DNA from: a plasmid
Direction: 5' to 3' (one strand)
DNA length: 64,000 nt
Sequence record: NZ_AP019754.1
In this document: positions 1-64,000 of the stretch, in pieces
Position numbering within the stretch: the stretch's first letter is position 1
How the letters are laid out: every line of letters starts with the position of its first letter
Notes under the pieces: generated by a model
Seen by the model: only the letters and a program-made list of their open reading frames with translations
Told to the model about the DNA's origin: nothing
The model's database searches: none
Translations under genes and position numbers: made by a program

Positions 1-930
1 ATGGCAGATAAAGATAGTGAAAACAAAGCGTTACTAGAGCCTTTTCTGTCTGTGACCAAAAACAGTGGTGAAGTTATTCAGCTTCATCCCAACAAAAATA
101 ATACCGTTCAGCCCGTGGCCTTAATGCGTCTGGGACTCTTTGTTCCCACGCTTAAATCCACAGCGCGAGGCATTTCTGGTGCTATGGCTTCAACCGACGC
201 CACCAAAGAGCTTAAAAACCTCTCTCTGGTTAAAGCGGAAGGCTATGAAAAGATTACCATCACCGGTGCCAGACTGGATATGGATAATGACTTTAAGACC
301 TGGGCCGGCATTATTCAGTCTTTTTCCCGTTACCCTACACAGGGTGATACGGTAACCCTGCCTTTTATTGATTTCGTGAAGATGTGCGGTATTCCCTCCG
401 CCAACTCCTCTGCCGCATTGCGTAAGCGACTCGACGCTTCGTTACGCCGTATTGCGACGAACACTCTCTCTTTTGAAGGTAACGGTAAGGCCTATCATAC
501 GCATCTGGTACAGTCAGCTTATTACGATCGTGAAAAAGACATTGTCCGCATACAGGCTGATCCCAAGCTCTTTGAGCTGTATAACTTCGACCACAAGGTT
601 TTACTGCAGCTGAGGGCTATCTCCCGCCTTAAGCGTAAAGAATCGGCTCAGGCGCTTTATACGTTCCTGGAGAGCCTGCCGACCAACCCTGCGCCTATCT
701 CTCTTGCCCGCTTACGTATGCGGCTCAATCTTGGCTCAAAGATTACCACGCAGAATCACGTGGTACGACGCGCGATGGAACAGCTTAAAGAGATTGGCTA
801 CCTTGATTACTCTGAAGTCAAACGAGGCCGCTCCGTATTTTTCATCATTCACAGCAGAACACCGAAACTCGATGGTATCAGTAACCTGGAAGGAATCGAT
901 ACGCTCGATGACATCGATTTTGAAGACTGA
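1..930 (+). CDS. repA: RepFIB-family plasmid replication initiator RepA (iteron-binding)
   Basis: 309-aa ORF starting at window position 1. Strong resemblance over its length to my recollection of RepFIB RepA (P307/F type), e.g. motifs [45 protein letters not shown]. Immediately followed by many iterons. Confidence 0.85.
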
Positions 931-931
931 G

Positions 932-2525
932 CCCAACGTTCACTGTAATCAGTACTCCTCGCGTTGCAGTGTCACTTTTGCTAAAAAGTGACACGTATGC
1001 CTATCACTTTCGTATGAATTCTCCAGGCAGTTGGCTGGCCATTCACTGTAATCAGTCGTGTTCACTGTAATCAGTAGAAGTGAGCTGGTCCATATCTCTA
1101 CTTTCGCCGTCCCTTTTTTAAGTGCATTTTTATCAATAGCTTATAAGTTAGCTTGCACTTACTAACCATTTTAGATCACCTCTCTCCGTGCGTTTAAACC
1201 GCTTTTACTGATTACAGTGAATGTCGGCTCGAAAGCAAACCTCCGCGTCGTCATACTGTTTATAGTGAATTTACTGAGCTTTGTTATTTACAGAATACAG
1301 TGAATGTTAGAGTTAACCCATTGTTTAATAGTGTCTTTTTTTTACCTCTGTTTTGCTGGCTATTTGCCCTGCCTTTCCTGTTCCAATTGGGTGTTTTTCC
1401 GCTTAAAAAAAAGTGACAGGGTTAAGCCAGTGCTGATTACAGTGAATGATGTGTGCCGTTTGGGATGAAGCTTCAGCATTTGTCACGAAGTCAGCTGACT
1501 ACAGTGAACACTTAGCTCACTACAGTGAATGTTGAGATACTGGCAGGTTAAATGAAAATCACGTTTGCTGATTATAGTGAACATCCCATCTGACGCGGCC
1601 AGGTTCCGTTTGCAGCCAACCGAATTCCTTTCCTTCTTTTACTGATTACAGTGAATGTTTTACTGACTACAGTGAATCCCCTCTCACCCGTAAGCCCGCC
1701 CATGATGAGACGTGGCCTGATTCTGGTCACTGACCCGCGGGTCAGGACTTACGAAGTATACTGATTACAGTGAATGCTCTGACCATGCTGGGGCTGGTGG
1801 AAGTCGATTGAGTTGTTTAGCATTCAACCCCGTATGAGGTGTTGGGCTGGATGTGTATTTACTGATTACAGTGAATGTTTGAAACTCAGTCCCATAGCCG
1901 TTCTGCGTTTAAGTTAGAGTCTGGCTGTGGGAAAGGCCAGCCTGATGACTCCTCGTAAAGGGGCCATCAAAATGAAAGCGGAAGGTTACTGACTACAGTG
2001 AATGCCTAAAGTTACCCATAACTTTTACTGATTACAGTGAATATACTGAGCGCTGCACTTGCTGATTATAGTGAATCCTCTGTTGGCGCCCTGTGAAATG
2101 ACTTCCCTTTTCTTTCGTTGAAAAACGGGATATGACACCCTGCCAGTTGCCAGTTGCCAGTTGCCAGTTGCCAGTTGCCAGTTGCCAGTTGCCAGTTGCC
2201 AGTTGCCAGTTGCCAGTTGCCAGTGCGTTCAACTCAGTACCCTTTTGTCTACCGGCTTCACAGCAGGGTCACACATCGGCCAGAACTCATGATGCACCCA
2301 TCCCTCGTTACTGATTACAGTGAATCTTTTGCTGACTATAGTGAATCTTTCAGTTTAGCGATCTTACCGCTGCCAACCGGCATGAATCTGTGCTCCAGAC
2401 ATGCGCTTAAATCAGCATATTGGCCTGGCCCTCCTGCTTACGGTTAACACGTATTGGAACTGAATTGACCTCCTTCAGGTCTGCAAAAATTCGAATGCAT
2501 TCATTCACTGATTACAGTGAACGTT
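932..2525. repeat. Iteron array: about 19 copies of a ~17-bp repeat (consensus ACTGATTACAGTGAATG) in both orientations downstream of repA
   Basis: Copies seen directly at about 938, 1043, 1062 (reverse orientation) and 1207, 1291, 1433, 1496, 1517, 1574, 1651, 1669, 1760, 1861, 1988, 2025, 2061, 2310, 2328, 2506 (forward). Spacing is irregular and there are no unique spacers, so these are RepA iterons (copy control/ori), not CRISPR. Confidence 0.8.
2141..2224. repeat. Heptanucleotide microsatellite (TGCCAGT)x12 inside the iteron region
   Basis: Perfect tandem 7-mer read directly in the sequence. It is what generates the spurious repetitive ORFs at 2032-2447. Confidence 0.95.
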
Positions 2526-2813
2526 CGACACTGTTATTGATGCCTTTTCTTACCAGCTTTTACAGGGGATAGAATTTGTCAGCTTTATCGTGTGCTGGAT
2601 CAAGCGTCAAGGTTAAGGCTGTAAAGATGAATTGGCGGTATTTCAAGTGCGCGAGCTCAAGATGTGTCCCGCTCATCACAGTGAATTGTGCGAACAAAGT
2701 CACAGAAATCAGGAGTCCTACATTTAACACTGTATTGCGTTGATATGATAACTTGTTGCCTTGTGTGCAGGATTTAGGTATAAATTCATAAATCCTACAT
2801 ATTTGGAGTAAGT

Positions 2814-4013
2814 ATGGCTAACGATGATAGTCAGGTCATGAAAGTTGCTCAGCGTTCCGAACGCATGTTATTGAGCCTTACTGAACAAATTCAGGCACAA
2901 AAGCTTGAGTTGCAGGAAAACAGCTACTACCAAATTTATGCCAAGGCGGCTCTGGCTAAACTGCCAAAACTGACCCGCGCCAGCGTTGATTATGCCGTAA
3001 ACGAAATGGAAGAGAGTGGTTATCAGTTCGATAAGCGCGCTGCCGGTAGCTCGGTGAAGTACGCCATGTCTATTCAGAACATTATTGATATCTATCATCA
3101 TCGCGGCGTGCCGAAATATCGCGATCGTCATACTGAAGCCTTTACCTTATTTGTGGGAAATCTTAAAGGCGGCGTTTCCAAGACGGTTTCTACTGTTTCT
3201 CTGGCTCACGCTCTTCGGGCTCACCCTCACCTTTTATATGAAGACCTGCGCATCCTTGTGATTGATCTCGACCCACAGTCTTCTGCCACGATGTTTTTGA
3301 ATCACGAGCGTTCTGTCGGGCTCGTGGAGGCGACTGCCGCTCAGGCGATGCTACAAAACGTCACACGAGATGAGCTGGTAAGTGAATTTATCGTTTCATC
3401 CATTATTCCTGGTGTGGACGTATTACCTGCATCAATAGATGACGCATTTATTGCATCAAGTTGGGATCAGCTGTGTGCCACTCATTTGCCAGGGCAAAAC
3501 ATTCATTCGGTGTTATACGATAATGTCGTGTCTAAGCTTAAAAAAGATTACGACTTCATCTTCATCGACAGTGGCCCACATCTGGATGCATTTTTAAAGA
3601 ATGCGATCGCTGCATCCGATCTCCTGATGACTCCAGTCCCACCGGCACAGGTTGATTTCCACTCTACCCTCAAATACCTGACTCGTTTACCAGAGCTGAT
3701 TGGCATTATTGAAGAGTCGGGAGCCGTATGCCGTCTCCAGGGCAATATCGGGTTTATGTCAAAGCTCTCTAACAAAGCAGACCATAAACTTTGCCACAGC
3801 CTTGCTAAAGAAATTTTCGGCGGCGACATGCTGGACGCAACCCTGCCCCGTCTGGATGGTTTTGAGCGTTGCGGTGAGTCGTTTGACACGGTTATATCGG
3901 CTAACCCGTCAACCTATGTAGGTAGCAGTGAGGCGCTGAAAAACGCTCGTTCTGCCGCCGAAGACTTCGCTAAAGCGGTTTTTGACCGCATTGAATTTAT
4001 CCGCCTGAACTGA
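2814..4013 (+). CDS. parA: P1-type plasmid partition ATPase ParA (long form with N-terminal HTH)
   Basis: 399 aa with deviant Walker A motif NLKGGVSKT. Near-colinear match to my recollection of P1 ParA (AKAALAKLP, VIDLDPQSSATMFL, DSGPHLDAFLKNA, GFERCGESFDTVISANP). GGAG RBS 8 nt upstream. Confidence 0.9.
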   Translation: MANDDSQVMKVAQRSERMLLSLTEQIQAQKLELQENSYYQIYAKAALAKLPKLTRASVDYAVNEMEESGYQFDKRAAGSSVKYAMSIQNIIDIYHHRGVPKYRDRHTEAFTLFVGNLKGGVSKTVSTVSLAHALRAHPHLLYEDLRILVIDLDPQSSATMFLNHERSVGLVEATAAQAMLQNVTRDELVSEFIVSSIIPGVDVLPASIDDAFIASSWDQLCATHLPGQNIHSVLYDNVVSKLKKDYDFIFIDSGPHLDAFLKNAIAASDLLMTPVPPAQVDFHSTLKYLTRLPELIGIIEESGAVCRLQGNIGFMSKLSNKADHKLCHSLAKEIFGGDMLDATLPRLDGFERCGESFDTVISANPSTYVGSSEALKNARSAAEDFAKAVFDRIEFIRLN

Positions 4014-4020
4014 GGTTTTT

Positions 4021-4992
4021 ATGAGTGCGAAAAGAATAACGATCGGCAGAACCTTCAGCCAGACACCGTTAAACACAGAAAAACTCTCTGATAACCCTTC
4101 GCAGACGTTTGTTCTTGCCACAGGAAAACGTGCCGTATTCCGTTTTGAACACATTCCTGCGAATGAGATAGAAAGCAAAACCTTTGTGACCATGGAAACG
4201 AATGGTCGCGATCAGTCTGGTCTTACGCCTGACTCACTGCGGGATATTATCCGCACGATTAAGCTTCAGCAGTTCTTCCCTGCCATTGGTGTGATGCAGG
4301 GCGAACGTATAGAGATACTGGACGGCTCACGACGTCGCGCGGCAGCACTTTATTGTAAAACTGGTCTGGATATTCTTGTGACCGATGCGGTCATCACTCC
4401 GGATGAGGCACGCAGGCTTGCGCAGGATATTCAGACGGCTCGTGAGCATAATTTGCGTGAAGTCGGGATGCGATTACTGGCGCTCAAAGACGGCGGCTTA
4501 TCCCAAAAAGAGATTGCTGAAAACCAGGGCCTTTCGCAAGCCAAGGTCACCCGTGCTTTACAAGCTGCCAGCGTTCCCGCTGATTTGATCTCTCTTTTTC
4601 CTAATCAGTCAGAGCTGACTTATCCTGATTATAAAGCCTTGCTTCAGGCTGCGGATAAACTGAGTGAGACCGGGCAAACCGTCGAGGCATTGATAAACGC
4701 TGTCTCGGCTGAAATCGATGTTGTCAGAGCTCGTGATGGTTTGGCTGAGGACGAGTTAAAAAACACAATTCTGAGATTGATTCGTCAGGGCAGCCAGACG
4801 CTCGTTAAAGAACCTGAGAAAGATAAAACCACAGCGGTGGCTCTCTGGTCCTTTGCTGATAAGGATCGATTTGCGCGCAAAAAAACGCGAGGAAGAATGT
4901 TTAGCTATGAGTTTAACCGCCAGTCCAAAGAACTCCAGGACGAACTAGATAAGGTCATTGCTGAGACATTGAAGAAGTATATGACCCGATGA
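4021..4992 (+). CDS. parB: P1-type partition protein ParB (centromere-binding)
   Basis: 323 aa immediately downstream of parA. ParB box GERIEILDGSRRRAAA plus HTH region. Operon arrangement with parA. Confidence 0.85.
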   Translation: MSAKRITIGRTFSQTPLNTEKLSDNPSQTFVLATGKRAVFRFEHIPANEIESKTFVTMETNGRDQSGLTPDSLRDIIRTIKLQQFFPAIGVMQGERIEILDGSRRRAAALYCKTGLDILVTDAVITPDEARRLAQDIQTAREHNLREVGMRLLALKDGGLSQKEIAENQGLSQAKVTRALQAASVPADLISLFPNQSELTYPDYKALLQAADKLSETGQTVEALINAVSAEIDVVRARDGLAEDELKNTILRLIRQGSQTLVKEPEKDKTTAVALWSFADKDRFARKKTRGRMFSYEFNRQSKELQDELDKVIAETLKKYMTR

Positions 4993-5000
4993 AACACATC

Positions 5001-5030
5001 AAACCAGGCAAATCGATTGTCTGGTTTTTT
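5001..5030 (+). terminator. Putative rho-independent terminator after parB
   Basis: Imperfect hairpin aaaccaggca...gtctggtt followed by tttttt. Confidence 0.45.
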
Positions 5031-5059
5031 ATTTCCTCATATTTCCTTTATCCCTGTAA

Positions 5060-5120
5060 TATTCGATATCGCTATAGCGAATTTCAGGCTGAAATCGCCA
5101 AATAAATAGCCTGAAATTTA
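5060..5120. promoter_or_regulatory. parS: P1-like parS centromere: boxA inverted pair AATTTCAGGCTGAAAT plus boxB TCGCCA, with an extra boxA-like half site
   Basis: AATTTCAGGCTGAAATCGCCA at 5080-5100 is nearly identical to the P1 parS right arm AATTTCAAGGTGAAATCGCCA as I recall it. It lies directly downstream of parB, where P1 parS sits. An upstream palindrome TCGCTATAGCGA is also present. Confidence 0.7.
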
Positions 5121-5184
5121 TCTCTAAGATACTGTTTTTTAATTGTTTTGATTTTCTTTCCCAAAATGAAATTCGCTATATTTC

Positions 5185-5226
5185 CCGCCTGCCGCCTGCC
5201 GCCTGCCGCCTGCCGCCTGCCGCCTG
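5185..5226. repeat. Heptanucleotide microsatellite (CCGCCTG)x6
   Basis: Perfect tandem repeat read directly. Confidence 0.95.
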
Positions 5227-5379
5227 TGGTTTTAATGTGGTTGTCTGCCTCGGTGCTAAAGGATTTTTGATTCGACTGACCTGCTCCCCGTTGCTGGCCA
5301 CAACATGATGTTATAACAACGCGAGGACATCCCAATGAAGACAGATTTTGTACGAACAGATCATCAGTATCGCTTGCAT

Positions 5380-6330
5380 AGCCGAGGCTGGCACTTCCTC
5401 CCATAAGCATATTATTTCTGACACAAACTTTTGCGCCTGGCGTAAGACATTTAATGGCTTTGCACTCCCTGAAGTAAAACGTCTGAAGAAGAGAGAGCCC
5501 GTCTCAGGAAGTGACTTGCAGAAGTGATGCCTGAGTGAAGATGCATTACAGGTGGTTGAGCCGATAATACTGACGACAGATCGCAAGCGGGAAGCGGTTG
5601 CAGTGAGGTGTGAAGTGATGAGTCTGTCACGACCTCGTGCGTGCACGTATGCTGATTTGTTCCTGTCGACTTGCTGCCATGAGAAGCAGCCTCCGGTGGC
5701 TGATGCGCATTTTTTAGGGCGCACTATTGCGCTGCCATCCGAGCGACGGCGTTTCGGTTAGCGCCGTATAGCGGGAAGCTACGGCAACGAGAAGGCCTGC
5801 ATGTTAATCACAAGTACTTGTGATGCCTTTACCCTCTCAGCGGCCCGGGTGTTAATTGCAGGCGAGGTCGTAGAGTACGGGTTACAGAACGCCTTCCTCT
5901 GCTCCGTCTTGCTGCTCCTGGTCTGTCGTGGTCACCGTATTTCGTCATGGACGCACAGGCATCCTGACGCAGAATAAAGTGTTATATCTGCGTTGATGAT
6001 TTTACCAATGAATACCTGTCAGTTTCTCTTACCTCAGGTATATCTGGCATGCAGGTCACACGTATTCTGGACAGTATTGTGCTATTTCATGGCTATCCGG
6101 TAACGTTAAGACCAGACCAGACCAGACCAGACCAGACCAGACTCTGCACCAGCGTTTACCTGGCGGGCACTGAACCAGTGGACCTTTGCGCATGGCGTTA
6201 AGCTTCGGCTTATTCAGCCGGGCGATCAAATACCTATGGGGTTATCGAAAGCTTAAATGGTAGTTTTCTAAAGGCGTGTCAGATTAAGCCCGGGTTAAGC
6301 GAAAGTGTTCACCCAAAAAAAACATTAACG
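5380..6330 (+). mobile_element. Degraded IS3-family insertion sequence remnant (orfA/orfB fragments, multiple frameshifts)
   Basis: Translated fragments resemble IS3 OrfA (NFCAWRKTFNGF..EVKRLKK) and OrfB (VTRILDSIVLFHGYPVTLR ... WTFAHGVKLRLIQPG ... ESLNGSF.KACQ). There is no intact ORF and an (ACCAG)6 repeat is embedded. Confidence 0.5.
6111..6142. repeat. Pentanucleotide microsatellite (ACCAG)x6 within the IS remnant
   Basis: Perfect tandem repeat read directly. Confidence 0.95.
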
Positions 6331-6683
6331 ACTGGCGGAAGGACTATAAGCGTTTCAGCCTCATTCCTGAGTGATTTATCTGACGTCAGCGAGGTTAGCA
6401 GTGGGCTGGCAAAATGCTAACAGAGAAGGTAACCCAATCGACATGGCTAACGGTCTATTGTGCTCAATGCTGTGGGGGCAAATCACGTCGATGATTTTTA
6501 TTGGATGCAGTCTGCGCGATATTTACACAAACAGAGACGGATACAGCAATTTTTCGACGGCATCTCAATTAGCGGTATTGCTGTGATTGCAATAAGAGAT
6601 TTAGCAGTGTGTGGATTATCGGTGTCAGGGCGAAAGCGACGCTTTTTTCAACCCTATCTTCATGAAAAATATTGTTTTTATGA

Positions 6684-6707
6684 TGGCGATTTCAGCCTGA
6701 AATTCAG
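6684..6707. promoter_or_regulatory. Additional parS-like site (TGGCGATTTCAGCCTGAAATT)
   Basis: Same boxB plus inverted boxA architecture as the 5080-5100 site, in opposite orientation. Confidence 0.6.
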
Positions 6708-6837
6708 TCAGAGATAAAAAGTAATCCCTCGGTTTCTGAGAGAAGTCAATGCGTCAGGGTTTTGCTTTGTTATTTTTTTGAAGACGAACGTCCCGGTCAA
6801 ACTCTGGTTAAATTGATATACAGAAAATATCCCTTAG

Positions 6838-6861
6838 TTATCCACAGAAAAAGTGGATAAG
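6838..6861. promoter_or_regulatory. Pair of convergent DnaA boxes (TTATCCACA / CTTATCCAC) separated by 6 nt
   Basis: Exact 9-mer DnaA box consensus on the + strand at 6838-6846 and on the - strand at 6853-6861. It sits in an ORF-free stretch near the iteron clusters. Confidence 0.6.
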
Positions 6862-7382
6862 TTGAGAAAGCCTTAATGACAGAGACATGCGCCAATCTTT
6901 CGCCTTACTGATAGGCGTTTCAGGAGTAAGTAAGTCAAGCACATGGAGTTGGTTTCATGCCCAGATGCTAAAAAACATGTCGCAGTTTGCATCGTGACTC
7001 TGGCCTTTCGCTTAAGCGGAACAGATTAACGCCTGGCAATCGGCCTCACGTTGATAACATAACGATTTAGTGAAAACGAGCGCTGACACGACGACAGAAT
7101 GCACAGCGACAAGCTGAAGTCGGTGCAGTCATCATACAAAACCCGTTTCAGCCCAGGTATTATTCGAATAAGTAACAGACAAAGCTGTAGAGCGAAAGCG
7201 TTCTGTTAGGCGCTAATGAAAGTAAAAGCCTGATGCTGTACAGCATTTTATCAAATTCGCATCAGTGCCTGCAGCAGGAGAAAACGCCATTCCTTACAGA
7301 ACAGTGATGCCCGGGCGAAAGCTAACGGCTTCTGGCGTTGGCATGATGTTTTTACTAAATACTACAAGCTGCATTCAGGCCA

Positions 7383-8200
7383 ACCCGACGTTCACTGTAA
7401 TCTGTAAACGTAGGCCATAGGCTTGATTCTACTATGTGTGGCACTGTCACATTCCCATCCATGATGAAAAACTGATTACAGTGAATCGGCAACGAGATCC
7501 TTTTGAGATTAACTGTTATGGTCTTCACTCATAACATGCTCATGTTGGCTGAGTTTTCTTTATTTCATCCTGATGAGGCTACATCCCGCTTCAATCACGG
7601 GAACGACTTTCGATACTGATTACAGCGAATCACAACCACTGTAATCAGCAATCGCAGATGACTTGTTTGGCGATTTCAGGCTGAAATTCATACTTATCAA
7701 TGGTTTTGCTGCATGAAATTGTTGAATGCAGTCATTATGAAAACAGGCAAGCCTCGCTGGCGAGTGACCGTTTAGACAGGTTTTTTTGATCGAATCATCC
7801 AGGCTTTACATAGGTATCTGGGTTGCAGTGTACAGTGAACGGTTAAGATGCGTTGCTCACCCTGGTTAAAAGTATTCTTCACATGATGGCGGGTTGGGGA
7901 CAACTGTCTTTAACAGGCTTAAAATCGCTTTAAAGCAGATAAATGACGACTCGCCAAGAAGGGAAATCCACGTGGAGGTATTAACGTGTTTTAGCCAAAT
8001 CGAAGGAAAAATACGTCGCTGTCTTCTCAGGACGTCAACGATTTCAGGGGCGAAAATTTGCGACCGTGCCTGATTATTTAACATAATATAAAGGTTTGCC
8101 TGTGTTTTTGACGTTCAAAAAAATCATTCATCCTCTGGCTGGTTTTTATCTCCTCTTTCACTGATTACAGTGAATGCCACTTAAACGTTCACTGTAATCA
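7383..8200. repeat. Secondary iteron clusters (7 copies of the repA iteron, three as inverted pairs)
   Basis: Iteron matches at about 7383 (reverse, degenerate), 7473, 7612 with 7632 (inverted pair), and 8160 with 8181 (inverted pair). Interleaved with parS-like sites. Confidence 0.7.
7658..7680. promoter_or_regulatory. parS-like site copy 3
   Basis: TGGCGATTTCAGGCTGAAATTCA read directly. Confidence 0.6.
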
Positions 8201-8215
8201 GTAACACCTAAATGT

Positions 8216-8238
8216 TGGCGATTTCAGGCTGAAATTTA
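8216..8238. promoter_or_regulatory. parS-like site copy 4
   Basis: TGGCGATTTCAGGCTGAAATTTA read directly. Confidence 0.6.
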
Positions 8239-9096
8239 TCTTATGCACCTAATGGCAATTTGCGGCACGTATATCAGCCTTGTGTAAATGGGAGTCTTAC
8301 ACGATTTCTTTTTATGAGCAGATAGCCACTGGTTCAGCATTCAAGCCGAAAAGCGCGCAGCCTTCCTCGTTAACTGAAACTGTTAAGCCCGGCGTGGAGT
8401 GCGACTGGCGTAAGCGTTCACGAAGACAAGGCACAAGCGGCGATTCGACAACATACGTATCTCTCAAGACGAAAATGTCTTTGCCAGCGTGACCGCAGAG
8501 TGAAAGCGGTAATGGGTGAAGATGGAGAGATGAGAGTTCAGTGACAATTCATGTGTCATGCGCGTTTCAAGGCAATAATAGTCAGTGGCTATTAGCCAGC
8601 ACTGAGCTTCAGGTAAGTAAAGGGTAGGGCAGGGGGCTTTGTTACTCAACGATTCCAGAACTTCCACCAGACTACTCTGCATCACTAACGTCGGGGGCAT
8701 TTATAGCCTTTCAGCACTGTGCCACTTACGCATAAACCTGTTCGTTCAATGCCATCTGACGGTGCGGCAACTGAAGTATAAAGCGTTGGGTCAAGGATGA
8801 GAGAAGGAAAAGACGATCATAATCAGATGTTAATCATGCCGTATGATCATAATTTGTTGTGTCTTTTTTGCCGGAATAGATGCCAGGCCTGAAAACATCT
8901 GTCGTCATCTGATATATCCGTCGATAACAGCCGGTAAAGGTTCAGGTCGCTCTGCGTGGTTTGAACGGCTTTGCGCGAAATGAAACTTTGCTCCCATTGC
9001 CAGTGAGTTGCGCTGGATTAAGTACTGTCTCGAACATCATTGCGTTACCTCAATTTCTAGCCTTTTCATAACCCAGAAAATGAGGTTTATAAATGT

Positions 9097-9521
9097 TCAA
9101 AGACCCAGGATTGCGTCGATCTCAATCAGCAAGTCAGGTGAGAACAGATCACTAACCTGTACCAATGCGCTCGCAGGTAAATAATCACCATAACGTTTAA
9201 ACAGCACGTTGCGGAGTGCATCAATATCTTTAAAAGAGGTTACAAAGAGGGTGACCTTAATGAGTTGCTGCAGAGAGGTGTTTTCAGCCGCCGCTATGCT
9301 TTCCAGCTGATCAAAAATCACTTCAGCCTGCGACGCGATATCCCCTGGTTTGCAGGCGTGCCAAACGCCGTTAAGTCTGAGACATAGAGTGTTTGATTGT
9401 GGCTGACGGCATGGACATAGGGGGCAGTGACTTCCCCAAGCGAAGCATAGTTTTTCCGTACAGGCATCATAGTGCTTAACTCCCAATATATTACTTGTTG
9501 GTCATTAGCAGCTGCGAGCAC
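9097..9521 (-). pseudogene. RidA/YjgF-family enamine/imine deaminase, frameshifted
   Basis: The N-terminal half (ORF 9318-9521: APYVHAV...LYVSDL) and the C-terminal half (ORF 9097-9486 from GDIASQAEVIFDQLE...IEIDAILGL) both match the RidA family but lie in different frames. The frameshift is near 9340-9370. Confidence 0.65.
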
Positions 9522-9823
9522 GCATGATTGCTAAGTGCTGCCTGCTGCTGCTGTTCTTGAGTCAGACTTTTCCAGTTGTCGATCACCCGAGCGGCCAGGC
9601 CAGGAACAAAATGTATTTTTTGCAACGCATAGTCTGAATTACTGCCTTCTATAACGTTTTTCATGTCTTTCTGCAGCTGTTGCTCATTTTGCTGAGGTAC
9701 GGCGCAGAGCACAGAAATGTAGTAGTTTTCATCTTCAACGTCATAATGAGGTGTCAGCCACCACCCCAGGAACCCAACGACAAGGGCGGCAGGGATAAGA
9801 AAAGCGGGTTTTAGTACTGTCAT
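9491..9823 (-). CDS. Hypothetical small protein with N-terminal transmembrane/signal segment
   Basis: 110-aa ORF with hydrophobic N-terminus (LIPAALVVGFLGWWL). I recognise no family. Confidence 0.35.
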   Translation of the reverse strand: MTVLKPAFLIPAALVVGFLGWWLTPHYDVEDENYYISVLCAVPQQNEQQLQKDMKNVIEGSNSDYALQKIHFVPGLAARVIDNWKSLTQEQQQQAALSNHACSQLLMTNK

Positions 9824-10158
9824 CTATCCATCCAGAGTCATTCTTCTCACTGGCCAACAGGGGCATCAGTCCGGTCGCATATCCTGCCATAAATAGCGCT
9901 ATTAGTTAAATCCTCTGCCTGGATTAGGCTATCGGGTTACACCAGGCACCAGCCCTGGCCATGAGCAGCATAAAAAATATGACCGGCATTGACGTTTTAT
10001 GAAATCAGTCAATGAAACTATAAAAAGCAATACAATTAACAGGTTACAGACCCAGACTTATCTGTATTCACCGCTGAGTTTTTAAAAGCATACTACTATT
10101 AGTTGTCTGGAGCCTCAGGATCCAGACTGATATTTATGCACATTTATAGGGGAACCGC

Positions 10159-10887
10159 GTGCTGATAAAGAAGAAGAAAATACGGTCACATACCGAGGAT
10201 AGATATCTGGCACTGGCACTGGCAACGACTGCCGGGATACTCAACGCAATGGCTTTAGGCGCGTTTGGTTTTTTTCCGTCACACATGAGCGGTAATACTT
10301 CTCAGATTTCTAACGAAGTTTTCACTTCTGACTTTGATAGTCTGGTTTTCCTTGCGGGTCTGATTTCTGCGTTTGTGATCGGTTGTACCACCGCGAGATT
10401 GTTCATTATTGCCGGCGAAAGACGGAAAATCAGAACCATCTTCTGCCTGATCATTCTGGCTGAAGGGTTTGCACTGACGGCAGCGTCACTCTTCGAAAAA
10501 TGGTTTTATTCACCCAGCTACAACGGTGAGGTATTGTTGATGCTGGGCTTCCTGATGGGCTTACATAATGCGACTTCTACGCAACTGTCGAACGGCCGTG
10601 TCAGATCAACCCATATTACCGGTACGCTAACTGACGCAGGCATCGCCTTAGGTTCCTATTTATCATCTTTTATATCCCGGGCAGAACCTTGCGACAGACG
10701 ATTTGCCCAGAAGCAGCTCTATACACATTTAACCACGGTATTATCTTTTTTAACGGGGTGCATTGTCGGGCTATTACTGTTTAAAACCTATGCATTTAAC
10801 GCTATGATTGGACTGGGGATTTTCCTCATCGCCCTTGCAGCTGGCGCGATTGTTATTACATTGTATAATGCAAAAAAGCTTTACTAG
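10159..10887 (+). CDS. DUF1275 (YoaK-like) family inner membrane protein
   Basis: 242 aa, multi-TM, with the characteristic HMSGNTSQ motif near the N-terminus. GTG start with AGGGGA RBS. Confidence 0.6.
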   Translation: MLIKKKKIRSHTEDRYLALALATTAGILNAMALGAFGFFPSHMSGNTSQISNEVFTSDFDSLVFLAGLISAFVIGCTTARLFIIAGERRKIRTIFCLIILAEGFALTAASLFEKWFYSPSYNGEVLLMLGFLMGLHNATSTQLSNGRVRSTHITGTLTDAGIALGSYLSSFISRAEPCDRRFAQKQLYTHLTTVLSFLTGCIVGLLLFKTYAFNAMIGLGIFLIALAAGAIVITLYNAKKLY

Positions 10888-11256
10888 TTGATTTTTATAA
10901 ATGGCGGTTTCGTGAGATTTTATTTCAGGTGCCGCCATTATTAGCAGGAATAATTAATTTAAGACTGTATTTTAAAAGTGGTATAGCAAATTAAATAGAG
11001 GGATTAACTTCCAGAATATGACCGGTAAACAAGTCCATAAAACTGACAAAAAGTAATAGAAATTTACGTTTTATCCGATTTAGAAAAGAATTACCATTTC
11101 ACTAGATTGGTCGTGGAAAAATAAAATTATTGTATAACTAAATCAATAATATAAGTAGATTCTACCGCTTCGCTTAAGGTTTATTTCCTCTGCTGGCTTT
11201 GTTTTCCTGACCACAAAAGTGTTAGTCTGTATATACATACACCGGTTGGAGGTTAT

Positions 11257-11451
11257 GTGAATAACCATGAAGACAACGACATTCGTGCGCTGATTGGGGC
11301 GGTGGTGAGTGAACTTCTGAAGGTAGGTGAGCCCGTGCAGTTTCACCAGATCACAGATGCATTGTTTCGTTTAAGTCATGACAGCCGAGACAAAAGATTT
11401 AAAGTACTTTGCCAGCGCGCAATCCATTTTTTCTCACGCAAAATGCATTAA
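11257..11451 (+). CDS. YmgB/AriR-superfamily small regulatory protein paralog
   Basis: 64 aa sharing the family pattern LIGAVVSELLKVGEPV...ITDALFRL with the adjacent ycgZ/ymgA/ariR homologs. Confidence 0.5.
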   Translation: MNNHEDNDIRALIGAVVSELLKVGEPVQFHQITDALFRLSHDSRDKRFKVLCQRAIHFFSRKMH

Positions 11452-11539
11452 GAGTGACCTGCAATCTGGCTGCGTTGCAGGTCAACAAACTCACGCTGAC
11501 TTAGGATAAACGCCCTCACCACAGATGTCAGATGCGAAA

Positions 11540-11803
11540 CTACACACCTGCATCGTCTGGCGTACGTCCTACCACGATTTCAAGAGTTCTGCGTAACAGT
11601 TCGATGTGGAACTCATCATCCGTCGATTCGAGTTCTGCGATGAGGTACAGGATGATCGCTTTATTGGTTACGCGTTTTTCGTCACTGACAATATTTCTGA
11701 TAACTCTGCCAAGCAGCTCAGTCTCCTGAGCAAGATGCTCTCCCTCACTGCGAAAAAACTCGATGATGGCTAAATCTGATGTGCTCTGTTGCATAGTTAT
11801 CAT
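11540..11803 (-). CDS. ariR: AriR/YmgB biofilm and acid-resistance connector protein
   Basis: 87 aa with strong similarity to my recollection of E. coli YmgB (NKAIILYLIAELESTDDEFHIELLRRTLEIVVGRTPDD vs NKNIILSLIHSLETTSD...IRKTLEIVLRYTADD). Confidence 0.75.
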   Translation of the reverse strand: MITMQQSTSDLAIIEFFRSEGEHLAQETELLGRVIRNIVSDEKRVTNKAIILYLIAELESTDDEFHIELLRRTLEIVVGRTPDDAGV

Positions 11804-11936
11804 TCTCTAAGAATCGTCAGTTGCGTCTTAAGGAGTCAGCCGACAAGGTCATTAAGTAGTAAGGGTTACCAGGCATAACACACTTTGATGCCCATCTTTT
11901 CTCTCGCTGGCACAGCTTAAATCTTAGACGCCAGCG

Positions 11937-12224
11937 TCAGTGTTTTTTAGAGCCTTCTGGTGGGCCGTCGTTGTTCAAACGGTGTTTATCGCGCTCGGGA
12001 AGATCCACCCGGCGGCGACTGTTCGCTGTGGCCATGCCTTTTTGTACTTCAACAATCGCAACTTTGATGGCTTTCAGCCTGGTTGCGTCCTCGGTTTCAC
12101 TTGCCATTGCTTCAAGTTGAGCAATAAGTGCATTGCTGGATATCGGACTTTCTGATTTCAGTAAGATCAGAACGGCCTCACCAATCATGACATCCGTTAT
12201 TTTTTCTTCTTCACTTCTGTACAT
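11937..12224 (-). CDS. ymgA: YmgA-like connector protein
   Basis: 95 aa; ITDVMIGEAVLILLKSE...LIAQLEAM resembles E. coli YmgA. Position between the ycgZ and ariR homologs conserves the E. coli operon order. Confidence 0.6.
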   Translation of the reverse strand: MYRSEEEKITDVMIGEAVLILLKSESPISSNALIAQLEAMASETEDATRLKAIKVAIVEVQKGMATANSRRRVDLPERDKHRLNNDGPPEGSKKH

Positions 12225-12393
12225 ACTGGCTTCTCTGATTACGAATTTGTAGCCACGCTCCGGCTACGATGACGGGGGACAGCTAACCTTCCCGCGTCAG
12301 CTGTGGGCAGTACTATCCCTGTGAGTAAACATGGTACTGCCCGATCAGAAATTACTTCAGGTAACGAATTAATTTTAAAGCGTTAAATTTATA

Positions 12394-12639
12394 TTAGCTT
12401 TCGCGACTAAACAGTAATCCAATCAGCTCCTGGTAATGACGTTGCTGCTCTGTGGCATCACAACCGTCAAGACGATGGAGCAATTTACTGCAAATTGCTT
12501 TGCGTGAAAGTGTTTGGCCTGCGCGCAGTAGCTCAACAACAATCTCACCCAGCGTTTCCTGCTGAGAGGGCAAATTTGCCTGGCTGAAGTAACGGGCGAT
12601 GTCGCTGGTATTATCCGGTGCATGTCCGTTCTGACGCAT
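12394..12639 (-). CDS. ycgZ: YcgZ-like connector protein
   Basis: 81 aa; IARYFSQANLPSQQETLGEIVVELLRAGQTLSRKAICSKLLHRL matches the YcgZ pattern. First gene of the minus-strand operon. Confidence 0.65.
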   Translation of the reverse strand: MRQNGHAPDNTSDIARYFSQANLPSQQETLGEIVVELLRAGQTLSRKAICSKLLHRLDGCDATEQQRHYQELIGLLFSRES

Positions 12640-12868
12640 ACGATTATCCTCAGGTGGTTAAAATGTACTTTGCCATAGAGCGAAAGTTATACATCTTTCA
12701 AAAACTTGTACAGAATTTTGATGGTCTTAACGGGAGTTTTTTGTGCAAAAAATGCTAATTGATTAAAAACAGAGAGTTACAGAGGTGTGAAGTAGGGCGG
12801 ATGTTATCAAGCATTGTGCCAAAATTAAGCTTAAAAGTTAACACAATGCGTAAAATATAAGCATAGAA

Positions 12869-13159
12869 CTATTTTATGACAATGTCATCGCCGTCATTGT
12901 CTGAAGATCCTGAAAACGCTGATTTGCGTGCAGACCAACCTCTGCCTGAAGTCAGGCGCGAACCAATTTGCCTGAAACCCATCAGCCATTTGGTTGCATC
13001 ATCGAGCTGTGACAGCCTGGCTTCATCCACTTCAGACCGGGTCATTACTTTAAGCTCATCGACAAGAGACTCCACACTGACGTCCTGATTGATGGCGATC
13101 AGGTTCAGAGCGGCTTCTCCGATGATCGTGTTTGTCAGGTGCTGCTGGGAAAGTAACAA
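12869..13159 (-). CDS. YmgA/YmgB-family paralog
   Basis: 96 aa; TNTIIGEAALNLIAINQDVSVESLVDELKVM matches the family pattern. Lies upstream of the ycgZ homolog. Confidence 0.5.
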   Translation of the reverse strand: MLLSQQHLTNTIIGEAALNLIAINQDVSVESLVDELKVMTRSEVDEARLSQLDDATKWLMGFRQIGSRLTSGRGWSARKSAFSGSSDNDGDDIVIK

Positions 13160-13408
13160 AATGACCTCCTTTGCCTTTCATACGACAAGTTTATTTTAGC
13201 AAAGAATAGCGTTCCTGTTTTGCCCTGCGCGCGCTCAGCGTTGATCCATCCACTTTATGGACCTGCATCAGGACGGTTTCTTCATTATTCGATGGCGCTA
13301 CACTGCTGGACTTTTACTTTCAGAATAACTAATTAGCCACTCTGCATTACAAAACTTAAAACTTCCATTCATTTCATTAAAAAACTTCACAAAGTGTTTC
13401 TGTGTGAA

Positions 13409-13430
13409 TTTTATAGCCTGTGCTATAAAA
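13409..13430. promoter_or_regulatory. MntR-box-like operator (ATAGC-N4-GCTAT inverted repeat) upstream of sitA
   Basis: TTTTATAGCCTGTGCTATAAAA has the same core and spacing as the E. coli mntH MntR site AAACATAGCAAAGGCTATGTTT. It is 45 bp upstream of the sitA start. Confidence 0.55.
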
Positions 13431-13475
13431 TTTAGCACGGGCTAAATTATTGGCGCTTTTTTCATTAATCTCAGG

Positions 13476-14393
13476 ATGACGAACATGGTGAGTAAATTAT
13501 CGGTTTCAACACTTGGCATGATGTTGAGTGTTTTTATTAGCCTCAACAGCTATGCGGCTGATAAATTTAAGGTTGTCACGACCTTCACCGTTATTGCTGA
13601 CATGGCAAAAAATGTGGCAGGGGAGGCGGCTGAGGTCACGTCAATCACCAAACCTGGTGCCGAAATTCATGAGTATCAACCGACCCCAGGCGATATTAAA
13701 CGTGCACAGGGTGCACAGTTGGTGATGGCTAATGGTTTGAATCTGGAATTGTGGTTTCAACGTTTTTATCAACATCTCAAAGGCGTTCCTGAAGTTGTTG
13801 TTTCAACGGGCGTTTCTCCGATAGGAATAGGGGAAGGACCTTATAATGGCAAACCCAATCCTCACGCATGGATGTCACCGGATAACGCACTGATCTATGT
13901 GGATAATATTCGTGATGCGCTTGTAAAGCACGATCCGGCCAATGCCAGCACTTATCAGCAGAACGCAGCCGCCTATAAGCAAAAGATCGTTGCAGCACTC
14001 GAACCTGTTCGTAAGCAACTCGCCGCCATACCAGAAAACAAACGCTGGATAGTGACCAGCGAAGGCGCTTTTTCCTATCTGGCACGTGATTTAGGGCTTA
14101 AAGAACTTTATCTCTGGCCAATCAATGCCGATCAGCAGGGAACGCCACAGCAGGTTCGGAACGTCATCGATCAGATGAAAAAGAATGCCATTCCCGTCAT
14201 ATTCAGTGAAAGCACCGTCTCCGATAAACCTGCACGCCAGGTCGCGCGCGAAACGCACGCACATTATGGCGGTGTGTTATACGTTGACTCATTAAGCGCG
14301 GCCAACGGGCCTGTGCCAACGTATCTTGACCTGTTGAAAGTTACCACCCAGACGCTGGTAAACGGCATTCAGGACGGGATGAAAACACCATGA
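13476..14393 (+). CDS. sitA: Mn2+/Fe2+ ABC transporter periplasmic metal-binding protein (TroA/SitA/YfeA family)
   Basis: 305 aa with signal peptide. Cluster-9 substrate-binding protein features. First gene of a 4-gene ABC operon with overlapping stop/starts. Confidence 0.8.
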
Positions 14394-15211
14394 ACCCCAC
14401 AATTGTCGTTTCGGACCTCTCGGTAACCTACTGTAACGGGCATACAGCGTTGCACAACGCTAGCTTTAGCGTGCCAGCCGGGTCAATTGCTGCACTCGTC
14501 GGGGTAAATGGTTCGGGTAAATCTACGCTTTTCAAAGCGCTTATGGGATTTGTACCTGCGCGATCGGGCCATATCAGCGTACTGGGATTGCCAACGCGTA
14601 AGGCGCTTCGCCGTAGCCTGGTCGCCTATGTGCCGCAGGCCGAGGAGGTTGACTGGTCTTTTCCGGTTCTGGTGGATGATGTGGTTATGATGGGGCGCTA
14701 TGGACATATGGGCCTGATGCGTATCCCTAAACGGCAGGATCGCGATCGGGTGACTGACGCGCTGGCACGCGTTGACATGCTGGATTTTCGCCATCGCCAA
14801 ATCGGTGAGCTTTCCGGCGGTCAGAAAAAACGCGTTTTCCTTGCGCGGGCCATTGCGCAACAGGGCGAGGTGATTTTACTGGATGAACCCTTCACCGGCG
14901 TTGATGTTCATACCGAGGCCAAAATCATCAGCTTGTTGCGTGAGCTAAAGGAGGAAGGAAAAACTATGCTGGTTTCGACCCATAATCTTGGCTCCGTGAC
15001 CGAGTTTTGTGATTACACCGTCATGGTTAAAGGCACGGTTCTTGCCAGCGGCCCCACGGCGACGACGTTTACGCAGCAGAATCTGGAGCGCACATTCAGT
15101 GGCGTACTGCGCCATGTCATGACTGAGGGCGGTATCACGCAGGTTATCGCCGATCATGAACGTCCGGTTAATGCATCCATGGACACGCATTCATCATGGG
15201 GTAAACGATGA
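14390..15211 (+). CDS. sitB: Mn/Fe ABC transporter ATP-binding protein
   Basis: Walker [13 protein letters not shown] signature LSGGQKKR, Walker B ILLDEP. Confidence 0.85.
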
Positions 15212-16068
15212 CCGCGCTCCTTGAACCTTTTGGTTATCAATATATGTTGAACGCCATGTGGATTTCAGCCATGGTCGGCGGGCTGTGCGCCTTTCTGTCC
15301 TGTTATCTGATGTTAAAGGGCTGGTCGCTTATTGGTGATGCGCTGTCACACTCTATTGTTCCCGGTGTCGCGGGCGCTTACATGCTCGGACTGCCGTTTG
15401 CGTTGGGCGCTTTTTTATCAGGGGGCTTAGCGGCAGGGAGCATGCTGTTGCTCAACCAGCGCACGCGGCTGAAAGAAGATACCATCATCGGCCTGATTTT
15501 TTCTTCGTTCTTCGGCCTTGGGCTGTTTATGGTTTCCCTCAATCCCACTTCTGTAAATATTCAGACTATCGTGCTGGGCAATATTCTGGCTATTGCGCCT
15601 TCCGATATCATTCAGCTGCTTATTATCGGACTGACTTCTGTCGCCATTTTGTTTTTCAAATGGAAAGATTTAATGGTCACCTTTTTCGATGAAAACCATG
15701 CTCGCGCCGTTGGTTTAAATCCGGTGCGTCTTAAGATCTTATTTTTCACTTTGTTGGCCGTTTCGACCGTGGCTGCGTTACAAACCGTGGGCGCGTTTCT
15801 GGTTATCTGTCTGGTTGTCACGCCAGGCGCAACGGCGTGGTTGCTGACCGATCGCTTTCCCCGGCTACTTGCCATCGCGGTTGCCATTGGCAGCATCACG
15901 AGCTTTATGGGCGCGTGGGCAAGTTATTATCTCGATGGCGCAACGGGCGGCATTATTGTCGTTGCGCAAACGTTACTTTTTTTACTGGCCTTCATCTTTG
16001 CGCCTAAGCACGGTGTGCTGGCGAATCGTCGTCGTGCCCAGGCGCATGCTGTGCGGGAGACAAGATGA
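15208..16068 (+). CDS. sitC: Mn/Fe ABC transporter permease
   Basis: 286-aa multi-TM ABC-3 family permease with overlapping start. Confidence 0.8.
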
Positions 16069-16895
16069 TGTGGCTGGAACCTTTTCAGTTTGGTTTTATG
16101 AATCATGCTTTACTCATCGCGGCGGTGGTTGCCGTGCCTTGTGCGCTGCTGTCAGTCTTTTTGGTCCTGAAGGGCTGGGCGTTGATGGGTGATGCGATGA
16201 GTCATGCTGTCTTTCCAGGCATAGTGCTGGCGTGGATGATGGCATTACCTCTGGCAGTGGGCGCATTCAGTGCCGGTTTGTTTTGTGCTGTTGCCAGTGG
16301 CTACCTTAAAGAGAACAGCAGAATCAAGCAGGACACGGTTCTGGGTATTGTTTTTTCCGGGATGTTTGCGGTTGGCCTGATTTTGTACATCGCCCTGAAA
16401 CCGGAGATCCACCTCGACCATATTTTATTCGGGGATATGCTGGGGATCAGCCAAAGCGATATTTTTCAGACGTTAGGTATTGCCGCTGTGATTGTCGCTG
16501 TCGTCGGTCTGAAATGGCGCGATTTCATGCTGTTCAGCTTTGATCCTCAACAGGCTCAGGTGTGCGGGCTTTCGGTGCGCTGGCTGCATTATAGCCTGTT
16601 GTGTATGGTGTCTCTGACCATTGTGGCAACGCTTAAGGCAGTAGGGATTATTTTATCGATTTCATTGCTTATTGCACCCGGAGCGATTGCCGTTTTGCTG
16701 ACGGATCGGTTTTCCCATGCGTTGATACTGGCGACGTTTGTTTCGCTTGTTGTCTCACTCTGCGGCGTTTATCTCTCATTTTTTATTGACAGTGCTCCCG
16801 CACCAACCATTGTGGTGCTTTTCGCTCTGGTCTTTATCGTCAGCTTTATCACCACTCACTATAAACTTTCTCGCCTGTCTAAATCCTCCTGCTGA
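16065..16895 (+). CDS. sitD: Mn/Fe ABC transporter permease
   Basis: 276-aa paralogous ABC-3 permease. Followed by a 9-bp-stem hairpin at 16897-16935. Confidence 0.8.
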   Translation: MMWLEPFQFGFMNHALLIAAVVAVPCALLSVFLVLKGWALMGDAMSHAVFPGIVLAWMMALPLAVGAFSAGLFCAVASGYLKENSRIKQDTVLGIVFSGMFAVGLILYIALKPEIHLDHILFGDMLGISQSDIFQTLGIAAVIVAVVGLKWRDFMLFSFDPQQAQVCGLSVRWLHYSLLCMVSLTIVATLKAVGIILSISLLIAPGAIAVLLTDRFSHALILATFVSLVVSLCGVYLSFFIDSAPAPTIVVLFALVFIVSFITTHYKLSRLSKSSC

Positions 16896-17111
16896 TTACT
16901 GTGCTGGTCGCCTGAATGAACAGGGCGACCAGCCGTGTTAATTAACGCAATCGTCGTCTTTTTACCTCTTACCCTGAAAATAAGTGCTAAACCTAATGAC
17001 GTACATACGCATGTAAACATCAGGGTTATCCGGCTTTCCCCGTTCTTATCTCGCCCGTTATGTATAAGTAACCGATCACCTAACCGGCCCTGCAACCATG
17101 GGAAAAAGACA

Positions 17112-17600
17112 ATGTCAGAAACAATACCGTTAACGATGCAGGTCAATGGTCAGACCCAACAGATCAGCATCGATCCTCGCGTAACCTTATTAGATGCACT
17201 GCGCGATCATCTTAACCTGACCGGTACCAAGAAAGGGTGCGATCAGGGGCAGTGCGGTGCCTGTACCGTACTGGTAAACGAGCAGCGGGTACTGAGTTGT
17301 CTGACACTGGCCGTGCAGACGCAAGGTAAAGCCGTGACCACAATTGAAGGTCTGGAACAGTCCTCGGGTGAACTGCACCCGGTGCAACGCTGTTTTATTG
17401 AGCATGATGGTTTCCAGTGCGGCTACTGTACGCCAGGTCAGATTATGTCTGCGGTGGCCTGCATCAAAGAAGGCCATACCGGTTCTGACGACGAAATTCG
17501 GGAATATATGAGTGGCAACCTCTGCCGCTGCGGTGCTTATCCTTTCATCCTTGATGCCATTAAACAGGCCGCGGCGGAAATGGCGGAGGAAGCGCGATGA
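17112..17600 (+). CDS. (2Fe-2S)-binding small subunit of a xanthine dehydrogenase/aldehyde oxidoreductase-family enzyme (PaoA/YagT-like, no Tat signal)
   Basis: Two [2Fe-2S] cysteine clusters (CDQGQCGACTV; CGYCTPG...CRCG). I prefer the internal ATG at 17112 with a GGAAAAAG RBS over the upstream ORF start. Starts MSETIPL with no twin-arginine leader. Confidence 0.8.
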   Translation: MSETIPLTMQVNGQTQQISIDPRVTLLDALRDHLNLTGTKKGCDQGQCGACTVLVNEQRVLSCLTLAVQTQGKAVTTIEGLEQSSGELHPVQRCFIEHDGFQCGYCTPGQIMSAVACIKEGHTGSDDEIREYMSGNLCRCGAYPFILDAIKQAAAEMAEEAR

Positions 17601-18589
17601 ATGAATTTCACTGGCAGGTTGCGCAGTCCGTTGAGGATGCTGCAGGCGCCAAACAACATCCCCAAAATCATCTTATCGCGGGTGGGACGACACAACTCGA
17701 TTTAATGAAATGTGGTGTCTTTACGCCGTCCCGGCTCACTGATATCGCTGGATTACCCAACCTGTCTGCGATTGATTTTGGTCAGGATAACATCACCATT
17801 GGTGCTCTGGTCACTATGAGTGAGCTGGCGAATCATCCGGCCTGTGAACGCGAAGCGCCGGCTTTGTACGGCAGCTTATGGCAGGCGGCGTCGCCTCAGA
17901 TTCGCAACATGGCTACCATCGGCGGCAATTTATGCCAGCGCACACGCTGCGCGTATTATCGCGATCCGGCCACCTTCTCTGCGTGCAATAAACGCGTGCC
18001 TGGCTCCGGCTGCGCTGCGCGGCATGGTGTGAATACCAACCACGCTATTCTGGGAAACAGCGACCACTGTGTGGCGGTTTATCCCGGCGACATGGCGGTC
18101 GCTCTGACGGCATTCGATGCAACGGTTGTGGTGCAAAACAGCCAGCAGCAGAGCCGACGCATTCAGATTGAAGATTTCTTTCTTCTGCCAGGTGATACAC
18201 CCCATCATGAACATGCGTTGCTGGCGGATGAAATCATCGTAGCCATTGAGATCCCATGCTCCCCGGCGCTTAAGCAGTCTCACTATTTAAAAGTCCGCGA
18301 TCGCACCTCCTACGAATTCGCCAGCGCCAGTGCAGCCGTTGGACTCACGCTTAATCAGGGAATGATCGAAACGGTCCATATTGCTTTAGGTGGTGTGGCA
18401 ACAAAACCCTGGCGCGCGCGCCGCATTGAACAGGCACTGACAGGACAGCCTTTTGAGCACCAAACGCTGTATGAGGCTGCAGAGCTGATTAACCAGGAAA
18501 CCCAGGCGCTCTCCGGGAATGCACATAAAATACAGCTTACACCGCGGGTAATCGCACGCGCCTTGATGGCGGCAGGAGAAATCGTATGA
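17597..18589 (+). CDS. FAD-binding medium subunit (molybdopterin dehydrogenase FAD-binding domain, PaoB/YagS-like)
   Basis: 330 aa. Overlapping start with the upstream gene. Typical CO-dehydrogenase flavoprotein features (HLIAGGT, TIGGNLCQ). Confidence 0.75.
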   Translation: MNEFHWQVAQSVEDAAGAKQHPQNHLIAGGTTQLDLMKCGVFTPSRLTDIAGLPNLSAIDFGQDNITIGALVTMSELANHPACEREAPALYGSLWQAASPQIRNMATIGGNLCQRTRCAYYRDPATFSACNKRVPGSGCAARHGVNTNHAILGNSDHCVAVYPGDMAVALTAFDATVVVQNSQQQSRRIQIEDFFLLPGDTPHHEHALLADEIIVAIEIPCSPALKQSHYLKVRDRTSYEFASASAAVGLTLNQGMIETVHIALGGVATKPWRARRIEQALTGQPFEHQTLYEAAELINQETQALSGNAHKIQLTPRVIARALMAAGEIV

Positions 18590-20922
18590 CCCATGACCAA
18601 AACGACCTGCTTCACAGTGGGAACGCCGTGGATTCCACAGGCGATCACAACGAACGCTATCGCCGTGCACCCGCAAGCCTGTCAGGACTGGGAACGCCGC
18701 GTACCCGGGGTGATGGTAAGGTTAAAGTGACAGGAAAAGCGCGTTACGCGATCGAACATACACCCGAGAATGCTGTGCACGGCGTGGTCATCCAGTCCAC
18801 CGTCGCCAGCGGTCGCATCAGACACATGGATACCACTAAAGCAGAAAGCGCAGCGGGTGTTATTGCCGTTTATACGCATCTCAATTCACTGAAAATTCAT
18901 CAGCCGACGGCAATCGCTGACGGGGGCGCCGCGCAGACAACCTACACGCCGATCCAGGATAACGTGATTATTCACAACGGTCAGAACATTGGCCTGGTGG
19001 TGGCCGAAACCTTCGAACAGGCAACTTACGCAGCTTCGCTGGTAGAGATTGACTATGACACCACGCCTGCGCTGATATCACCGACAGATGAAGGGGTGGA
19101 ACCCAAGCCGCTCCCACCTCAGGATATTGAGATGGGTGATGCGCAGAGCGCCATGAACCAGTCTGAAGTCCGCATCAATCAGCGCTACACGACCCCGCGT
19201 GAATACAATATGCCCATGGAACCCCATGGCTGTATTGCACAGTGGGAGAACGATCATATGACCGTCTGGGAACCCAGCCAGTGGGTGATGGGCGCCCAGG
19301 TCGAAATTGCGGAATGGATGGGCATCTCACCCAAACAGGTGCGTATCATTTCGCCCTATGTGGGGGGCGGCTTCGGTTCTAAGCCCGTGCCTTACACACA
19401 TGTTGCGCTGGCCTGTGTGGCCTCGCGCGCGCTCAATCGTCCGGTTCGTGTGTCACTGACGCGACCGCAAACCTTTACGGGTTTGGGCGGACGTCCGGCG
19501 ACCTCACAACAGCTGGAAATGGGGGCGACGCGGGAAGGAAAGATTCAGTCCGTTATCCTGCGCAGTTTTAGTGAGACATCACTTATTGACGTGTTCGCCG
19601 AAAACTGCAGCAAGGTCACTGGCCGCATGTATGCCATCGAAAACCTCTCTGCCCAACATCAGGTCAGACCTATTAATACGGTGACGCCTGGCTGGATGCG
19701 CGCACCGGGTGAAAACCCCAGCGCGTTCGGTCTTGAAGTAGCGATGGATGAGATGGCTTACGCACTGGATCTTGATCCCCTGGCTTTTCGGCTACTTAAC
19801 TGGGCCGATCGTGATTACCAAAAGGATCTTCCCTGGAGTTCGCGTCGGCTTAAAGAGGCCTACCAAAAAGGGGCTGAGGCGTTTGGTTGGGATAAACGCG
19901 TCATGGCGCCCCGATCGATGCGTGAAGGACGCGAACTGATTGGCTGGGGAATGGCCTCGGGGACCTACCCGGTCAACACCATGCCTGCGGAAGCTAAAAT
20001 CCTGCTTTCTCCGCAAGGTCAGTTCGTTGTGCAGTGCGCAGGAGCGGATATTGGTACCGGTACTTACACCATACTGGCGCAAACCGCCGCAGACATTCTG
20101 GGCGTTGATTCACAGCGCATTGATGTTGAATTAGGCGATACGCAACTGCCCCGGGCTGGCGTTGCGGGCGGCTCCCAGCTGGCAGGGAATCTGACCGCTG
20201 CCGTAGACGATACCGCGAAAAAGCTGCGCGCCCGTTTACTGGCGTTGGCCAGTCAGACTTCAGGTTCCCCTCTTGCCGGCATTTCGCATGAACAACTCAC
20301 TCTGGCCCAGGGTGGCATCCATCTCACGGCTAAACCGTCTCAGGCCATTGATTTGGGGGCGCTGCTTAAGCTGGCTAACCTTAATGGGCTCAGCGTTGAA
20401 GGCGGCACGTTTTCACCGGACATGTCTGCGCAGGAACGGGACAGCGTTACCGGTAGCCTGAATGAAATGAGCCGACCGGATACGGTCTCGGCCCACAGCT
20501 GGAGCGCACAGTTTGTTGAGGTGCGGGTGGACGAAGACTTTGGCACCATACGGTTGAAACGGATGGTCGCGGCCTTCGACAGTGGCCGACTTTATAATCC
20601 TAAACTCGCCCGAAGTCAGTGGGTGGGCGGCATGATCATGGGGGTAGGTCAGGCATTACTCGAAGGCGGCATTATCGATCCGCGTAATGGTCGGGTGATT
20701 AACAATAATCTTGCCGATTATCTGATTCCAGTGAATGCGGATATTCCCGAGATTACCACCATTGATGTCGGTGAACCTGATTATCAGGCCACCAGCATGG
20801 GCGGGAAAACGGTCGGTGAACTGGGCATCGTGGGCGTGGCTGCGGCTATCAGCAATGCGGTTTATCACGCGACCGGTAAGCGCGTCAGGGATTTACCCAT
20901 CACGCTGGATAAAATCCTTTAA
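18586..20922 (+). CDS. Molybdopterin-binding large subunit (aldehyde oxidase/xanthine dehydrogenase family, PaoC/YagR-like)
   Basis: 778 aa with a/b-hammerhead and MoCo-binding domains (GGGFGSK, GQGxxT motifs). Confidence 0.8.
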   Translation: MTHDQNDLLHSGNAVDSTGDHNERYRRAPASLSGLGTPRTRGDGKVKVTGKARYAIEHTPENAVHGVVIQSTVASGRIRHMDTTKAESAAGVIAVYTHLNSLKIHQPTAIADGGAAQTTYTPIQDNVIIHNGQNIGLVVAETFEQATYAASLVEIDYDTTPALISPTDEGVEPKPLPPQDIEMGDAQSAMNQSEVRINQRYTTPREYNMPMEPHGCIAQWENDHMTVWEPSQWVMGAQVEIAEWMGISPKQVRIISPYVGGGFGSKPVPYTHVALACVASRALNRPVRVSLTRPQTFTGLGGRPATSQQLEMGATREGKIQSVILRSFSETSLIDVFAENCSKVTGRMYAIENLSAQHQVRPINTVTPGWMRAPGENPSAFGLEVAMDEMAYALDLDPLAFRLLNWADRDYQKDLPWSSRRLKEAYQKGAEAFGWDKRVMAPRSMREGRELIGWGMASGTYPVNTMPAEAKILLSPQGQFVVQCAGADIGTGTYTILAQTAADILGVDSQRIDVELGDTQLPRAGVAGGSQLAGNLTAAVDDTAKKLRARLLALASQTSGSPLAGISHEQLTLAQGGIHLTAKPSQAIDLGALLKLANLNGLSVEGGTFSPDMSAQERDSVTGSLNEMSRPDTVSAHSWSAQFVEVRVDEDFGTIRLKRMVAAFDSGRLYNPKLARSQWVGGMIMGVGQALLEGGIIDPRNGRVINNNLADYLIPVNADIPEITTIDVGEPDYQATSMGGKTVGELGIVGVAAAISNAVYHATGKRVRDLPITLDKIL

Positions 20923-20924
20923 AT

Positions 20925-21524
20925 ATGGGCAGCGAGGTTGCCGGGAAGGCGGATGTGAAGACGGCGATTGTGCTCACGGCGGCGGGGATGAGCCGCCGGT
21001 TTCGACAGGCAAGCGGCCAGCATAAACTGCTGGCGGTACTGCAAGGAAAAGCCGTCCTCCGGCATTCGCTGGAACAGGCAAGGGCAAGCGGTATGGATAT
21101 CATTGTTGTGACGCGCCCGGAAGATAAGGCTATTCATGTGCTGCTGGACAACGTGCGTGCTGTTTTCTGTGTCAGTCAGGGGCTGGGAGATTCCATAGCA
21201 GCAGGCGTCAGCGCCTGCCTGGACTATGATGCCGTCATTATCGCGCTCGGCGATATGCCTTTTGTCACGACTGACAGCTATCAGGCGGTGGAGCAGGCGT
21301 TGCATGCTTCACCGCTTGTACGCCCGTGGGTCAAAGGACAGCCAGGCCATCCGGTTGGCTTCCAGCGAGCATTTTTTCCCGCGCTGCAACAGCTTTCAGG
21401 CGATACGGGGGCACAACATTTGCTGTTAAACCAGCAAATCCGCTATGTGCCGCTCAGCGATCGGGGCTGCCTGGAGGATATTGATTACCCGGAAGACCTA
21501 CTGCGAGTAAGGAGCAGCTCATGA
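20925..21524 (+). CDS. MobA-like NTP transferase / molybdenum cofactor cytidylyltransferase (MocA-like)
   Basis: 199 aa; N-terminal LTAAGMSRRF...KLL nucleotidyltransferase motif similar to E. coli MocA. Confidence 0.6.
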   Translation: MGSEVAGKADVKTAIVLTAAGMSRRFRQASGQHKLLAVLQGKAVLRHSLEQARASGMDIIVVTRPEDKAIHVLLDNVRAVFCVSQGLGDSIAAGVSACLDYDAVIIALGDMPFVTTDSYQAVEQALHASPLVRPWVKGQPGHPVGFQRAFFPALQQLSGDTGAQHLLLNQQIRYVPLSDRGCLEDIDYPEDLLRVRSSS

Positions 21525-22492
21525 TTACGCTGGATCAGCGGGTTATCGAAACGGCCTTGAACTGGCATCAGGCGGGACAGGCGATTTGGCTGTGCACCGT
21601 GCTTCGCACCTGGGGTTCGTCCCCACGCGCGCCGGGGACAATGATGGCGATTAACGCCTGCGGTGATTGCTGTGGCTCGCTTTCTGGCGGCTGCATCGAA
21701 GAAGATTTCCTGGCACGTTTGGCGGAAGGGCATTACCGGATAAGCAGCCAGGTTGTCCGATATGGTGATGGCGGACGGCAAACCCGGGTGCAGTTGCCTT
21801 GTGGCGGCCGTCTGGACGTGCTGGTGGAACATCTGCTTCCTGACATGCTCAGCGGCGCGTTGTTAAGTGCGATGCATCAGGCGCTTATCGGCCAAACCCG
21901 GATGATCAAAAAGTTGTCCGTGGGCGAGCGCGCATCGTGGGAGAGGGTTGCAACGTCGGCCGCGTTACCCGTGCTTAGCTATCAGGACCCCGACATCGTG
22001 TTGCCAGTCGGCGCGATTCCTGAACTGTTGGTGGCAGGGTATTCCACGGTTGCGTTTGAATGCATTCGTCTTGGGCAGCTTCTGGGTTTTCATGTGCGCG
22101 TCTGTGAGCATCGTTCGGCAATGTTAAGTGAACTGGAGCGTCATTTTTCGGGTGAAGACAACGTGACGATTGTCCCACAGCATCCTGCGCGCTGGCTGGA
22201 GTTAAACGGTGCCCATGCTGCTGTCGCCATTGTGTCGTTAACACACGATCCCCGTATTGATGAGTTAACCATGATGGAAGCGGTCAATACGCACGCTTTT
22301 TATATCGGCATCATGGGATCGGTAAAAAACAGCGCTAAGCGTAAGGCACGCTTAACGACGATAGCCGGATTGGCTGAGGATGAGCTGGCCAGGATTCAGG
22401 CACCGATAGGTTTGGCCATTGGCAGTAAAACGCCTGCGGAGATAGCGTTATCAGTGATGGCCGATATCGTAAGGGTCAAAAACCAACACTGA
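21521..22492 (+). CDS. XdhC/CoxI-family molybdoenzyme maturation factor (PaoD-like)
   Basis: 323 aa with two-domain XdhC_CoxI architecture. Overlaps the preceding gene by 4 bp. Confidence 0.65.
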   Translation: MITLDQRVIETALNWHQAGQAIWLCTVLRTWGSSPRAPGTMMAINACGDCCGSLSGGCIEEDFLARLAEGHYRISSQVVRYGDGGRQTRVQLPCGGRLDVLVEHLLPDMLSGALLSAMHQALIGQTRMIKKLSVGERASWERVATSAALPVLSYQDPDIVLPVGAIPELLVAGYSTVAFECIRLGQLLGFHVRVCEHRSAMLSELERHFSGEDNVTIVPQHPARWLELNGAHAAVAIVSLTHDPRIDELTMMEAVNTHAFYIGIMGSVKNSAKRKARLTTIAGLAEDELARIQAPIGLAIGSKTPAEIALSVMADIVRVKNQH

Positions 22493-22547
22493 TATTATGC
22501 CAGTCGCTTCTGGCGGCGCGATGTTCAGTCTGCCGCCAGACCGCGCT

Positions 22548-23684
22548 TTAAGGCGATGCTTTCTCCAGCGAATAAAAGTAGGTTCCTGAATAGGGAACAG
22601 GCAGGAACGTGGTGAATATCTGCTGCAGGGTGTGTTCCGGGTCAACGTCTTTAAACCGATCCGGATAAAGGGTTTTAGCAAAAAATTCCGCTGCCGCAAC
22701 GTGCCACGGGCTAAGATAAAAGTTGTGCCACAGCGCGGCAGCATGACCGTTATGAAGGGCCCGAAGCTGCTTAAGGCCATTTTGTTGCGCAGTCAGCTGG
22801 ATCAGGGACGCGCGTGTTTCAGCCGAACTGATGGCGGGACCGATCTTCAGATCCGATGAATCGCCGCTGTCTCCGCTACCTGTCGCAAAATAAAAATCCG
22901 GATGCGCGACAATCACGGCTTCTTCATTCAGTCGGCCAAAAACGCCAGCCAGGGTTTTACCGGCAATGTTATCTCCCCCTGCCAGCGACAACACCTCGCC
23001 GAGACTGCCATTCACAGCGGTGACGCAACATTCATTGCGGCGGCCCAGGTGGAGCTGTAACAGCACGGTAGGTTTAGGGCCTTGATAACGGGTAAGGCGC
23101 TGCTGAATAACCTGCATATGTTGCTGATAAAACTGGTTGAACGCCGATGCACGCTGTGGCTGATCCAGTACATCCCCAAGGATGGCAACACTCCGCGTGG
23201 TGTTTTGCAGTAAATGGACCCGCAAATCGATTTTAACCACGGGAATGTTTGCCGCTTTCAACGCCTTTTCCAGCCGTTGCCCGGCATCACTGCTGCGGGC
23301 GAACTCGGGCAGGATCACCACGTCTGGTTTTAACGCAATCACCTGTTCAGGATTAATATCATTTATTCCATCAAAACCTAACGACGGTATGTTGAGCATC
23401 TCTGGAAATTTGTGCGCGAAAATATTCCATGTTTGCCGGTCATACTTCTTCAGATCCTGTGGCCAGCCGACCAGCCTTTTGAACGGATTGCCGGGTTCCA
23501 GCATGGCGAAGGTGTACAACATTCTGCTTTCGCCAAGAACAATACGCTGAGGACGATCGGGAATATCAACCCGATCGCCATTAATATCAGTAATCGTCTT
23601 GCCCCAGGCGACGCTGCTGACTGTCATGGAGAGCAGCAGGAGCAGGAGCCGCCAGATTGTTTTGCAGGGATTAGAATTCAACAC
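22548..23684 (-). CDS. Periplasmic binding protein of the iron-siderophore/cobalamin type (FecB/TroA-like class III), 378 aa
   Basis: Signal peptide followed by a PBP domain (GDRVDIPDRPQRIVLGE..., VVILPEF). Overlaps the upstream TonB-dependent receptor gene by 14 bp. Confidence 0.6.
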   Translation of the reverse strand: MLNSNPCKTIWRLLLLLLSMTVSSVAWGKTITDINGDRVDIPDRPQRIVLGESRMLYTFAMLEPGNPFKRLVGWPQDLKKYDRQTWNIFAHKFPEMLNIPSLGFDGINDINPEQVIALKPDVVILPEFARSSDAGQRLEKALKAANIPVVKIDLRVHLLQNTTRSVAILGDVLDQPQRASAFNQFYQQHMQVIQQRLTRYQGPKPTVLLQLHLGRRNECCVTAVNGSLGEVLSLAGGDNIAGKTLAGVFGRLNEEAVIVAHPDFYFATGSGDSGDSSDLKIGPAISSAETRASLIQLTAQQNGLKQLRALHNGHAAALWHNFYLSPWHVAAAEFFAKTLYPDRFKDVDPEHTLQQIFTTFLPVPYSGTYFYSLEKASP

Positions 23685-25821
23685 GGGCTTGCACCATCAG
23701 GTTACGGGTTTCACCTTCACGTACGCGCAGGTTACCGCCGCTCGACGTGTAGTAGTGTTTGTTAAACAGGTTATTAAGATTCAGTCTTAACTGCGTTTTT
23801 TTACCCAGTAGCTGATTGTTCCAGGCAATAAAGCCGTCAGCGACAACGTAATCCGGCAAAGAGAAGCTGTTATCCGGATCGCCGGCGCGACTGCCAACAT
23901 AGCGTGCGCCACCACCTACACGAAAATCACCGGGTAAACTGCTTATCACCAGGTTATGACTGAGGTAAAGCGCCCCGGCATGTTCAGGTGCATTCTGTAG
24001 GCGATGGCCGTTGTTGGCCGGATTAATTCTGTCATCGACGATTTCGGCATTGTCATAACTGTAATTGGCACTGATGTCCCAGTCGGGCGCCACTTCACCA
24101 TTAACCTCAAGCTCAACCCCTTGAGACCGCGCCTTGTTAATAGGGCGGGTGGTGCCGTTAATGCTCAACGACATCTGCCTTTCATCAATGTTGTAGAAGG
24201 CGACCGAGGCGAAAAGGCGAGGGGTGATTTGCCATTTGCTCCCTGCTTCCCATGTCGTTCCCTGTTCGGGTTGACTCACATTGCCCGCATCATCAACATC
24301 GGTTGACGGGGTAAAGGATTTACTTATGCTGGTGTAGAGCGAAATATCTGGCGTGATTTTATAAATCAGCCCGGCCTGCGGCAGGAATTTATTCCCTTCA
24401 TCGTCCAGTGTCTGAACGACCGGGTTAAAACCTTTTGAAGCCCGTTGCTCATAATGTTGGTAACGCCCGCCCACGACGGCGATCCAGTCGGATGTCAGCG
24501 AAATACTGTCTTTGACATAAACCGAGCGGCTGTGGATACGGTTTAAGTTGTTGGCATTCGCCGTATTCTCTGTCGTGCTGTCGGTGACGGGAGACAGCAT
24601 GTCATAAACCGGATTGAAATAGTTGAAGCGCCTGTCATTCTTGCCCTGATACTGATGCGCCCGGTAGGTTTGGTTCATTTCATAATCGGTGCCGAACACC
24701 AGCGCATGCGTCATGCCAAAAAGTTCCGGATTGCCCAGAACATCCCAGGAAACGTATTTGGTTTTTTGATTAAAGCCGCGATTGGCATCCGCGCGCCGGG
24801 TGACAACGCCGCTGGCAGGATCAATGGCCGTTACCCGCACCTCATTATTGTCATAACGGCGCTGATTCCAGCCAAGCGTCAGGCGCGTGCTCCAGCTGTC
24901 GTTGAACTGCCAGTCATAATGGGCGTTCAGCGCCTGATTGCGTCCCCAGGCATGATTGGCTTTATCGTCCAGCCGCTGTTTGTAGGGCAGTGAGAGGGGT
25001 GAGCCGTTGATAAACGCGGTGCCGCGATCGTAGGGAATATCATAACGATAATCGCTGTAACTGATTAACAGGCTGGCCTTCTCCCCATACCACTGAAGAG
25101 AGGGAGCCAGCAGCGAGTGTTCATCACTGCCAAAGTTACGCCAGTAATCCTGGCGTTGTTTTTCCGCGATGAGCCTGAAGGCAACGCCGTTGCCCAGTGG
25201 GCCCGTAACATCCAGCGTACCGGCACCGCCGCCTTCGCTTGCGTAGCGGCCACTGACCGCTGAGTGCCAGGAATATTGCGGCTTTTTGCTGATCACGTTG
25301 ATGATCCCACCGGGATTCTGAATACCGTAGAGTAACGAAGCCGAACCCTTTAGCACCTCGACGCGTTCCGTGGTGGCATCCAGATTGAGTCCCTGGCTGC
25401 TGCGGATGCCGTCGCGATAAACAGACCCATCAGAATTACTCCCAAAACCGCGCCGCACAAAGCCATCTTCCGTGCCTGCCAGGGTGTTTGCTTCAGACAC
25501 GCCACTGACAAAACGCATTGCATCACTCAGGCTGCTGGCCTGGTAGTCATCAAGCTGTTGTTGTGTCACGGTACTGACAGACTGTGCCTCATCCAGACGC
25601 GCCACCGGGGCTTTGCTGGCCACGCTGGTGGTGGGGATGGTGTAGCCATCGTGACGATCTGCGTCACTGGTTACCGTCACCGTATTATCACTGACCGCCG
25701 CCAGGCCTTTACCCGGGGCAAGCAACGCGCCAGAACACATCGCCAGCATGACTGCCTGCTGGATCCCCAGGTTTTTAATCTCGTTGGAACGTTTTTTCAT
25801 TATTTTTTCGCTGATCATCAA
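23671..25821 (-). CDS. TonB-dependent siderophore receptor
   Basis: 716 aa with signal peptide, plug and 22-strand barrel. C-terminal ...QARVEF with terminal Phe. Confidence 0.85.
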   Translation of the reverse strand: MMISEKIMKKRSNEIKNLGIQQAVMLAMCSGALLAPGKGLAAVSDNTVTVTSDADRHDGYTIPTTSVASKAPVARLDEAQSVSTVTQQQLDDYQASSLSDAMRFVSGVSEANTLAGTEDGFVRRGFGSNSDGSVYRDGIRSSQGLNLDATTERVEVLKGSASLLYGIQNPGGIINVISKKPQYSWHSAVSGRYASEGGGAGTLDVTGPLGNGVAFRLIAEKQRQDYWRNFGSDEHSLLAPSLQWYGEKASLLISYSDYRYDIPYDRGTAFINGSPLSLPYKQRLDDKANHAWGRNQALNAHYDWQFNDSWSTRLTLGWNQRRYDNNEVRVTAIDPASGVVTRRADANRGFNQKTKYVSWDVLGNPELFGMTHALVFGTDYEMNQTYRAHQYQGKNDRRFNYFNPVYDMLSPVTDSTTENTANANNLNRIHSRSVYVKDSISLTSDWIAVVGGRYQHYEQRASKGFNPVVQTLDDEGNKFLPQAGLIYKITPDISLYTSISKSFTPSTDVDDAGNVSQPEQGTTWEAGSKWQITPRLFASVAFYNIDERQMSLSINGTTRPINKARSQGVELEVNGEVAPDWDISANYSYDNAEIVDDRINPANNGHRLQNAPEHAGALYLSHNLVISSLPGDFRVGGGARYVGSRAGDPDNSFSLPDYVVADGFIAWNNQLLGKKTQLRLNLNNLFNKHYYTSSGGNLRVREGETRNLMVQARVEF

Positions 25822-25912
25822 TGACAGAAATAAAGGGAATAACCCTGTGTATTGCGTGTATTTATTCAGCGACGGGCAGATAACCGCATCACCTCGCCCA
25901 CGCTTTTTTGTA

Positions 25913-25932
25913 ATTGATAATCATTCAATCAT
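25913..25932. promoter_or_regulatory. Fur box upstream of the TonB-dependent receptor operon
   Basis: TTGATAATCATTCAATCATT matches the Fur consensus GATAATGATAATCATTATC well. It is about 90-110 bp upstream of the receptor start. Confidence 0.6.
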
Positions 25933-26276
25933 TGGCTGATGTAGTAGTAAACAGAAAAGAGAGGGTTTTCACTACATTCTGAAATGTTACCTGGCATGCA
26001 GTAAAAGCGGTGCGTGAATGACTTTATATATTGAATTTAATGCTTTTTTTAATTCATGCTGGGCGAGTGAACGCGTAAGCTGTCCCAAGAGGAGGATCCT
26101 GTGTGCGATAAAATTGCTTGCTGACTACATTGTGCAGGGCCATTATCTGCAGGCGGGAAATGAGAAACATTATCCTTTATCCGGCTTATTGGGGCCTTCT
26201 GCATTCATGTTTCCGGCACTCATGTCGCTTCAGGATCAATACGTGCGGGAATAACATCACATGTTTACTAGTGAAA

Positions 26277-27179
26277 ATGATAAGGCGGACGATCATCGCA
26301 ATGCAGACTAAAAGCCGCGTTGATATCGTGGGTGAGCGTATCCGGTCACGTGAGCATCAACTCTCTCCACGCCTTCTGGCTGTCGCGCATTACATCAATA
26401 GCAACCGGGAAACGGTGCTTGACAGCACGGCGATGGATATTGCTGACGCCAATCATACCTCTGACGCCACCGTTATCCGCGCAATCCAGGCGCTGGGGTT
26501 TTCGGGCTTACGCGATCTGAAAAAAGTGCTGCAGGCCTGGTTCGGCCCTGGCATGTCGTCAGAGGAGAAGATGACAACCACGGTCAACGACGTAACGCGT
26601 GATGTCACCTCGTCCATAGACTTTGTTTTGCAGGGGCATCTTCATGCCTGCCATGTTTTATCCTCTGAGCAAAACCGTCAGGCGCTGGCCGAGGCTACCG
26701 GATTGATGATCGAAGCCCGTCAGGTTGCCATTTTTGGCATCAATGCCTCAGGCATCCTTGCGGACTACAGCGCCCGCCTGTTAAACCGAATCGGCCTGGC
26801 GTCATTCTCACTTAATCGGGCAGGGATAGCGCTGGCGGAGCAAATGCTGGCCTTGCAGCGCGGCGATGTGCTGATCATGATGGCGCAGAAGTCTGCCCAC
26901 CGTGAGGGAAGCACCGTGGTGCGTGAAGCCAAAAGACTCGGCGTGCCCATTATTTTACTCACGAATGCCACTGACTCCTTTTTTGCCCGCGAAGCGGATG
27001 TGGTAATCAATGTTCCACGCGGTGGAGAGAAGGGGCGAATTCCGCTCCATGGCACCGTAATGGTTTGCCTGGAGATGATGATTTTGTCGGTTGCCTCCTC
27101 CCTGCCTGACCGCACCGTGAAGACCATGAAAAGACTGCAGGACCTTTACCGCGGGCTTAAGCCTGCGGCTAAAAAATAG
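26277..27179 (+). CDS. MurR/RpiR-family transcriptional regulator (HTH_6 + SIS domains)
   Basis: N-terminal HTH (LSPRLLAVAHYINSNRETV...) and C-terminal SIS domain. Start chosen at the in-frame ATG 26277; 26301 is an alternative. Confidence 0.7.
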   Translation: MIRRTIIAMQTKSRVDIVGERIRSREHQLSPRLLAVAHYINSNRETVLDSTAMDIADANHTSDATVIRAIQALGFSGLRDLKKVLQAWFGPGMSSEEKMTTTVNDVTRDVTSSIDFVLQGHLHACHVLSSEQNRQALAEATGLMIEARQVAIFGINASGILADYSARLLNRIGLASFSLNRAGIALAEQMLALQRGDVLIMMAQKSAHREGSTVVREAKRLGVPIILLTNATDSFFAREADVVINVPRGGEKGRIPLHGTVMVCLEMMILSVASSLPDRTVKTMKRLQDLYRGLKPAAKK

Positions 27180-27465
27180 CGCCTTTGTTGGGTGTCACAC
27201 AGTCCCAACCTGATGAGGCCTGTCCACGGCCGCCAGGGTTGACGACATTGCCTCCGTCCTGGCCTCGCCGGGCACGCTTTTCGCGCTCCGGGCTCAGGTA
27301 CGGCTGTGGCTGGCACTTTTCGGAATTTTAAAAAAAGTTTTCGTTTTTGCGAGCGCACCCCAGCTTTCACCTGGAGCCTTTCACTCTCAACGGCTATTAC
27401 TGAGCCGTGATGTTATTTGCTGTTCTTCGATTTATCCATCCTTGTTACATCCCTGAGCGGAGCAA

Positions 27466-29445
27466 ATGATGAAGAGAGCGCGCGTGTGGTTTCCTGTATC
27501 CTTAGTGGCGCTGGCCACGGTGAGTGCCCTGACAACACCGTTGCCGGCCATGGCATGGGACAGTCTTACCGTATTCGGTGACAGCCTGAGCGATACCGGA
27601 AATGTGGGGCGGTTTACCTATAATTCTGCAACTAATCCGCTGTATGACGAAATCCTTGCGCGGCAGGCAGGGCTTACGCTCCAGCCTTCTTCCCAGGGCG
27701 GCAGCAACTACGCGGCAGGCGGGGCCGTTGCCGTACCCGCTATTAATCCGCAGTTTAATACTCAGGATCAGGTGGCGCGTTACCTCGCATCGACCAACGG
27801 TCGGGCCGATCCCAACGGATTATATATTCACTGGATAGGCGGTAACGACCTGGCCGCAGCCGTTGCGCTTACTCCGCTGGCAACCACCCTCATTGACAAC
27901 AGTGCCGGTGCGGCCGCCAGTCAGGTGAAAGCGCTGCTCAATGCTGGCGCAGGCACCGTGATTGTGCCGACAGTCCCTAACGTAGGCGCCACGCCCGCAC
28001 TGATCGAGGCGATTCTTCAGCCGTTTAGTGCCGCAGCCGTGTCCGCTGCCTTTCAGTCACTGGATGCTGCCGCAACGCCCAACAGTGCCGCCAGACAGCA
28101 GGCTATTCAGGCTGCGTTCAATCAGGCAGCCGGACAACTCTCCGGTGTCCCGGCGGTTCGCGATCTGATTGCACAGCAGTTATTCGCCGCCTGGCAACAG
28201 CTGAGCGCTCAGGCGGCAGCCTTGACGGCGCGGTACAATCAGCTGGAGGAAAACGCGCTGGCAAATACCCAGGGAAATATCGTCCGGGTTGATATTAATG
28301 GGCTCTTTAGTGAAGTCATCGACAACCCCGCGGTTTATGGATTGAGTAATACCGCAGGCATGGCCTGTCCGCCCGGAACCTCCTCCGTTGACTGTACCTC
28401 ATCAACAGCAGGTTTTTCGTCCCAGCAAAATTATCTGTTCGCCGATCGCCTTCATCCCAGTCCGGCGGTACATGCCATCATTGCCGACTACATTCAGTCG
28501 ATTCTGGATGCACCCGCGCAGGTTGCGGTGCTGACGCAGGCCCCACTCGCCATGCTGCATGACATGCACAACACACTGGATGGTCATCTTCAGCAGCAGC
28601 GCAAGCAACCTACTGAGGCCGGTCAGTTCACCGTATTTGGCGGTTATGCCGGTCAGCATGCCCGCAATAAAAACGATGTTTTCAATGATGGCGACACCGA
28701 TACCGCCAACCTGTCTGTGGGCATCGGTTATCAACTGAGCGATAACTGGCAGGCCGGTGCATTGCTGTCGACCGCCAGTCAACGCCAGCATCCCTCTTAT
28801 CGGTATGATTACCGACTGCGTGGCAATATGGTTGCGCTCTGGAGCCAGCTGCAGCTGATGGATCGGCTCTGGCTTAACGCCGACGTCCACTATGCGGATC
28901 TGGATTACGATGCAATAGAACGGCGGATAAAACTTGGACCTGCAACGCGAACGGAGCAGGGAAGCAGCGGGGGTAAACTGATGGGGCTGCGCGTCCAGAC
29001 AGGCTGGGATTTACCGCTAGGCGAGGTCATCACTACCGGTCCGGTAGCCAGCTATGCACTGGACTACGTGCAGGCAGATGCTTATCAGGAACGGGGCGAC
29101 AGCAGCAGCGCCATGCGTTTCTCCGATCAAACGCGGCACTCACAGATTGGCACAGCGGGCTGGCGTATCGACACCCAAGGATTATGGATAAACCCCTGGG
29201 CGCAGGTCAGCTATAACCACCAGTTTGGCGACACCGACTCAGCCGTGAGCGCGGGGTTAAAATCTACCCGCACGACCTTCCGGCGCACCAGCGCAGGCCA
29301 GGATAAAGACTGGGTGGATATGGCCGTTGGCGCCAATGTGCCCTTGGGCGAGGCGGTGACCGCATTTGCCGCTGTTTCGACGGTAGTGGGTGACCGTGAT
29401 TATCGCGACGTCACATGGAACCTGGGCCTGAGCGCTCGTTTTTAA
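27466..29445 (+). CDS. GDSL/SGNH esterase autotransporter (ApeE/EstA-like outer-membrane esterase)
   Basis: Signal peptide, GDSL motif FGDSLSDTGN, and C-terminal autotransporter beta-domain ending ...LGLSARF. 659 aa, similar in size to Salmonella ApeE. Confidence 0.8.
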   Translation: MMKRARVWFPVSLVALATVSALTTPLPAMAWDSLTVFGDSLSDTGNVGRFTYNSATNPLYDEILARQAGLTLQPSSQGGSNYAAGGAVAVPAINPQFNTQDQVARYLASTNGRADPNGLYIHWIGGNDLAAAVALTPLATTLIDNSAGAAASQVKALLNAGAGTVIVPTVPNVGATPALIEAILQPFSAAAVSAAFQSLDAAATPNSAARQQAIQAAFNQAAGQLSGVPAVRDLIAQQLFAAWQQLSAQAAALTARYNQLEENALANTQGNIVRVDINGLFSEVIDNPAVYGLSNTAGMACPPGTSSVDCTSSTAGFSSQQNYLFADRLHPSPAVHAIIADYIQSILDAPAQVAVLTQAPLAMLHDMHNTLDGHLQQQRKQPTEAGQFTVFGGYAGQHARNKNDVFNDGDTDTANLSVGIGYQLSDNWQAGALLSTASQRQHPSYRYDYRLRGNMVALWSQLQLMDRLWLNADVHYADLDYDAIERRIKLGPATRTEQGSSGGKLMGLRVQTGWDLPLGEVITTGPVASYALDYVQADAYQERGDSSSAMRFSDQTRHSQIGTAGWRIDTQGLWINPWAQVSYNHQFGDTDSAVSAGLKSTRTTFRRTSAGQDKDWVDMAVGANVPLGEAVTAFAAVSTVVGDRDYRDVTWNLGLSARF

Positions 29446-29653
29446 GAGGATGTTGTCGCAGGGACGCGATAAAGGTTTGCTTGCTCATGAACCCGGGCGC
29501 TGGACTGACGGATACCCCGGCCTGTGTCCTGAGGTCATCGCCACGAGATAAATCGTTACCTGGCTGAGGGAGGGTGAACGGCTCAGAAAGTTTGACGGAT
29601 CCCGCTTCGCAAGCGGGTTTCGGTAAGGTATAGTGCGCGTTTTTGGAGGAACC

Positions 29654-30526
29654 ATGCTGACCCAATCATCTACACGGCTCAATAAATACATCAGTGAGAG
29701 CGGAATATGCTCCCGCCGCGATGCCGATCGCTTTATCGAACAAGGCAACGTTTTCATCAATGGCAAGCGCGCGGCGGTAGGTGCCCAGGTCTTTGCAGGC
29801 GATGTCGTAAAAGTGAATGGTCAGTTAATTGAGCCACGTGATGAAGATGATTTGGTGCTGATTGCGCTGAACAAGCCAACCGGCATTATTACCACTATGG
29901 AAGAAGGCGAGCGCGATAACATCAGTGATTTTGTCAATCACAGCAAGCGCGTTTTCCCTATTGGTCGGCTTGATAAAGATTCTCAGGGCTTAATTTTCCT
30001 GACCAACCATGGCGATCTGGTCAATAAAATTTTGCGTGCCGGCAACAATCACGAAAAGGAATATGTGGTGACCGTCGATAAGCCTGTCACCGACGAATTC
30101 ATCGCGGGCATGGCGTCAGGTGTTCCCATGTTGGGTACGGTAACCAAAAAATGCAAAGTAAAGAAAGAAGCGCCTTACGTGTTTCGTATTACGCTGGTTC
30201 AAGGGCTTAACCGGCAAATCCGTCGCATGTGCAAACACTTTGGCTATGAAGTGACTAAGCTTGAACGCACGCGCATCATGAACGTCAATCTTAAAGGGAT
30301 CCCTTTAGGAGAATGGCGCGATCTCACGGATGATGAACGGGTTGAACTGTTTAAGTTACTCGAAAATTCCTCTTCAGAAGACAAGCCAGCGAAGAAAACA
30401 CCACAGAAGAGTCCGGCGGCAAAGAAACCGGCAAAAAATGCCGTTAAACAGGGCGAAAAGTCAGAGGATAAACCGGCGTCACGCAAGCGCTTTACCCAGC
30501 CGGGTCGTAAGAAAAAAGGGCGCTAG
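29654..30526 (+). CDS. rluF: 23S rRNA pseudouridine synthase RluF (S4 domain + RsuA family, Lys-rich tail)
   Basis: N-terminal [22 protein letters not shown]4 motif, catalytic RLDKDSQGL, and a basic C-terminal tail. GGAGGA RBS. Confidence 0.8.
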
Positions 30527-30541
30527 AACGGATGCGCATCA

Positions 30542-31057
30542 ATGAATCGTTTCCCTTTGATTATCCGTGAATACCGGCCCGAATGGGCGGATCACTTTTC
30601 TACCGAAGCTGCCGTTATCGCGGCGGCATTGGGTGAGCATCTTGTGGCTATCCACCACATTGGCAGTACGGCTGTTGAAGGGTTATCAGCCAAACCTGTC
30701 ATCGATATTCTGGCAGAAGTGATGAATCCTGATGCGCCAACAGCAGAGTCTGGGCTAATACAGGCAGGCTATCAACCGCGCGGAGAAAACGGTATTCCGG
30801 GAAGACGCTATTTTACTAAAGGTGTTCAGGCGCGGACCCACCAGATTCATGCTTTTCTCCCGGGGAGTCCGCATATCATACGGCACCTGGCGTTTCGGGA
30901 TTATTTGCGACACTTTCCCGCGATTCGCCATGAATATGCTGCGGTCAAATACGCCGCACAACGTGCCTGCCAGGGCGATATGAAGATCTATTGCGCATTA
31001 AAACATGATTTTATTCAGTTTCATCAGCAACGCGCTTTGGCGCTCTTTCCCTTCTGA
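30542..31057 (+). CDS. GrpB-family protein (UPF0157, nucleotidyltransferase fold)
   Basis: 171 aa; HIGSTAVEGLSAKPVIDIL motif typical of GrpB. Confidence 0.7.
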   Translation: MNRFPLIIREYRPEWADHFSTEAAVIAAALGEHLVAIHHIGSTAVEGLSAKPVIDILAEVMNPDAPTAESGLIQAGYQPRGENGIPGRRYFTKGVQARTHQIHAFLPGSPHIIRHLAFRDYLRHFPAIRHEYAAVKYAAQRACQGDMKIYCALKHDFIQFHQQRALALFPF

Positions 31058-31317
31058 TTTCTTCCACAGCCTCGTTCTCAATTACCCGCAACTTTTCTGG
31101 AATTTTGTTTCTGCCCTCTACACTTTTTCACTCAGCAGCAAGCGCGTACTGGCGTTTGCCGAAAGTGCCTGAAACGATGAGATAAAGCATGTGGGAACAG
31201 CCGATGCGTGCGAGAAAGCGTCAGGCCAGTGCCTCAGGCCGCATAATCAGAAGACGCCACCTTTTCAGGATGAAAACGACATGGCAGGATAAGCCAAATT
31301 ACTAAGGAGTGGGCCTG

Positions 31318-31989
31318 ATGTTACTGAAAGGTATGAATGATCCGTTACTTAAAGCGTATCAGCATCCAAAATCAAGGTTGATGATCAGTCGTTTCAGAGG
31401 GTTAGCGGGGGATCGTCGTCTCAGTGACTGGCAGGTTTTTTGTATTCTGGTCAACGGATTTACTAATTACTGGTACGTATTATCCGGTAATTTCAACATC
31501 CATGTTGAATATACTAAAACGCGGCAGTTCGATTTCATGCAGGATTTTTTGCATTTTTCTGTCACGCTCGATGGCTTATTAAGCGACGCGCACTTTCGCT
31601 GCCCCGATTTTATTTTGCCGCATTATGATGTTCCTTATGAATTTTGCCGCTGGCGCAGCAAACGCGGTTATGATTCTCCGGTGACGTATGTTGGCAACCA
31701 CGGTGTTAAATCCCATAAAGGTCTGTTTATTGCCAGCCACGATGCGACGCGAGATGAGTACCTGATGAAATGGGAAGGAACAGTCACGGTTTTTGATAAA
31801 GCCTTTTTTAAAATGGGAAGTTTTCAGACTACCTGTGACTTTTTAGTGAATGATATGACAAAAACCATTCGTGAAGGCGTGATCAAGCATTTGAGCCTGT
31901 ATCGTGACCTGTATAATTATATTTTTCCCTCGCCCGTGGAAGCGCGTATTCAGGCGCGTGACAATAAACGTTATTTGGCAAAGAAATAA
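31318..31989 (+). CDS. Hypothetical protein, low-GC orphan
   Basis: 223 aa from ATG 31318 with an AGGAG RBS 8 nt upstream. Visibly more AT-rich than its neighbours. I recognise no family. Confidence 0.5.
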   Translation: MLLKGMNDPLLKAYQHPKSRLMISRFRGLAGDRRLSDWQVFCILVNGFTNYWYVLSGNFNIHVEYTKTRQFDFMQDFLHFSVTLDGLLSDAHFRCPDFILPHYDVPYEFCRWRSKRGYDSPVTYVGNHGVKSHKGLFIASHDATRDEYLMKWEGTVTVFDKAFFKMGSFQTTCDFLVNDMTKTIREGVIKHLSLYRDLYNYIFPSPVEARIQARDNKRYLAKK

Positions 31990-32036
31990 ACAATCGGCCA
32001 GACCTCTCCTCGCAATCCGTTCAGAAGGGTAAACCG

Positions 32037-33833
32037 TTAGTGTCCGGAAGGCTCGCCAGGTATCTTCCAACGCAGCCAGGCATCCAGTTCAGTTTCGGCC
32101 ATGGGCTTGATATTGAAATATTCATATGCGACATCATTATCTTGCGGGGGAGCGGCAAGGGGTGACGTCGCGGCGTGAAAGGCGGTTTCATCCGCTAAGA
32201 CGATCGTATTAAACTCTTTTAAGGCGCTAAAAATACTGTGCGCTATCAGACGTGAAGTGATTTTTGCATTGATCGCGTTTGCCAGGACGTTATTAAGCTT
32301 GATGATGACAGGCGGGCTTTGGCGAAGGTAGCGTATTTTGCTATAGCCTTTAGCGGCATCCTCCCACGACATACTGAATCCCAGACGTCTGAGCATTTCC
32401 AGCCCCAGCATGGCGGCCGGGCTGTCAATGATATGCTCCGTTTTCACTATCTTGATGATGAGCAGTGAGACCGGCAGCCCTGCCTTTAGCATTTTCTCCG
32501 CCAGCTTTTCTGCAAAAGTGACGTCAGCAACATCTCGCTCGTGAAGACTTATCGTTACAGGTAACTGAATAGGGTGATGCCGGAGACGCTTAAGGCGGCA
32601 AATAGCGCGGTCGACCAGCCAGGCTGTGAGCTGTTTGTCCAGCTCTGTTCCCTCAGCCAGCGTAGCAAAATTATCTGCCGGCAGGTCGCCGCGCAACGGA
32701 TGGTGCCAGCGCATCTGTGCTTCAAGGCCCACAGGTTTGCCGCTTTTCAGGCATACCTTGGGCTGGAAAACTAAATGTAAACCGTGATTGTGTCGTAAGG
32801 CTTCTGCCAGTTCGCTCATCAGGGTAAAATCTGGCGCACGGCCTGAATCGCTTAATTCATCAAGACGAAACGGCGAGACCTTTTGGTCACTCTCATATTC
32901 CAGCGCATTGACTGCTCGTCGGAGAACCTCATGGGCGGGGGCATCACCGGCAACAAAATCTGTTTGCCCGACGCAGGTGGTCAGGGCCATAGTCAAACCA
33001 TCACCGACATCAGCACTGATTCCATTCAGACGCTCGACCACCCAGCGCGCACTGATGTGGCTGTCAGTATGGGTTAAAATCGCAAAACGCCCGGTGGCGA
33101 TAGTATAAAGCATGCCGCCACTGATTGGTCGAAGGCGTAAAGGCAGAAGCGTCGCCACATCTTTAAGCAACGACTCCAGCGATGCCATACCTAACGATCG
33201 GGATAATTCGAACGCGCGTGACATATCGATACAGTCAATCAGCACCAGACGGCGAGAAGCCGTGTCGTTCAGATTAGCAAGGAGCTGTATATCACGAACA
33301 AGACGTTCCCGATTCGCCAGGCCAGTAACCGGTTCGACAAAAGCCGCAGAGTGCCAGGCGTCAAGGAATGCGACAACTAACGCTGCCAGGGATTCAAAGA
33401 TATTTTTTTGCTGGTTGTCGAAAGGGCGCGGTACCGTATCCGTTACGCACAGCGTCCCCAGCATCAGGCCATTTTTGTTTTTTAGCGGCGTGCCGACATA
33501 AAAGCGGATGAAAGGCGCATGCGTTATTAACGGATGATGAGCAAAACGTGCATCACGGCAGGTATCCGTGACAACGACCGTTGTGCCGCCTTCGACCACG
33601 TGCCGGCACAAGGCCTGCTCGCGAGATGAATCTTGCAGCTCAATATTATAACTGGCGCGAACAATATGCTGTTCATCGGTCAGGACGGTAATATAACTTC
33701 CATGGGTGCCGAGCAGCTGGCTGGCCAGACGCAGAAATTTCTTCAGACCTTCATCCCGGCCGCGATCGGAAATGCTGAGTGCATTTTTTTCACTGGTGCG
33801 GTGAGGTTCCTTTTTACTGTATTCCATAGACAT
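32037..33833 (-). CDS. GAF - degenerate GGDEF - degenerate EAL signalling protein (probably a c-di-GMP binding/regulatory protein rather than an enzyme)
   Basis: 598 aa. The GGDEF motif position reads ATGRF. EAL signature residues are altered (EAQMRW instead of EALxRW; SWEDAAKGYS instead of DDFGTGYS). Confidence 0.7.
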   Translation of the reverse strand: MSMEYSKKEPHRTSEKNALSISDRGRDEGLKKFLRLASQLLGTHGSYITVLTDEQHIVRASYNIELQDSSREQALCRHVVEGGTTVVVTDTCRDARFAHHPLITHAPFIRFYVGTPLKNKNGLMLGTLCVTDTVPRPFDNQQKNIFESLAALVVAFLDAWHSAAFVEPVTGLANRERLVRDIQLLANLNDTASRRLVLIDCIDMSRAFELSRSLGMASLESLLKDVATLLPLRLRPISGGMLYTIATGRFAILTHTDSHISARWVVERLNGISADVGDGLTMALTTCVGQTDFVAGDAPAHEVLRRAVNALEYESDQKVSPFRLDELSDSGRAPDFTLMSELAEALRHNHGLHLVFQPKVCLKSGKPVGLEAQMRWHHPLRGDLPADNFATLAEGTELDKQLTAWLVDRAICRLKRLRHHPIQLPVTISLHERDVADVTFAEKLAEKMLKAGLPVSLLIIKIVKTEHIIDSPAAMLGLEMLRRLGFSMSWEDAAKGYSKIRYLRQSPPVIIKLNNVLANAINAKITSRLIAHSIFSALKEFNTIVLADETAFHAATSPLAAPPQDNDVAYEYFNIKPMAETELDAWLRWKIPGEPSGH

Positions 33834-34522
33834 TCCCGCTCCTGCCCGTTTGCTGAATAGAACTGCAAAAAAAGAGTGTACGACAAATGCTGGAAATAAA
33901 ACCCAATCAATATAAAAGGCAAAAGCAATTAATTTATTTCTTGTGGAGAGTGAGGGTGGGAATTATAAAGTTTTCATGTCTTTTTACTTAATGCAAATTG
34001 TATCCGTTTTTTTGCGTTGTTTTTTGGTTAAGAAGTTTGACGCTGAAATATTATAAATAATAGTGCGACCATTTTAATCAAGCGTTTCACTTTTATTTTA
34101 TCATTCAGCCCTAAATTAAATTTCAGATATTGTTCGTTTTTTTTAATGTATACATGCCGGGTTTTATGTCATTTATGCGTTGTGCATTACGCCGCCTGAC
34201 GGGATGGCACTCAATGGTTACGTCTGCAATGTCAGCTAATACAAGGCATTATCTTGTCTCAATGGCGGGCGGTAACGAGGCGTTAAAGTCAACCAATAAG
34301 CTATGTCGGGATCTTTACGGTGAATAGGCATTTTTAAATAAATAACCTTAATGAATAGGTTTCACGACGCCACAAGATTAATCCGGATCGTGCCGCGATG
34401 AAGCGTCGTCACCGTAGTATATTAATGTAAATTATTGTGCCTGTTCGCGAACCGATACCTGCATGTTTGGACAATAACTGATAAGCTATCTTCTACAATC
34501 ACGACGACGTTGGAGCTGCCCT

Positions 34523-35716
34523 TTGCTGACCACCATTATTTACCGCAGCCACATTTCGGATGACGTTCCTGTTAAGACGCTTCCAGGAATGGTGGATGAT
34601 GCCAGCATACTTAATGCTTCCCATGAAGTGACAGGCATTTTGTTGTTTAATGGCACACATTTCTTCCAGTTGCTGGAAGGCCCGGAAGAGGGCGTTCTTG
34701 CTATTTACCAACGTATCTGTGCCGATCGCCGACATCACAACGTGGTAGAACTGATGCGTGACTACGCGCCATCCCGTCGCTTCGGTAACGCCGGAATGGA
34801 GTTGTTCGATTTGCGTGAACACGATCGTTCAACCGTGCTTCAGGCGGTTCTCGATAAAGGCACCTCCAAATATCAGCTAACCTATGCTGACAGAGCGCTG
34901 CAGTTCCTGCGTACCTTCGTAGAAGCGCGTGAAAAAGAAAACTACTACGAGGTATTACCGTCAGAATACTGGGAATTCATTCCTGAAGCGCCTGCCTCAA
35001 GCGCGGCAAAATCCTCTCCTTCGGGTATCACCTTCCGACCGGTTGTTGATCCCCTTGCCAGGCAGGTGACGGCTATTGAGGCGATTACGGATACGCGCCA
35101 CAGCGGCAGCGATCCCAATGGGTCGGATAAAAAGTTACATGATGCCGACCTCGATGCCGTGATTAAAGCTTTCGAGATGGCAGGCAGGGCCTGTCCGGAT
35201 GAAATGACCCTGTATGTCAGCCTGCTTCCTATGACGCTGGTGGTCGTGCCGGACGCCGTTGCCAGAATTGTTGCAACCATCAACGCCTCAGGTCTGGTGC
35301 CGGAGCAGGTGGTCATTGGCGTCAGTGAAACCGAAGTTATTTCACGGCTGGAAGCGTTTTCCGTGGCTGTCAGGGAGCTTAAAGCCGCCGGTATCAGCCT
35401 GTCCGTTGATAACTTCGGTGCGGGCTCGGCAGGATTGTCATTGCTGACCCACATTCAGCCCGATCGCATTCGTATTGATTCCAGTATCACCACGGATGTT
35501 CATCGAAGCGGCCCGAAACAGGCAGTTGTTCAGGCGATCATCAAATGCTGTTCAGCATTAGAAATCACGGTAATTGCCGCAGGCATCGTGAAAGCGGAAG
35601 AGTGGATGTGGCTGGAAGCCGCGGGCGTGATCAACTTTCAGGGCAGTCTGTTTGCGTCGCCAGATTCGGGGCAGTCCGATGCGGTTGCCTGGCCAGAATA
35701 TCGTGACGCAATGTAA
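34523..35716 (+). CDS. BLUF-EAL blue-light sensor protein (BluF/YcgF-like; EAL motifs degenerate)
   Basis: The N-terminal ~95 aa form a BLUF domain (IIYRSHIS...VTGILLFNGTHFFQLLEGPEEGVLAIYQRICADRRH). The C-terminal EAL-like domain has EAI and DNFGAGSAG instead of DDFGTGYS. TTG start with a GGAG RBS. Confidence 0.75.
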   Translation: MLTTIIYRSHISDDVPVKTLPGMVDDASILNASHEVTGILLFNGTHFFQLLEGPEEGVLAIYQRICADRRHHNVVELMRDYAPSRRFGNAGMELFDLREHDRSTVLQAVLDKGTSKYQLTYADRALQFLRTFVEAREKENYYEVLPSEYWEFIPEAPASSAAKSSPSGITFRPVVDPLARQVTAIEAITDTRHSGSDPNGSDKKLHDADLDAVIKAFEMAGRACPDEMTLYVSLLPMTLVVVPDAVARIVATINASGLVPEQVVIGVSETEVISRLEAFSVAVRELKAAGISLSVDNFGAGSAGLSLLTHIQPDRIRIDSSITTDVHRSGPKQAVVQAIIKCCSALEITVIAAGIVKAEEWMWLEAAGVINFQGSLFASPDSGQSDAVAWPEYRDAM

Positions 35717-35854
35717 GTATGCTCATGCCGTTATAACGTCATAGTCTGAACGTTTATCGGTAATCTATTCCTGGCAGCACGGAACGCTGCTGTTATTCCA
35801 CTTATGCTCTACGTACCCGCCCTGTATTATCCTTCTTTACTGCTACGCATTTTG

Positions 35855-35876
35855 AATTCAGCCTGAATATCGCCAT
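35855..35876. promoter_or_regulatory. Degenerate parS-like site (AATTCAGCCTGAATATCGCCA)
   Basis: Differs at 2-3 positions from the parS copies at 5.0-8.2 kb. Located about 30 kb from parAB. Confidence 0.4.
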
Positions 35877-36202
35877 TTTTACCGATCCGCTATCTTCTAT
35901 CGCGAGTCATTGTTAATCGTCAGGCAGCCAGCAAGAGTGCGGGTGTGCTGTTGCGTAAGGGATGAATAACGATTCCTCGTACTCCGCGACAATATTTAAT
36001 GTCTCCACTTTTCGTCAGAGAAATTAAAACGATTTTACCTGAACAGTCTGAGCAGGGTGGTCAGGAGGCGGGCGCATAAAGCGGTATTACTCACCAGTGA
36101 GCTGAGTTAATCACCTTTCCAGAGATTACCTGGACACAAAAAGCACAGTTTGCGATCATGGCAGCATTACGGAAAATAAAAACCTGTTCAGGTACACATA
36201 AC

Positions 36203-36973
36203 ATGAAAGAAAACAGTCGCTTAGAATCGATCATGAATTATCTTAAAGGCAACAATCTGGTCACGGTTGAACAGCTTGTTACGGTGACCGGTGCGTCACC
36301 TGCGACCATAAGACGCGATCTGATTAAACTCGATCACGAAGGTGTCGTCAGTCGCACGCATGGCGGCGTTACCCTGAACCGGTTTATCCCTTCTCAGCCC
36401 ACGACGCTGGAAAAGTCGTCGCGCAATCTGGCTGAGAAACACGCGATTGCCCGTGTTGCGGCCAGTTTTATCAAAGCCGGTGATGCGGTGATACTGGACG
36501 CCGGTACCACCATGTTTGAGCTGGCGCGACAGATTACCCATATGCCTTTACGTGTGATCACCAACGATCTGCATATCGCGCTGTTTTTGTCTGAGTTCAA
36601 ACAGATTGAAGTGACAATTATTGGCGGTCGCATTGATGAAAGCAGCCAGTCATGCATTGGTGACCACGGACGAAAACTGCTTAATAATATTCATCCGGAC
36701 ATTGCCTTCCTGAGCGGTAACGGATGGGATGGGGTTAAGGGCGTGACGTCGCCTACAGAAGAAAAGGCCGCGCTCAAACGAGACCTGATCAGGAACGCCC
36801 AGCGCCGAATTTTACTGGCAGACAGCTCAAAATACGGCGCATGGTCGCTGTTCAACGTGGTGCATTTGAAGGAGCTTACGGATATTGTCACCGATGCCAA
36901 CCTGGATAATGAGATTCGGCAAAGGTTGCTGTCAAACCCACTCCCTGCGCTGACGATCGCGGAACCCGTGTAA
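36203..36973 (+). CDS. DeoR-family transcriptional regulator (HTH + DeoRC sugar-phosphate-binding domain)
   Basis: N-terminal HTH ([26 protein letters not shown]) and DeoR C-terminal domain. ATG at 36203 preferred. Confidence 0.75.
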
Positions 36974-37240
36974 CACGCCGTTGCCTATGGCGGTGTTGCA
37001 GACCAATCGGGTGCGGATGAGTGCGTGGCGGAACAGCGCGTTAACCGCGTGGCACAGATTATTGCCCGGGCATGGCATCAAGATTTGCCCAGAGGAGCGC
37101 GCGGCTGAGAAAGGATTAAGGGTTTGCGACAGGATAAATGCGTCAGGCAGGTACCAGGGTTGGCGCCAGAACACGACATCGCTGAACCGGCTGATAAAAT
37201 ACGCGCCTGGGTCACGCAACCGTTATCCCGCCAGCGAGCG

Positions 37241-37519
37241 TTACTCGTCTATCAGGGGTTTGAGATACAAGCGTGTATCGCCGTCTTCACCATGTTTTGG
37301 GTGCCAGACCATGGCTGCATTTTCATCGCCGATGTAGGTCATCCCCAAAGGTTCTATGACTGCATAGGGCCGCGCGAAAGCGGCCCGGTAGGCCAGTAAC
37401 TCTTTTGCCATTGCCACAACCTGATGAGAAACGTCGTCGGGGTGGGTGACAATGTGATTCAACTGTTCTTCAGTCAGCATACTTCCATTCCTGAACACCC
37501 AGCCCATAAACGAAGCCAT
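37241..37519 (-). CDS. Hypothetical small protein
   Basis: 92-aa ORF. A heptamer microsatellite lies 62 bp upstream of its start. Confidence 0.35.
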   Translation of the reverse strand: MASFMGWVFRNGSMLTEEQLNHIVTHPDDVSHQVVAMAKELLAYRAAFARPYAVIEPLGMTYIGDENAAMVWHPKHGEDGDTRLYLKPLIDE

Positions 37520-37580
37520 CTGGCAGGGGTTTTAAATCTGTTAATTATAGTCAAACGGGTTACCGTCAGCTTTCGTCATT

Positions 37581-37622
37581 GCTCAACGCTCAACGCTCAA
37601 CGCTCAACGCTCAACGCTCAAT
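37581..37622. repeat. Heptanucleotide microsatellite (GCTCAAC)x6
   Basis: Perfect tandem repeat read directly. It sits in the 5' region of the minus-strand ORF 37241-37519. Confidence 0.95.
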
Positions 37623-38286
37623 GGACATGACCCATATTGGCTGTAGGGCGTAGCTTACTACGGGAAGGACAGATTTCGAAGGCCTGTTGACAGCGGTGCA
37701 GAAGAAAGGAAAGGGCAGCAGGACAGGCGTTACCTTATGCGTCGAAAAATCAGACAGAAAAGACGCGACAGCTGGCCTGCGACATCTTCACTATTTATAG
37801 CCATATGATCGCGGTTGGTGTTGTTGGCTTCAGCAACAGGGTAGCGCGCGTTTTACGCTTGTGCATGAGCCGCCATTTTCGCTTCCGCCCCGTCAGGCTC
37901 AGAGAATGAGGCGGTAACGCGTTACACAAAACGATCTGAAGATATTGCTGAAAGAGCGGTAAGCGCAACAGGTGAACGCATTTTCATGTTATAGCCTGCG
38001 GTTATTCAGGCAGGCAGCTGCGCTTTTGATGAGGTGAATGATAAATATGCCCGGAATAATCAGGTCGTTTATTCGATTGCTTCACTTTGGCTTGCACTCA
38101 TGTGTGCTATCGACATAGCGGACGACGCGGTTTCTCGTTAAAAATCTTAGAAAAAAGTTCCGGTCATGTTATACAGTCTCGCATAGCCCTTGTTTGCGAT
38201 AAATCGTCCTTTAACAGGGCGCTAAATATTTAAATTTAGGCTAAATTAGTTTCTGCGTTTTTGCACCCGCACAAGGGGAGGCTGTT

Positions 38287-40053
38287 GTGCACAATAATCA
38301 AAGTGGCAATGACGAAAATCGTCTCAAAGCGGTTAAAGCACTTTTGTCACCTGATGTCACCAGGGATGAGGTGCTGGAAAAGTTTGTTCATCTTGCCGCG
38401 CAGGTACTGGGCATTTCAGGCAGTTTTATTTCTATTATTGATGATAAAAATCAATATATTAAGGTTTCCCGTAATTTCAATCTTAAAGAATCCGCACGAG
38501 AAGTTTCCCTTTGTCGTCACGTGATTGACGGTGACGGACAGCTCGTTGTGCAGGACACATTACAGGATAACCGCTTTACCTTTCATCCACTTGTTGAGGG
38601 TGAGCCGCACATTCGGTTTTATGCAGGCGTGTCGTTATCTAATCTGGAAGGGCTGGTTTTAGGCACGCTTTGCGTGACCGACACAAAGCCTCATACGTTT
38701 AGTGATGAGCAACTGGACACCTTAAAGTCGCTGGCAAAACTGGTTAGTTCTTTTCTGGATGCCTGGAATCTTGCCAGTTTCACGGACCTGATCACGCTTT
38801 TACCCAACCGGCCCCGACTTATTCGCGACATGCAGCAGTTGACCGTCAATAATCCCGATCGTCGTTTTCGCCTGATCCTCATCGACTGTCTTGATATTCC
38901 ACAGGCGTATGAGTTATCCCGTACTTTTGGCATTGCGCCGGTAGAAAACCTGCTCAGACAAATTGCCGGACTGGTCGGTGTTCGTCTTCAACTGCAGTCA
39001 GATGACATGCTGTATTCATTTGCGCCCGGCCGGTTTGCGTTAATACAACCTTATCTTGGTGGTTATAATGCGCAAAGCACCGTTGAGGTATTAACCAGCC
39101 TTAAAGCAGATTTAGCGGATAACATTACGATTGATATTGATGTTTATACGGGTGAGACAGAGTTTGTTTCCCGCGACATCGATGCGAATGAAGTGGTGCG
39201 CCAGGCGGTTAGTGCATTACACGAATGTATCCATCAAAACATGGGCGCCATGACGTTCGATCATGCTTATGATTCGCGTCGCACTGAAGATTTTTTGATT
39301 ATGAACGATCTGGCTCAGGCGCTTAAAAAAGATGAAGGCCTGTACCTCGCTTATCAGCCAAAGGTCTGTTTAAAAACGGGAAAAACCGTAGGGCTTGAGG
39401 CTTTGATCCGCTGGCACCACCCGGAGAGAGGCGAACTGTTTCCGGCCGACTTTATACCGCTGGCCATTAAAACCAACCTGATTTCTGTCCTCACTGACTG
39501 GGTTATCGATCGCGTTATTATTCAGCTTAAGCAATGGAACAACGAGTTTGAACTTATCCCGGTATCCGTGAACGTCAGCGAACGTGACTTTTCCAGACCA
39601 GAGTTTGCATCTGGCTTAGCCAGTAAAATGCAGGCGGCAGCCTTGCCGACAGCACTACTGGGCATTGAGTGTCTGGAAAACGAGCTCATTACGGAGAGCG
39701 ATATCGCCATTAACGGGCTGGAGGCGCTTAAAGCTCAGGGATTTGTTATTTCACTGGACGACTTCGGTACGGGCTACAGTAATATCAGTTATCTGCAGGA
39801 AATACCGCTAGATGTCATTAAGGTCGATATGTCTTTAATTGGCCGAATGGATGGCGATCATGCATCAAGAATCATCGTGCGGAGTATTATCATGATGTTG
39901 AAAGAACTGAATTATACGGTACTGGCAGAAGGCGTTGAAACTGAAGCCACGTTGAGTTTGCTGAAGCAATACGGTTGTGACCAGATACAGGGTTACTTCT
40001 TTTCGAAGCCGCTCCCGGCCAGCGATATCGAACACTGGTTGCTGCAGAAGTAA
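38287..40053 (+). CDS. GAF - degenerate GGDEF - EAL c-di-GMP phosphodiesterase (EAL catalytic motifs intact)
   Basis: 588 aa. Paralog of the 32037-33833 protein (shared GAF block LCRHV..GTLCVTDT). Intact EAL signatures YQPKV, EALIRW, DDFGTGYS, EGVET. GGDEF position reads APGRF. GTG start with GGGGAGG RBS. Confidence 0.8.
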   Translation: MHNNQSGNDENRLKAVKALLSPDVTRDEVLEKFVHLAAQVLGISGSFISIIDDKNQYIKVSRNFNLKESAREVSLCRHVIDGDGQLVVQDTLQDNRFTFHPLVEGEPHIRFYAGVSLSNLEGLVLGTLCVTDTKPHTFSDEQLDTLKSLAKLVSSFLDAWNLASFTDLITLLPNRPRLIRDMQQLTVNNPDRRFRLILIDCLDIPQAYELSRTFGIAPVENLLRQIAGLVGVRLQLQSDDMLYSFAPGRFALIQPYLGGYNAQSTVEVLTSLKADLADNITIDIDVYTGETEFVSRDIDANEVVRQAVSALHECIHQNMGAMTFDHAYDSRRTEDFLIMNDLAQALKKDEGLYLAYQPKVCLKTGKTVGLEALIRWHHPERGELFPADFIPLAIKTNLISVLTDWVIDRVIIQLKQWNNEFELIPVSVNVSERDFSRPEFASGLASKMQAAALPTALLGIECLENELITESDIAINGLEALKAQGFVISLDDFGTGYSNISYLQEIPLDVIKVDMSLIGRMDGDHASRIIVRSIIMMLKELNYTVLAEGVETEATLSLLKQYGCDQIQGYFFSKPLPASDIEHWLLQK

Positions 40054-40057
40054 ATGC

Positions 40058-40130
40058 CCTGAAGGCGACAGTCAGTGTCGCCTGAAAAGCAGGACAGCCT
40101 GCTTCAGGGGGTTTTGCCAGCAGCGCTTCA
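40058..40130. terminator. Tandem hairpins between the convergent EAL gene and ascB
   Basis: aggcgaca...gtcgcct and aagcagg...cctgctt stems followed by GGGGGTTTTG. Confidence 0.5.
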
Positions 40131-40161
40131 GTCGGTTAAGAGGCTGAAGCGCGCTGTGCGA

Positions 40162-43070
<2,909 letters not shown>

Positions 43071-43382
43071 GATTTTATCTCGTAGGGAAGAGGAAAGTGC
43101 GCTCGGGTTTCCGCTCTGGCCGTCGTGTTGTTGTTTTACTTCGCCAGTCAGCCTGCCTTACTCTGCATCTGACCCACGGTGCGGCTAAATAGGAAACCGG
43201 TTTCACAAAATCATGAAGAGATTTCGCCTTTTAAACAAGAGTGTAAAATAGAGTGATGTTATTTTTGTGATGATAATCACTTTGAGTGGCGAAGCAGGCG
43301 GCACGACATTAAGGCTAAATATTTTAAATAATGAAAGGCTTAGGTAAACTCCATTTACTCTGAAGATTCTGGCAGCGATAAC

Positions 43383-44390
43383 ATGACAACCATTTCACAA
43401 GTAGCAAAACGCGCCGGCGTCTCAAAAGCGACAGTTTCGCGGGTGTTGTCAGGTAAGGGTTATGTAGGGCAGGAGAAGCGGGAACGGGTTTTGCTGGCCA
43501 TTGCGGAGACAGGCTATCGACCTAATCTGCTGGCACGTAATCTGGCAAATAAAAGTACCCAAACCATCGGGCTGGTTGTAACCAATACACTGTACAGTGG
43601 CAACATTTTCAGTGAGTTAATGTCTCACTCTGCCAGAATTATGGAGCAGCAAAATCGGCAGTTGATCCTGGCCGATGGCAAACATACCGCTGAGCAGGAG
43701 CGCGCTGCCATCCAGTTTCTGCTCGATTTACGTTGCGATGGCGTTATCATCTATCCGCGTTTTCTCAGCATCGACGAGCTGGATGCGATTATTTCGCAGC
43801 ACAAGCAGCCTGTGCTGGTCATTAATCGTCGTCTGCGAATCAATGACAGCTTCTGTATTTACAGCGATCAGCAGGCAACCAGCCAGAGGGCCGTCAGTTA
43901 CCTGATTGAACAGGGCCATCGTAATATTGCATTTATTACGGGATCACTGGATTCGCCGACCAGTCAGGAGCGACTTGCGGGCTATAAAACCGCGCTTCAC
44001 ACCCAGGGAATCGCAGTTAATCAGCAGCTAATTGTGCAGGGCAAATGGACGGCGCAAAGTGGGATGCTGGCGGTGAAAACATTGCTGGCGAGCGGACAGC
44101 CCTTTAGTGCTATCGTCGCCAGCAATGATGAAATGGCTATAGGGGCGATCAAACAGCTTACAGAAAATAATATTGCTGTACCTGGAACCGTCTCGGTCAT
44201 TGGCTTTGATGACATTCCGCTGGCCCCTTATATAACGCCTGCGCTCTCCAGTGTTAAATTTCCCGTTACCGATATGATCAATGACACCATTAATCGACTG
44301 GTCTTTATGCTGGATGGCGGTGAATTAACGCCGTTTACTCCCTATCAGGGCAGCCTCGTTGTGCGTGATTCCATTACCGGCATCACCTGA
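43383..44390 (+). CDS. ascG: LacI-family transcriptional repressor (AscG-like), divergent from ascFB
   Basis: 335 aa; N-terminal HTH TISQVAKRAGVSKATVSRVL plus periplasmic-binding-like effector domain. Confidence 0.8.
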   Translation: MTTISQVAKRAGVSKATVSRVLSGKGYVGQEKRERVLLAIAETGYRPNLLARNLANKSTQTIGLVVTNTLYSGNIFSELMSHSARIMEQQNRQLILADGKHTAEQERAAIQFLLDLRCDGVIIYPRFLSIDELDAIISQHKQPVLVINRRLRINDSFCIYSDQQATSQRAVSYLIEQGHRNIAFITGSLDSPTSQERLAGYKTALHTQGIAVNQQLIVQGKWTAQSGMLAVKTLLASGQPFSAIVASNDEMAIGAIKQLTENNIAVPGTVSVIGFDDIPLAPYITPALSSVKFPVTDMINDTINRLVFMLDGGELTPFTPYQGSLVVRDSITGIT

Positions 44391-44395
44391 TGCCT

Positions 44396-45157
44396 TTACT
44401 GTGCTGAGTCGATCGCGACCTGTATTAACCCGATACCTTGCGCCGCGAGTCCGGCCACCACGTCCTGAGAAAGCCCCTTTTCCGTAATGACGTGACCGGG
44501 CTGAAAACCGGAAGACAGGGGATAAGGATGGATCTGCCCGAATTTAGAACTATCGGTCAGAACGTAGCTTTCTGCACCTTTAGCCAGCACGGCATCCACG
44601 ACATCACATCGCAGCATATCCCGCCCGGTGAAGCCGGTTTCCGGGTGCCAGCCATCTGCACCAATAAAGGCCTTATGGAAGTGCATTTGCTGTACGCAAT
44701 ACCGGGTTAAGGGCCCCGTCATTGATTCGCTGCGCTTTTGCAACATGCCGCCCAGAATAATGACTTCACAGGCCGCGTCTTTAAGCAGATGGCCGATATA
44801 ATGGCTTACGGTGATTAACGTCAAATTTTTGCGGCTGGCCAGCATACGTGCCAGCAGGGCGTTGGTGCTGCCGCCTTCGATCAATACAGATTCGCCATCG
44901 TTAATCCGCCCGGCTGCATAACGGGCGAGCGCCAGTTTTATCCCATAGCGGGTATGCATTCGCACGCCAACGTCGTCGCTGTCTAATGCCTGAGCCGCAC
45001 CGTGAACTCGACGTAAAACCCGCTTTTCTTCCAGCAGGTTGAGGTCCTGGCGAATGGTAACCTCCGACACACCGGCCAGCTCAGCCAGTTCGCTGACGGC
45101 GACGTTGCCTCGGGTATTAACCAGTTCAATAATTTTCTGCTGACGCGTATTCATCAT
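44396..45157 (-). CDS. DeoR/GlpR-family transcriptional regulator
   Basis: 253 aa; HTH ([25 protein letters not shown]) plus DeoRC domain. Confidence 0.75.
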
Positions 45158-45190
45158 GGTTCTCTGCTCTGACGTTGAGTCTCACTGGTT

Positions 45191-46450
45191 TCAGGCTAAA
45201 CCCAGTCCACGTTTACCCACCGAATTGAGATCGGCGAGGGTAAACCGGTTCTTCCAGCCGGCCTCGTAATGTTCAGGCGGAAAATCAGCGGGGGAATGAC
45301 CCTGCTCAAGTGCACTCGTCACCTGATGCGCATAAGCGCGGTTTTTATCACACATTGGCGCTGCGGGAATATACATAACGTTTCCCCATCCCTGTTGATT
45401 TTCAACCGATGCGACCGCATGAATCAGGTCACAGTGCCACCATACCGAATCGCCTGCGGTGATCGCCGGTACGGAGCATAATCCTTTTACCAAATGCGGG
45501 TGCCATTTTTCACTAATCGGGAGTACGCGCCCCGGTTTAACACCGCATAATTCATCGTCAGCGACATCCGATAACAATGGGCGCAGCAGCACATATGCAA
45601 TTGCCTCCGGTACGGGAACCACGTGCAGTAAGCCCTGACCCGGCATCATATCGGACAGCGCCGTCCATCCCTGAAACGTCCGGAAAGCCGAGCATTTTGT
45701 GGTATCAGGAACATCAAACTCATCCACTTCGCTGCGATGAGCAGCATGCCACGGGTCGTAATGCTCAAGATTGCCGTCAAAAATCGATCGAAAAACGCGT
45801 TGGTAAGCGGGCAACAGCCAGCGTTCCAGCGCGCCGGAGTCAGTGTGTGCGCCCAACCCTTTCGAGGTTGTTCCTGGCGGTCGCCGACGAATGCGATCCG
45901 GATAGATAAGATTCACGTCCGGATCGAACCATTGCTGGCCCCCGGATTCAAACGTCCACAGGCGATTTAAACATGACTGCACCTGGGCCATTTCAGGACT
46001 CTGGCGCGCCTCCATTTGTGCGTGAGACCAGTAAATGGGATAGATTTCTGGGCGGGATGCTTCCAGGCTGCCGAAGAAATTATCGCCCGGGCCGCGGTAC
46101 TGTGCATCAAACTGATTTTCGTCCAGGTAACACAGCATGGAGGTATCCCATGCCAGCGCCTGTTCCCGAGGGAAATGCTGCTTAACCACCACACAGCCAC
46201 GGCGCTTGATGCTTTCTCGGGTTTCAGGCGTCAGCCCTTGGGTGATCTCCTCGGGTGAAATAACCGGCCAGGCGCTGCCGTTTAGCCGCTCTTCCGCTTT
46301 TGCGTCGCTTATCGCCTGCTCGGTTCTCTGGCAAACCTGCCTGAATAAGCCTTCAACATCGCCAATCTGCTGACGGATCTGCTGTTTAAACTGGCGGATG
46401 GCGGCTGAAATATCCGTGGGTAACGCTGTGTGCTGAAGCTTTACATTCAT
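45191..46450 (-). CDS. ybiU: DUF1479-family protein (YbiU-like)
   Basis: 419 aa, similar in size and, as far as I recall, in sequence to E. coli YbiU. Adjacent to a ybiV-like HAD phosphatase, as in E. coli. Confidence 0.5.
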   Translation of the reverse strand: MNVKLQHTALPTDISAAIRQFKQQIRQQIGDVEGLFRQVCQRTEQAISDAKAEERLNGSAWPVISPEEITQGLTPETRESIKRRGCVVVKQHFPREQALAWDTSMLCYLDENQFDAQYRGPGDNFFGSLEASRPEIYPIYWSHAQMEARQSPEMAQVQSCLNRLWTFESGGQQWFDPDVNLIYPDRIRRRPPGTTSKGLGAHTDSGALERWLLPAYQRVFRSIFDGNLEHYDPWHAAHRSEVDEFDVPDTTKCSAFRTFQGWTALSDMMPGQGLLHVVPVPEAIAYVLLRPLLSDVADDELCGVKPGRVLPISEKWHPHLVKGLCSVPAITAGDSVWWHCDLIHAVASVENQQGWGNVMYIPAAPMCDKNRAYAHQVTSALEQGHSPADFPPEHYEAGWKNRFTLADLNSVGKRGLGLA

Positions 46451-46673
46451 GACTGCGCCCTTAACAGTGTTTTCATTTTACATATGAAGGTTTATTTCAT
46501 TTCATTCGAAAGTCAGCACTATGTTTAACAGATTGCTGTTGGTGAAAACCGGAACTGGCGCACAATGTGAGCGAACAGAAGGATTTTTGATGACTGGAAT
46601 TCTCATTATCCCCTTCAACGAGTAAGCTTAAAAATGAGTGAGCCTGTTCAGGCCGGGAAAAAGGGGGATGACA

Positions 46674-47495
46674 ATGGCAGTAAGGATGATTGCAGTGGAT
46701 ATGGATGGGACGTTTCTGGACGAAAACAAGCAGTACAACGTCCAGCGCTTTTCACGCCAGTACGCCCTGCTAAAGCAAAAAGGTATTCACTTTGTTGTCG
46801 CCAGTGGCAATCAATATTATCAGCTACAGCGCTACTTTCCTGACATCAAAAACGACATCGCGTTTGTTGCCGAAAATGGTGCTTGGGTATCAGAAGGCGA
46901 TGATGAAATTTTTTGTGGTGAGCTGGCAAAGGAAAGCGTGCACCGCGTGTTGGATATCCTGGCAAAAGAGCCGGATATCAGCACTGTCGTTTGTGGACGC
47001 AAGGGCGCTTATGTCCATTCTTCAATGCCAGACAGCGTTATTCAGATGCTTAACAATCATTATTACCGACTTGAAAAGCGCGATAATCTTTATGATATCG
47101 ATGACACCATTTTTAAGTTTTCGCTTAACCTGGCCAACGAAGGCATAGACAGCCTGATGGATCGTCTGCATAACCAGCTCGGTGAAATCGATCATATTAT
47201 GCACCCCGTATCGAGCGGCTATGGCTTTATTGACCTGATTATTCCAGGCTGTCACAAGGCACATGGTATTGCTTTGCTGCAACAAAAATGGGGCATTAGC
47301 GATTGTGAGGTGGTGGCCATCGGCGACAGTGCAAACGATATCGAAATGTTGCGCCAGGCCTGTTTCAGTTTTGCAATGGCCAATGCTGTTGAGTCGGTTT
47401 CAGCCGTTGCGCGGTTTAAAACGGAAAGCAATCAGGATGAAGGGGCGCTAAACGTCATTGCCAGAGTGCTGGCGCGCGAATTCCCTTTTGATTAA
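46674..47495 (+). CDS. ybiV: Cof-type HAD-IIB sugar phosphatase (YbiV/SupH-like)
   Basis: HAD motif I VDMDGTFL, Cof subfamily features. Start at ATG 46674 with GGGGG RBS. Confidence 0.7.
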   Translation: MAVRMIAVDMDGTFLDENKQYNVQRFSRQYALLKQKGIHFVVASGNQYYQLQRYFPDIKNDIAFVAENGAWVSEGDDEIFCGELAKESVHRVLDILAKEPDISTVVCGRKGAYVHSSMPDSVIQMLNNHYYRLEKRDNLYDIDDTIFKFSLNLANEGIDSLMDRLHNQLGEIDHIMHPVSSGYGFIDLIIPGCHKAHGIALLQQKWGISDCEVVAIGDSANDIEMLRQACFSFAMANAVESVSAVARFKTESNQDEGALNVIARVLAREFPFD

Positions 47496-47784
47496 CGCCG
47501 CAATGGCGGCTTTTCAATCATGAGCGCGGAAGGGGAGCCTCTTCAAAAACAAACTTAACGTGACGCTGTCACTTATTTTGCCTGCTTCTGATCTTTTCGG
47601 ACTGTATAAGGTGCTGGCAGGGGATGTCAGTACCGCGCAAAGAAACCGCATGCAAAGACAGGTTAATGGTAATAGTTACAACATACTTTAAATGATTTTC
47701 TTAACACCGTTCGGTTAGATCGACGTCGTCTTTGTCTGGGCAAGAAAATCACGAAAAGCCCGGTCCAGGCCGGGCGGGCAGGCA

Positions 47785-48471
47785 TTATTTATCCGCTTTC
47801 TTCTCATCCTCAGCGCCTGACGGCTCCGCTTCAGCAACGGACAGCCAGGGCTTGAGGAGTTGAATATCCAGAATGACGTAAACCATCGTGCTAATAAATA
47901 ACGAAATCACGCTACCGAATACGCCGCTGGTGGTGAAGGTCAGATAGTTATAGATAATCAACCAGGTCAGGCAAATGAACAGGGAAAGGGCAAGCATAAT
48001 CGATGAGAGTGAATAGTTGCTGGTGCCGGCGCCTTGTTGGTGCGTCAGTTTAAACAGGTTCCCGAGGGTGTATTTTTCCAGCATCAAAATCGTTTTTTGC
48101 CAGTTACGGCGTTGGCGTGAACCTGCGCGAACAATAAACAGATACAGTACGGAGATAAAAAAGCCTGAAAAGGCAATCAGTACCGGCACAGCCTCCAGAG
48201 CATACTCAATGCTTTTGTGGCTTGCGCCAGCCGGGCTCAGGTCCAGCGTTAATGAGGCACCCAGTGCGGCATACAGAAAAACGAATAGCGCCAAAAAGGT
48301 TATCGTGCGCTTCCAGTCCGCCTCTGCTTCGCGGTTCTGTTGCTGGAGGGCGACGGTAAAGGCGCGTTCGATATGTTCAGCCTGAGGTGAGTGCATTTCA
48401 ATCGCCTCTACCGTTTCATCCAGCAGGGCAGTGATAAAAGGTTTGTGGTCGTTGTGCAGGGGAATTTTCAT
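47785..48471 (-). CDS. Hypothetical inner membrane protein
   Basis: 228 aa with about 4 predicted TM helices after a soluble N-terminal region. I recognise no family. Confidence 0.45.
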   Translation of the reverse strand: MKIPLHNDHKPFITALLDETVEAIEMHSPQAEHIERAFTVALQQQNREAEADWKRTITFLALFVFLYAALGASLTLDLSPAGASHKSIEYALEAVPVLIAFSGFFISVLYLFIVRAGSRQRRNWQKTILMLEKYTLGNLFKLTHQQGAGTSNYSLSSIMLALSLFICLTWLIIYNYLTFTTSGVFGSVISLFISTMVYVILDIQLLKPWLSVAEAEPSGAEDEKKADK

Positions 48472-48641
48472 GACGTCGATTCTCGTTGAAATTTCCGCTT
48501 ATTTTAGTCTGCCTGAAGGGAAATGATACCTGCTTAACGTGATTAACCTTGTCAGACTGAGCCACTTAACTCGCAGGTAATGCGCTTTGCGAGCACGGCA
48601 TGATGTACACTGCTTATGAACTCACCACGAGGAAAGCGATT

Positions 48642-48953
48642 ATGAATGACAAGAAAATGATTTCCATCGATCAGTTCAGTGATGAAGAGCGACTCGCCGT
48701 TAATGAAGTTCTTCAAAACCTGATGCAGAAGCACCGTCAACGCACCGGCAAAGAACCTGATGCAAAAAAAGAGAAAGAGTTAAACAGCGAAGCTCGTCAG
48801 CAGGTCATGGCCGATAAACTTCTTAATGAAAAGTTAAAAGCAGAAAAAGAAAGTAAAAAACCGCTCAGGAAAAAGAAACCCTCTTCGCTAACGGCCAGTG
48901 AAGTCGGCGATTTCAACTGGTCCGCCTCAGTGGCTAAAGGCCGCAGAAGATAA
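48642..48953 (+). CDS. Hypothetical lysine-rich coiled-coil protein
   Basis: About 103 aa from ATG 48642 with AGGAAA RBS. K/E-rich low-complexity C-terminal half. Confidence 0.4.
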   Translation: MNDKKMISIDQFSDEERLAVNEVLQNLMQKHRQRTGKEPDAKKEKELNSEARQQVMADKLLNEKLKAEKESKKPLRKKKPSSLTASEVGDFNWSASVAKGRRR

Positions 48954-49136
48954 AATAACGCCCAGTCGCGCTAAGGCCTGACGATATAACATGGATCGTT
49001 GGGCCATGTGGACCCGGGCAAGTCATCGGCATGAGTCATCTTAACGGCAATAACAAATAAAGGGTAAAAGTCTTAAAAATTAAAGCGCAGGGCGTTTTTT
49101 GTGGATAAACTGCGCTAAATATATTGTCAATTACGC

Positions 49137-50201
49137 GTGCGAATGACCTATTACTCACCTGATGATCATCATCTTAAAATGCGATCCACGCGATTTGTCC
49201 GTCGCATGTTTGCCATGCGCCAGCTTGGCACGCTTTTATGTTTTTTGCCGATTGCATCCGTTCTCCTGGAACTGGGGAAAGAACCAGCGATATTGGTATT
49301 ACTGATTAGCAACGTTCTTATCTGGCCTTATCTGGCATACCGCCTTGCCGTAAAATCACGGGACTCCACCGCGCGGGAGCGTTCAAATTTAACGCTGGAT
49401 GCCGCATTTGGCGGTATCTGGATTGCGCTGATGGCCGTGAGTCCTATGCCGTCCTTTGTCATCATCGCGGTTTTGATGGCCGACCGTTACGCCGCAGGAG
49501 GCTGGCCTCAGCTGCTCTCTGCAGCGCAGGCATTTCTGTTTGCCTTTATCCTGGTATGGACGATTGAAGGCGCGCCGGTTTTGATGGAGTTTAGTACGCG
49601 CACAGCGTGGCTTACCCTTCCACTGGCCACATTCTATATGTTGGCACTCAGCGTTGTATCACACAATTTGACGTTGAGCCTGCGTCAGAAGAACCGTGAG
49701 CTGGAGAGAATTGCGCTGATGGATCCCGGTCTGGAAATCCCTAATCGTCGTTTGTTCGAACGCCGGCTTGAAAGCGAGCTTTTGCGCACCTTGCGGGGTG
49801 ACACCAGAGCGTATCTGATACTGATAGATGTCGACCATTTTAAAAACGTTAACGATACGTTCGGTCACGAAGCCGGGGATTTTTTGCTGGCTGAAATTTC
49901 CGGCCTGTTACGTGACAGCGTAGGTATGAAAGACATTCCGGCACGGTTTGGCGGAGATGAACTTGGCGTTATCATCCGTGATTCGAATGACGTTGACATC
50001 ATCAGACTGGCCGAATCGCTTCAAAGAAATATTGGGCAATTACGCCTGCCTGCTTCTGTAACGTTCAGGTGTTCCGTCAGTATTGGCATTGCCAGTGCTG
50101 ATAAAGCCGACTCAATACATGAGTGGCTGCGGCGCGCTGATAAAGCGTTATATGAAGTGAAACGATCAGGGCGGAATGGCCTGAAATTATGGCGGGCCTG
50201 A
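49137..50201 (+). CDS. Membrane-anchored diguanylate cyclase (multi-TM N-terminal sensor domain + GGDEF domain with variant GGDEL motif)
   Basis: The C-terminal domain has the GGDEF-domain hallmarks (DVDHFKNVNDTFGHEAGD, RFGGDELGVI), but the signature reads GGDEL. Six or so N-terminal TM helices. Confidence 0.75.
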   Translation: MRMTYYSPDDHHLKMRSTRFVRRMFAMRQLGTLLCFLPIASVLLELGKEPAILVLLISNVLIWPYLAYRLAVKSRDSTARERSNLTLDAAFGGIWIALMAVSPMPSFVIIAVLMADRYAAGGWPQLLSAAQAFLFAFILVWTIEGAPVLMEFSTRTAWLTLPLATFYMLALSVVSHNLTLSLRQKNRELERIALMDPGLEIPNRRLFERRLESELLRTLRGDTRAYLILIDVDHFKNVNDTFGHEAGDFLLAEISGLLRDSVGMKDIPARFGGDELGVIIRDSNDVDIIRLAESLQRNIGQLRLPASVTFRCSVSIGIASADKADSIHEWLRRADKALYEVKRSGRNGLKLWRA

Positions 50202-50299
50202 TCCCCAGCGGAACAACGCATCGCGGGGTTTGATAACGTCCATCCGTAGTACATCACCAGACCGTCATCAATGCCGCCTCCTCTGAGGCGGCATAAGTA

Positions 50300-51085
50300 T
50301 CAGATAGCCGGATAGTCGCCAGTGCCTTCAGGCCAGGGCGTGAGCAGGTCAAAGCCCGTCTCGGTGACGGCGACGGTATGCTCCCACTGGGCAGACAGCG
50401 AGCGATCTTTTGTAACCACCGTCCAGCCATCAGAAAGCACACTGGTCCCTGCTTTTCCAGCATTGATCATGGGTTCGATGGTAAAAATCATCCCTGCCTG
50501 TAAAGGCATTCCTTCGCCCGGCGTGCCGTAGTGAAGAATTTGAGGTTCGGTATGATAAATCTCGCCGACGCCATGACCGCAATATTCCCTGACCACGGAA
50601 AAACCCGCGCTCTCAGCAAGGCGCTGAATAGCGGCGCCAATATCGCCCAGTGTCGCGCCCGGGCGAACCGTTTTAATGCCTGCAACCATGGACTGATAGG
50701 TAATATCCACCAGCCGTTTTGCACGCACGGATGGCGTCCCCACAAAATACATTCGGCTGGTATCGCCATACCAGCCATCTTTAATAATGGCGACATCGAT
50801 ATTCACAATATCACCTTCTTTTAATGTTTTGGCCGCCGGGATCCCGTGGCAAACAACATGGTTAACGGAAGTACAGGTGGTACGGGTGTAACCGTGATAA
50901 CCGATATTGGCGGGCGTAACGTTGAGTTCATTGACAATAAAATCATGACAGATATCGTCCAGTTGCTCTGTCGTGATCCCCGGGCGTACATGAGGGGTGA
51001 TCATCGCCAGCACCTGGGCGGCAGCGTGCCCGGCAGCACGGGCTTTTTCAATTTCTTCTGCAGAATGGATCTTAACGTTCCCCAT
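50300..51085 (-). CDS. map: Type I methionine aminopeptidase
   Basis: 261 aa; conserved Map motifs (GYHGY, metal-binding D/D/H/E/E framework). Start overlaps the stop of the upstream small ORF (ATGA). Confidence 0.85.
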   Translation of the reverse strand: MGNVKIHSAEEIEKARAAGHAAAQVLAMITPHVRPGITTEQLDDICHDFIVNELNVTPANIGYHGYTRTTCTSVNHVVCHGIPAAKTLKEGDIVNIDVAIIKDGWYGDTSRMYFVGTPSVRAKRLVDITYQSMVAGIKTVRPGATLGDIGAAIQRLAESAGFSVVREYCGHGVGEIYHTEPQILHYGTPGEGMPLQAGMIFTIEPMINAGKAGTSVLSDGWTVVTKDRSLSAQWEHTVAVTETGFDLLTPWPEGTGDYPAI

Positions 51086-51327
51086 TACACTTCTCCTTGT
51101 GGGGTTAAATCGGCATGATGTAGTACCTGGCGAATATCGGCACCGCCGTTCATTTCGATGCGGATTAATGTTTGAGCAAGCTCGTGTTGTGTCAGCTGGG
51201 GATACAGCTCGGCCAGCATGCCCAGTTTTAACCAGTGCTCAGCCTGCGCATTTATTGAGCGGCTCATCGCCTGGCTGGCGATGCGTAAGTTTTCATGCAT
51301 CAGATCGGATATTTTAACAATGCCCAT
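51085..51327 (-). CDS. ParD-like (RHH-type) antitoxin-family small protein
   Basis: 80 aa; MGIVKISD..NLRIASQAMSRSINAQAEHWLKLG resembles the ParD-like antitoxin family (PF11903) as I recall it. Translationally coupled to map. Confidence 0.45.
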   Translation of the reverse strand: MGIVKISDLMHENLRIASQAMSRSINAQAEHWLKLGMLAELYPQLTQHELAQTLIRIEMNGGADIRQVLHHADLTPQGEV

Positions 51328-51963
51328 GCGAAGCCTATATAGAATGTATACGTTTTATATATAGGTTACGCTTTTTGCGGTGACAGTGAAAGCTGAATTA
51401 ACCGGTCAAAAAATGCTTAAAGCGCCATTCTTCCGGTAGCGCGATGAATTTCTAACTTAATGACACAGTCTGAGTGCGTATTTAATCTGTTCTGATCTCG
51501 CGCCTTTTATTGGCGTGCCGGGCAGAGTTAGTCTTTGATGTGACCGATCAGCAAAGTCACACACCATTCTCTGACCGGGTTAAACTTCATAAACCTATGC
51601 GGTATTACCCAGGTTAACTTTTCATGTTACTTCGCAGATCATGAACCATAATCTACTGTTGAAAATCTGCGATATTGACGCATCACGCCTGTTCCGTCCT
51701 GGCCATCGCGCTGAGGTCTGCAATTCATGGGTTGGGTACAATCAGACAGAGATTTGTCTTTGTCCGATTGTTGCCCCTGCTTCAGTTACAGGCCGGTTGC
51801 GGATGTCCGTTGACAAGACGCGGTGTGGATTGCGCAGAGTGGCGGTAATGTGCGGGAGGTTTAACGCAGGCGGTGGTATTTTATCCGGGGCTTTACGCCT
51901 TAAAACGGCATCATAAAAGGATTACGCGTGTTCACGTTGCACTTAACCACCGGGATTAACCTT

Positions 51964-52257
51964 ATGAGAGCACTCTTCGTCACAGGCCTGATCTTTGCGC
52001 TAGCCGCATGCTCCAGCTCAGTGGGTCGCAATGTTGATACAGCAACCGTTCAGAAAATCAGGCCAGGCCTGACAACCCGAGCGGATCTGATCGCGATGTT
52101 TGGCCCGCCTGACACGGAATCCCCGTATCCCAACGGACAACAGTTACTGATGTGGAAATACAGTAAAGCCCGAGCGCTGGCTACCTCGGCAGGTGAAACG
52201 CTTACGGTACAGACAAAAAATGGCAAAGTGTTTAACTACACCTTCAGTAAAAGCTGA
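51964..52257 (+). CDS. Small lipoprotein, SmpA/OmlA (BamE-like) fold
   Basis: Lipobox LAAC after MRALFVTGLIF. IRPGLTTRADLIAMFGPPD resembles the BamE-like motif. Alternative GTG start at 51928. Confidence 0.5.
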   Translation: MRALFVTGLIFALAACSSSVGRNVDTATVQKIRPGLTTRADLIAMFGPPDTESPYPNGQQLLMWKYSKARALATSAGETLTVQTKNGKVFNYTFSKS

Positions 52258-52298
52258 CGTTTTATCCCCCATATCTCTGCGCACAATAAAAAACGTGA

Positions 52299-52595
52299 TT
52301 GTATTGCCAGGTTAACACAATTGCGGATCTGTGCAGGGAGTTAACGTATTCCTCTTCGTTCAGGAGGGATGTGATCAATAAGCCCATCGTGGCAACCGGC
52401 ACCGGAAAACGTATTCTTAGAATTGTCGGTATCGCCGGTGAGCTGGCCGATGCCATGGATAATATTTCGCTGTCCTTATCAACACAGGCAGGACATTTTT
52501 AAGGTGAGTATTGCCGTTAGCCAGATGGATGCTGCCACGCAAACGCACGCCGCGCTTGTCGAAAAATCCTCTCCAGCCTCGTAATCTTAATCTGA
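52299..52595 (+). pseudogene. Methyl-accepting chemotaxis protein C-terminal remnant (frameshifted)
   Basis: Two frames encode ...ATGTGKRILRIVGIAGELADAMDNIS... and VSIAVSQMDAATQTHAALVEKS, which correspond to the extreme C-terminus of MCP signalling domains (compare the intact MCP at 60838-62769). No N-terminal part is present. Confidence 0.5.
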
Positions 52596-53029
52596 GCAGA
52601 TGTACGCTATGGTGAAACCCTTCCGCTTAGCGCGCCCGCCCCGTCATTAACGTGTTTCCCGTTGTCTCGTCAGCGATGACGGGGCAACGCCATGTTGCGC
52701 TTGCTGCACAGCGCCGCGTAAAGCCCGCCCACATCCTTCGGCGTGTTAAGTGCCGGGCAATCCAGTGAACATCTTATTCCCCTCTGAAAATCCCGACGGC
52801 AATGCCGATTTGAAGAAAAACGTCTCTCCTGGCGAATGTCACGGGGAAGGGCAGTGTCTCTGCGTAGCGTCGAGGCGTTAACCCAGTCATTGCCGTTTTG
52901 CATCCTTGCCTTGATTCCTTTTCAGAATCAGCGTAGCGACGTCTTTATGACTCCAGACTTAACAGGTCTGGAGTCACAGTCGGCAGAAAGGTAGAATCTG
53001 CAATACGGCTTTATTATCTGGGAAGGGCA

Positions 53030-54130
53030 GTGGCTGAAATCAGCATAAATACAAGGTCGCCGCATGTCGGCCATCACGTCATGGTATGGCTGGAGCAGAT
53101 CAGAAAGGCTTCGCTGTCTGAAGTCGATAATTTTGGTGACGAGGGCACGGTCGAGCAGGTCATTAAGGTCTGGGTAAAGCTGTCATTACTCGTTACGCGT
53201 CGCCGTCCTGAAATCGCGATTTCCTCCCTTCTCCGGCATGTCTTACCGAATATTGGCTCACTCCCGCTGAAGAATCTGACGCGATTACGACTAAACAGAC
53301 TATATAACATACTGATTTCAGAGGGTAAAAAGGAAGAGGCGCGGCGCGTATTCGCGTTGACAAAACAGTTTTTATCCTGGGCAGAAATGCAGGGTTATCT
53401 TGAGCATTCCCCTGTTGCTTCAATGAAAAAACGTGACATTGCAGGCCGTGCGGCCTCACCGCGCAGTCGACAGTTGTCGGATGCTGAGATTTGGGTGTTC
53501 TGGCATGGGCTGGACAACTGGGCACTCTCTGAACAGGCCCGTTGGGCACTGCGGCTTTGCCTGGTGAGCGCGCGACGACCAGACGAGATCGTTCAGGCTC
53601 GTAAAGCAGAATTTAATTTACAGTCAGGGCTGTGGAAACAAGGTACGCGGAACAAATCGCAGCGTGAACATACGTTGCCGGTCTCTTCCCTGATGCGCTT
53701 GTGTATCGAGTCATTGTTAAAGGCCAGCGATCCTGCTTCGCCCTGGCTGGTACCGGCACCGCGCGATGTGATGCAACCGCTGTCAAAAGGTGCGCTTAAT
53801 CAGGCTCTGCGACGCATGTTACGCGCACCGCGCGGCCTGGGACTGGAACATTTTACACCACGAGACCTGCGGCGAACGGCACGCTCAAAGTTATCTGCAC
53901 TGGACACGCCCAACGACGTGGCAAGAAAAATCATGAATCATGCATTAGAAGGGATAGATCGTGTTTACGATACGCACGACTATGTCGTGCAGATGCGCGC
54001 TGCACTGGAAAAGTATTCGGAATCATTACAGGTAATTATCAACAGTGATAGTTACCATTTTCTACATCATCGTTATGAAGGCGAAAGGCTGAAATTAGAC
54101 AGTTCCTCTGTCATGGTCATGAGCCTTTAA
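53030..54130 (+). CDS. Tyrosine recombinase/integrase (P4-like), possibly lacking the N-terminal arm-binding domain
   Basis: C-terminal catalytic region with R...HxxR...Y arrangement (FTPRDLRRTARS, NHALEG..RVYDTHDY). At 366 aa and without a recognisable DUF4102 N-terminus it may be N-terminally degenerate. No tRNA found nearby. Confidence 0.7.
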   Translation: MAEISINTRSPHVGHHVMVWLEQIRKASLSEVDNFGDEGTVEQVIKVWVKLSLLVTRRRPEIAISSLLRHVLPNIGSLPLKNLTRLRLNRLYNILISEGKKEEARRVFALTKQFLSWAEMQGYLEHSPVASMKKRDIAGRAASPRSRQLSDAEIWVFWHGLDNWALSEQARWALRLCLVSARRPDEIVQARKAEFNLQSGLWKQGTRNKSQREHTLPVSSLMRLCIESLLKASDPASPWLVPAPRDVMQPLSKGALNQALRRMLRAPRGLGLEHFTPRDLRRTARSKLSALDTPNDVARKIMNHALEGIDRVYDTHDYVVQMRAALEKYSESLQVIINSDSYHFLHHRYEGERLKLDSSSVMVMSL

Positions 54131-54154
54131 CGGGACAGTCAGGCTGTTTCCAAT

Positions 54155-54184
54155 AAAAAAGCGGTGTCCTCATCAACACCGCTT
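54155..54184. terminator. Bidirectional hairpin terminator between the integrase and hns-like genes
   Basis: AAAAAAGCGGTGT-loop-ACACCGCTT with a T-run on the minus-strand side. Confidence 0.65.
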
Positions 54185-54191
54185 AATTATG

Positions 54192-54587
54192 TCAGATCAG
54201 GAAGTCATCGAGAGAACCGCCTGCATCCAGGGCCTTTTTAATAGGCGATGGTGTACGGCCCTGACCTGTCCATGATTTCTTTTCACCGTTTTCGTCGGTA
54301 TATTGATATTTAGCCGGGCGCGGAGCACGTTTAGCTTTTGTTTTAGTTTCTGTAGGTAAATCCATCAGCTCAGAAATATCGATGCCGTCATTCATCAGCA
54401 TTTCTTTATATTTAGCCAGCTTGTCTGCTTTTTCACGCAGCAGGGCTTGCTCAGCTTCTTCTTCTTCACGGCGTTCAGCGACAACGACAGAAAGCTTTTC
54501 GAGCATCTCATTTAACACATCAAGCTCAATTTCCCGGGCTTGTGCACGTAAAATACGAAGGTTATTTAATGCTTTGAGCGCATCCAT
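54192..54587 (-). CDS. hns: H-NS family nucleoid-associated protein (xenogeneic silencer paralog)
   Basis: 131 aa, colinear with my recollection of E. coli H-NS ([18 protein letters not shown]..., C-terminal TGQGRTP...[12 protein letters not shown]). Followed by about 1.1 kb of AT-rich DNA. Confidence 0.85.
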
Positions 54588-55607
54588 TGATTAATCCTTA
54601 AATTACAGCGAATATTTTAAACAGAGCCATTCTACGAAAAATATTCCCAGAAGGAAATATCTCTTCAGTCCGAAATGTACAAATTTGTTACTGTAAAGAT
54701 TATTACTGACTTTCAGAACCTGAGAAACGGCATAAAGTTTAGGAATACATTGATGTTTTAAACATATTTAAACCGCCTCATGCCAATGAAAGGCGAGCAG
54801 GTTCTACACAACATGAATTATAGAATCTCTTTTTTAAGTTAAAAAATCAATGAAAATCAAAACCTAATACCTGGCTATCTTGATTTGTCGTCACGTTGTA
54901 AACCTGGAATGATGTGATTTGTCTCGTCAGAGAGAAATGATAACGTATAGTTAATAATAGCCACCCTTAAATAAAAGCTGGTCTGAGCGGACGAAATGCC
55001 TTACTAAAAAAACCGCTATTGAGGATAACGTTTTGTTATATGTAAATCCTGATTTTGATGCCAGACATCCCTCGAACCTTCCATAACCCGACCGTTGCAG
55101 CTGTTGGCTGCTTTGCAAAGATGAGAAACGGCTTTACCCGATCTGAGAAAAATAGCATTCCGGATTCCCAATTACACAAACCCGATAAAGCAACCTGTAA
55201 CCTGTGCCAGGCTTCATGCCAGGCTGAACGTTTTCTCTGTCAACCCAACGGCCATAAGTCTGTATTATCTGAACATAAGCGAAGCGTCAATAAGGGCAAT
55301 AACGTTCACATCACCGTTGTCAATAACAGCCTTTACCCATTTTTTCCATATTGTTTAAACCTGCAGTTCACCTGTCTCAGATAATGACCGCATTATATAT
55401 AAGGAAAAAAGACATAAGCGAGTGTGAGAAATAATTCTGTTCACACAGGGGTAAAACGGATGGCTCAAAAATATCCAGGCCAGCTAATTTCAGCGTTACG
55501 TCACGCGCTCGGGTTCAGAAGTACTGTGCCCGACTTGCGCTAAAACATCTGCATTATCAACAGAATACACACATCGGCTTTTCTGACGCTTTTAAAGATA
55601 AATGTTA

Positions 55608-55630
55608 ACAATAACTTGCAATGATAATCT
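55608..55630. promoter_or_regulatory. Fur-box-like sequence upstream of the second TonB-dependent receptor
   Basis: GCAATGATAATCTAAATGAGTAT partially matches the Fur consensus. Confidence 0.4.
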
Positions 55631-55763
55631 AAATGAGTATATTTCTCATTTGTTTTTACATGTTGTTGTTTTTGTCCTTATTCCTGATGGCCAGCCCGCA
55701 CGGTAGTTAACTGGGACTGATGCAGGGCAGTGGCAGCTAAAAAAAAGAAAACGAGGCGTTAGA

Positions 55764-57977
55764 ATGTTTCTGAATATCCCCCTCCTGAACAGGGATCGCG
55801 TGAAGCCCACTTTTCCTCTGGTTCCCTCACGCTTATCACTTTTGGCAACCCTTGTGGCAGGCGTATCTTCACATAATGCGTTTGCAGAGACGCCATCGGA
55901 TGTGAATACGAGCAACCCGACGCTTATCGTTACTGCGGCTGAACAGCCGGTTTCCGAAAATACTTCCTCGGACTACAGCGTACCTGTTACCCGCGCGGGC
56001 AATAAGTTACTTTCGACCGTGCGCGATATTCCTCAGTCTGTAAGCATCATCAGCGCGCAGCGCATGAAAGACCAACAGCTACAGTCGTTAAATGATGTTC
56101 TGGACAACACCACGGCTATTCAGACCAGCACAGCGGATATGGATCGTAAGACCTATTATTCTCGCGGGTTTTTAATCGACAATTACCTGATTGACGGTAT
56201 TCCTACTGTATTCGAAGAACGCTGGAATTTGGGTGATGCACAGACGGATAGCGCATTATATGAACGCATTGAAGTGGTCAGGGGTGCAAACGGGTTATTG
56301 ACCGGTGCCGGTAATCCTTCCGCTGCCGTTAATATGGTACGTAAACATGCCGACAGTCATCAGCCAGAAGGCGAGATATCCGCCAGCTATGGCAGCTGGA
56401 ATAAACAGCGTTACGTTATGGATGTGCAGTCCCCGTTGAATGCTGCAGGAAATGTTCGAGGCAGGGTGATTGCGGGTTATCAGGATAATAATAGCTTTAT
56501 TGAGCGTTATGGTGCTGAAAAGAAATTTGTTTATGGGGTGATTGATGCCGATCTCAATGACGCCACCACATTATCTGCAGGCTATGAATTTCAGCAGCTG
56601 AATACTGACAGCCCAATGTGGGGCGGTTTACCGCGTTGGTACACAGACGGTAGTAAAACCCATTTTCGTCGCGGCTTTAATACCGCCCCTGACTGGACTT
56701 ACAACGATAAAGAGAGCAGAAAACTTTTTGCCCGGCTCAAACACACTTTTGCAAGTGGATGGCAATGGACCCTTAACGGCACCCATGATCGGTCAACGCT
56801 TAACAGCAAAATGATGTATATCGCCGGCTATTTTGACAAAAATACGGGTGCAGGCGTTTCTCCCTATGCGGATTATCCTGTCGTTGCGGGCACGGGATAT
56901 AATGCAGCCAAACGTCAAGTCGATGCTGTGGATACTTTTGCCAGTGGCCCTTATCAACTCTTCGGGCGCACCCATGAATTAATGGTCGGTGTTAGCTACA
57001 GCAAACAAAAAAACACTTACTACGGTACTTTTGCGAATATCTCGCCAGAAGAATTGGGGAATTTTAACCTTTTTGACGGCCAGTTCCCGGAAAAGGATTG
57101 GGCGGCGCGCACCCTGTCCCAGCAGGATATTACCCGACAAAGCTCGGGCTACCTTGCCACCCGTATTTCACTGGCGGATCCGTTAAATCTGATACTGGGC
57201 GCACGTTACACCCGTTGGAGCAAAAATACACTGACCAACGATATGGAAAAAAATAACATCACGCCTTATGCGGGTCTGATTTATGACATTGATGAGAACT
57301 GGTCAACGTACGCCAGCTATACTTCCGTGTTTCAACCGCAGTCATATCGTGATCTCTCAGGTGCCTATCTGGCGCCGGTTATTGGTAAGAACTACGAAGC
57401 CGGCGTTAAATCTGACTGGTTCGACAGCCGCTTTACCACGTCAGTCTCGGTCTTTCGGGCTGAGCTGGATAATGTGGCACAGACCACCGGTCGCATTATT
57501 CCGGGTACCACCGAGTCAGCGTATGAAGGCAAAAATGGCACGGTAAGCCGAGGAATTGAATTCGAAATTAACGGCGCAATCACAGATAACTGGCAGATGA
57601 CCCTGGGAGGCACGCGTTATATTGCCGAACAGCGTGATGGCACGGCGGTAAAACCCGACTTACCGCGAACGCAGTTAAACGTCTTTACGCGCTATCGTTT
57701 ACCCATGTTCCCTGATCTTACTGTGGGTGGCGGAGTGAAATGGCAAACGCACGTCTGGAGCGATAATTCGGCACCGGAAGGAAACGGAACGTGGCGTGCT
57801 GAGCAGGGCAGCTATGCGTTAGTCAATTTATTTAGCCGCTACCAGGTGACGAAAAATTTTGCTGTTCAGGGCAATATTAATAATCTCTTTGATAAAACCT
57901 ATGACACGAATGTTGCGGGGGATATCGTTTACGGTGAACCCCGTAACGTCTCTGTGACTGCCAGCTACCGTTTCTGA
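55764..57977 (+). CDS. TonB-dependent siderophore receptor (FhuE/FoxA-like)
   Basis: 737 aa with signal peptide, plug and barrel. C-terminal ...TASYRF. A GTG at 55800 is an alternative start giving a cleaner signal peptide. Confidence 0.85.
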   Translation: MFLNIPLLNRDRVKPTFPLVPSRLSLLATLVAGVSSHNAFAETPSDVNTSNPTLIVTAAEQPVSENTSSDYSVPVTRAGNKLLSTVRDIPQSVSIISAQRMKDQQLQSLNDVLDNTTAIQTSTADMDRKTYYSRGFLIDNYLIDGIPTVFEERWNLGDAQTDSALYERIEVVRGANGLLTGAGNPSAAVNMVRKHADSHQPEGEISASYGSWNKQRYVMDVQSPLNAAGNVRGRVIAGYQDNNSFIERYGAEKKFVYGVIDADLNDATTLSAGYEFQQLNTDSPMWGGLPRWYTDGSKTHFRRGFNTAPDWTYNDKESRKLFARLKHTFASGWQWTLNGTHDRSTLNSKMMYIAGYFDKNTGAGVSPYADYPVVAGTGYNAAKRQVDAVDTFASGPYQLFGRTHELMVGVSYSKQKNTYYGTFANISPEELGNFNLFDGQFPEKDWAARTLSQQDITRQSSGYLATRISLADPLNLILGARYTRWSKNTLTNDMEKNNITPYAGLIYDIDENWSTYASYTSVFQPQSYRDLSGAYLAPVIGKNYEAGVKSDWFDSRFTTSVSVFRAELDNVAQTTGRIIPGTTESAYEGKNGTVSRGIEFEINGAITDNWQMTLGGTRYIAEQRDGTAVKPDLPRTQLNVFTRYRLPMFPDLTVGGGVKWQTHVWSDNSAPEGNGTWRAEQGSYALVNLFSRYQVTKNFAVQGNINNLFDKTYDTNVAGDIVYGEPRNVSVTASYRF

Positions 57978-57999
57978 AGACGCCGGACTTTCACCAGTG

Positions 58000-58036
58000 A
58001 GCGCCTCACCCGGGGCGCTTGCTCCCCTGCTTTTTC
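58000..58036 (+). terminator. Rho-independent terminator after the receptor gene
   Basis: GCGCC-tcacccg-GGGCGC hairpin followed by a TGCTTTTTCC T-run. Confidence 0.65.
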
Positions 58037-58190
58037 CCCCTCGACCCGGCGCAAATCGCTGATCCATCACGTTTTGACGTAATTGCCAGGCCAGAAAGTC
58101 GGGGATTTGCGCTACACTGACCAGCGTTAATCCTCCATTCTGCCGCTATGATAGCGCTGTCTGAGGCAAACTAATTCACCTGGAAGAAGT

Positions 58191-58751
58191 ATGAAAATCA
58201 GATTCCTTTCGGCTAATGAGCAAAAACTGGCGGAGGTGCGTGAAATCCTGGAGCCAGTGGGCGTCGAAGTCTTGCCGATCGCTCGTCGTATTGAAGAAAT
58301 TCAAACAGAGAATGAGCTGGATTTGGTGCGGGACAAACTCACAAAAGCCTTCTCAATTATTGGGCGTCCTCTCTTCGTTGAGCATACCGGACTTTATCTC
58401 GATGGGCTGAATGGCCTGCCTGCGGGGCTGACGCGCATATTCTGGAACCGGCTGGATGCCGATCGTTTTGCCTCCCTCGTTAATGGCCTCGATAGCCAGG
58501 GCGTCACGGCCAAAACCGTACTGGGCTATTGTGACGGGCGCAAAATGTATCAGTTTTACGGCGAATTACGTGGCACTATTGCCTCAAAACCGGCGGGCCC
58601 GCGTGGTTTTCAGTGGGACTGCGTGTTTATTCCTGAAGGCTACGATCAAACCTTCGCTGAGATGGGCGACAAGAAAAATGAAATCTCAAACCGTCGCATT
58701 GCACTGGACCGCTTCGCGTCCTTCTTAAAAACAGCACGAGGCGTGGCATGA
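58191..58751 (+). CDS. Divergent Ham1/ITPase-family (non-canonical purine NTP pyrophosphatase-like) protein
   Basis: 186 aa. N-terminal FLSANEQKLAEV matches the Ham1 (A-[ST]-N-x-x-K) motif. HTGLYLDGLNGLPAG aligns with RdgB DDSGL.VDAL.GAPG. C-terminal FQWDCVFIP...KNEISNRRIAL aligns with FGYDPIF...KS.ISHR. Stop overlaps the next start (ATGA). Confidence 0.6.
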   Translation: MKIRFLSANEQKLAEVREILEPVGVEVLPIARRIEEIQTENELDLVRDKLTKAFSIIGRPLFVEHTGLYLDGLNGLPAGLTRIFWNRLDADRFASLVNGLDSQGVTAKTVLGYCDGRKMYQFYGELRGTIASKPAGPRGFQWDCVFIPEGYDQTFAEMGDKKNEISNRRIALDRFASFLKTARGVA

Positions 58752-59542
58752 AACCTGAACTCAAGCGGGCTTATGACTCCGGTAAGCTGATACTCTTTGC
58801 CGGTGCAGGCCTGTCCCGCAATCTTGGCCTGCCAGAATGGCATGAGCTCATTGCCCATCTGGCCAACGAGCTGGGGTACGATCCCAAAATTTTTAATACC
58901 TATGGTACGCACCTTTCCCTGGCCGAATACTATAAGCAAAAAAAAGGATCGCTAGGGCCGTTGAGAAGCTGGATGGATCGCGAATGGCATCGGCCGGATA
59001 TTGATGTTCGTAGCTCTGAAATTCACACCATGATCACGCAGGGCAACTTTTCGCGTATCTATACCACCAATTATGACCGCTGGCTGGAAGCGGCACATGA
59101 GGCGCACGGTGTGCCTTACTCAAAAGTCGCGAATGCGGCCGATCTGGTGTCATTAACTGAAGACAAGCGCCACATCATTAAACTGCACGGCGACTTTGAT
59201 GATGATACCTCCATCGTTTTAGATGAAAGCAGTTACTTTGAGCGCCTCTATTTTGATTCGCCGCTGGATATCAAACTGACCCATGATGTCATGGGGAATT
59301 CGGTGTTGTTCGTGGGCTACAGCATCAGTGACTTTAATATTCGTCTGCTGTTTTATCGCCTGACCAAAATGTGGGGGCGCACGGGCCTGGCCACTGCGCG
59401 CCCCAAGTCGTACCTTTTCACTAACCGCAATAACCCGGTGGCAAAAGAAGTGCTGGGTCAGTGGGGCATTGAAATGATCGTCTCTGAAGAAGACGATCCT
59501 CGAAAAGCCCTGGCCGATTTTATGCAAGCGCTTCTGGCGTGA
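58748..59542 (+). CDS. SIR2-like (ThsA-type SIR2_2) NAD+-hydrolase-family domain protein, stand-alone, 264 aa
   Basis: Motifs colinear with my recollection of the Thoeris ThsA SIR2 domain: LILFAGAGLSRNLGLPEW (AIFAGAGLS...W), IYTTNYDRWLEAA (YWTTNYDRLIEKA), KLHGD (KMHGD), LFVGYSISDFNI (LFVGFSFTDPNL). No SLOG or other C-terminal domain. Confidence 0.7.
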   Translation: MKPELKRAYDSGKLILFAGAGLSRNLGLPEWHELIAHLANELGYDPKIFNTYGTHLSLAEYYKQKKGSLGPLRSWMDREWHRPDIDVRSSEIHTMITQGNFSRIYTTNYDRWLEAAHEAHGVPYSKVANAADLVSLTEDKRHIIKLHGDFDDDTSIVLDESSYFERLYFDSPLDIKLTHDVMGNSVLFVGYSISDFNIRLLFYRLTKMWGRTGLATARPKSYLFTNRNNPVAKEVLGQWGIEMIVSEEDDPRKALADFMQALLA

Positions 59543-59643
59543 TGCGCGGGGCGGGGCTGACCACGTCGTTGTAAAATCTGAACCGCATTTCAGGTTTATC
59601 GGGCGTGGTGATTCTTCTCTGGAAAATGCGGATTACTGTGGTA

Positions 59644-59663
59644 TGCTGTATAAATACACAGTA
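59644..59663. promoter_or_regulatory. LexA (SOS) box upstream of yebG
   Basis: TGCTGTATAAATACACAGTA = CTGT-N8-ACAG, very close to the E. coli yebG LexA operator. 16 bp upstream of the yebG start. Confidence 0.75.
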
Positions 59664-59678
59664 CCTGAGGGCAAAACT

Positions 59679-60005
59679 ATGGCTGTTGAGACAAAATTTG
59701 TAGTGGTCAGAAAAGGTGAAGAGAAGATGACATTTGCCAACAAAAAAGAGGCTGATGCCTACGACAAAATGCTGGATATGGCGGAAGCGTTCACCGACTG
59801 GTTGCTGACTCATCAGGCGGAGATGGATGAATCTCAGGCTGAAACACTCGGCCTGTTGCTGGCAGAACAAAAAGACGCCGTGCAGCACATTCTTCGCACC
59901 AGTAAACTGCCTCAGTCAACCTCAGGCGGTAGCGCCCCTGAAGCGACGGATGCTGATCATGCGCCGCAAAGTGACAAGAAAGTCCGCGCCGTCAAAGCCG
60001 CCTGA
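59679..60005 (+). CDS. yebG: SOS-inducible DNA damage response protein YebG
   Basis: MAVETKFVVVRKGEEKMTFANKKEADAYDKMLD is nearly identical in pattern to E. coli YebG. Start at ATG 59679 rather than the longer ORF. Confidence 0.8.
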   Translation: MAVETKFVVVRKGEEKMTFANKKEADAYDKMLDMAEAFTDWLLTHQAEMDESQAETLGLLLAEQKDAVQHILRTSKLPQSTSGGSAPEATDADHAPQSDKKVRAVKAA

Positions 60006-60007
60006 CC

Positions 60008-60060
60008 GGGTTATGCTGGAAGCCTGCTTCCAGCATAACCACTCTCGTTTCCTGTCTTTT
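60008..60060 (+). terminator. Rho-independent terminator after yebG
   Basis: 15-bp stem GGTTATGCTGGAAGC/GCTTCCAGCATAACC followed by a T-rich tract. Confidence 0.65.
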
Positions 60061-60339
60061 ATCCGTCAATGACCGACTCAGCGGTGGGTCTTTTGATCCT
60101 TCTCAGCGAATCAAATGCGTCACGGCAAAAGCATAGTGATGAAGGTATCTGGCCATGCACGTCATGCAAAGTACATAACCATGAAACCAGCCTGATTTGT
60201 TTAGCATGAATGGGTTCCCGGTTCAGTTATGCCTGGTTAGAAGAGGGCACAGACTGCCATTGAATCCCCGTCTATGTATTGTTTCATATCAATACTATTC
60301 AGATCAGTAACGGATTCCTGCGTATTATTATGGCCATGT

Positions 60340-60678
60340 TCAGGTCAGATCGGTCCGATCGCCTCGGGTCGTCGGATGGGAAATAACTAAAAAAGTGACA
60401 CTGTCATTTCCGTCGTTACGTGCCTGATGTTTCGCACCCGGTGAGATCTCAATGCCTTGCTGCGCCTGCAGGAGATGCACGATGCCCTCAATTTCCATCG
60501 TCAGCTCTCCCTCTAAAACAAAAAAGAACTGGTGAGACTGAACGTGAAAGTGTCGGGTTTCAGCAGTCGCAGGCGGCATATGTTCATGAATAATGCTTAA
60601 ATCCTGGCGTTTCAGCAGATGCCAACCATCACAGTTATTTCCCCAAACATAATGTTCTGCGTTGTCTTTCGAAATCAT
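60340..60678 (-). CDS. Cupin-domain protein
   Basis: About 113 aa from ATG 60678 (AGAGGA RBS). Two cupin His-containing motifs (HEHMPPATAETRHFH; GAKHQARN). Confidence 0.65.
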   Translation of the reverse strand: MISKDNAEHYVWGNNCDGWHLLKRQDLSIIHEHMPPATAETRHFHVQSHQFFFVLEGELTMEIEGIVHLLQAQQGIEISPGAKHQARNDGNDSVTFLVISHPTTRGDRTDLT

Positions 60679-60837
60679 AAATCCTCTTTTTGCCCGCAAC
60701 GGATAATGTGAGCCGATTCTGGCTTTGATTCATCTTATTAAAGTTAAATTCTGGCGCGCCGATAGTTATTCCAGGGACATGAAAGATTGTATCTGACAGG
60801 GTGGTCAATTTAGCCGGTGTATTCCAGGGGAATCAAT

Positions 60838-62769
60838 ATGACCACTCAACCCAGTAAAAAAACCATGAGTACCCGCACGCAGATGCTTCTTGCGGGCGGC
60901 CTGACGATTACGCTTGGGTTTACCGTGACGATTGGTGTTCTGAGCTGGCAGTCGGCAAAAGAACAAAAAACGCTGGCCGAACATTATCTGCAGCAGATCG
61001 CTCAAAGTCGCGGGCTGCAAATTCAACAAGAGCTGAGTTATGCCCTTAATATGGCGCACAGCTTAGGCCAAAGTCTGATTGCTCTGCCCAAAGCGGGCAT
61101 TAACGATCGTAAAGTCGCTGACAGAATCATGGAATATTCACTCAGAGCCAATCCTGATTATCTCTCGATGTCTGTGATTTTTGAACCCAACGCGTTTGAT
61201 GGTCGTGATGCTGAATTTGCAGGTCAGAGCGGACAGCCGCCACAGGGCCGTTATGCCTGGTTTGTTGACCGCGATCAGGCCGGTAATTACGCCATGCATC
61301 CGTTACTGTCCTTTTTAACGCCGGGTCAGGGTGATTATTATCTGGTTCCCCAGCAGACAAGAAAAGATACGCTGATTGAGCCCTACAGTTATGCCTACAA
61401 TGGTATACCAACGTTATTGACCTCTGTAGCCTCACCCATTATCGATCAGGGTAAACTTTACGGCGTGGTGACTTCCGATATCTCCCTTGCCTCACTACAA
61501 AAGAAAGTTAACCAGATAAAACCCTGGCAGGACACCGGTTATGCCCTGTTGCTCTCTAACACAGGCAAAGTCGTTTCCTCGCCAGATAAAGATGAGGCGG
61601 GCAAAGCGTGGAAGGGGGAAAAAGACAATTTCACCCAGCAAATTGTGGAACATGACGACCCGGTGCTGGGCGAAAAAGCCATGTATACCTGGTATCCGGT
61701 CACGGTAGGCAATAGCGATAAGCCCTGGTACGTTGGAATTGTCGCACCGGTCAGCCAGGTGATGGCTGCGGCGAATCGCCAACTCTACTGGGCTATCGGA
61801 CTGATGCTGGTAAGCATCCTGTTGGTCGGCGCGGTACTGGGGCTCTTGTTCAATCGCAAAGTCATGCGTCCGCTCGGCGGCGAGCCTGCAGAGGCAGCCA
61901 AAATAGCGCTGGCGGTTGCGGAAGGTAAGCTCAGTAACCGCTTTCACGTTGCACCGGGCGACAACAGCAGCCTGTTTTATGCGCTGCATACCATGCAAAG
62001 CCAGCTGCAATCTATTGTGGGCCAAATCAAAGATGCCAGCGCGTCGGTGCGAGAAGGGGCTAGCGAGATTGCCAGTGGTAACCTCGATCTGGCATCGCGT
62101 ACCGAACAGCAGGCGGCTGCGCTGGAGGAGACTGCAGCCAGCATGGAGCAAATCAGCGCAACGGTTCGCCTGAATGCCGATAATGCTCAACAGGCCACGA
62201 ATCTGACCGAAAATGCCACCTCAATCGCCAGCCGGGGCGAAGCGCTGGTTGGGCAGGTGGTGCAGACCATGTCACAGATTGATGACAGCTCGAAGAAAAT
62301 TGGTGACATTACTACGATGATCAACAGCATCGCCTTCCAGACGAATATTCTGGCCCTTAACGCTGCGGTTGAGGCGGCGCGCGCTGGCGAGCAGGGACGA
62401 GGCTTTGCTGTCGTGGCCTCTGAGGTGCGTAATCTTGCGCAGCGAAGTGCGGGCGCGGTGAAAGATATCGCTGCCCTGATTGAAGAATCGAGCGTTCGGG
62501 TTCAAAGCGGCGTGAAACTGGTTAACGAAGCAGGCAAAACGATGCATGAGATGACGCAGGCCGTATCGTCAGTGCAGAGCATCATTGATGAAATCGTTTC
62601 TGCCTCTGATGAACAGGCGCGCGGTATCGGTCAGGTCACTGTCGCAGTTAACGAGATGGACGGTACGACACAACAAAACGCCGCACTGGTGCAGCAAATG
62701 TCTGCAGCCGCCAGCTCGCTGGAAGATCAGGCGCAGCAGTTGGCGCAAACGGTGGAGCAGTTCCGCTAA
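60838..62769 (+). CDS. Methyl-accepting chemotaxis protein with periplasmic dCache-like sensor domain
   Basis: Two TM segments flank a ~280-aa periplasmic domain, then HAMP and the highly conserved MCP signalling domain ([21 protein letters not shown]...[40 protein letters not shown]). Confidence 0.85.
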
Positions 62770-62785
62770 CGCGCGGTAAACCGCT

Positions 62786-62818
62786 AAAACACAACCCGCA
62801 CGGTGCGGGTTGTGTTTT
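62786..62818. terminator. Bidirectional rho-independent terminator between the MCP and gdh genes
   Basis: 13-bp perfect stem ACACAACCCGCAC/GTGCGGGTTGTGT flanked by A-run and T-run. Confidence 0.8.
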
Positions 62819-62824
62819 CAGTCA

Positions 62825-64000
62825 TTAACCCGGATAGATACCGCGATCTTTACGTGCCATCAGGATACGTTCGCAGGCCACGATATAGGCTGCGGTACGC
62901 AACGAGCACGCTTTCTCTTTGGCTTTTTCCCATACGTGAACCATGGCTTCCGTCATGATCTTGTCTGAGCGTTTATTAATTTCGTCTTCGCTCCAGAAGA
63001 AGCTGGCCATATCCTGCACCCATTCGAAGTAACTGACTGTCACACCCCCGGCGTTACAAATCACGTCGGGTACAACAATCACACCGCGGTTTGCCAGAAC
63101 ATCATCAGCATCCGGATAGGTCGGACCGTTAGCGCCTTCGAGCACCAGCTTACAGCTCAGGATCTCAGCACGCTCCCGCGTGATTTGTCCTTCCAGCGCG
63201 GCAGGGATCAGAATATCCATTTCCGTATGCCAGAAACGCTCTTTCTCGATGTTTTGTGCACCAGGGAAGCCTGCGATCTGCTTGTTTTCAGTCTGCCATT
63301 GTGTCAACGCATCCATATCCATGCCGTCAGCGTTGAACAGCGTTGCAGTGTGATCCTGAATCGCCACAACGCGCGCGCCCGCCTGACTAAACAACCGGGC
63401 GGCTTCACTGCCTACGTTACCAAATCCCTGTACGGCGACACGTGCGCCTTCAATCTGGATGCCGGCTCGGCCAGCAACCTCACGGCCAGTGACGAACACA
63501 CCACGGCCGGTCGCTTTTTCACGGCCGAGGGAGCCGCCAAGGTGAATAGGTTTACCTGTCACCACACCAGTCACCGTGGTGCCCAGATTCATGGAGTAGG
63601 TATCCATCATCCAGGCCATCACTTTGCCATTGGTGCCGACATCGGGGGCCGGGATATCTTTTTGCGGTCCAATGATGATACCGATCTCGCTGGTATAGCG
63701 GCGCGTCAGACGTTCGAGTTCGCCTTCAGACAGTTTAAAAGGATCGACCCGAATCCCACCTTTTGCCCCGCCGTAGGGCAGATTGACAGCGGCACACTTG
63801 ATGGTCATCCAGGCTGAAAGGGCCATGACCTCATTTAAATCGACATCGGGATGATAGCGAATCCCGCCTTTACCCGGACCGCGTGAAAGGTTGTGCTGAA
63901 CACGATAACCCTCAAAATGACGAATGGAGCCGTCATCCATTTGCAGAGGAATATCAACAATTAATGCACGCTTAGGATGACGTAAAGTATCAATCCAGCG
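62825..64000 (-). CDS. NAD(P)-glutamate dehydrogenase (Glu/Leu/Phe/Val dehydrogenase family, RocG/GudB-like), 5' end beyond the window
   Basis: [26 protein letters not shown] motifs. Alignment to Bacillus RocG implies about 60 more N-terminal residues, so the ORF runs off the window edge. Confidence 0.8.

Follow-up and report, generated by a model that had tools for sequence, protein, structure and literature searches.

P1 par is the textbook single-centromere system. P1 and P7 each have one parS, P1 parS owes its bent, high-affinity form to a left arm (B1/A1) and a central IHF site, together referred to here as the A1/IHF arm, and the iterons of both plasmids are confined to incC and incA, the latter holding nine copies in two orientations. 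A single parS directly downstream of parB is a habit of the known members of the P1par family, the type Ia ParABS systems of P1/P7/pMT1 type, and not a formal criterion of membership, and the locus described here departs from it. N15 and F offer parallels for a single ParB-family protein acting at more than one centromere site: N15 has IR1–4, four natural IR sites scattered along its genome, and F has the 10 tandem repeats of sopC. Both differ from the present locus in that they use an F-type SopB and 16-bp palindromes of a simple kind, which have neither box A/box B architecture nor iterons beside them. The presence of several parS sites on one replicon is a general phenomenon (Funnell review).

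Two further systems resemble the locus in other respects. In Shigella, VirB is a P1 ParB-like protein with CTP-dependent loading whose virS sites, several and dispersed on a large plasmid, resemble the P1 box A inverted repeat; VirB, however, has no ParA partner and is a paralogue dedicated to regulation, whereas LPP-1, the megaplasmid studied here, has the partition ParB alone and its sites keep box B. Vibrio cholerae chromosome 2 (parS2-B, RctB 39-mers; PMC3688505) shares with LPP-1 a domesticated iteron replicon, several parS sites, and a ParB site adjoining initiator-binding control sites, and ParB spreading or binding beside the RctB sites was found by experiment to modulate initiation (PMC3688505). 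In detail the two replicons have unrelated ParB and initiator families; the V. cholerae site is at the origin and the LPP-1 modules are 2.5–8 kb beyond parB, and the coupling is experimental in V. cholerae whereas for LPP-1 we infer it from adjacency and conservation alone.

Within the same plasmid family, the parS of pPagL15_1 (Front Microbiol 2024, PMC10999674) is the same site just downstream of parB, and that paper also gives the ParB residues for parS binding and specificity as conserved in 88 Pantoea plasmids. The available part of its text describes a single parS, with no tandem second site, no distal palindromic or dispersed sites, and no iteron–parS modules. One parS on Pantoea megaplasmids is already published; the multiplicity, dispersal, and iteron pairing of the sites appear to be undescribed.

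Results

The window (the whole stretch of DNA analysed, 64,000 nt of NZ_AP019754.1) is the start of the Pantoea ananatis LPP-1 megaplasmid. LPP-1 is a vertically inherited RepFIB-like replicon present at one copy per chromosome (PMC12612815). Annotation was supplied by a reference record, NZ_CP020944.2, which is 98.7% identical to the window, and a complete 274-kb plasmid served as the relative for replicon-wide scans. The backbone of the window runs from repA through an iteron array to parA and parB, as follows.

1–930, + strand: repA, an iteron initiator of RepFIB/P1-like type, assigned to the RepB family by the annotation of NZ_CP020944.2
939–2685: incA-like array of 21 RepA iterons with core CTGATTACAGTGAA, 3 on the − strand and then 18 on the + strand
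2814–4013, + strand: parA, P1-type partition ATPase (77% identical to P1 ParA)
4021–4992, + strand: parB, P1-type centromere-binding protein (53% identical to P1 ParB)
5001–5027, + strand: terminator-like hairpin after parB

P1 and P7 share this order, from origin iterons through repA, incA-like iterons, parA, and parB to parS, and the LPP-1 incA-like array likewise uses two orientations. The similarity of ParA (399 aa) to its P1 counterpart extends gap-free over 397 aa and that of ParB over the full length. ParB keeps the arginine patch DGSRRRA, the segments DKDRFARK and FSYEFNR are conserved with respect to P1 ParB, and residues 136–321, comprising the HTH and C-terminal dimer domains, match PDB 1ZX4/2NTZ (E = 1e-58). 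ParB, ParA, and RepA are each present in one copy on the plasmid, and a tblastn search of the 274-kb relative with ParB returned no second ParB/VirB-like protein that could be the owner of extra sites. GC content is 0.42–0.49 across 1–14 kb, with nothing distinctive at 5–8.5 kb.

Beyond parB the window holds four clustered cores, together with half-sites and one insertion.

5081–5100, + strand: parS core 1 (A2–A3–B2), ATTTCAGGCTGAAATCGCCA, at the position of the published Pantoea megaplasmid parS (PMC10999674)
5111–5180: extra half-sites, CTGAAAT at 5111–5117 and TGAAAT plus TCGCTA (TGAAATTCGCTATA) at 5167–5180
5276–6450, + strand: dead insertion of the IS3 family, which separates sites 1 and 2 without belonging to the system
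6684–6703, − strand: parS core 2, inverted relative to site 1
7668–7687, − strand: parS core 3
8216–8235, − strand: parS core 4

The initial annotation had described a repeated motif resembling the right arm of P1 parS, and both the repetition and the resemblance are borne out. The 21-mer TGGCGATTTCAGSCTGAAATT occurs four times with at most one mismatch, at 5080–5100 (−), 6684–6704 (+), 7668–7688 (+), and 8216–8236 (+), where 100 dinucleotide shuffles predict no chance match; the third copy had been placed at 7658 and belongs at 7668, and the other three were correctly located. The right arm reads GAATTTCAGGCTGAAATCGCCA in the window and AAATTTCAAGGTGAAATCGCCA in the annotated P1 record. More narrowly, the P1 A2–A3–B2 core ATTTCA-N3-TGAAATCGCCA, box B included, is exact at all four sites (17/17 specified bases at 5081, 6684, 7668, and 8216), the window having ATTTCAG-GC-TGAAAT-CGCCA and the annotated P1 record ATTTCAA-GG-TGAAAT-CGCCA. 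Each site thus has the build of parS-small, in which an inverted pair of box A heptamers (A2–A3) abuts the box B hexamer TCGCCA. The half-sites already remarked beside site 1 are real, and the one at 5167–5180 is a 14-nt perfect inverted repeat of 5073–5086. P1 does have one parS, as had been said: in a 97-kb P1 genome the core occurs once, as does the 11-mer TGAAATCGCCA. The 274-kb relative, by comparison, has six copies of this 11-mer against 0.13 expected, so that the motif count on the replicon is far above chance.

Unlike P1 parS, none of the window sites has this left arm intact: at site 1 it is degenerate (ATTTCCT, with no TAACTG), and at sites 2–4 it is missing. Most other Pantoea species do have a P1-like left arm, A1 plus a TAACTG IHF-like element (ATTTCA...CTAACTG...TGAAA), upstream of both proximal cores.

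The insertion between sites 1 and 2 has 68% nucleotide identity to E. coli IS3-family transposase genes, contains an Rfam IS1222 frameshift element (5542–5657), and is broken into fragment ORFs without a Pfam match, with stop codons in 5801–6240. P. allii does not have it, and its sites 1 and 2 are only 376 bp apart; the wide spacing in the window is therefore due to the dead IS3. The region also holds simple repeats. Sites 2–4 lie within 3.4 kb free of annotated genes and conserved ORFs. Across 5.0–8.5 kb, 10 ORF translations gave no Pfam match, Rfam gave nothing besides the IS1222 element, and promoter-like matches were at chance level, and we conclude that the sites are not parts of genes or known RNAs.

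Multiple cores are found throughout the Pantoea-type LPP-1 loci, about 50 of which carry 2–6 exact cores each downstream of parB, compared with the one parS of P1 and P7. Nearly every locus with downstream sequence (L002–L059) has at least two, and among the Pantoea-type loci (L002–L047 and L052–L059) only four have fewer (L007, L042, L044, and L046, the last being N-masked). Within 10 kb upstream of parB, no core was found in L002–L059 except in one Tolumonas contig. Beyond the P. ananatis and P. agglomerans groups, the majority of species have two complete parS sites in tandem; the number and position of cores differ between clades, and copies are always retained. When the window is compared with P. 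allii over 5.0–8.3 kb, only the site-1 block, the site-2 block (6629–6877), and two modules joining iterons to parS, described below, can be aligned.

On the 274-kb relative there are two more near-perfect sites, at ∼109 kb and ∼241 kb, making six cores in total: four near-identical sites 5–8.2 kb from repA/ori and two distant ones. One distal site lies inside arnT, in the coding region, and consists of a 22-nt block that is identical in P. stewartii at an overall identity of 77.5%. The other lies upstream of ghoT and is conserved in three species; its core survives intact in P. stewartii and almost intact in P. agglomerans, the surrounding DNA being unalignable, and it stands ∼135 bp before the ghoT start in P. 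ananatis and ∼160 bp in P. agglomerans. P. agglomerans also has a distal module ∼140 bp upstream of pagP. To judge from these alignments, the distal sites are footprints of conservation amid diverged DNA.

The initial annotation had placed its dispersed copy at 35855. A copy is present there (GAATTCAGCCTGAATATCGCCA), but we rejected it as a parS: box A has one mismatch, one inserted base stands between the two boxes, and box B reads TCGCCA or TTGCCA depending on the P. ananatis strain, so that, being both degenerate and polymorphic, it is not a credible site. The dispersed sites lie outside the window. The broader proposal, that the motif is P1-like and its extra copies are additional putative ParB sites and not chance occurrences, stands on the exact cores, their conservation across species in unalignable DNA, and their clustering downstream of parB.

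The DNA around cores 3 and 4 contains a second repeat family, ACTGATTACAGTGAA. We considered a MITE or hairpin element and rejected it; the core of this repeat recurs in the interval from repA to parA (21 copies) and at the origin (4 copies), from which we identify it as the RepA iteron. The origin copies lie upstream of repA, at 273671–273769 of the 274-kb relative. In the window, six iterons lie beyond parB, in contrast to P1 and P7.

7391–7404 (−) and 7472–7485 (+): RepA iteron pair
7616–7687: composite module of iterons 7616–7629 (+) and 7635–7648 (−, degenerate) followed by parS core 3
8161–8235: composite module of iterons 8161–8174 (+) and 8188–8201 (−), a 16-nt spacer, and parS core 4

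The iterons adjoining sites 3 and 4 were absent from the initial annotation. Their core is identical to the origin and incA-like copies and is therefore the resident RepA's own. Cores 3 and 4 lie 16–20 nt from inverted iteron pairs, so that, as in the V. cholerae arrangement, a ParB-type site adjoins predicted initiator-binding sites, and does so in a conserved manner. The module in the 7616 region, which is also conserved in P. allii, is 77% identical to that at 8160–8244 (∼90 bp each), and sites 3 and 4 therefore arose by duplication. In the P. agglomerans group, eight species have an invariant iteron and parS, with diverged flanks and a diverged spacer of 32–34 nt; in P. ananatis, P. allii, P. 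conspicua, and Ca. P. astica the spacer measures 16–23 nt. No iteron accompanies site 1, site 2, or either distal site, and in many LPP-1 lineages (L018–L038 among them) the 10 kb sampled contains a tandem pair of parS sites without an iteron beside it.

Discussion

We consider that the four motifs are probably P1-type ParB recognition sites (parS-small) of a multipartite LPP-1 centromere, a reading in which we have moderate confidence, and that the extra ParB loading sites are possibly coupled to replication control. By this account, a single ParB dimer would bind each core, its HTH reading box A and its dimer domain box B, and ParB would load there as a CTP-dependent clamp and then spread. 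Loading sites over ∼3 kb, plus two distal ones, would give ParA a larger or more robust partition complex to move, which would suit a replicon of 270–700 kb kept at one copy per chromosome, and the distal arnT and ghoT sites could act as extra anchoring or organising points for such a ∼300-kb replicon. Because none of the four P. ananatis sites keeps the A1/IHF arm, several small sites may compensate for its loss. The extra sites may also be dispensable, since one parS suffices for P1 and a plasmid can be partitioned by parS-small in a single copy.

LPP-1 would thus be a natural, widespread, vertically inherited relative of P1 par in which the core has been multiplied, dispersed, and joined to iterons. 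If the sites are bound, it offers an enterobacterial model, and a tractable one, in which to ask why large replicons kept at one copy use many ParB loading sites and how replication is tied to segregation en route to a chromid, the latter having been examined mainly in Vibrio chromosome 2 so far.

With the iteron pairing of sites 3 and 4, the reading of greatest interest is no longer simply more centromere but centromere sites set beside replication-control sites. The likeliest role of the two modules would be to place ParB complexes on or beside initiator-binding extra-origin iterons, which would tie copy-number control, by handcuffing or titration, to partition. A stronger version holds that coupling is what sites 3 and 4 mainly serve: ParB would compete with or remodel RepA on the adjacent iterons, or partition forces would separate RepA-handcuffed sisters, and initiation would be linked to segregation as with ParB2 at the RctB 39-mers of V. 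cholerae chromosome 2. We regard this as a tentative possibility. The short distance between iterons and cores is consistent with it, as are the conservation of the module across clades when the spacer is not kept, the identity of the iteron core with that of the resident RepA, and the status of LPP-1 as a domesticated one-copy replicon (PMC12612815); the V. cholerae authors proposed cross-talk of this kind for plasmids adapting to permanent residence (PMC3688505). The evidence is, however, positional, the lineages with tandem parS and no iteron nearby mean that the module is not universal, and four of the six sites on the replicon stand without an iteron partner. It is similarly conceivable, at no better odds, that the modules are a dedicated replication–segregation device in a plasmid turning chromid, in which ParB clamps would compete with RepA or cover it by spreading, or RepA handcuffs would break as ParA drives the sisters apart, so that initiation is licensed once sisters are partitioned. 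Module conservation across species may also reflect one ancestral event plus selection for something besides partition. If the coupling is true, the cross-talk so far known from V. cholerae chromosome 2 would have been invented independently by an enterobacterial replicon of the P1/RepFIB type.

Since the distal sites lie in or next to genes (arnT and ghoT, and pagP in P. agglomerans), a regulatory role also fits, in which the extra sites would be transcriptional or silencing operators and ParB would double as a KorB/VirB-like regulator, repressing or de-repressing neighbours. The conserved ghoT-upstream site and the pagP module lie close to genes; VirB, a P1 ParB relative, regulates from parS-like sites via CTP-dependent loading and sliding (PMC10770331), overproduced P1 ParB silences flanking genes (Funnell review), and the plasmid encodes an H-NS-family protein. 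We nonetheless think this explanation unlikely, as sites 2–4 have no annotated gene, conserved ORF, or above-chance promoter matches around them, one distal site is within a coding region, the 274-kb plasmid has no dedicated ParB paralogue, and P1 ParB silencing is judged an overexpression effect that partition can do without (Funnell review).

It is quite improbable that the extra copies are mainly incompatibility or exclusion determinants, which would titrate or mis-pair the ParB–parS of incoming P1-like phage-plasmids or rival plasmids. The box B hexamer is the P1 specificity determinant and is identical here, and the Lobocka laboratory, which found P1 lysogeny hard to establish, inferred that P1 and the P. 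agglomerans megaplasmid are incompatible in partition (PMC10999674). One parS is, however, already enough to exert incompatibility, and neither the iteron pairing nor the conserved distal positions would be explained; incompatibility is more likely a by-product than the selected function. The extra P1-specificity sites have a practical bearing on work in Pantoea with P1 and vectors derived from it, given partition incompatibility.

Finally, we give very little credence to a reading in which the extra copies have no function and persist by drift as leftovers of segmental duplication, inter-plasmid recombination, or IS activity: sites 3 and 4 do lie in duplicated modules, the region does hold a dead IS3 element and simple repeats, and site 2 is mutated in one strain, but the cores are exact at 17/17 bases where the species' flanks no longer align, copies are kept despite changes in number and position between clades, the distal sites are conserved in P. 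stewartii and P. agglomerans, and neutral 20-mers would decay like their flanks, as the copy at 35855 appears to have done. The site 2 mutation is a single box A2 change (locus L001), which indicates that the constraint on the outer box A is not absolute.

Replicon and partition proteins

The replicon of the window is LPP-1, the "large Pantoea plasmid," and positions 3000–9000 are 97 to 99% identical to large plasmids of P. ananatis (e.g., NZ_CP020944.2 from base 1). LPP-1 is a RepFIB-like iteron replicon which is inherited vertically at one copy per chromosome and is being domesticated (PMC12612815). ParB, ParA, and RepA are each encoded once on the plasmid, and RefSeq annotates no gene from the end of parB to ∼8460. 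The plasmid also encodes an H-NS-family protein at ∼54200–54600 (homologous to NZ_CP020944.2 54207–54602), which could be relevant if ParB spreading interacts with silencing.

Table. Backbone features and 21-mer copies in the window
1–930, repA
Between repA and parA, gene-free stretch of 1.9 kb, no annotated gene
2814–4013, parA
4021–4992, parB
5080–5100, minus strand, 21-mer copy, site 1
6684–6704, plus strand, 21-mer copy, site 2
7668–7688, plus strand, 21-mer copy, site 3
8216–8236, plus strand, 21-mer copy, site 4

ParA shares 77% identity with P1 ParA, and full-length ParB shares 53% with P1 ParB. P1 ParB reads box A with its HTH and box B with its dimer domain, and its spreading needs an arginine patch (Funnell review); in the plasmid ParB, these two domains match the P1 ParB–parS crystal structures (E = 1e-58), and the patch is kept (DGSRRRA). 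By the criteria of protein and core site, the system belongs to the P1par family.

Clustered parS cores downstream of parB

The initial annotation described a repeated 21-mer resembling the right arm of P1 parS. The repeat is present in four copies (≤1 mismatch; 0 expected in shuffles), although the copy placed at 7658 lies at 7668. In the annotated P1 record, parS reads TCGCCA (B1)...ATTTCAC (A1)...IHF...ATTTCAA (A2)-GG-TGAAAT (A3) CGCCA (B2)-CG-ATTTCAC (A4), and its A2-A3-B2 core, ATTTCA-N3-TGAAATCGCCA, is matched at 17 of 17 specified bases by all four sites, confirming the resemblance. As had been stated, P1 has one parS: its complete 97-kb genome contains exactly one such core. P7 likewise has a single annotated parS, with iterons confined to incC and incA.

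The Lobocka laboratory has described a P1-like parS directly 3′ of parB in the P. agglomerans megaplasmid pPagL15_1 and reported that 88 Pantoea megaplasmids conserve the ParB residues which parS binding and P1-type specificity require (PMC10999674); site 1 is therefore known biology. The passages considered here mention no copies beyond this single parS.

The extra half-sites reported beside site 1 were found at 5111–5117 and 5167–5180. Just past them lies a perfect heptanucleotide microsatellite (CCGCCTG/CTGCCGC, ∼6 units, 5185–5226), whose length could change by slippage. The gap between sites 1 and 2 is wide in P. ananatis because it holds a dead IS3-family element (∼5276–6450); in P. allii, these sites are 376 bp apart. 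The decayed element retains a recognizable IS1222-type ribosomal frameshift element (Rfam match at 5542–5657), and a (GACCA)n pentanucleotide run lies within it at 6109–6143.

Dispersed cores on the whole replicon

A proposed fifth copy, at 35855, carries one mismatch in box A plus a single inserted base, and strains differ in its box B; we did not count it as parS. We scanned the assembled relative NZ_CP020944.2 (273,809 bp), which contains the four clustered cores (site 2 differs at one base of box A2 in this strain) and two further sites with one mismatch each, where shuffled sequence gives 0. The 11-mer TGAAATCGCCA occurs six times against 0.13 expected, exceeding chance. Conserved dispersed sites thus exist, but outside the window.

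Table. Distal sites in NZ_CP020944.2
109077–109096 (44077–44096 of segment L062), TTTTCAGCCTGAAATCGCCA, inside the arnT coding sequence
241396–241415 (26396–26415 of segment L065), CTTTCAGGGTGAAATCGCCA, ∼135 bp upstream of the ghoT start

P. stewartii keeps the arnT block TTTCAGCCTGAAATCGCCACAA unaltered, along with the seven codons that span the core, although its gene is just 77.5% identical overall. Upstream of ghoT, P. stewartii has a perfect core (ATTTCACCATGAAATCGCCA) surrounded by unalignable DNA, and P. agglomerans has GTTTCAGCCTGAAATCGCCC ∼160 bp before the ghoT start (L073, the ghoT region, 615–634). The core's position is kept in all three species while the flanking intergenic DNA is not.

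The extra sites might instead be regulatory or silencing sites. This fits the distal sites near genes, and ParB control of ghoT, a GhoT/OrtT small toxin gene, is possible; a regulatory role does not fit sites 2 to 4, which lie in gene-free DNA with promoter matches at chance level. Incompatibility with P1-like elements is also real (PMC10999674), though probably a by-product.

Conservation among related loci

A survey of one genome per species yielded 59 loci that code for relatives of this ParB, taken with ≤10 kb on each side. Nearly all loci with downstream sequence have at least two exact cores 3′ of parB; among Pantoea-type loci (L002–L047 and L052–L059), only L007, L042, L044, and L046 have fewer. 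A single locus, on a Tolumonas contig, has a core within 10 kb before parB. Most species not belonging to the P. ananatis or P. agglomerans groups have two complete tandem parS ∼165 to 225 bp apart, each made up of box A1, an IHF-type TAACTG element like that of P1, A2-A3-B2, and usually A4. The P. agglomerans group has an additional, fully palindromic TGGCGATTTCAGSCTGAAATCGCCA 3 to 8 kb beyond the proximal sites, while P. ananatis and P. allii have four cores (orientations +,−,−,−).

Between 5.0 and 8.3 kb, the window aligns with P. allii only at the site-1 block, the site-2 block, and two ∼80-bp modules (RepA iterons, spacer, and core) around sites 3 and 4. Such exact 20-mers kept amid otherwise diverged DNA argue for selection rather than duplication relics, and these footprints contradict the reading of the extra copies as neutral relics.

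Candidatus Pantoea deserta (L057, 11104–11622) has four direct tandem cores 3′ of parB at a regular ∼167-bp spacing, an array which is sopC-like but made of P1-type units.

RepA iterons adjoin parS cores

Next to sites 3 and 4 lies another repeat (ACTGATTACAGTGAA and its complement), missed by the initial annotation: it is the plasmid's RepA iteron, whose core GATTACAGTGAA is common to nearly all Pantoea-type LPP-1 loci. The iteron 14-mer (≤2 mismatches) is present in four copies at the origin, immediately before repA, in 21 copies in the repA–parA interval (939–2685), and in six at 7391–8201. The 939–2685 array runs irregularly over 1.75 kb, three iterons on the minus strand and then 18 on the plus, a two-orientation layout that matches incA of P1/P7 but is unusually large (P1/P7 incA: nine iterons in 285 bp). 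The last four iterons at 7391–8201 are arranged as inverted pairs, with 16 to 20 nt between the end of the inner iteron and core 3 or 4. The remaining pair has no adjoining parS core:

7391–7404 (minus strand) and 7472–7485 (plus strand), extra iteron pair, ∼130 bp upstream of the site-3 module

In the P. agglomerans group, one iteron always precedes the distal parS in the same relative orientation. Across eight species of this group, the iteron and palindrome are invariant while the 32- to 34-nt spacer and the flanks have diverged, which marks this pairing of a predicted RepA site with a predicted ParB site as a conserved composite element. The spacer is 23 nt in P. conspicua and Ca. P. astica and 16 to 22 nt in P. 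ananatis and P. allii. Inserted metabolic genes separate the proximal sites of P. agglomerans from the module, which now lies ∼140 bp upstream of pagP. The pairing is absent within the 10 kb sampled in many LPP-1 lineages having only the tandem pair.

Proposed mechanism and relation to known systems

Beyond the directly observed site sequence identity, protein homology, conservation, clustered-plus-dispersed layout, and adjacency to iterons, each core would be a loading site for the single ParB, given established P1 ParB biology and the CTP-clamp behavior of ParB relatives such as VirB. Several loading sites would yield a bigger or stabler partition complex on a very large one-copy replicon, and in P. 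ananatis the extra cores may offset loss of the IHF-assisted left arm. The best available analogy for the iteron–parS modules is V. cholerae chromosome 2, where ParB2, spreading from parS2-B or bound directly, displaces the initiator from inhibitory sites, which its authors proposed to be characteristic of plasmids that are adapting to a permanent place in the cell (PMC3688505). Comparable replication–partition coupling at the modules is possible by this analogy, though less likely than not; interest would be greater if it turns out functional.

Multiple parS sites are known from chromosomes, chromids, and some plasmids (Funnell review), multiple centromere sites also from N15, F, and repABC replicons, and dispersed P1-like sites from VirB. 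This system departs from known P1par members in its several clustered, dispersed, and iteron-linked cores. The literature searched, which was incomplete for older P1par papers in subscription journals, gave no account of P1-type parS sites that are multiple or linked to iterons, either within Pantoea or outside it.

More distant ParB relatives (54–59% identity) on contigs L050, L051, and L053 (Serratia, Erwinia, and Pantoea sp. BAV 3049) accompany the same box A pair but a box B of TCTCCA or TCCCCA, not TCGCCA, and probably represent incompatibility species of their own in the P1par family.

Follow-up and report, generated by a model that had tools for sequence, protein, structure and literature searches.

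A predicted KomB-KomC effector pair of the Kongming defence system without a linked komA on a Pantoea ananatis megaplasmid

The two overlapping genes at positions 58191-59542 of the window, as the whole 64-kb stretch of DNA analysed here is called, encode a Ham1-like and a SIR2 protein that, judged by their sequences, are orthologues of KomB and KomC, the already described effector of the Kongming defence system. Since the search for KomA was negative, the locus is a KomBC module and not a complete three-gene Kongming. We consider it probable that this module, lacking komA in cis, couples the sensing of a dITP-type nucleotide to the depletion of NAD+, and that it has been maintained by vertical descent as a sentinel independent of KomA. 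An initial annotation of this DNA had taken the pairing of a Ham1-like with a SIR2 protein to be unnamed and undescribed; the pair corresponds instead to KomBC of Kongming, a named system, and the main value of the present analysis is corrective in this respect, as the effector is a published one with a mechanism and structures.

The Kongming operon encodes KomA (an adenosine deaminase, PF00962), KomB (HAM1-like, PF01725) and KomC (SIR2-like, PF13289) (bioRxiv 10.1101/2024.12.20.629578), and guards E. coli against many phages (Zeng et al., bioRxiv 10.1101/2024.12.20.629578 / Science 2025). KomA makes dIMP and dIDP out of dAMP and dADP, and KomA, a phage dNMP kinase and the host NDK jointly produce dITP; KomB, which has lost its pyrophosphatase activity and in E. 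coli shows no dITP hydrolysis, is the sensor of dITP, whereupon the KomBC complex breaks down NAD+ (bioRxiv 10.1101/2024.12.20.629578). Neither ITP nor canonical nucleotides activate KomBC, and KomC is inactive by itself, its NADase activity requiring KomB (bioRxiv 10.1101/2024.12.20.629578; PMC13454610). According to cryo-EM, the KomBC filament is pre-assembled and is remodelled by dITP (Li et al., Nat Commun 2026, PMC13454610); the structures (PDB 8zsf-8zsi and 9xvc) are of the system from E. coli NCTC13216 (PMC13454610). In E. coli, an active-site mutation in KomA kills the defence and no dITP is made without KomA (bioRxiv 10.1101/2024.12.20.629578). An NADase stimulated by dITP and a defence set off by a phage dNMP kinase are known for the E. 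coli NCTC13216 system alone. KomA has no physical contact with KomBC, the signal being free dITP, and while KomB and KomC always travel together, the association with KomA is 'less conserved' and KomA may be replaced (bioRxiv 10.1101/2024.12.20.629578; PMC13454610). Indeed, Zeng et al. report that some KomBC modules are associated with RADAR-like systems or with nucleotide enzymes other than KomA (bioRxiv 10.1101/2024.12.20.629578).

The window constitutes the first 64 kb of an LPP-1-type megaplasmid of P. ananatis, beginning at repB, and the locus comprises the following features:

57978..58190, plus strand: upstream region of komB (213 bp), with a terminator-like hairpin of fhuE followed by the presumed komBC promoter and a Shine-Dalgarno-like (SD-like) site
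58012-58025 plus T-tract: terminator-like hairpin of the upstream fhuE, from a terminator scan
58147-58152: -10-like TATGAT before komB, a tentative reading by eye
58182-58189: SD-like GGAAGAAG before komB, likewise a tentative reading by eye
58191..58751, plus strand: komB, ATG start, 186 aa, a HAM1/ITPase-fold protein predicted to be a catalytically dead sensor of a dITP-type nucleotide
58748..58751, plus strand: ATGA stop/start overlap of komB and komC, read directly from the sequence
58748..59542, plus strand: komC, ATG start, 264 aa, a stand-alone SIR2_2 protein predicted to be an NADase effector

The two coupled ORFs, their lengths and the ATGA overlap are exactly as first claimed. They do not represent a chance pair of ORFs, since the identical 4-nt ATGA overlap, together with ORFs of 186 and 264/265 aa, is kept in 29/29 Pantoea/Mixta species representatives, and an ATGA-type overlap between komB and komC is also found in canonical KomABC loci. 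A scan of positions 58030-58190 for a sigma-70 consensus site before komB gave none, and no convincing promoter was seen there.

The family calls of the initial annotation were borne out, as the komB product belongs to Ham1p_like (Pfam PF01725, E=3.9e-35, residues 3-177 of 186) and the komC product to SIR2_2 (Pfam PF13289, E=7.2e-24). Compared to the solved structures, the komB product aligns without gaps to KomB (8zsg) over residues 1-179 (E=1.2e-66, 55% identity), and the komC product to KomC (8zsf) with E=4.4e-102 and 57% identity. The resemblance to the Thoeris protein ThsA that had been put forward holds as far as the motifs are concerned (LFAGAGLS...W, TTNYDR, HGD and LFVGYS are all in the translation), but the best relative is KomC (4e-102) and not ThsA (6lhx, E=4e-17), the ThsA and DSR2 matches lying at ~1e-17 to 1e-14. 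The absence of SLOG and of a TIR partner was noted correctly: the komC product consists of SIR2 only, without a SLOG domain, and the annotation of the matching RefSeq plasmid shows no TIR protein over 66 kb. The window thus resembles Thoeris in the homologous SIR2 NADase domain and in a predicted NAD+ depletion gated by a nucleotide signal, but differs from it in having neither SLOG nor ThsB/TIR, in that the sensor is a separate HAM1 protein and in a match far below that to KomC. Thoeris was rejected as the identity of the pair, as the best PADLOC model (ThsA, E=2e-27) covers the SIR2 part only and the matches to KomBC in PDB and the literature are far stronger. The PADLOC check proposed with the initial annotation gave ThsA as the best model for the SIR2 protein and no model in PADLOC-DB v2.0.0 (2023) for KomB, most likely because this 2023 library predates Kongming.

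In order to place the pair among its relatives, one genome per species was scanned with a KomC alignment, and the 80 loci retained are those that best match the Pantoea query, so that the counts given here are not frequencies. Among these matches KomB lies beside KomC in 74/80 loci, while KomC occurs without a detectable KomB in 6/80. KomA, or a piece of it, accompanies the pair in 21/80 loci, KomB and KomC are found without KomA in 29 loci of Pantoea, Mixta and '[Erwinia] mediterraneensis', and another 24/80 loci outside the Pantoea group (Stutzerimonas and others) likewise hold KomBC without KomA. The KomABC operons of Enterobacteriaceae, Pseudomonas, Halomonas and Burkholderiales (L007-L012, L042-L059) have the same gene lengths and ATGA coupling as the window, and the closer of them encode KomC and KomB proteins with 65-73% and ~65% identity, respectively (reference L010), but unlike the window they carry komA directly upstream, overlapping komB. 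In the close Enterobacteriaceae KomABC loci, the proteins are of 186 and 264 aa as in the window, KomC is 72% identical, and the order is A_deaminase-Ham1-SIR2 with overlapping genes; a close Enterobacteriaceae KomABC operon adjoins a SIR2-HerA system and an integrase. A second KomA-less clade, Stutzerimonas, shows similar behaviour, and the decay of komA can be seen in several further lineages: in L048 it is disrupted by an IS element and in L049, L052 and L053 only 3' fragments are left, with komBC still there.

The residues known to be of functional importance in Kongming are largely retained in the window. KomB carries His in place of the catalytic Asp (H65, VEHTGL at 63-68 vs vEDSGL in the active ITPases PH1917 and Mj0226), as do 29/29 Pantoea, 21/21 KomA-linked and 24/24 other KomBC loci among the matches listed; this substitution, combined with retained nucleotide-binding residues, is the mark of the 'defensive HAM1s' (bioRxiv 10.1101/2024.12.20.629578). 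The nucleotide-binding residues N9, K12 and E15 are kept, and so are the dITP-contact residues K49, T66, F140, Q141, W142 and R168, of which K49, F140, Q141, W142 and R168 have been validated by mutation in E. coli KomB (PMC13454610). The housekeeping enzymes RdgB/HAM1/ITPA, PH1917 and Mj0226 have the same fold and the same N-x-x-K-x-x-E nucleotide-binding motif, but the window protein differs from them in H65, in the KomB-specific FQWD at 140-143, where housekeeping ITPases have GFxYD, and in its scores, which are under every NCBIfam ITPase equivalog cut-off (best 136.6 vs 203). By analogy, the window KomB would be an ITPase fold that binds, without hydrolysing it, a non-canonical purine deoxynucleotide, dITP being the likeliest. 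The contacts within the complex also persist: KomB keeps R4, E36, Q38, R59, D115 and K118 (KomB-KomB, KomB-KomC or filament contacts) and a conserved loop2, and KomC keeps the contact residues D44, E246 and D248, the filament residues D76/R77 and loop1 DFDDD. In the E. coli system the same six KomB residues and KomC D44, E246 and D248 are essential by mutagenesis (PMC13454610). The catalytic H146 and the NADase-clade D194 of KomC correspond to H147 and D195 in the window and are invariant in 80/80 loci among the matches listed, and the equivalents of N107 and D109 are present as well. On this basis, the window KomC is predicted to be an NADase effector.

Compared to Kongming of E. coli NCTC13216, the window hence agrees in both protein families, gene order, H65, the dITP contacts, the KomB-KomC and filament interfaces and KomC H146/D194, but differs in having neither komA in cis nor a replacement gene, and in a few substitutions. 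KomB H11, which contacts the hypoxanthine O6 in an intermediate state (cryo-EM, PMC13454610), is Q in the window and L/Q/H/Y/P/F across Pantoea, whereas it is His in 17/21 KomA-linked loci among the matches listed; KomB R8 is A in the window, and R8 is not conserved in the KomA-linked KomBs either (G in 17/21 among the matches listed). In KomC, the equivalent of R177 is Thr (T178) in 29/29 Pantoea/Mixta loci, that of E169 is Asp, and the E56/Q231 pair is S/A. The R177-E169 pair forms a salt bridge of the active state, and the R177A variant is impaired (cryo-EM work, PMC13454610). Most substitutions specific to the Pantoea/Mixta clade are conservative fixed changes, with no evident remodelling of the pocket and no clear switch of ligand. 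The fixed R177T of KomC and the relaxed H11 of KomB might nevertheless have retuned the sensitivity of the system.

No komA was found in the 64-kb window (tblastn with KomA, best E=0.7), nor a komA remnant in the 213-bp spacer upstream of komB, where the neighbour is the siderophore receptor gene fhuE, followed by the hairpin and the spacer. KomA is lacking within ±6 kb in all 29 Pantoea/Mixta species representatives, and no KomA-type gene was found on the Pantoea plasmids in PLSDB, the sole match above 40% identity being on a Vibrio plasmid. Neither a deaminase nor a recognisable defence gene is annotated in the RefSeq counterpart of the window, and no conserved replacement partner occurs upstream or downstream of komBC in Pantoea/Mixta, the neighbours being heterogeneous housekeeping genes. 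Sequenced phages are essentially devoid of KomA-type deaminases, with add-like matches of <=31% identity in few records. RADAR, in which RdrB makes ITP/dITP, likewise involves deaminated adenine nucleotides in phage defence, but differs from the present locus, as the matching RefSeq record has no annotated gene of the RdrA/RdrB kind and a KomA-type deaminase is not detectable in the window; moreover, to our knowledge RADAR has no HAM1 or SIR2 component. A KomBC without KomA is not new in principle, since both Zeng et al. and Li et al. state that KomA is less conserved. A bare KomBC, genus-wide, vertically inherited and without a replacement partner, is not described in the texts of the Kongming papers, subtype figure S19 aside, and the literature on the LPP-1 megaplasmid, including one supplement, makes no mention of the komBC pair.

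The Pantoea/Mixta loci encode KomB and KomC proteins of 78-100% and 91-100% identity, respectively, and form a monophyletic group nested among KomA-bearing lineages, with Mixta basal (neighbour-joining tree of KomC). This topology fits a single loss of komA in an ancestor and vertical descent thereafter. The ORFs are full-length and intact in all 29 pairs, the median dN/dS is 0.024 for komC and 0.059 for komB (Nei-Gojobori, 29 pairs, with dS at or near saturation), and KomC is 91-97% identical between species, compared to 63-87% for the adjoining YebG. Given these intact ORFs, the strong purifying selection and a conservation above that of YebG, the komBC pair is therefore functional and not a remnant; frameshifts in komC, located in homopolymers and perhaps not real, are seen in one P. 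ananatis strain, LMG 5342.

The genomic setting is conserved as komB-komC-yebG on the domesticated LPP-1 megaplasmid, with the exception of Mixta, where the yebG synteny is absent. In the window, the flanks comprise fhuE, yebG, a cupin gene, an MCP gene and gdhA, while elsewhere the genes upstream of komB encode an ABC-transporter binding protein or an EAL protein and, in Mixta, a large glycosyltransferase/oxidase. The integrase/H-NS-marked island described in the initial annotation is real in P. ananatis and P. allii, to which the integrase/H-NS/fhuE flank is restricted, but is found nowhere else, yebG being the conserved neighbour. The GC content of the pair (0.50-0.52) is the same as that of its flanks, and no tRNA is located near it. 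No LexA box is present upstream of komB; the sole box (59646-59661) lies past komC and serves yebG. An enrichment near defence systems or mobile elements is not seen at Pantoea komBC, and the picture of a typical defence island had to be abandoned, as the genes around the pair serve transport, signalling and metabolism and the megaplasmid is inherited vertically. The pair does recur in 29/29 Pantoea/Mixta representatives, as its co-occurrence was meant to be judged, but its flanks there are not defence genes. Unlike Kongming of E. coli NCTC13216, which occupies a mobile island together with SIR2-HerA and an integrase, the Pantoea pair is genus-wide and vertical on a domesticated megaplasmid.

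By analogy with the characterised system, KomB and KomC of Pantoea would pre-assemble as a filament, which would be remodelled once KomB binds dITP or a close relative without hydrolysing it, whereupon the SIR2 NADase of KomC would hydrolyse NAD+ and bring about cell arrest or death. For Pantoea it is the ligand, the NADase activity and the phenotype that we infer here, next to a protein identity and a conservation of functional residues read from the alignments. The initially proposed roles of the SIR2 protein as an NAD+-depleting effector and of the Ham1-like protein as a sensor of a non-canonical purine nucleotide would agree with this scheme, the former with the experiments on characterised KomBC and the latter, essentially, with the sensing of dITP by KomB. 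An antitoxin-like role of the Ham1-like partner, which had been offered as an alternative, is unlikely, since the characterised KomC needs KomB for its NADase activity. The gene komA would have been lost once, in the Pantoea/Mixta ancestor, after which komBC was presumably passed on vertically with the LPP-1 megaplasmid, and the strong purifying selection since that loss indicates that komBC is still useful. Its putative role is that of a sentinel which responds to dITP, or a near relative, without KomA. The activating nucleotide may stem from an unlinked deaminase or from a purine metabolism perturbed by phage, for example if a phage dNMP kinase used dIMP/IMP-derived pools of the host. The main evidence against an autonomous function is that the E. 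coli system strictly needs KomA, the trigger in Pantoea being putative. Moreover, ITP and canonical nucleotides are inactive on KomBC, the H11 and R177 positions differ, and defence genes are not typically inherited vertically throughout a genus in a housekeeping context.

How the trigger arises and what the pair is retained for can be read in several ways. The Pantoea/Mixta KomBC may be autonomous, in a genome that encodes no dedicated deaminase at all, and act as a vertically inherited alarm for dITP-like nucleotides from a purine metabolism perturbed by phage or damage, a reading that we put forward tentatively and do not expect to hold in preference to all others. Somewhat doubtful as well is a Kongming split in two, in which a KomA-like, RdrB-type or other nucleotide-modifying enzyme encoded elsewhere in the Pantoea genome acts in trans. 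Such action is conceivable because the signal is a diffusible nucleotide, free dITP carrying it without any contact between KomA and KomBC; it would also conform with the other nucleotide enzymes and RADAR-like systems that Zeng et al. report with KomBC, and with a strong purifying selection, which implies that some trigger still acts on the pair. However, the 64-kb window, the ±6 kb surroundings in 29 species and the PLSDB Pantoea plasmids lack a KomA-type gene, and a trans partner would itself need to be present genus-wide. A role outside defence, with the dITP-gated NADase domesticated as a stress or metabolic checkpoint, e.g. upon nitrosative or oxidative deamination of purines and not upon phage attack, is unlikely. 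It would suit a core-like vertical pair of native GC among housekeeping neighbours on a domesticated plasmid, the conserved synteny with the SOS gene yebG, and an activation threshold that the fixed T178 and the relaxed H11 could have retuned. On the other hand, neither a LexA box nor another shared regulatory signal precedes komB, the synteny with yebG is missing in Mixta and is explained by common descent, self-killing upon nucleotide damage would be without obvious benefit, and every experimental result on the family concerns phage defence.

The two remaining explanations deny the pair its function or its identity. That komBC is a non-functional leftover decaying after the loss of komA is very improbable: such losses are recurrent (the IS-disrupted komA of L048 and the 3' fragments of L049, L052 and L053) and komC is frameshifted in LMG 5342, but full-length ORFs with the ATGA overlap persist in 29/29 representatives, dN/dS is 0.02-0.06 despite a saturated synonymous divergence, and the catalytic, ligand and interface residues are kept. 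The loss of komA must also be old, because no remnant of it is left. Equally hard to sustain, and hardly credible to us, is the annotation at face value, i.e. a housekeeping non-canonical purine NTP pyrophosphatase next to a sirtuin-type deacetylase. It is encouraged by the generic names that RefSeq still gives to the pair ('non-canonical purine NTP pyrophosphatase' and 'SIR2 family protein') and by the name 'NAD-dependent protein deacetylase' carried by some database homologues of the SIR2 protein. It is contradicted by H65 in place of the catalytic Asp, by the sub-cut-off equivalog scores, by the lack of dITP hydrolysis in E. coli KomB, and by the matches of the komC product to SIR2_2 and to the NADase effectors KomC, ThsA and DSR2, together with its NADase-clade D195.

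Canonical Kongming requires KomA for dITP, yet every representative recovered from Pantoea and Mixta still has komBC but no linked komA. If the autonomous reading is true, the two effector genes of Kongming can form a system sufficient in itself, and its trigger logic is unlike that of 'borrowing' a phage kinase to finish a pathway initiated by KomA. The activator of the orphan KomBC would show whether the sensing of dITP is a general alarm that operates without a dedicated signal synthase.

The fhuE-proximal part of the window, upstream of komBC, and the interval between komC and yebG contain the following features (window coordinates):

53030-54130, integrase gene
54192-54587, H-NS-family gene, divergently oriented
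54600-55199, low point of GC (0.37) in the AT-rich spacer
59646-59661, LexA-type box, a perfect palindrome (CTGTATAAATACACAG), downstream of the komC stop codon and ahead of the yebG start codon

Across 53030-55700 the integrase gene is followed by the H-NS-family gene, the AT-rich spacer and then fhuE. The initial annotation had placed the pair in an island marked by integrase and H-NS; both genes are indeed present, but among the loci compared the block is confined to P. ananatis and P. allii, and on this distribution it is a lineage-specific insertion unrelated to komBC. The LexA-type box is consistent with SOS regulation of yebG, here carried on the plasmid. Read-through from komBC into yebG is possible, since the search for terminator-like sites gave none in the komC-yebG interval. 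Elsewhere in the window, at about 50308-51335 on the minus strand, a second type I methionyl aminopeptidase (Peptidase_M24) gene, this one carried by the plasmid, begins inside a gene of the ParD-like antitoxin family, an unusual, toxin-antitoxin-like pairing.

In P. ananatis LMG 5342 (pPANA10, locus L095) komC carries a +1 and then a compensating -1 frameshift, both at homopolymer runs (T5 at 58890-58894 and A8 at 58938-58945 in the window). The stretch between them, residues 49-65, is read in the wrong frame and contains two stop codons, and the gene is not listed in the annotation table of this strain. Either a sequencing error or a true inactivation specific to the strain could account for the frameshifts.

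Disrupted or fragmentary komA is found in four loci from other lineages (each with its own coordinates):

L048, 3400-5444
L049, 5109-5428
L052, 5199-5441
L053, 5322-5441

The Chitinilyticum komA is split by an insertion, probably an IS, bearing a 378-aa reverse ORF, while in Chitinimonas and two Burkholderiales loci komA is reduced to 3' fragments, frameshifted or 5'-truncated. Since komB and komC remain full length in all four, komA loss is recurrent.

A second solved complex in the PDB (9v0g and related entries) pairs an ‘XTP/ITP pyrophosphatase’ with an ‘NAD-dependent deacetylase’, more distant relatives of the window proteins (E=9e-24 and E=3e-41, respectively). Its pyrophosphatase, too, carries His in place of the catalytic residue (vEHGAL), along with FHWD, which suggests a more divergent effector of the KomBC type.

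Among the matches listed, a second KomBC clade lacking KomA, with conserved synteny, occurs in Stutzerimonas, Pseudomonas and Azotobacter (L060-L075, L079 and L087; for example L060 4547-5341 and L079 7331-7747). A gene for a protein of ~265 aa with a bacterial-globin domain at its C-terminus (PF01152, E=1e-22) sits directly upstream of komB in 15 of the 17 Stutzerimonas/Pseudomonas loci listed and, in Azotobacter bryophylli, on the other side, downstream of komC. Adjoining komBC in this way, the globin-domain protein may be a functional partner of KomBC in this clade. KomB Q141 is critical for recognising dITP, and its replacement by Glu in 18/24 of the listed KomA-less loci outside Pantoea, this clade included, hints at a different KomB ligand there.
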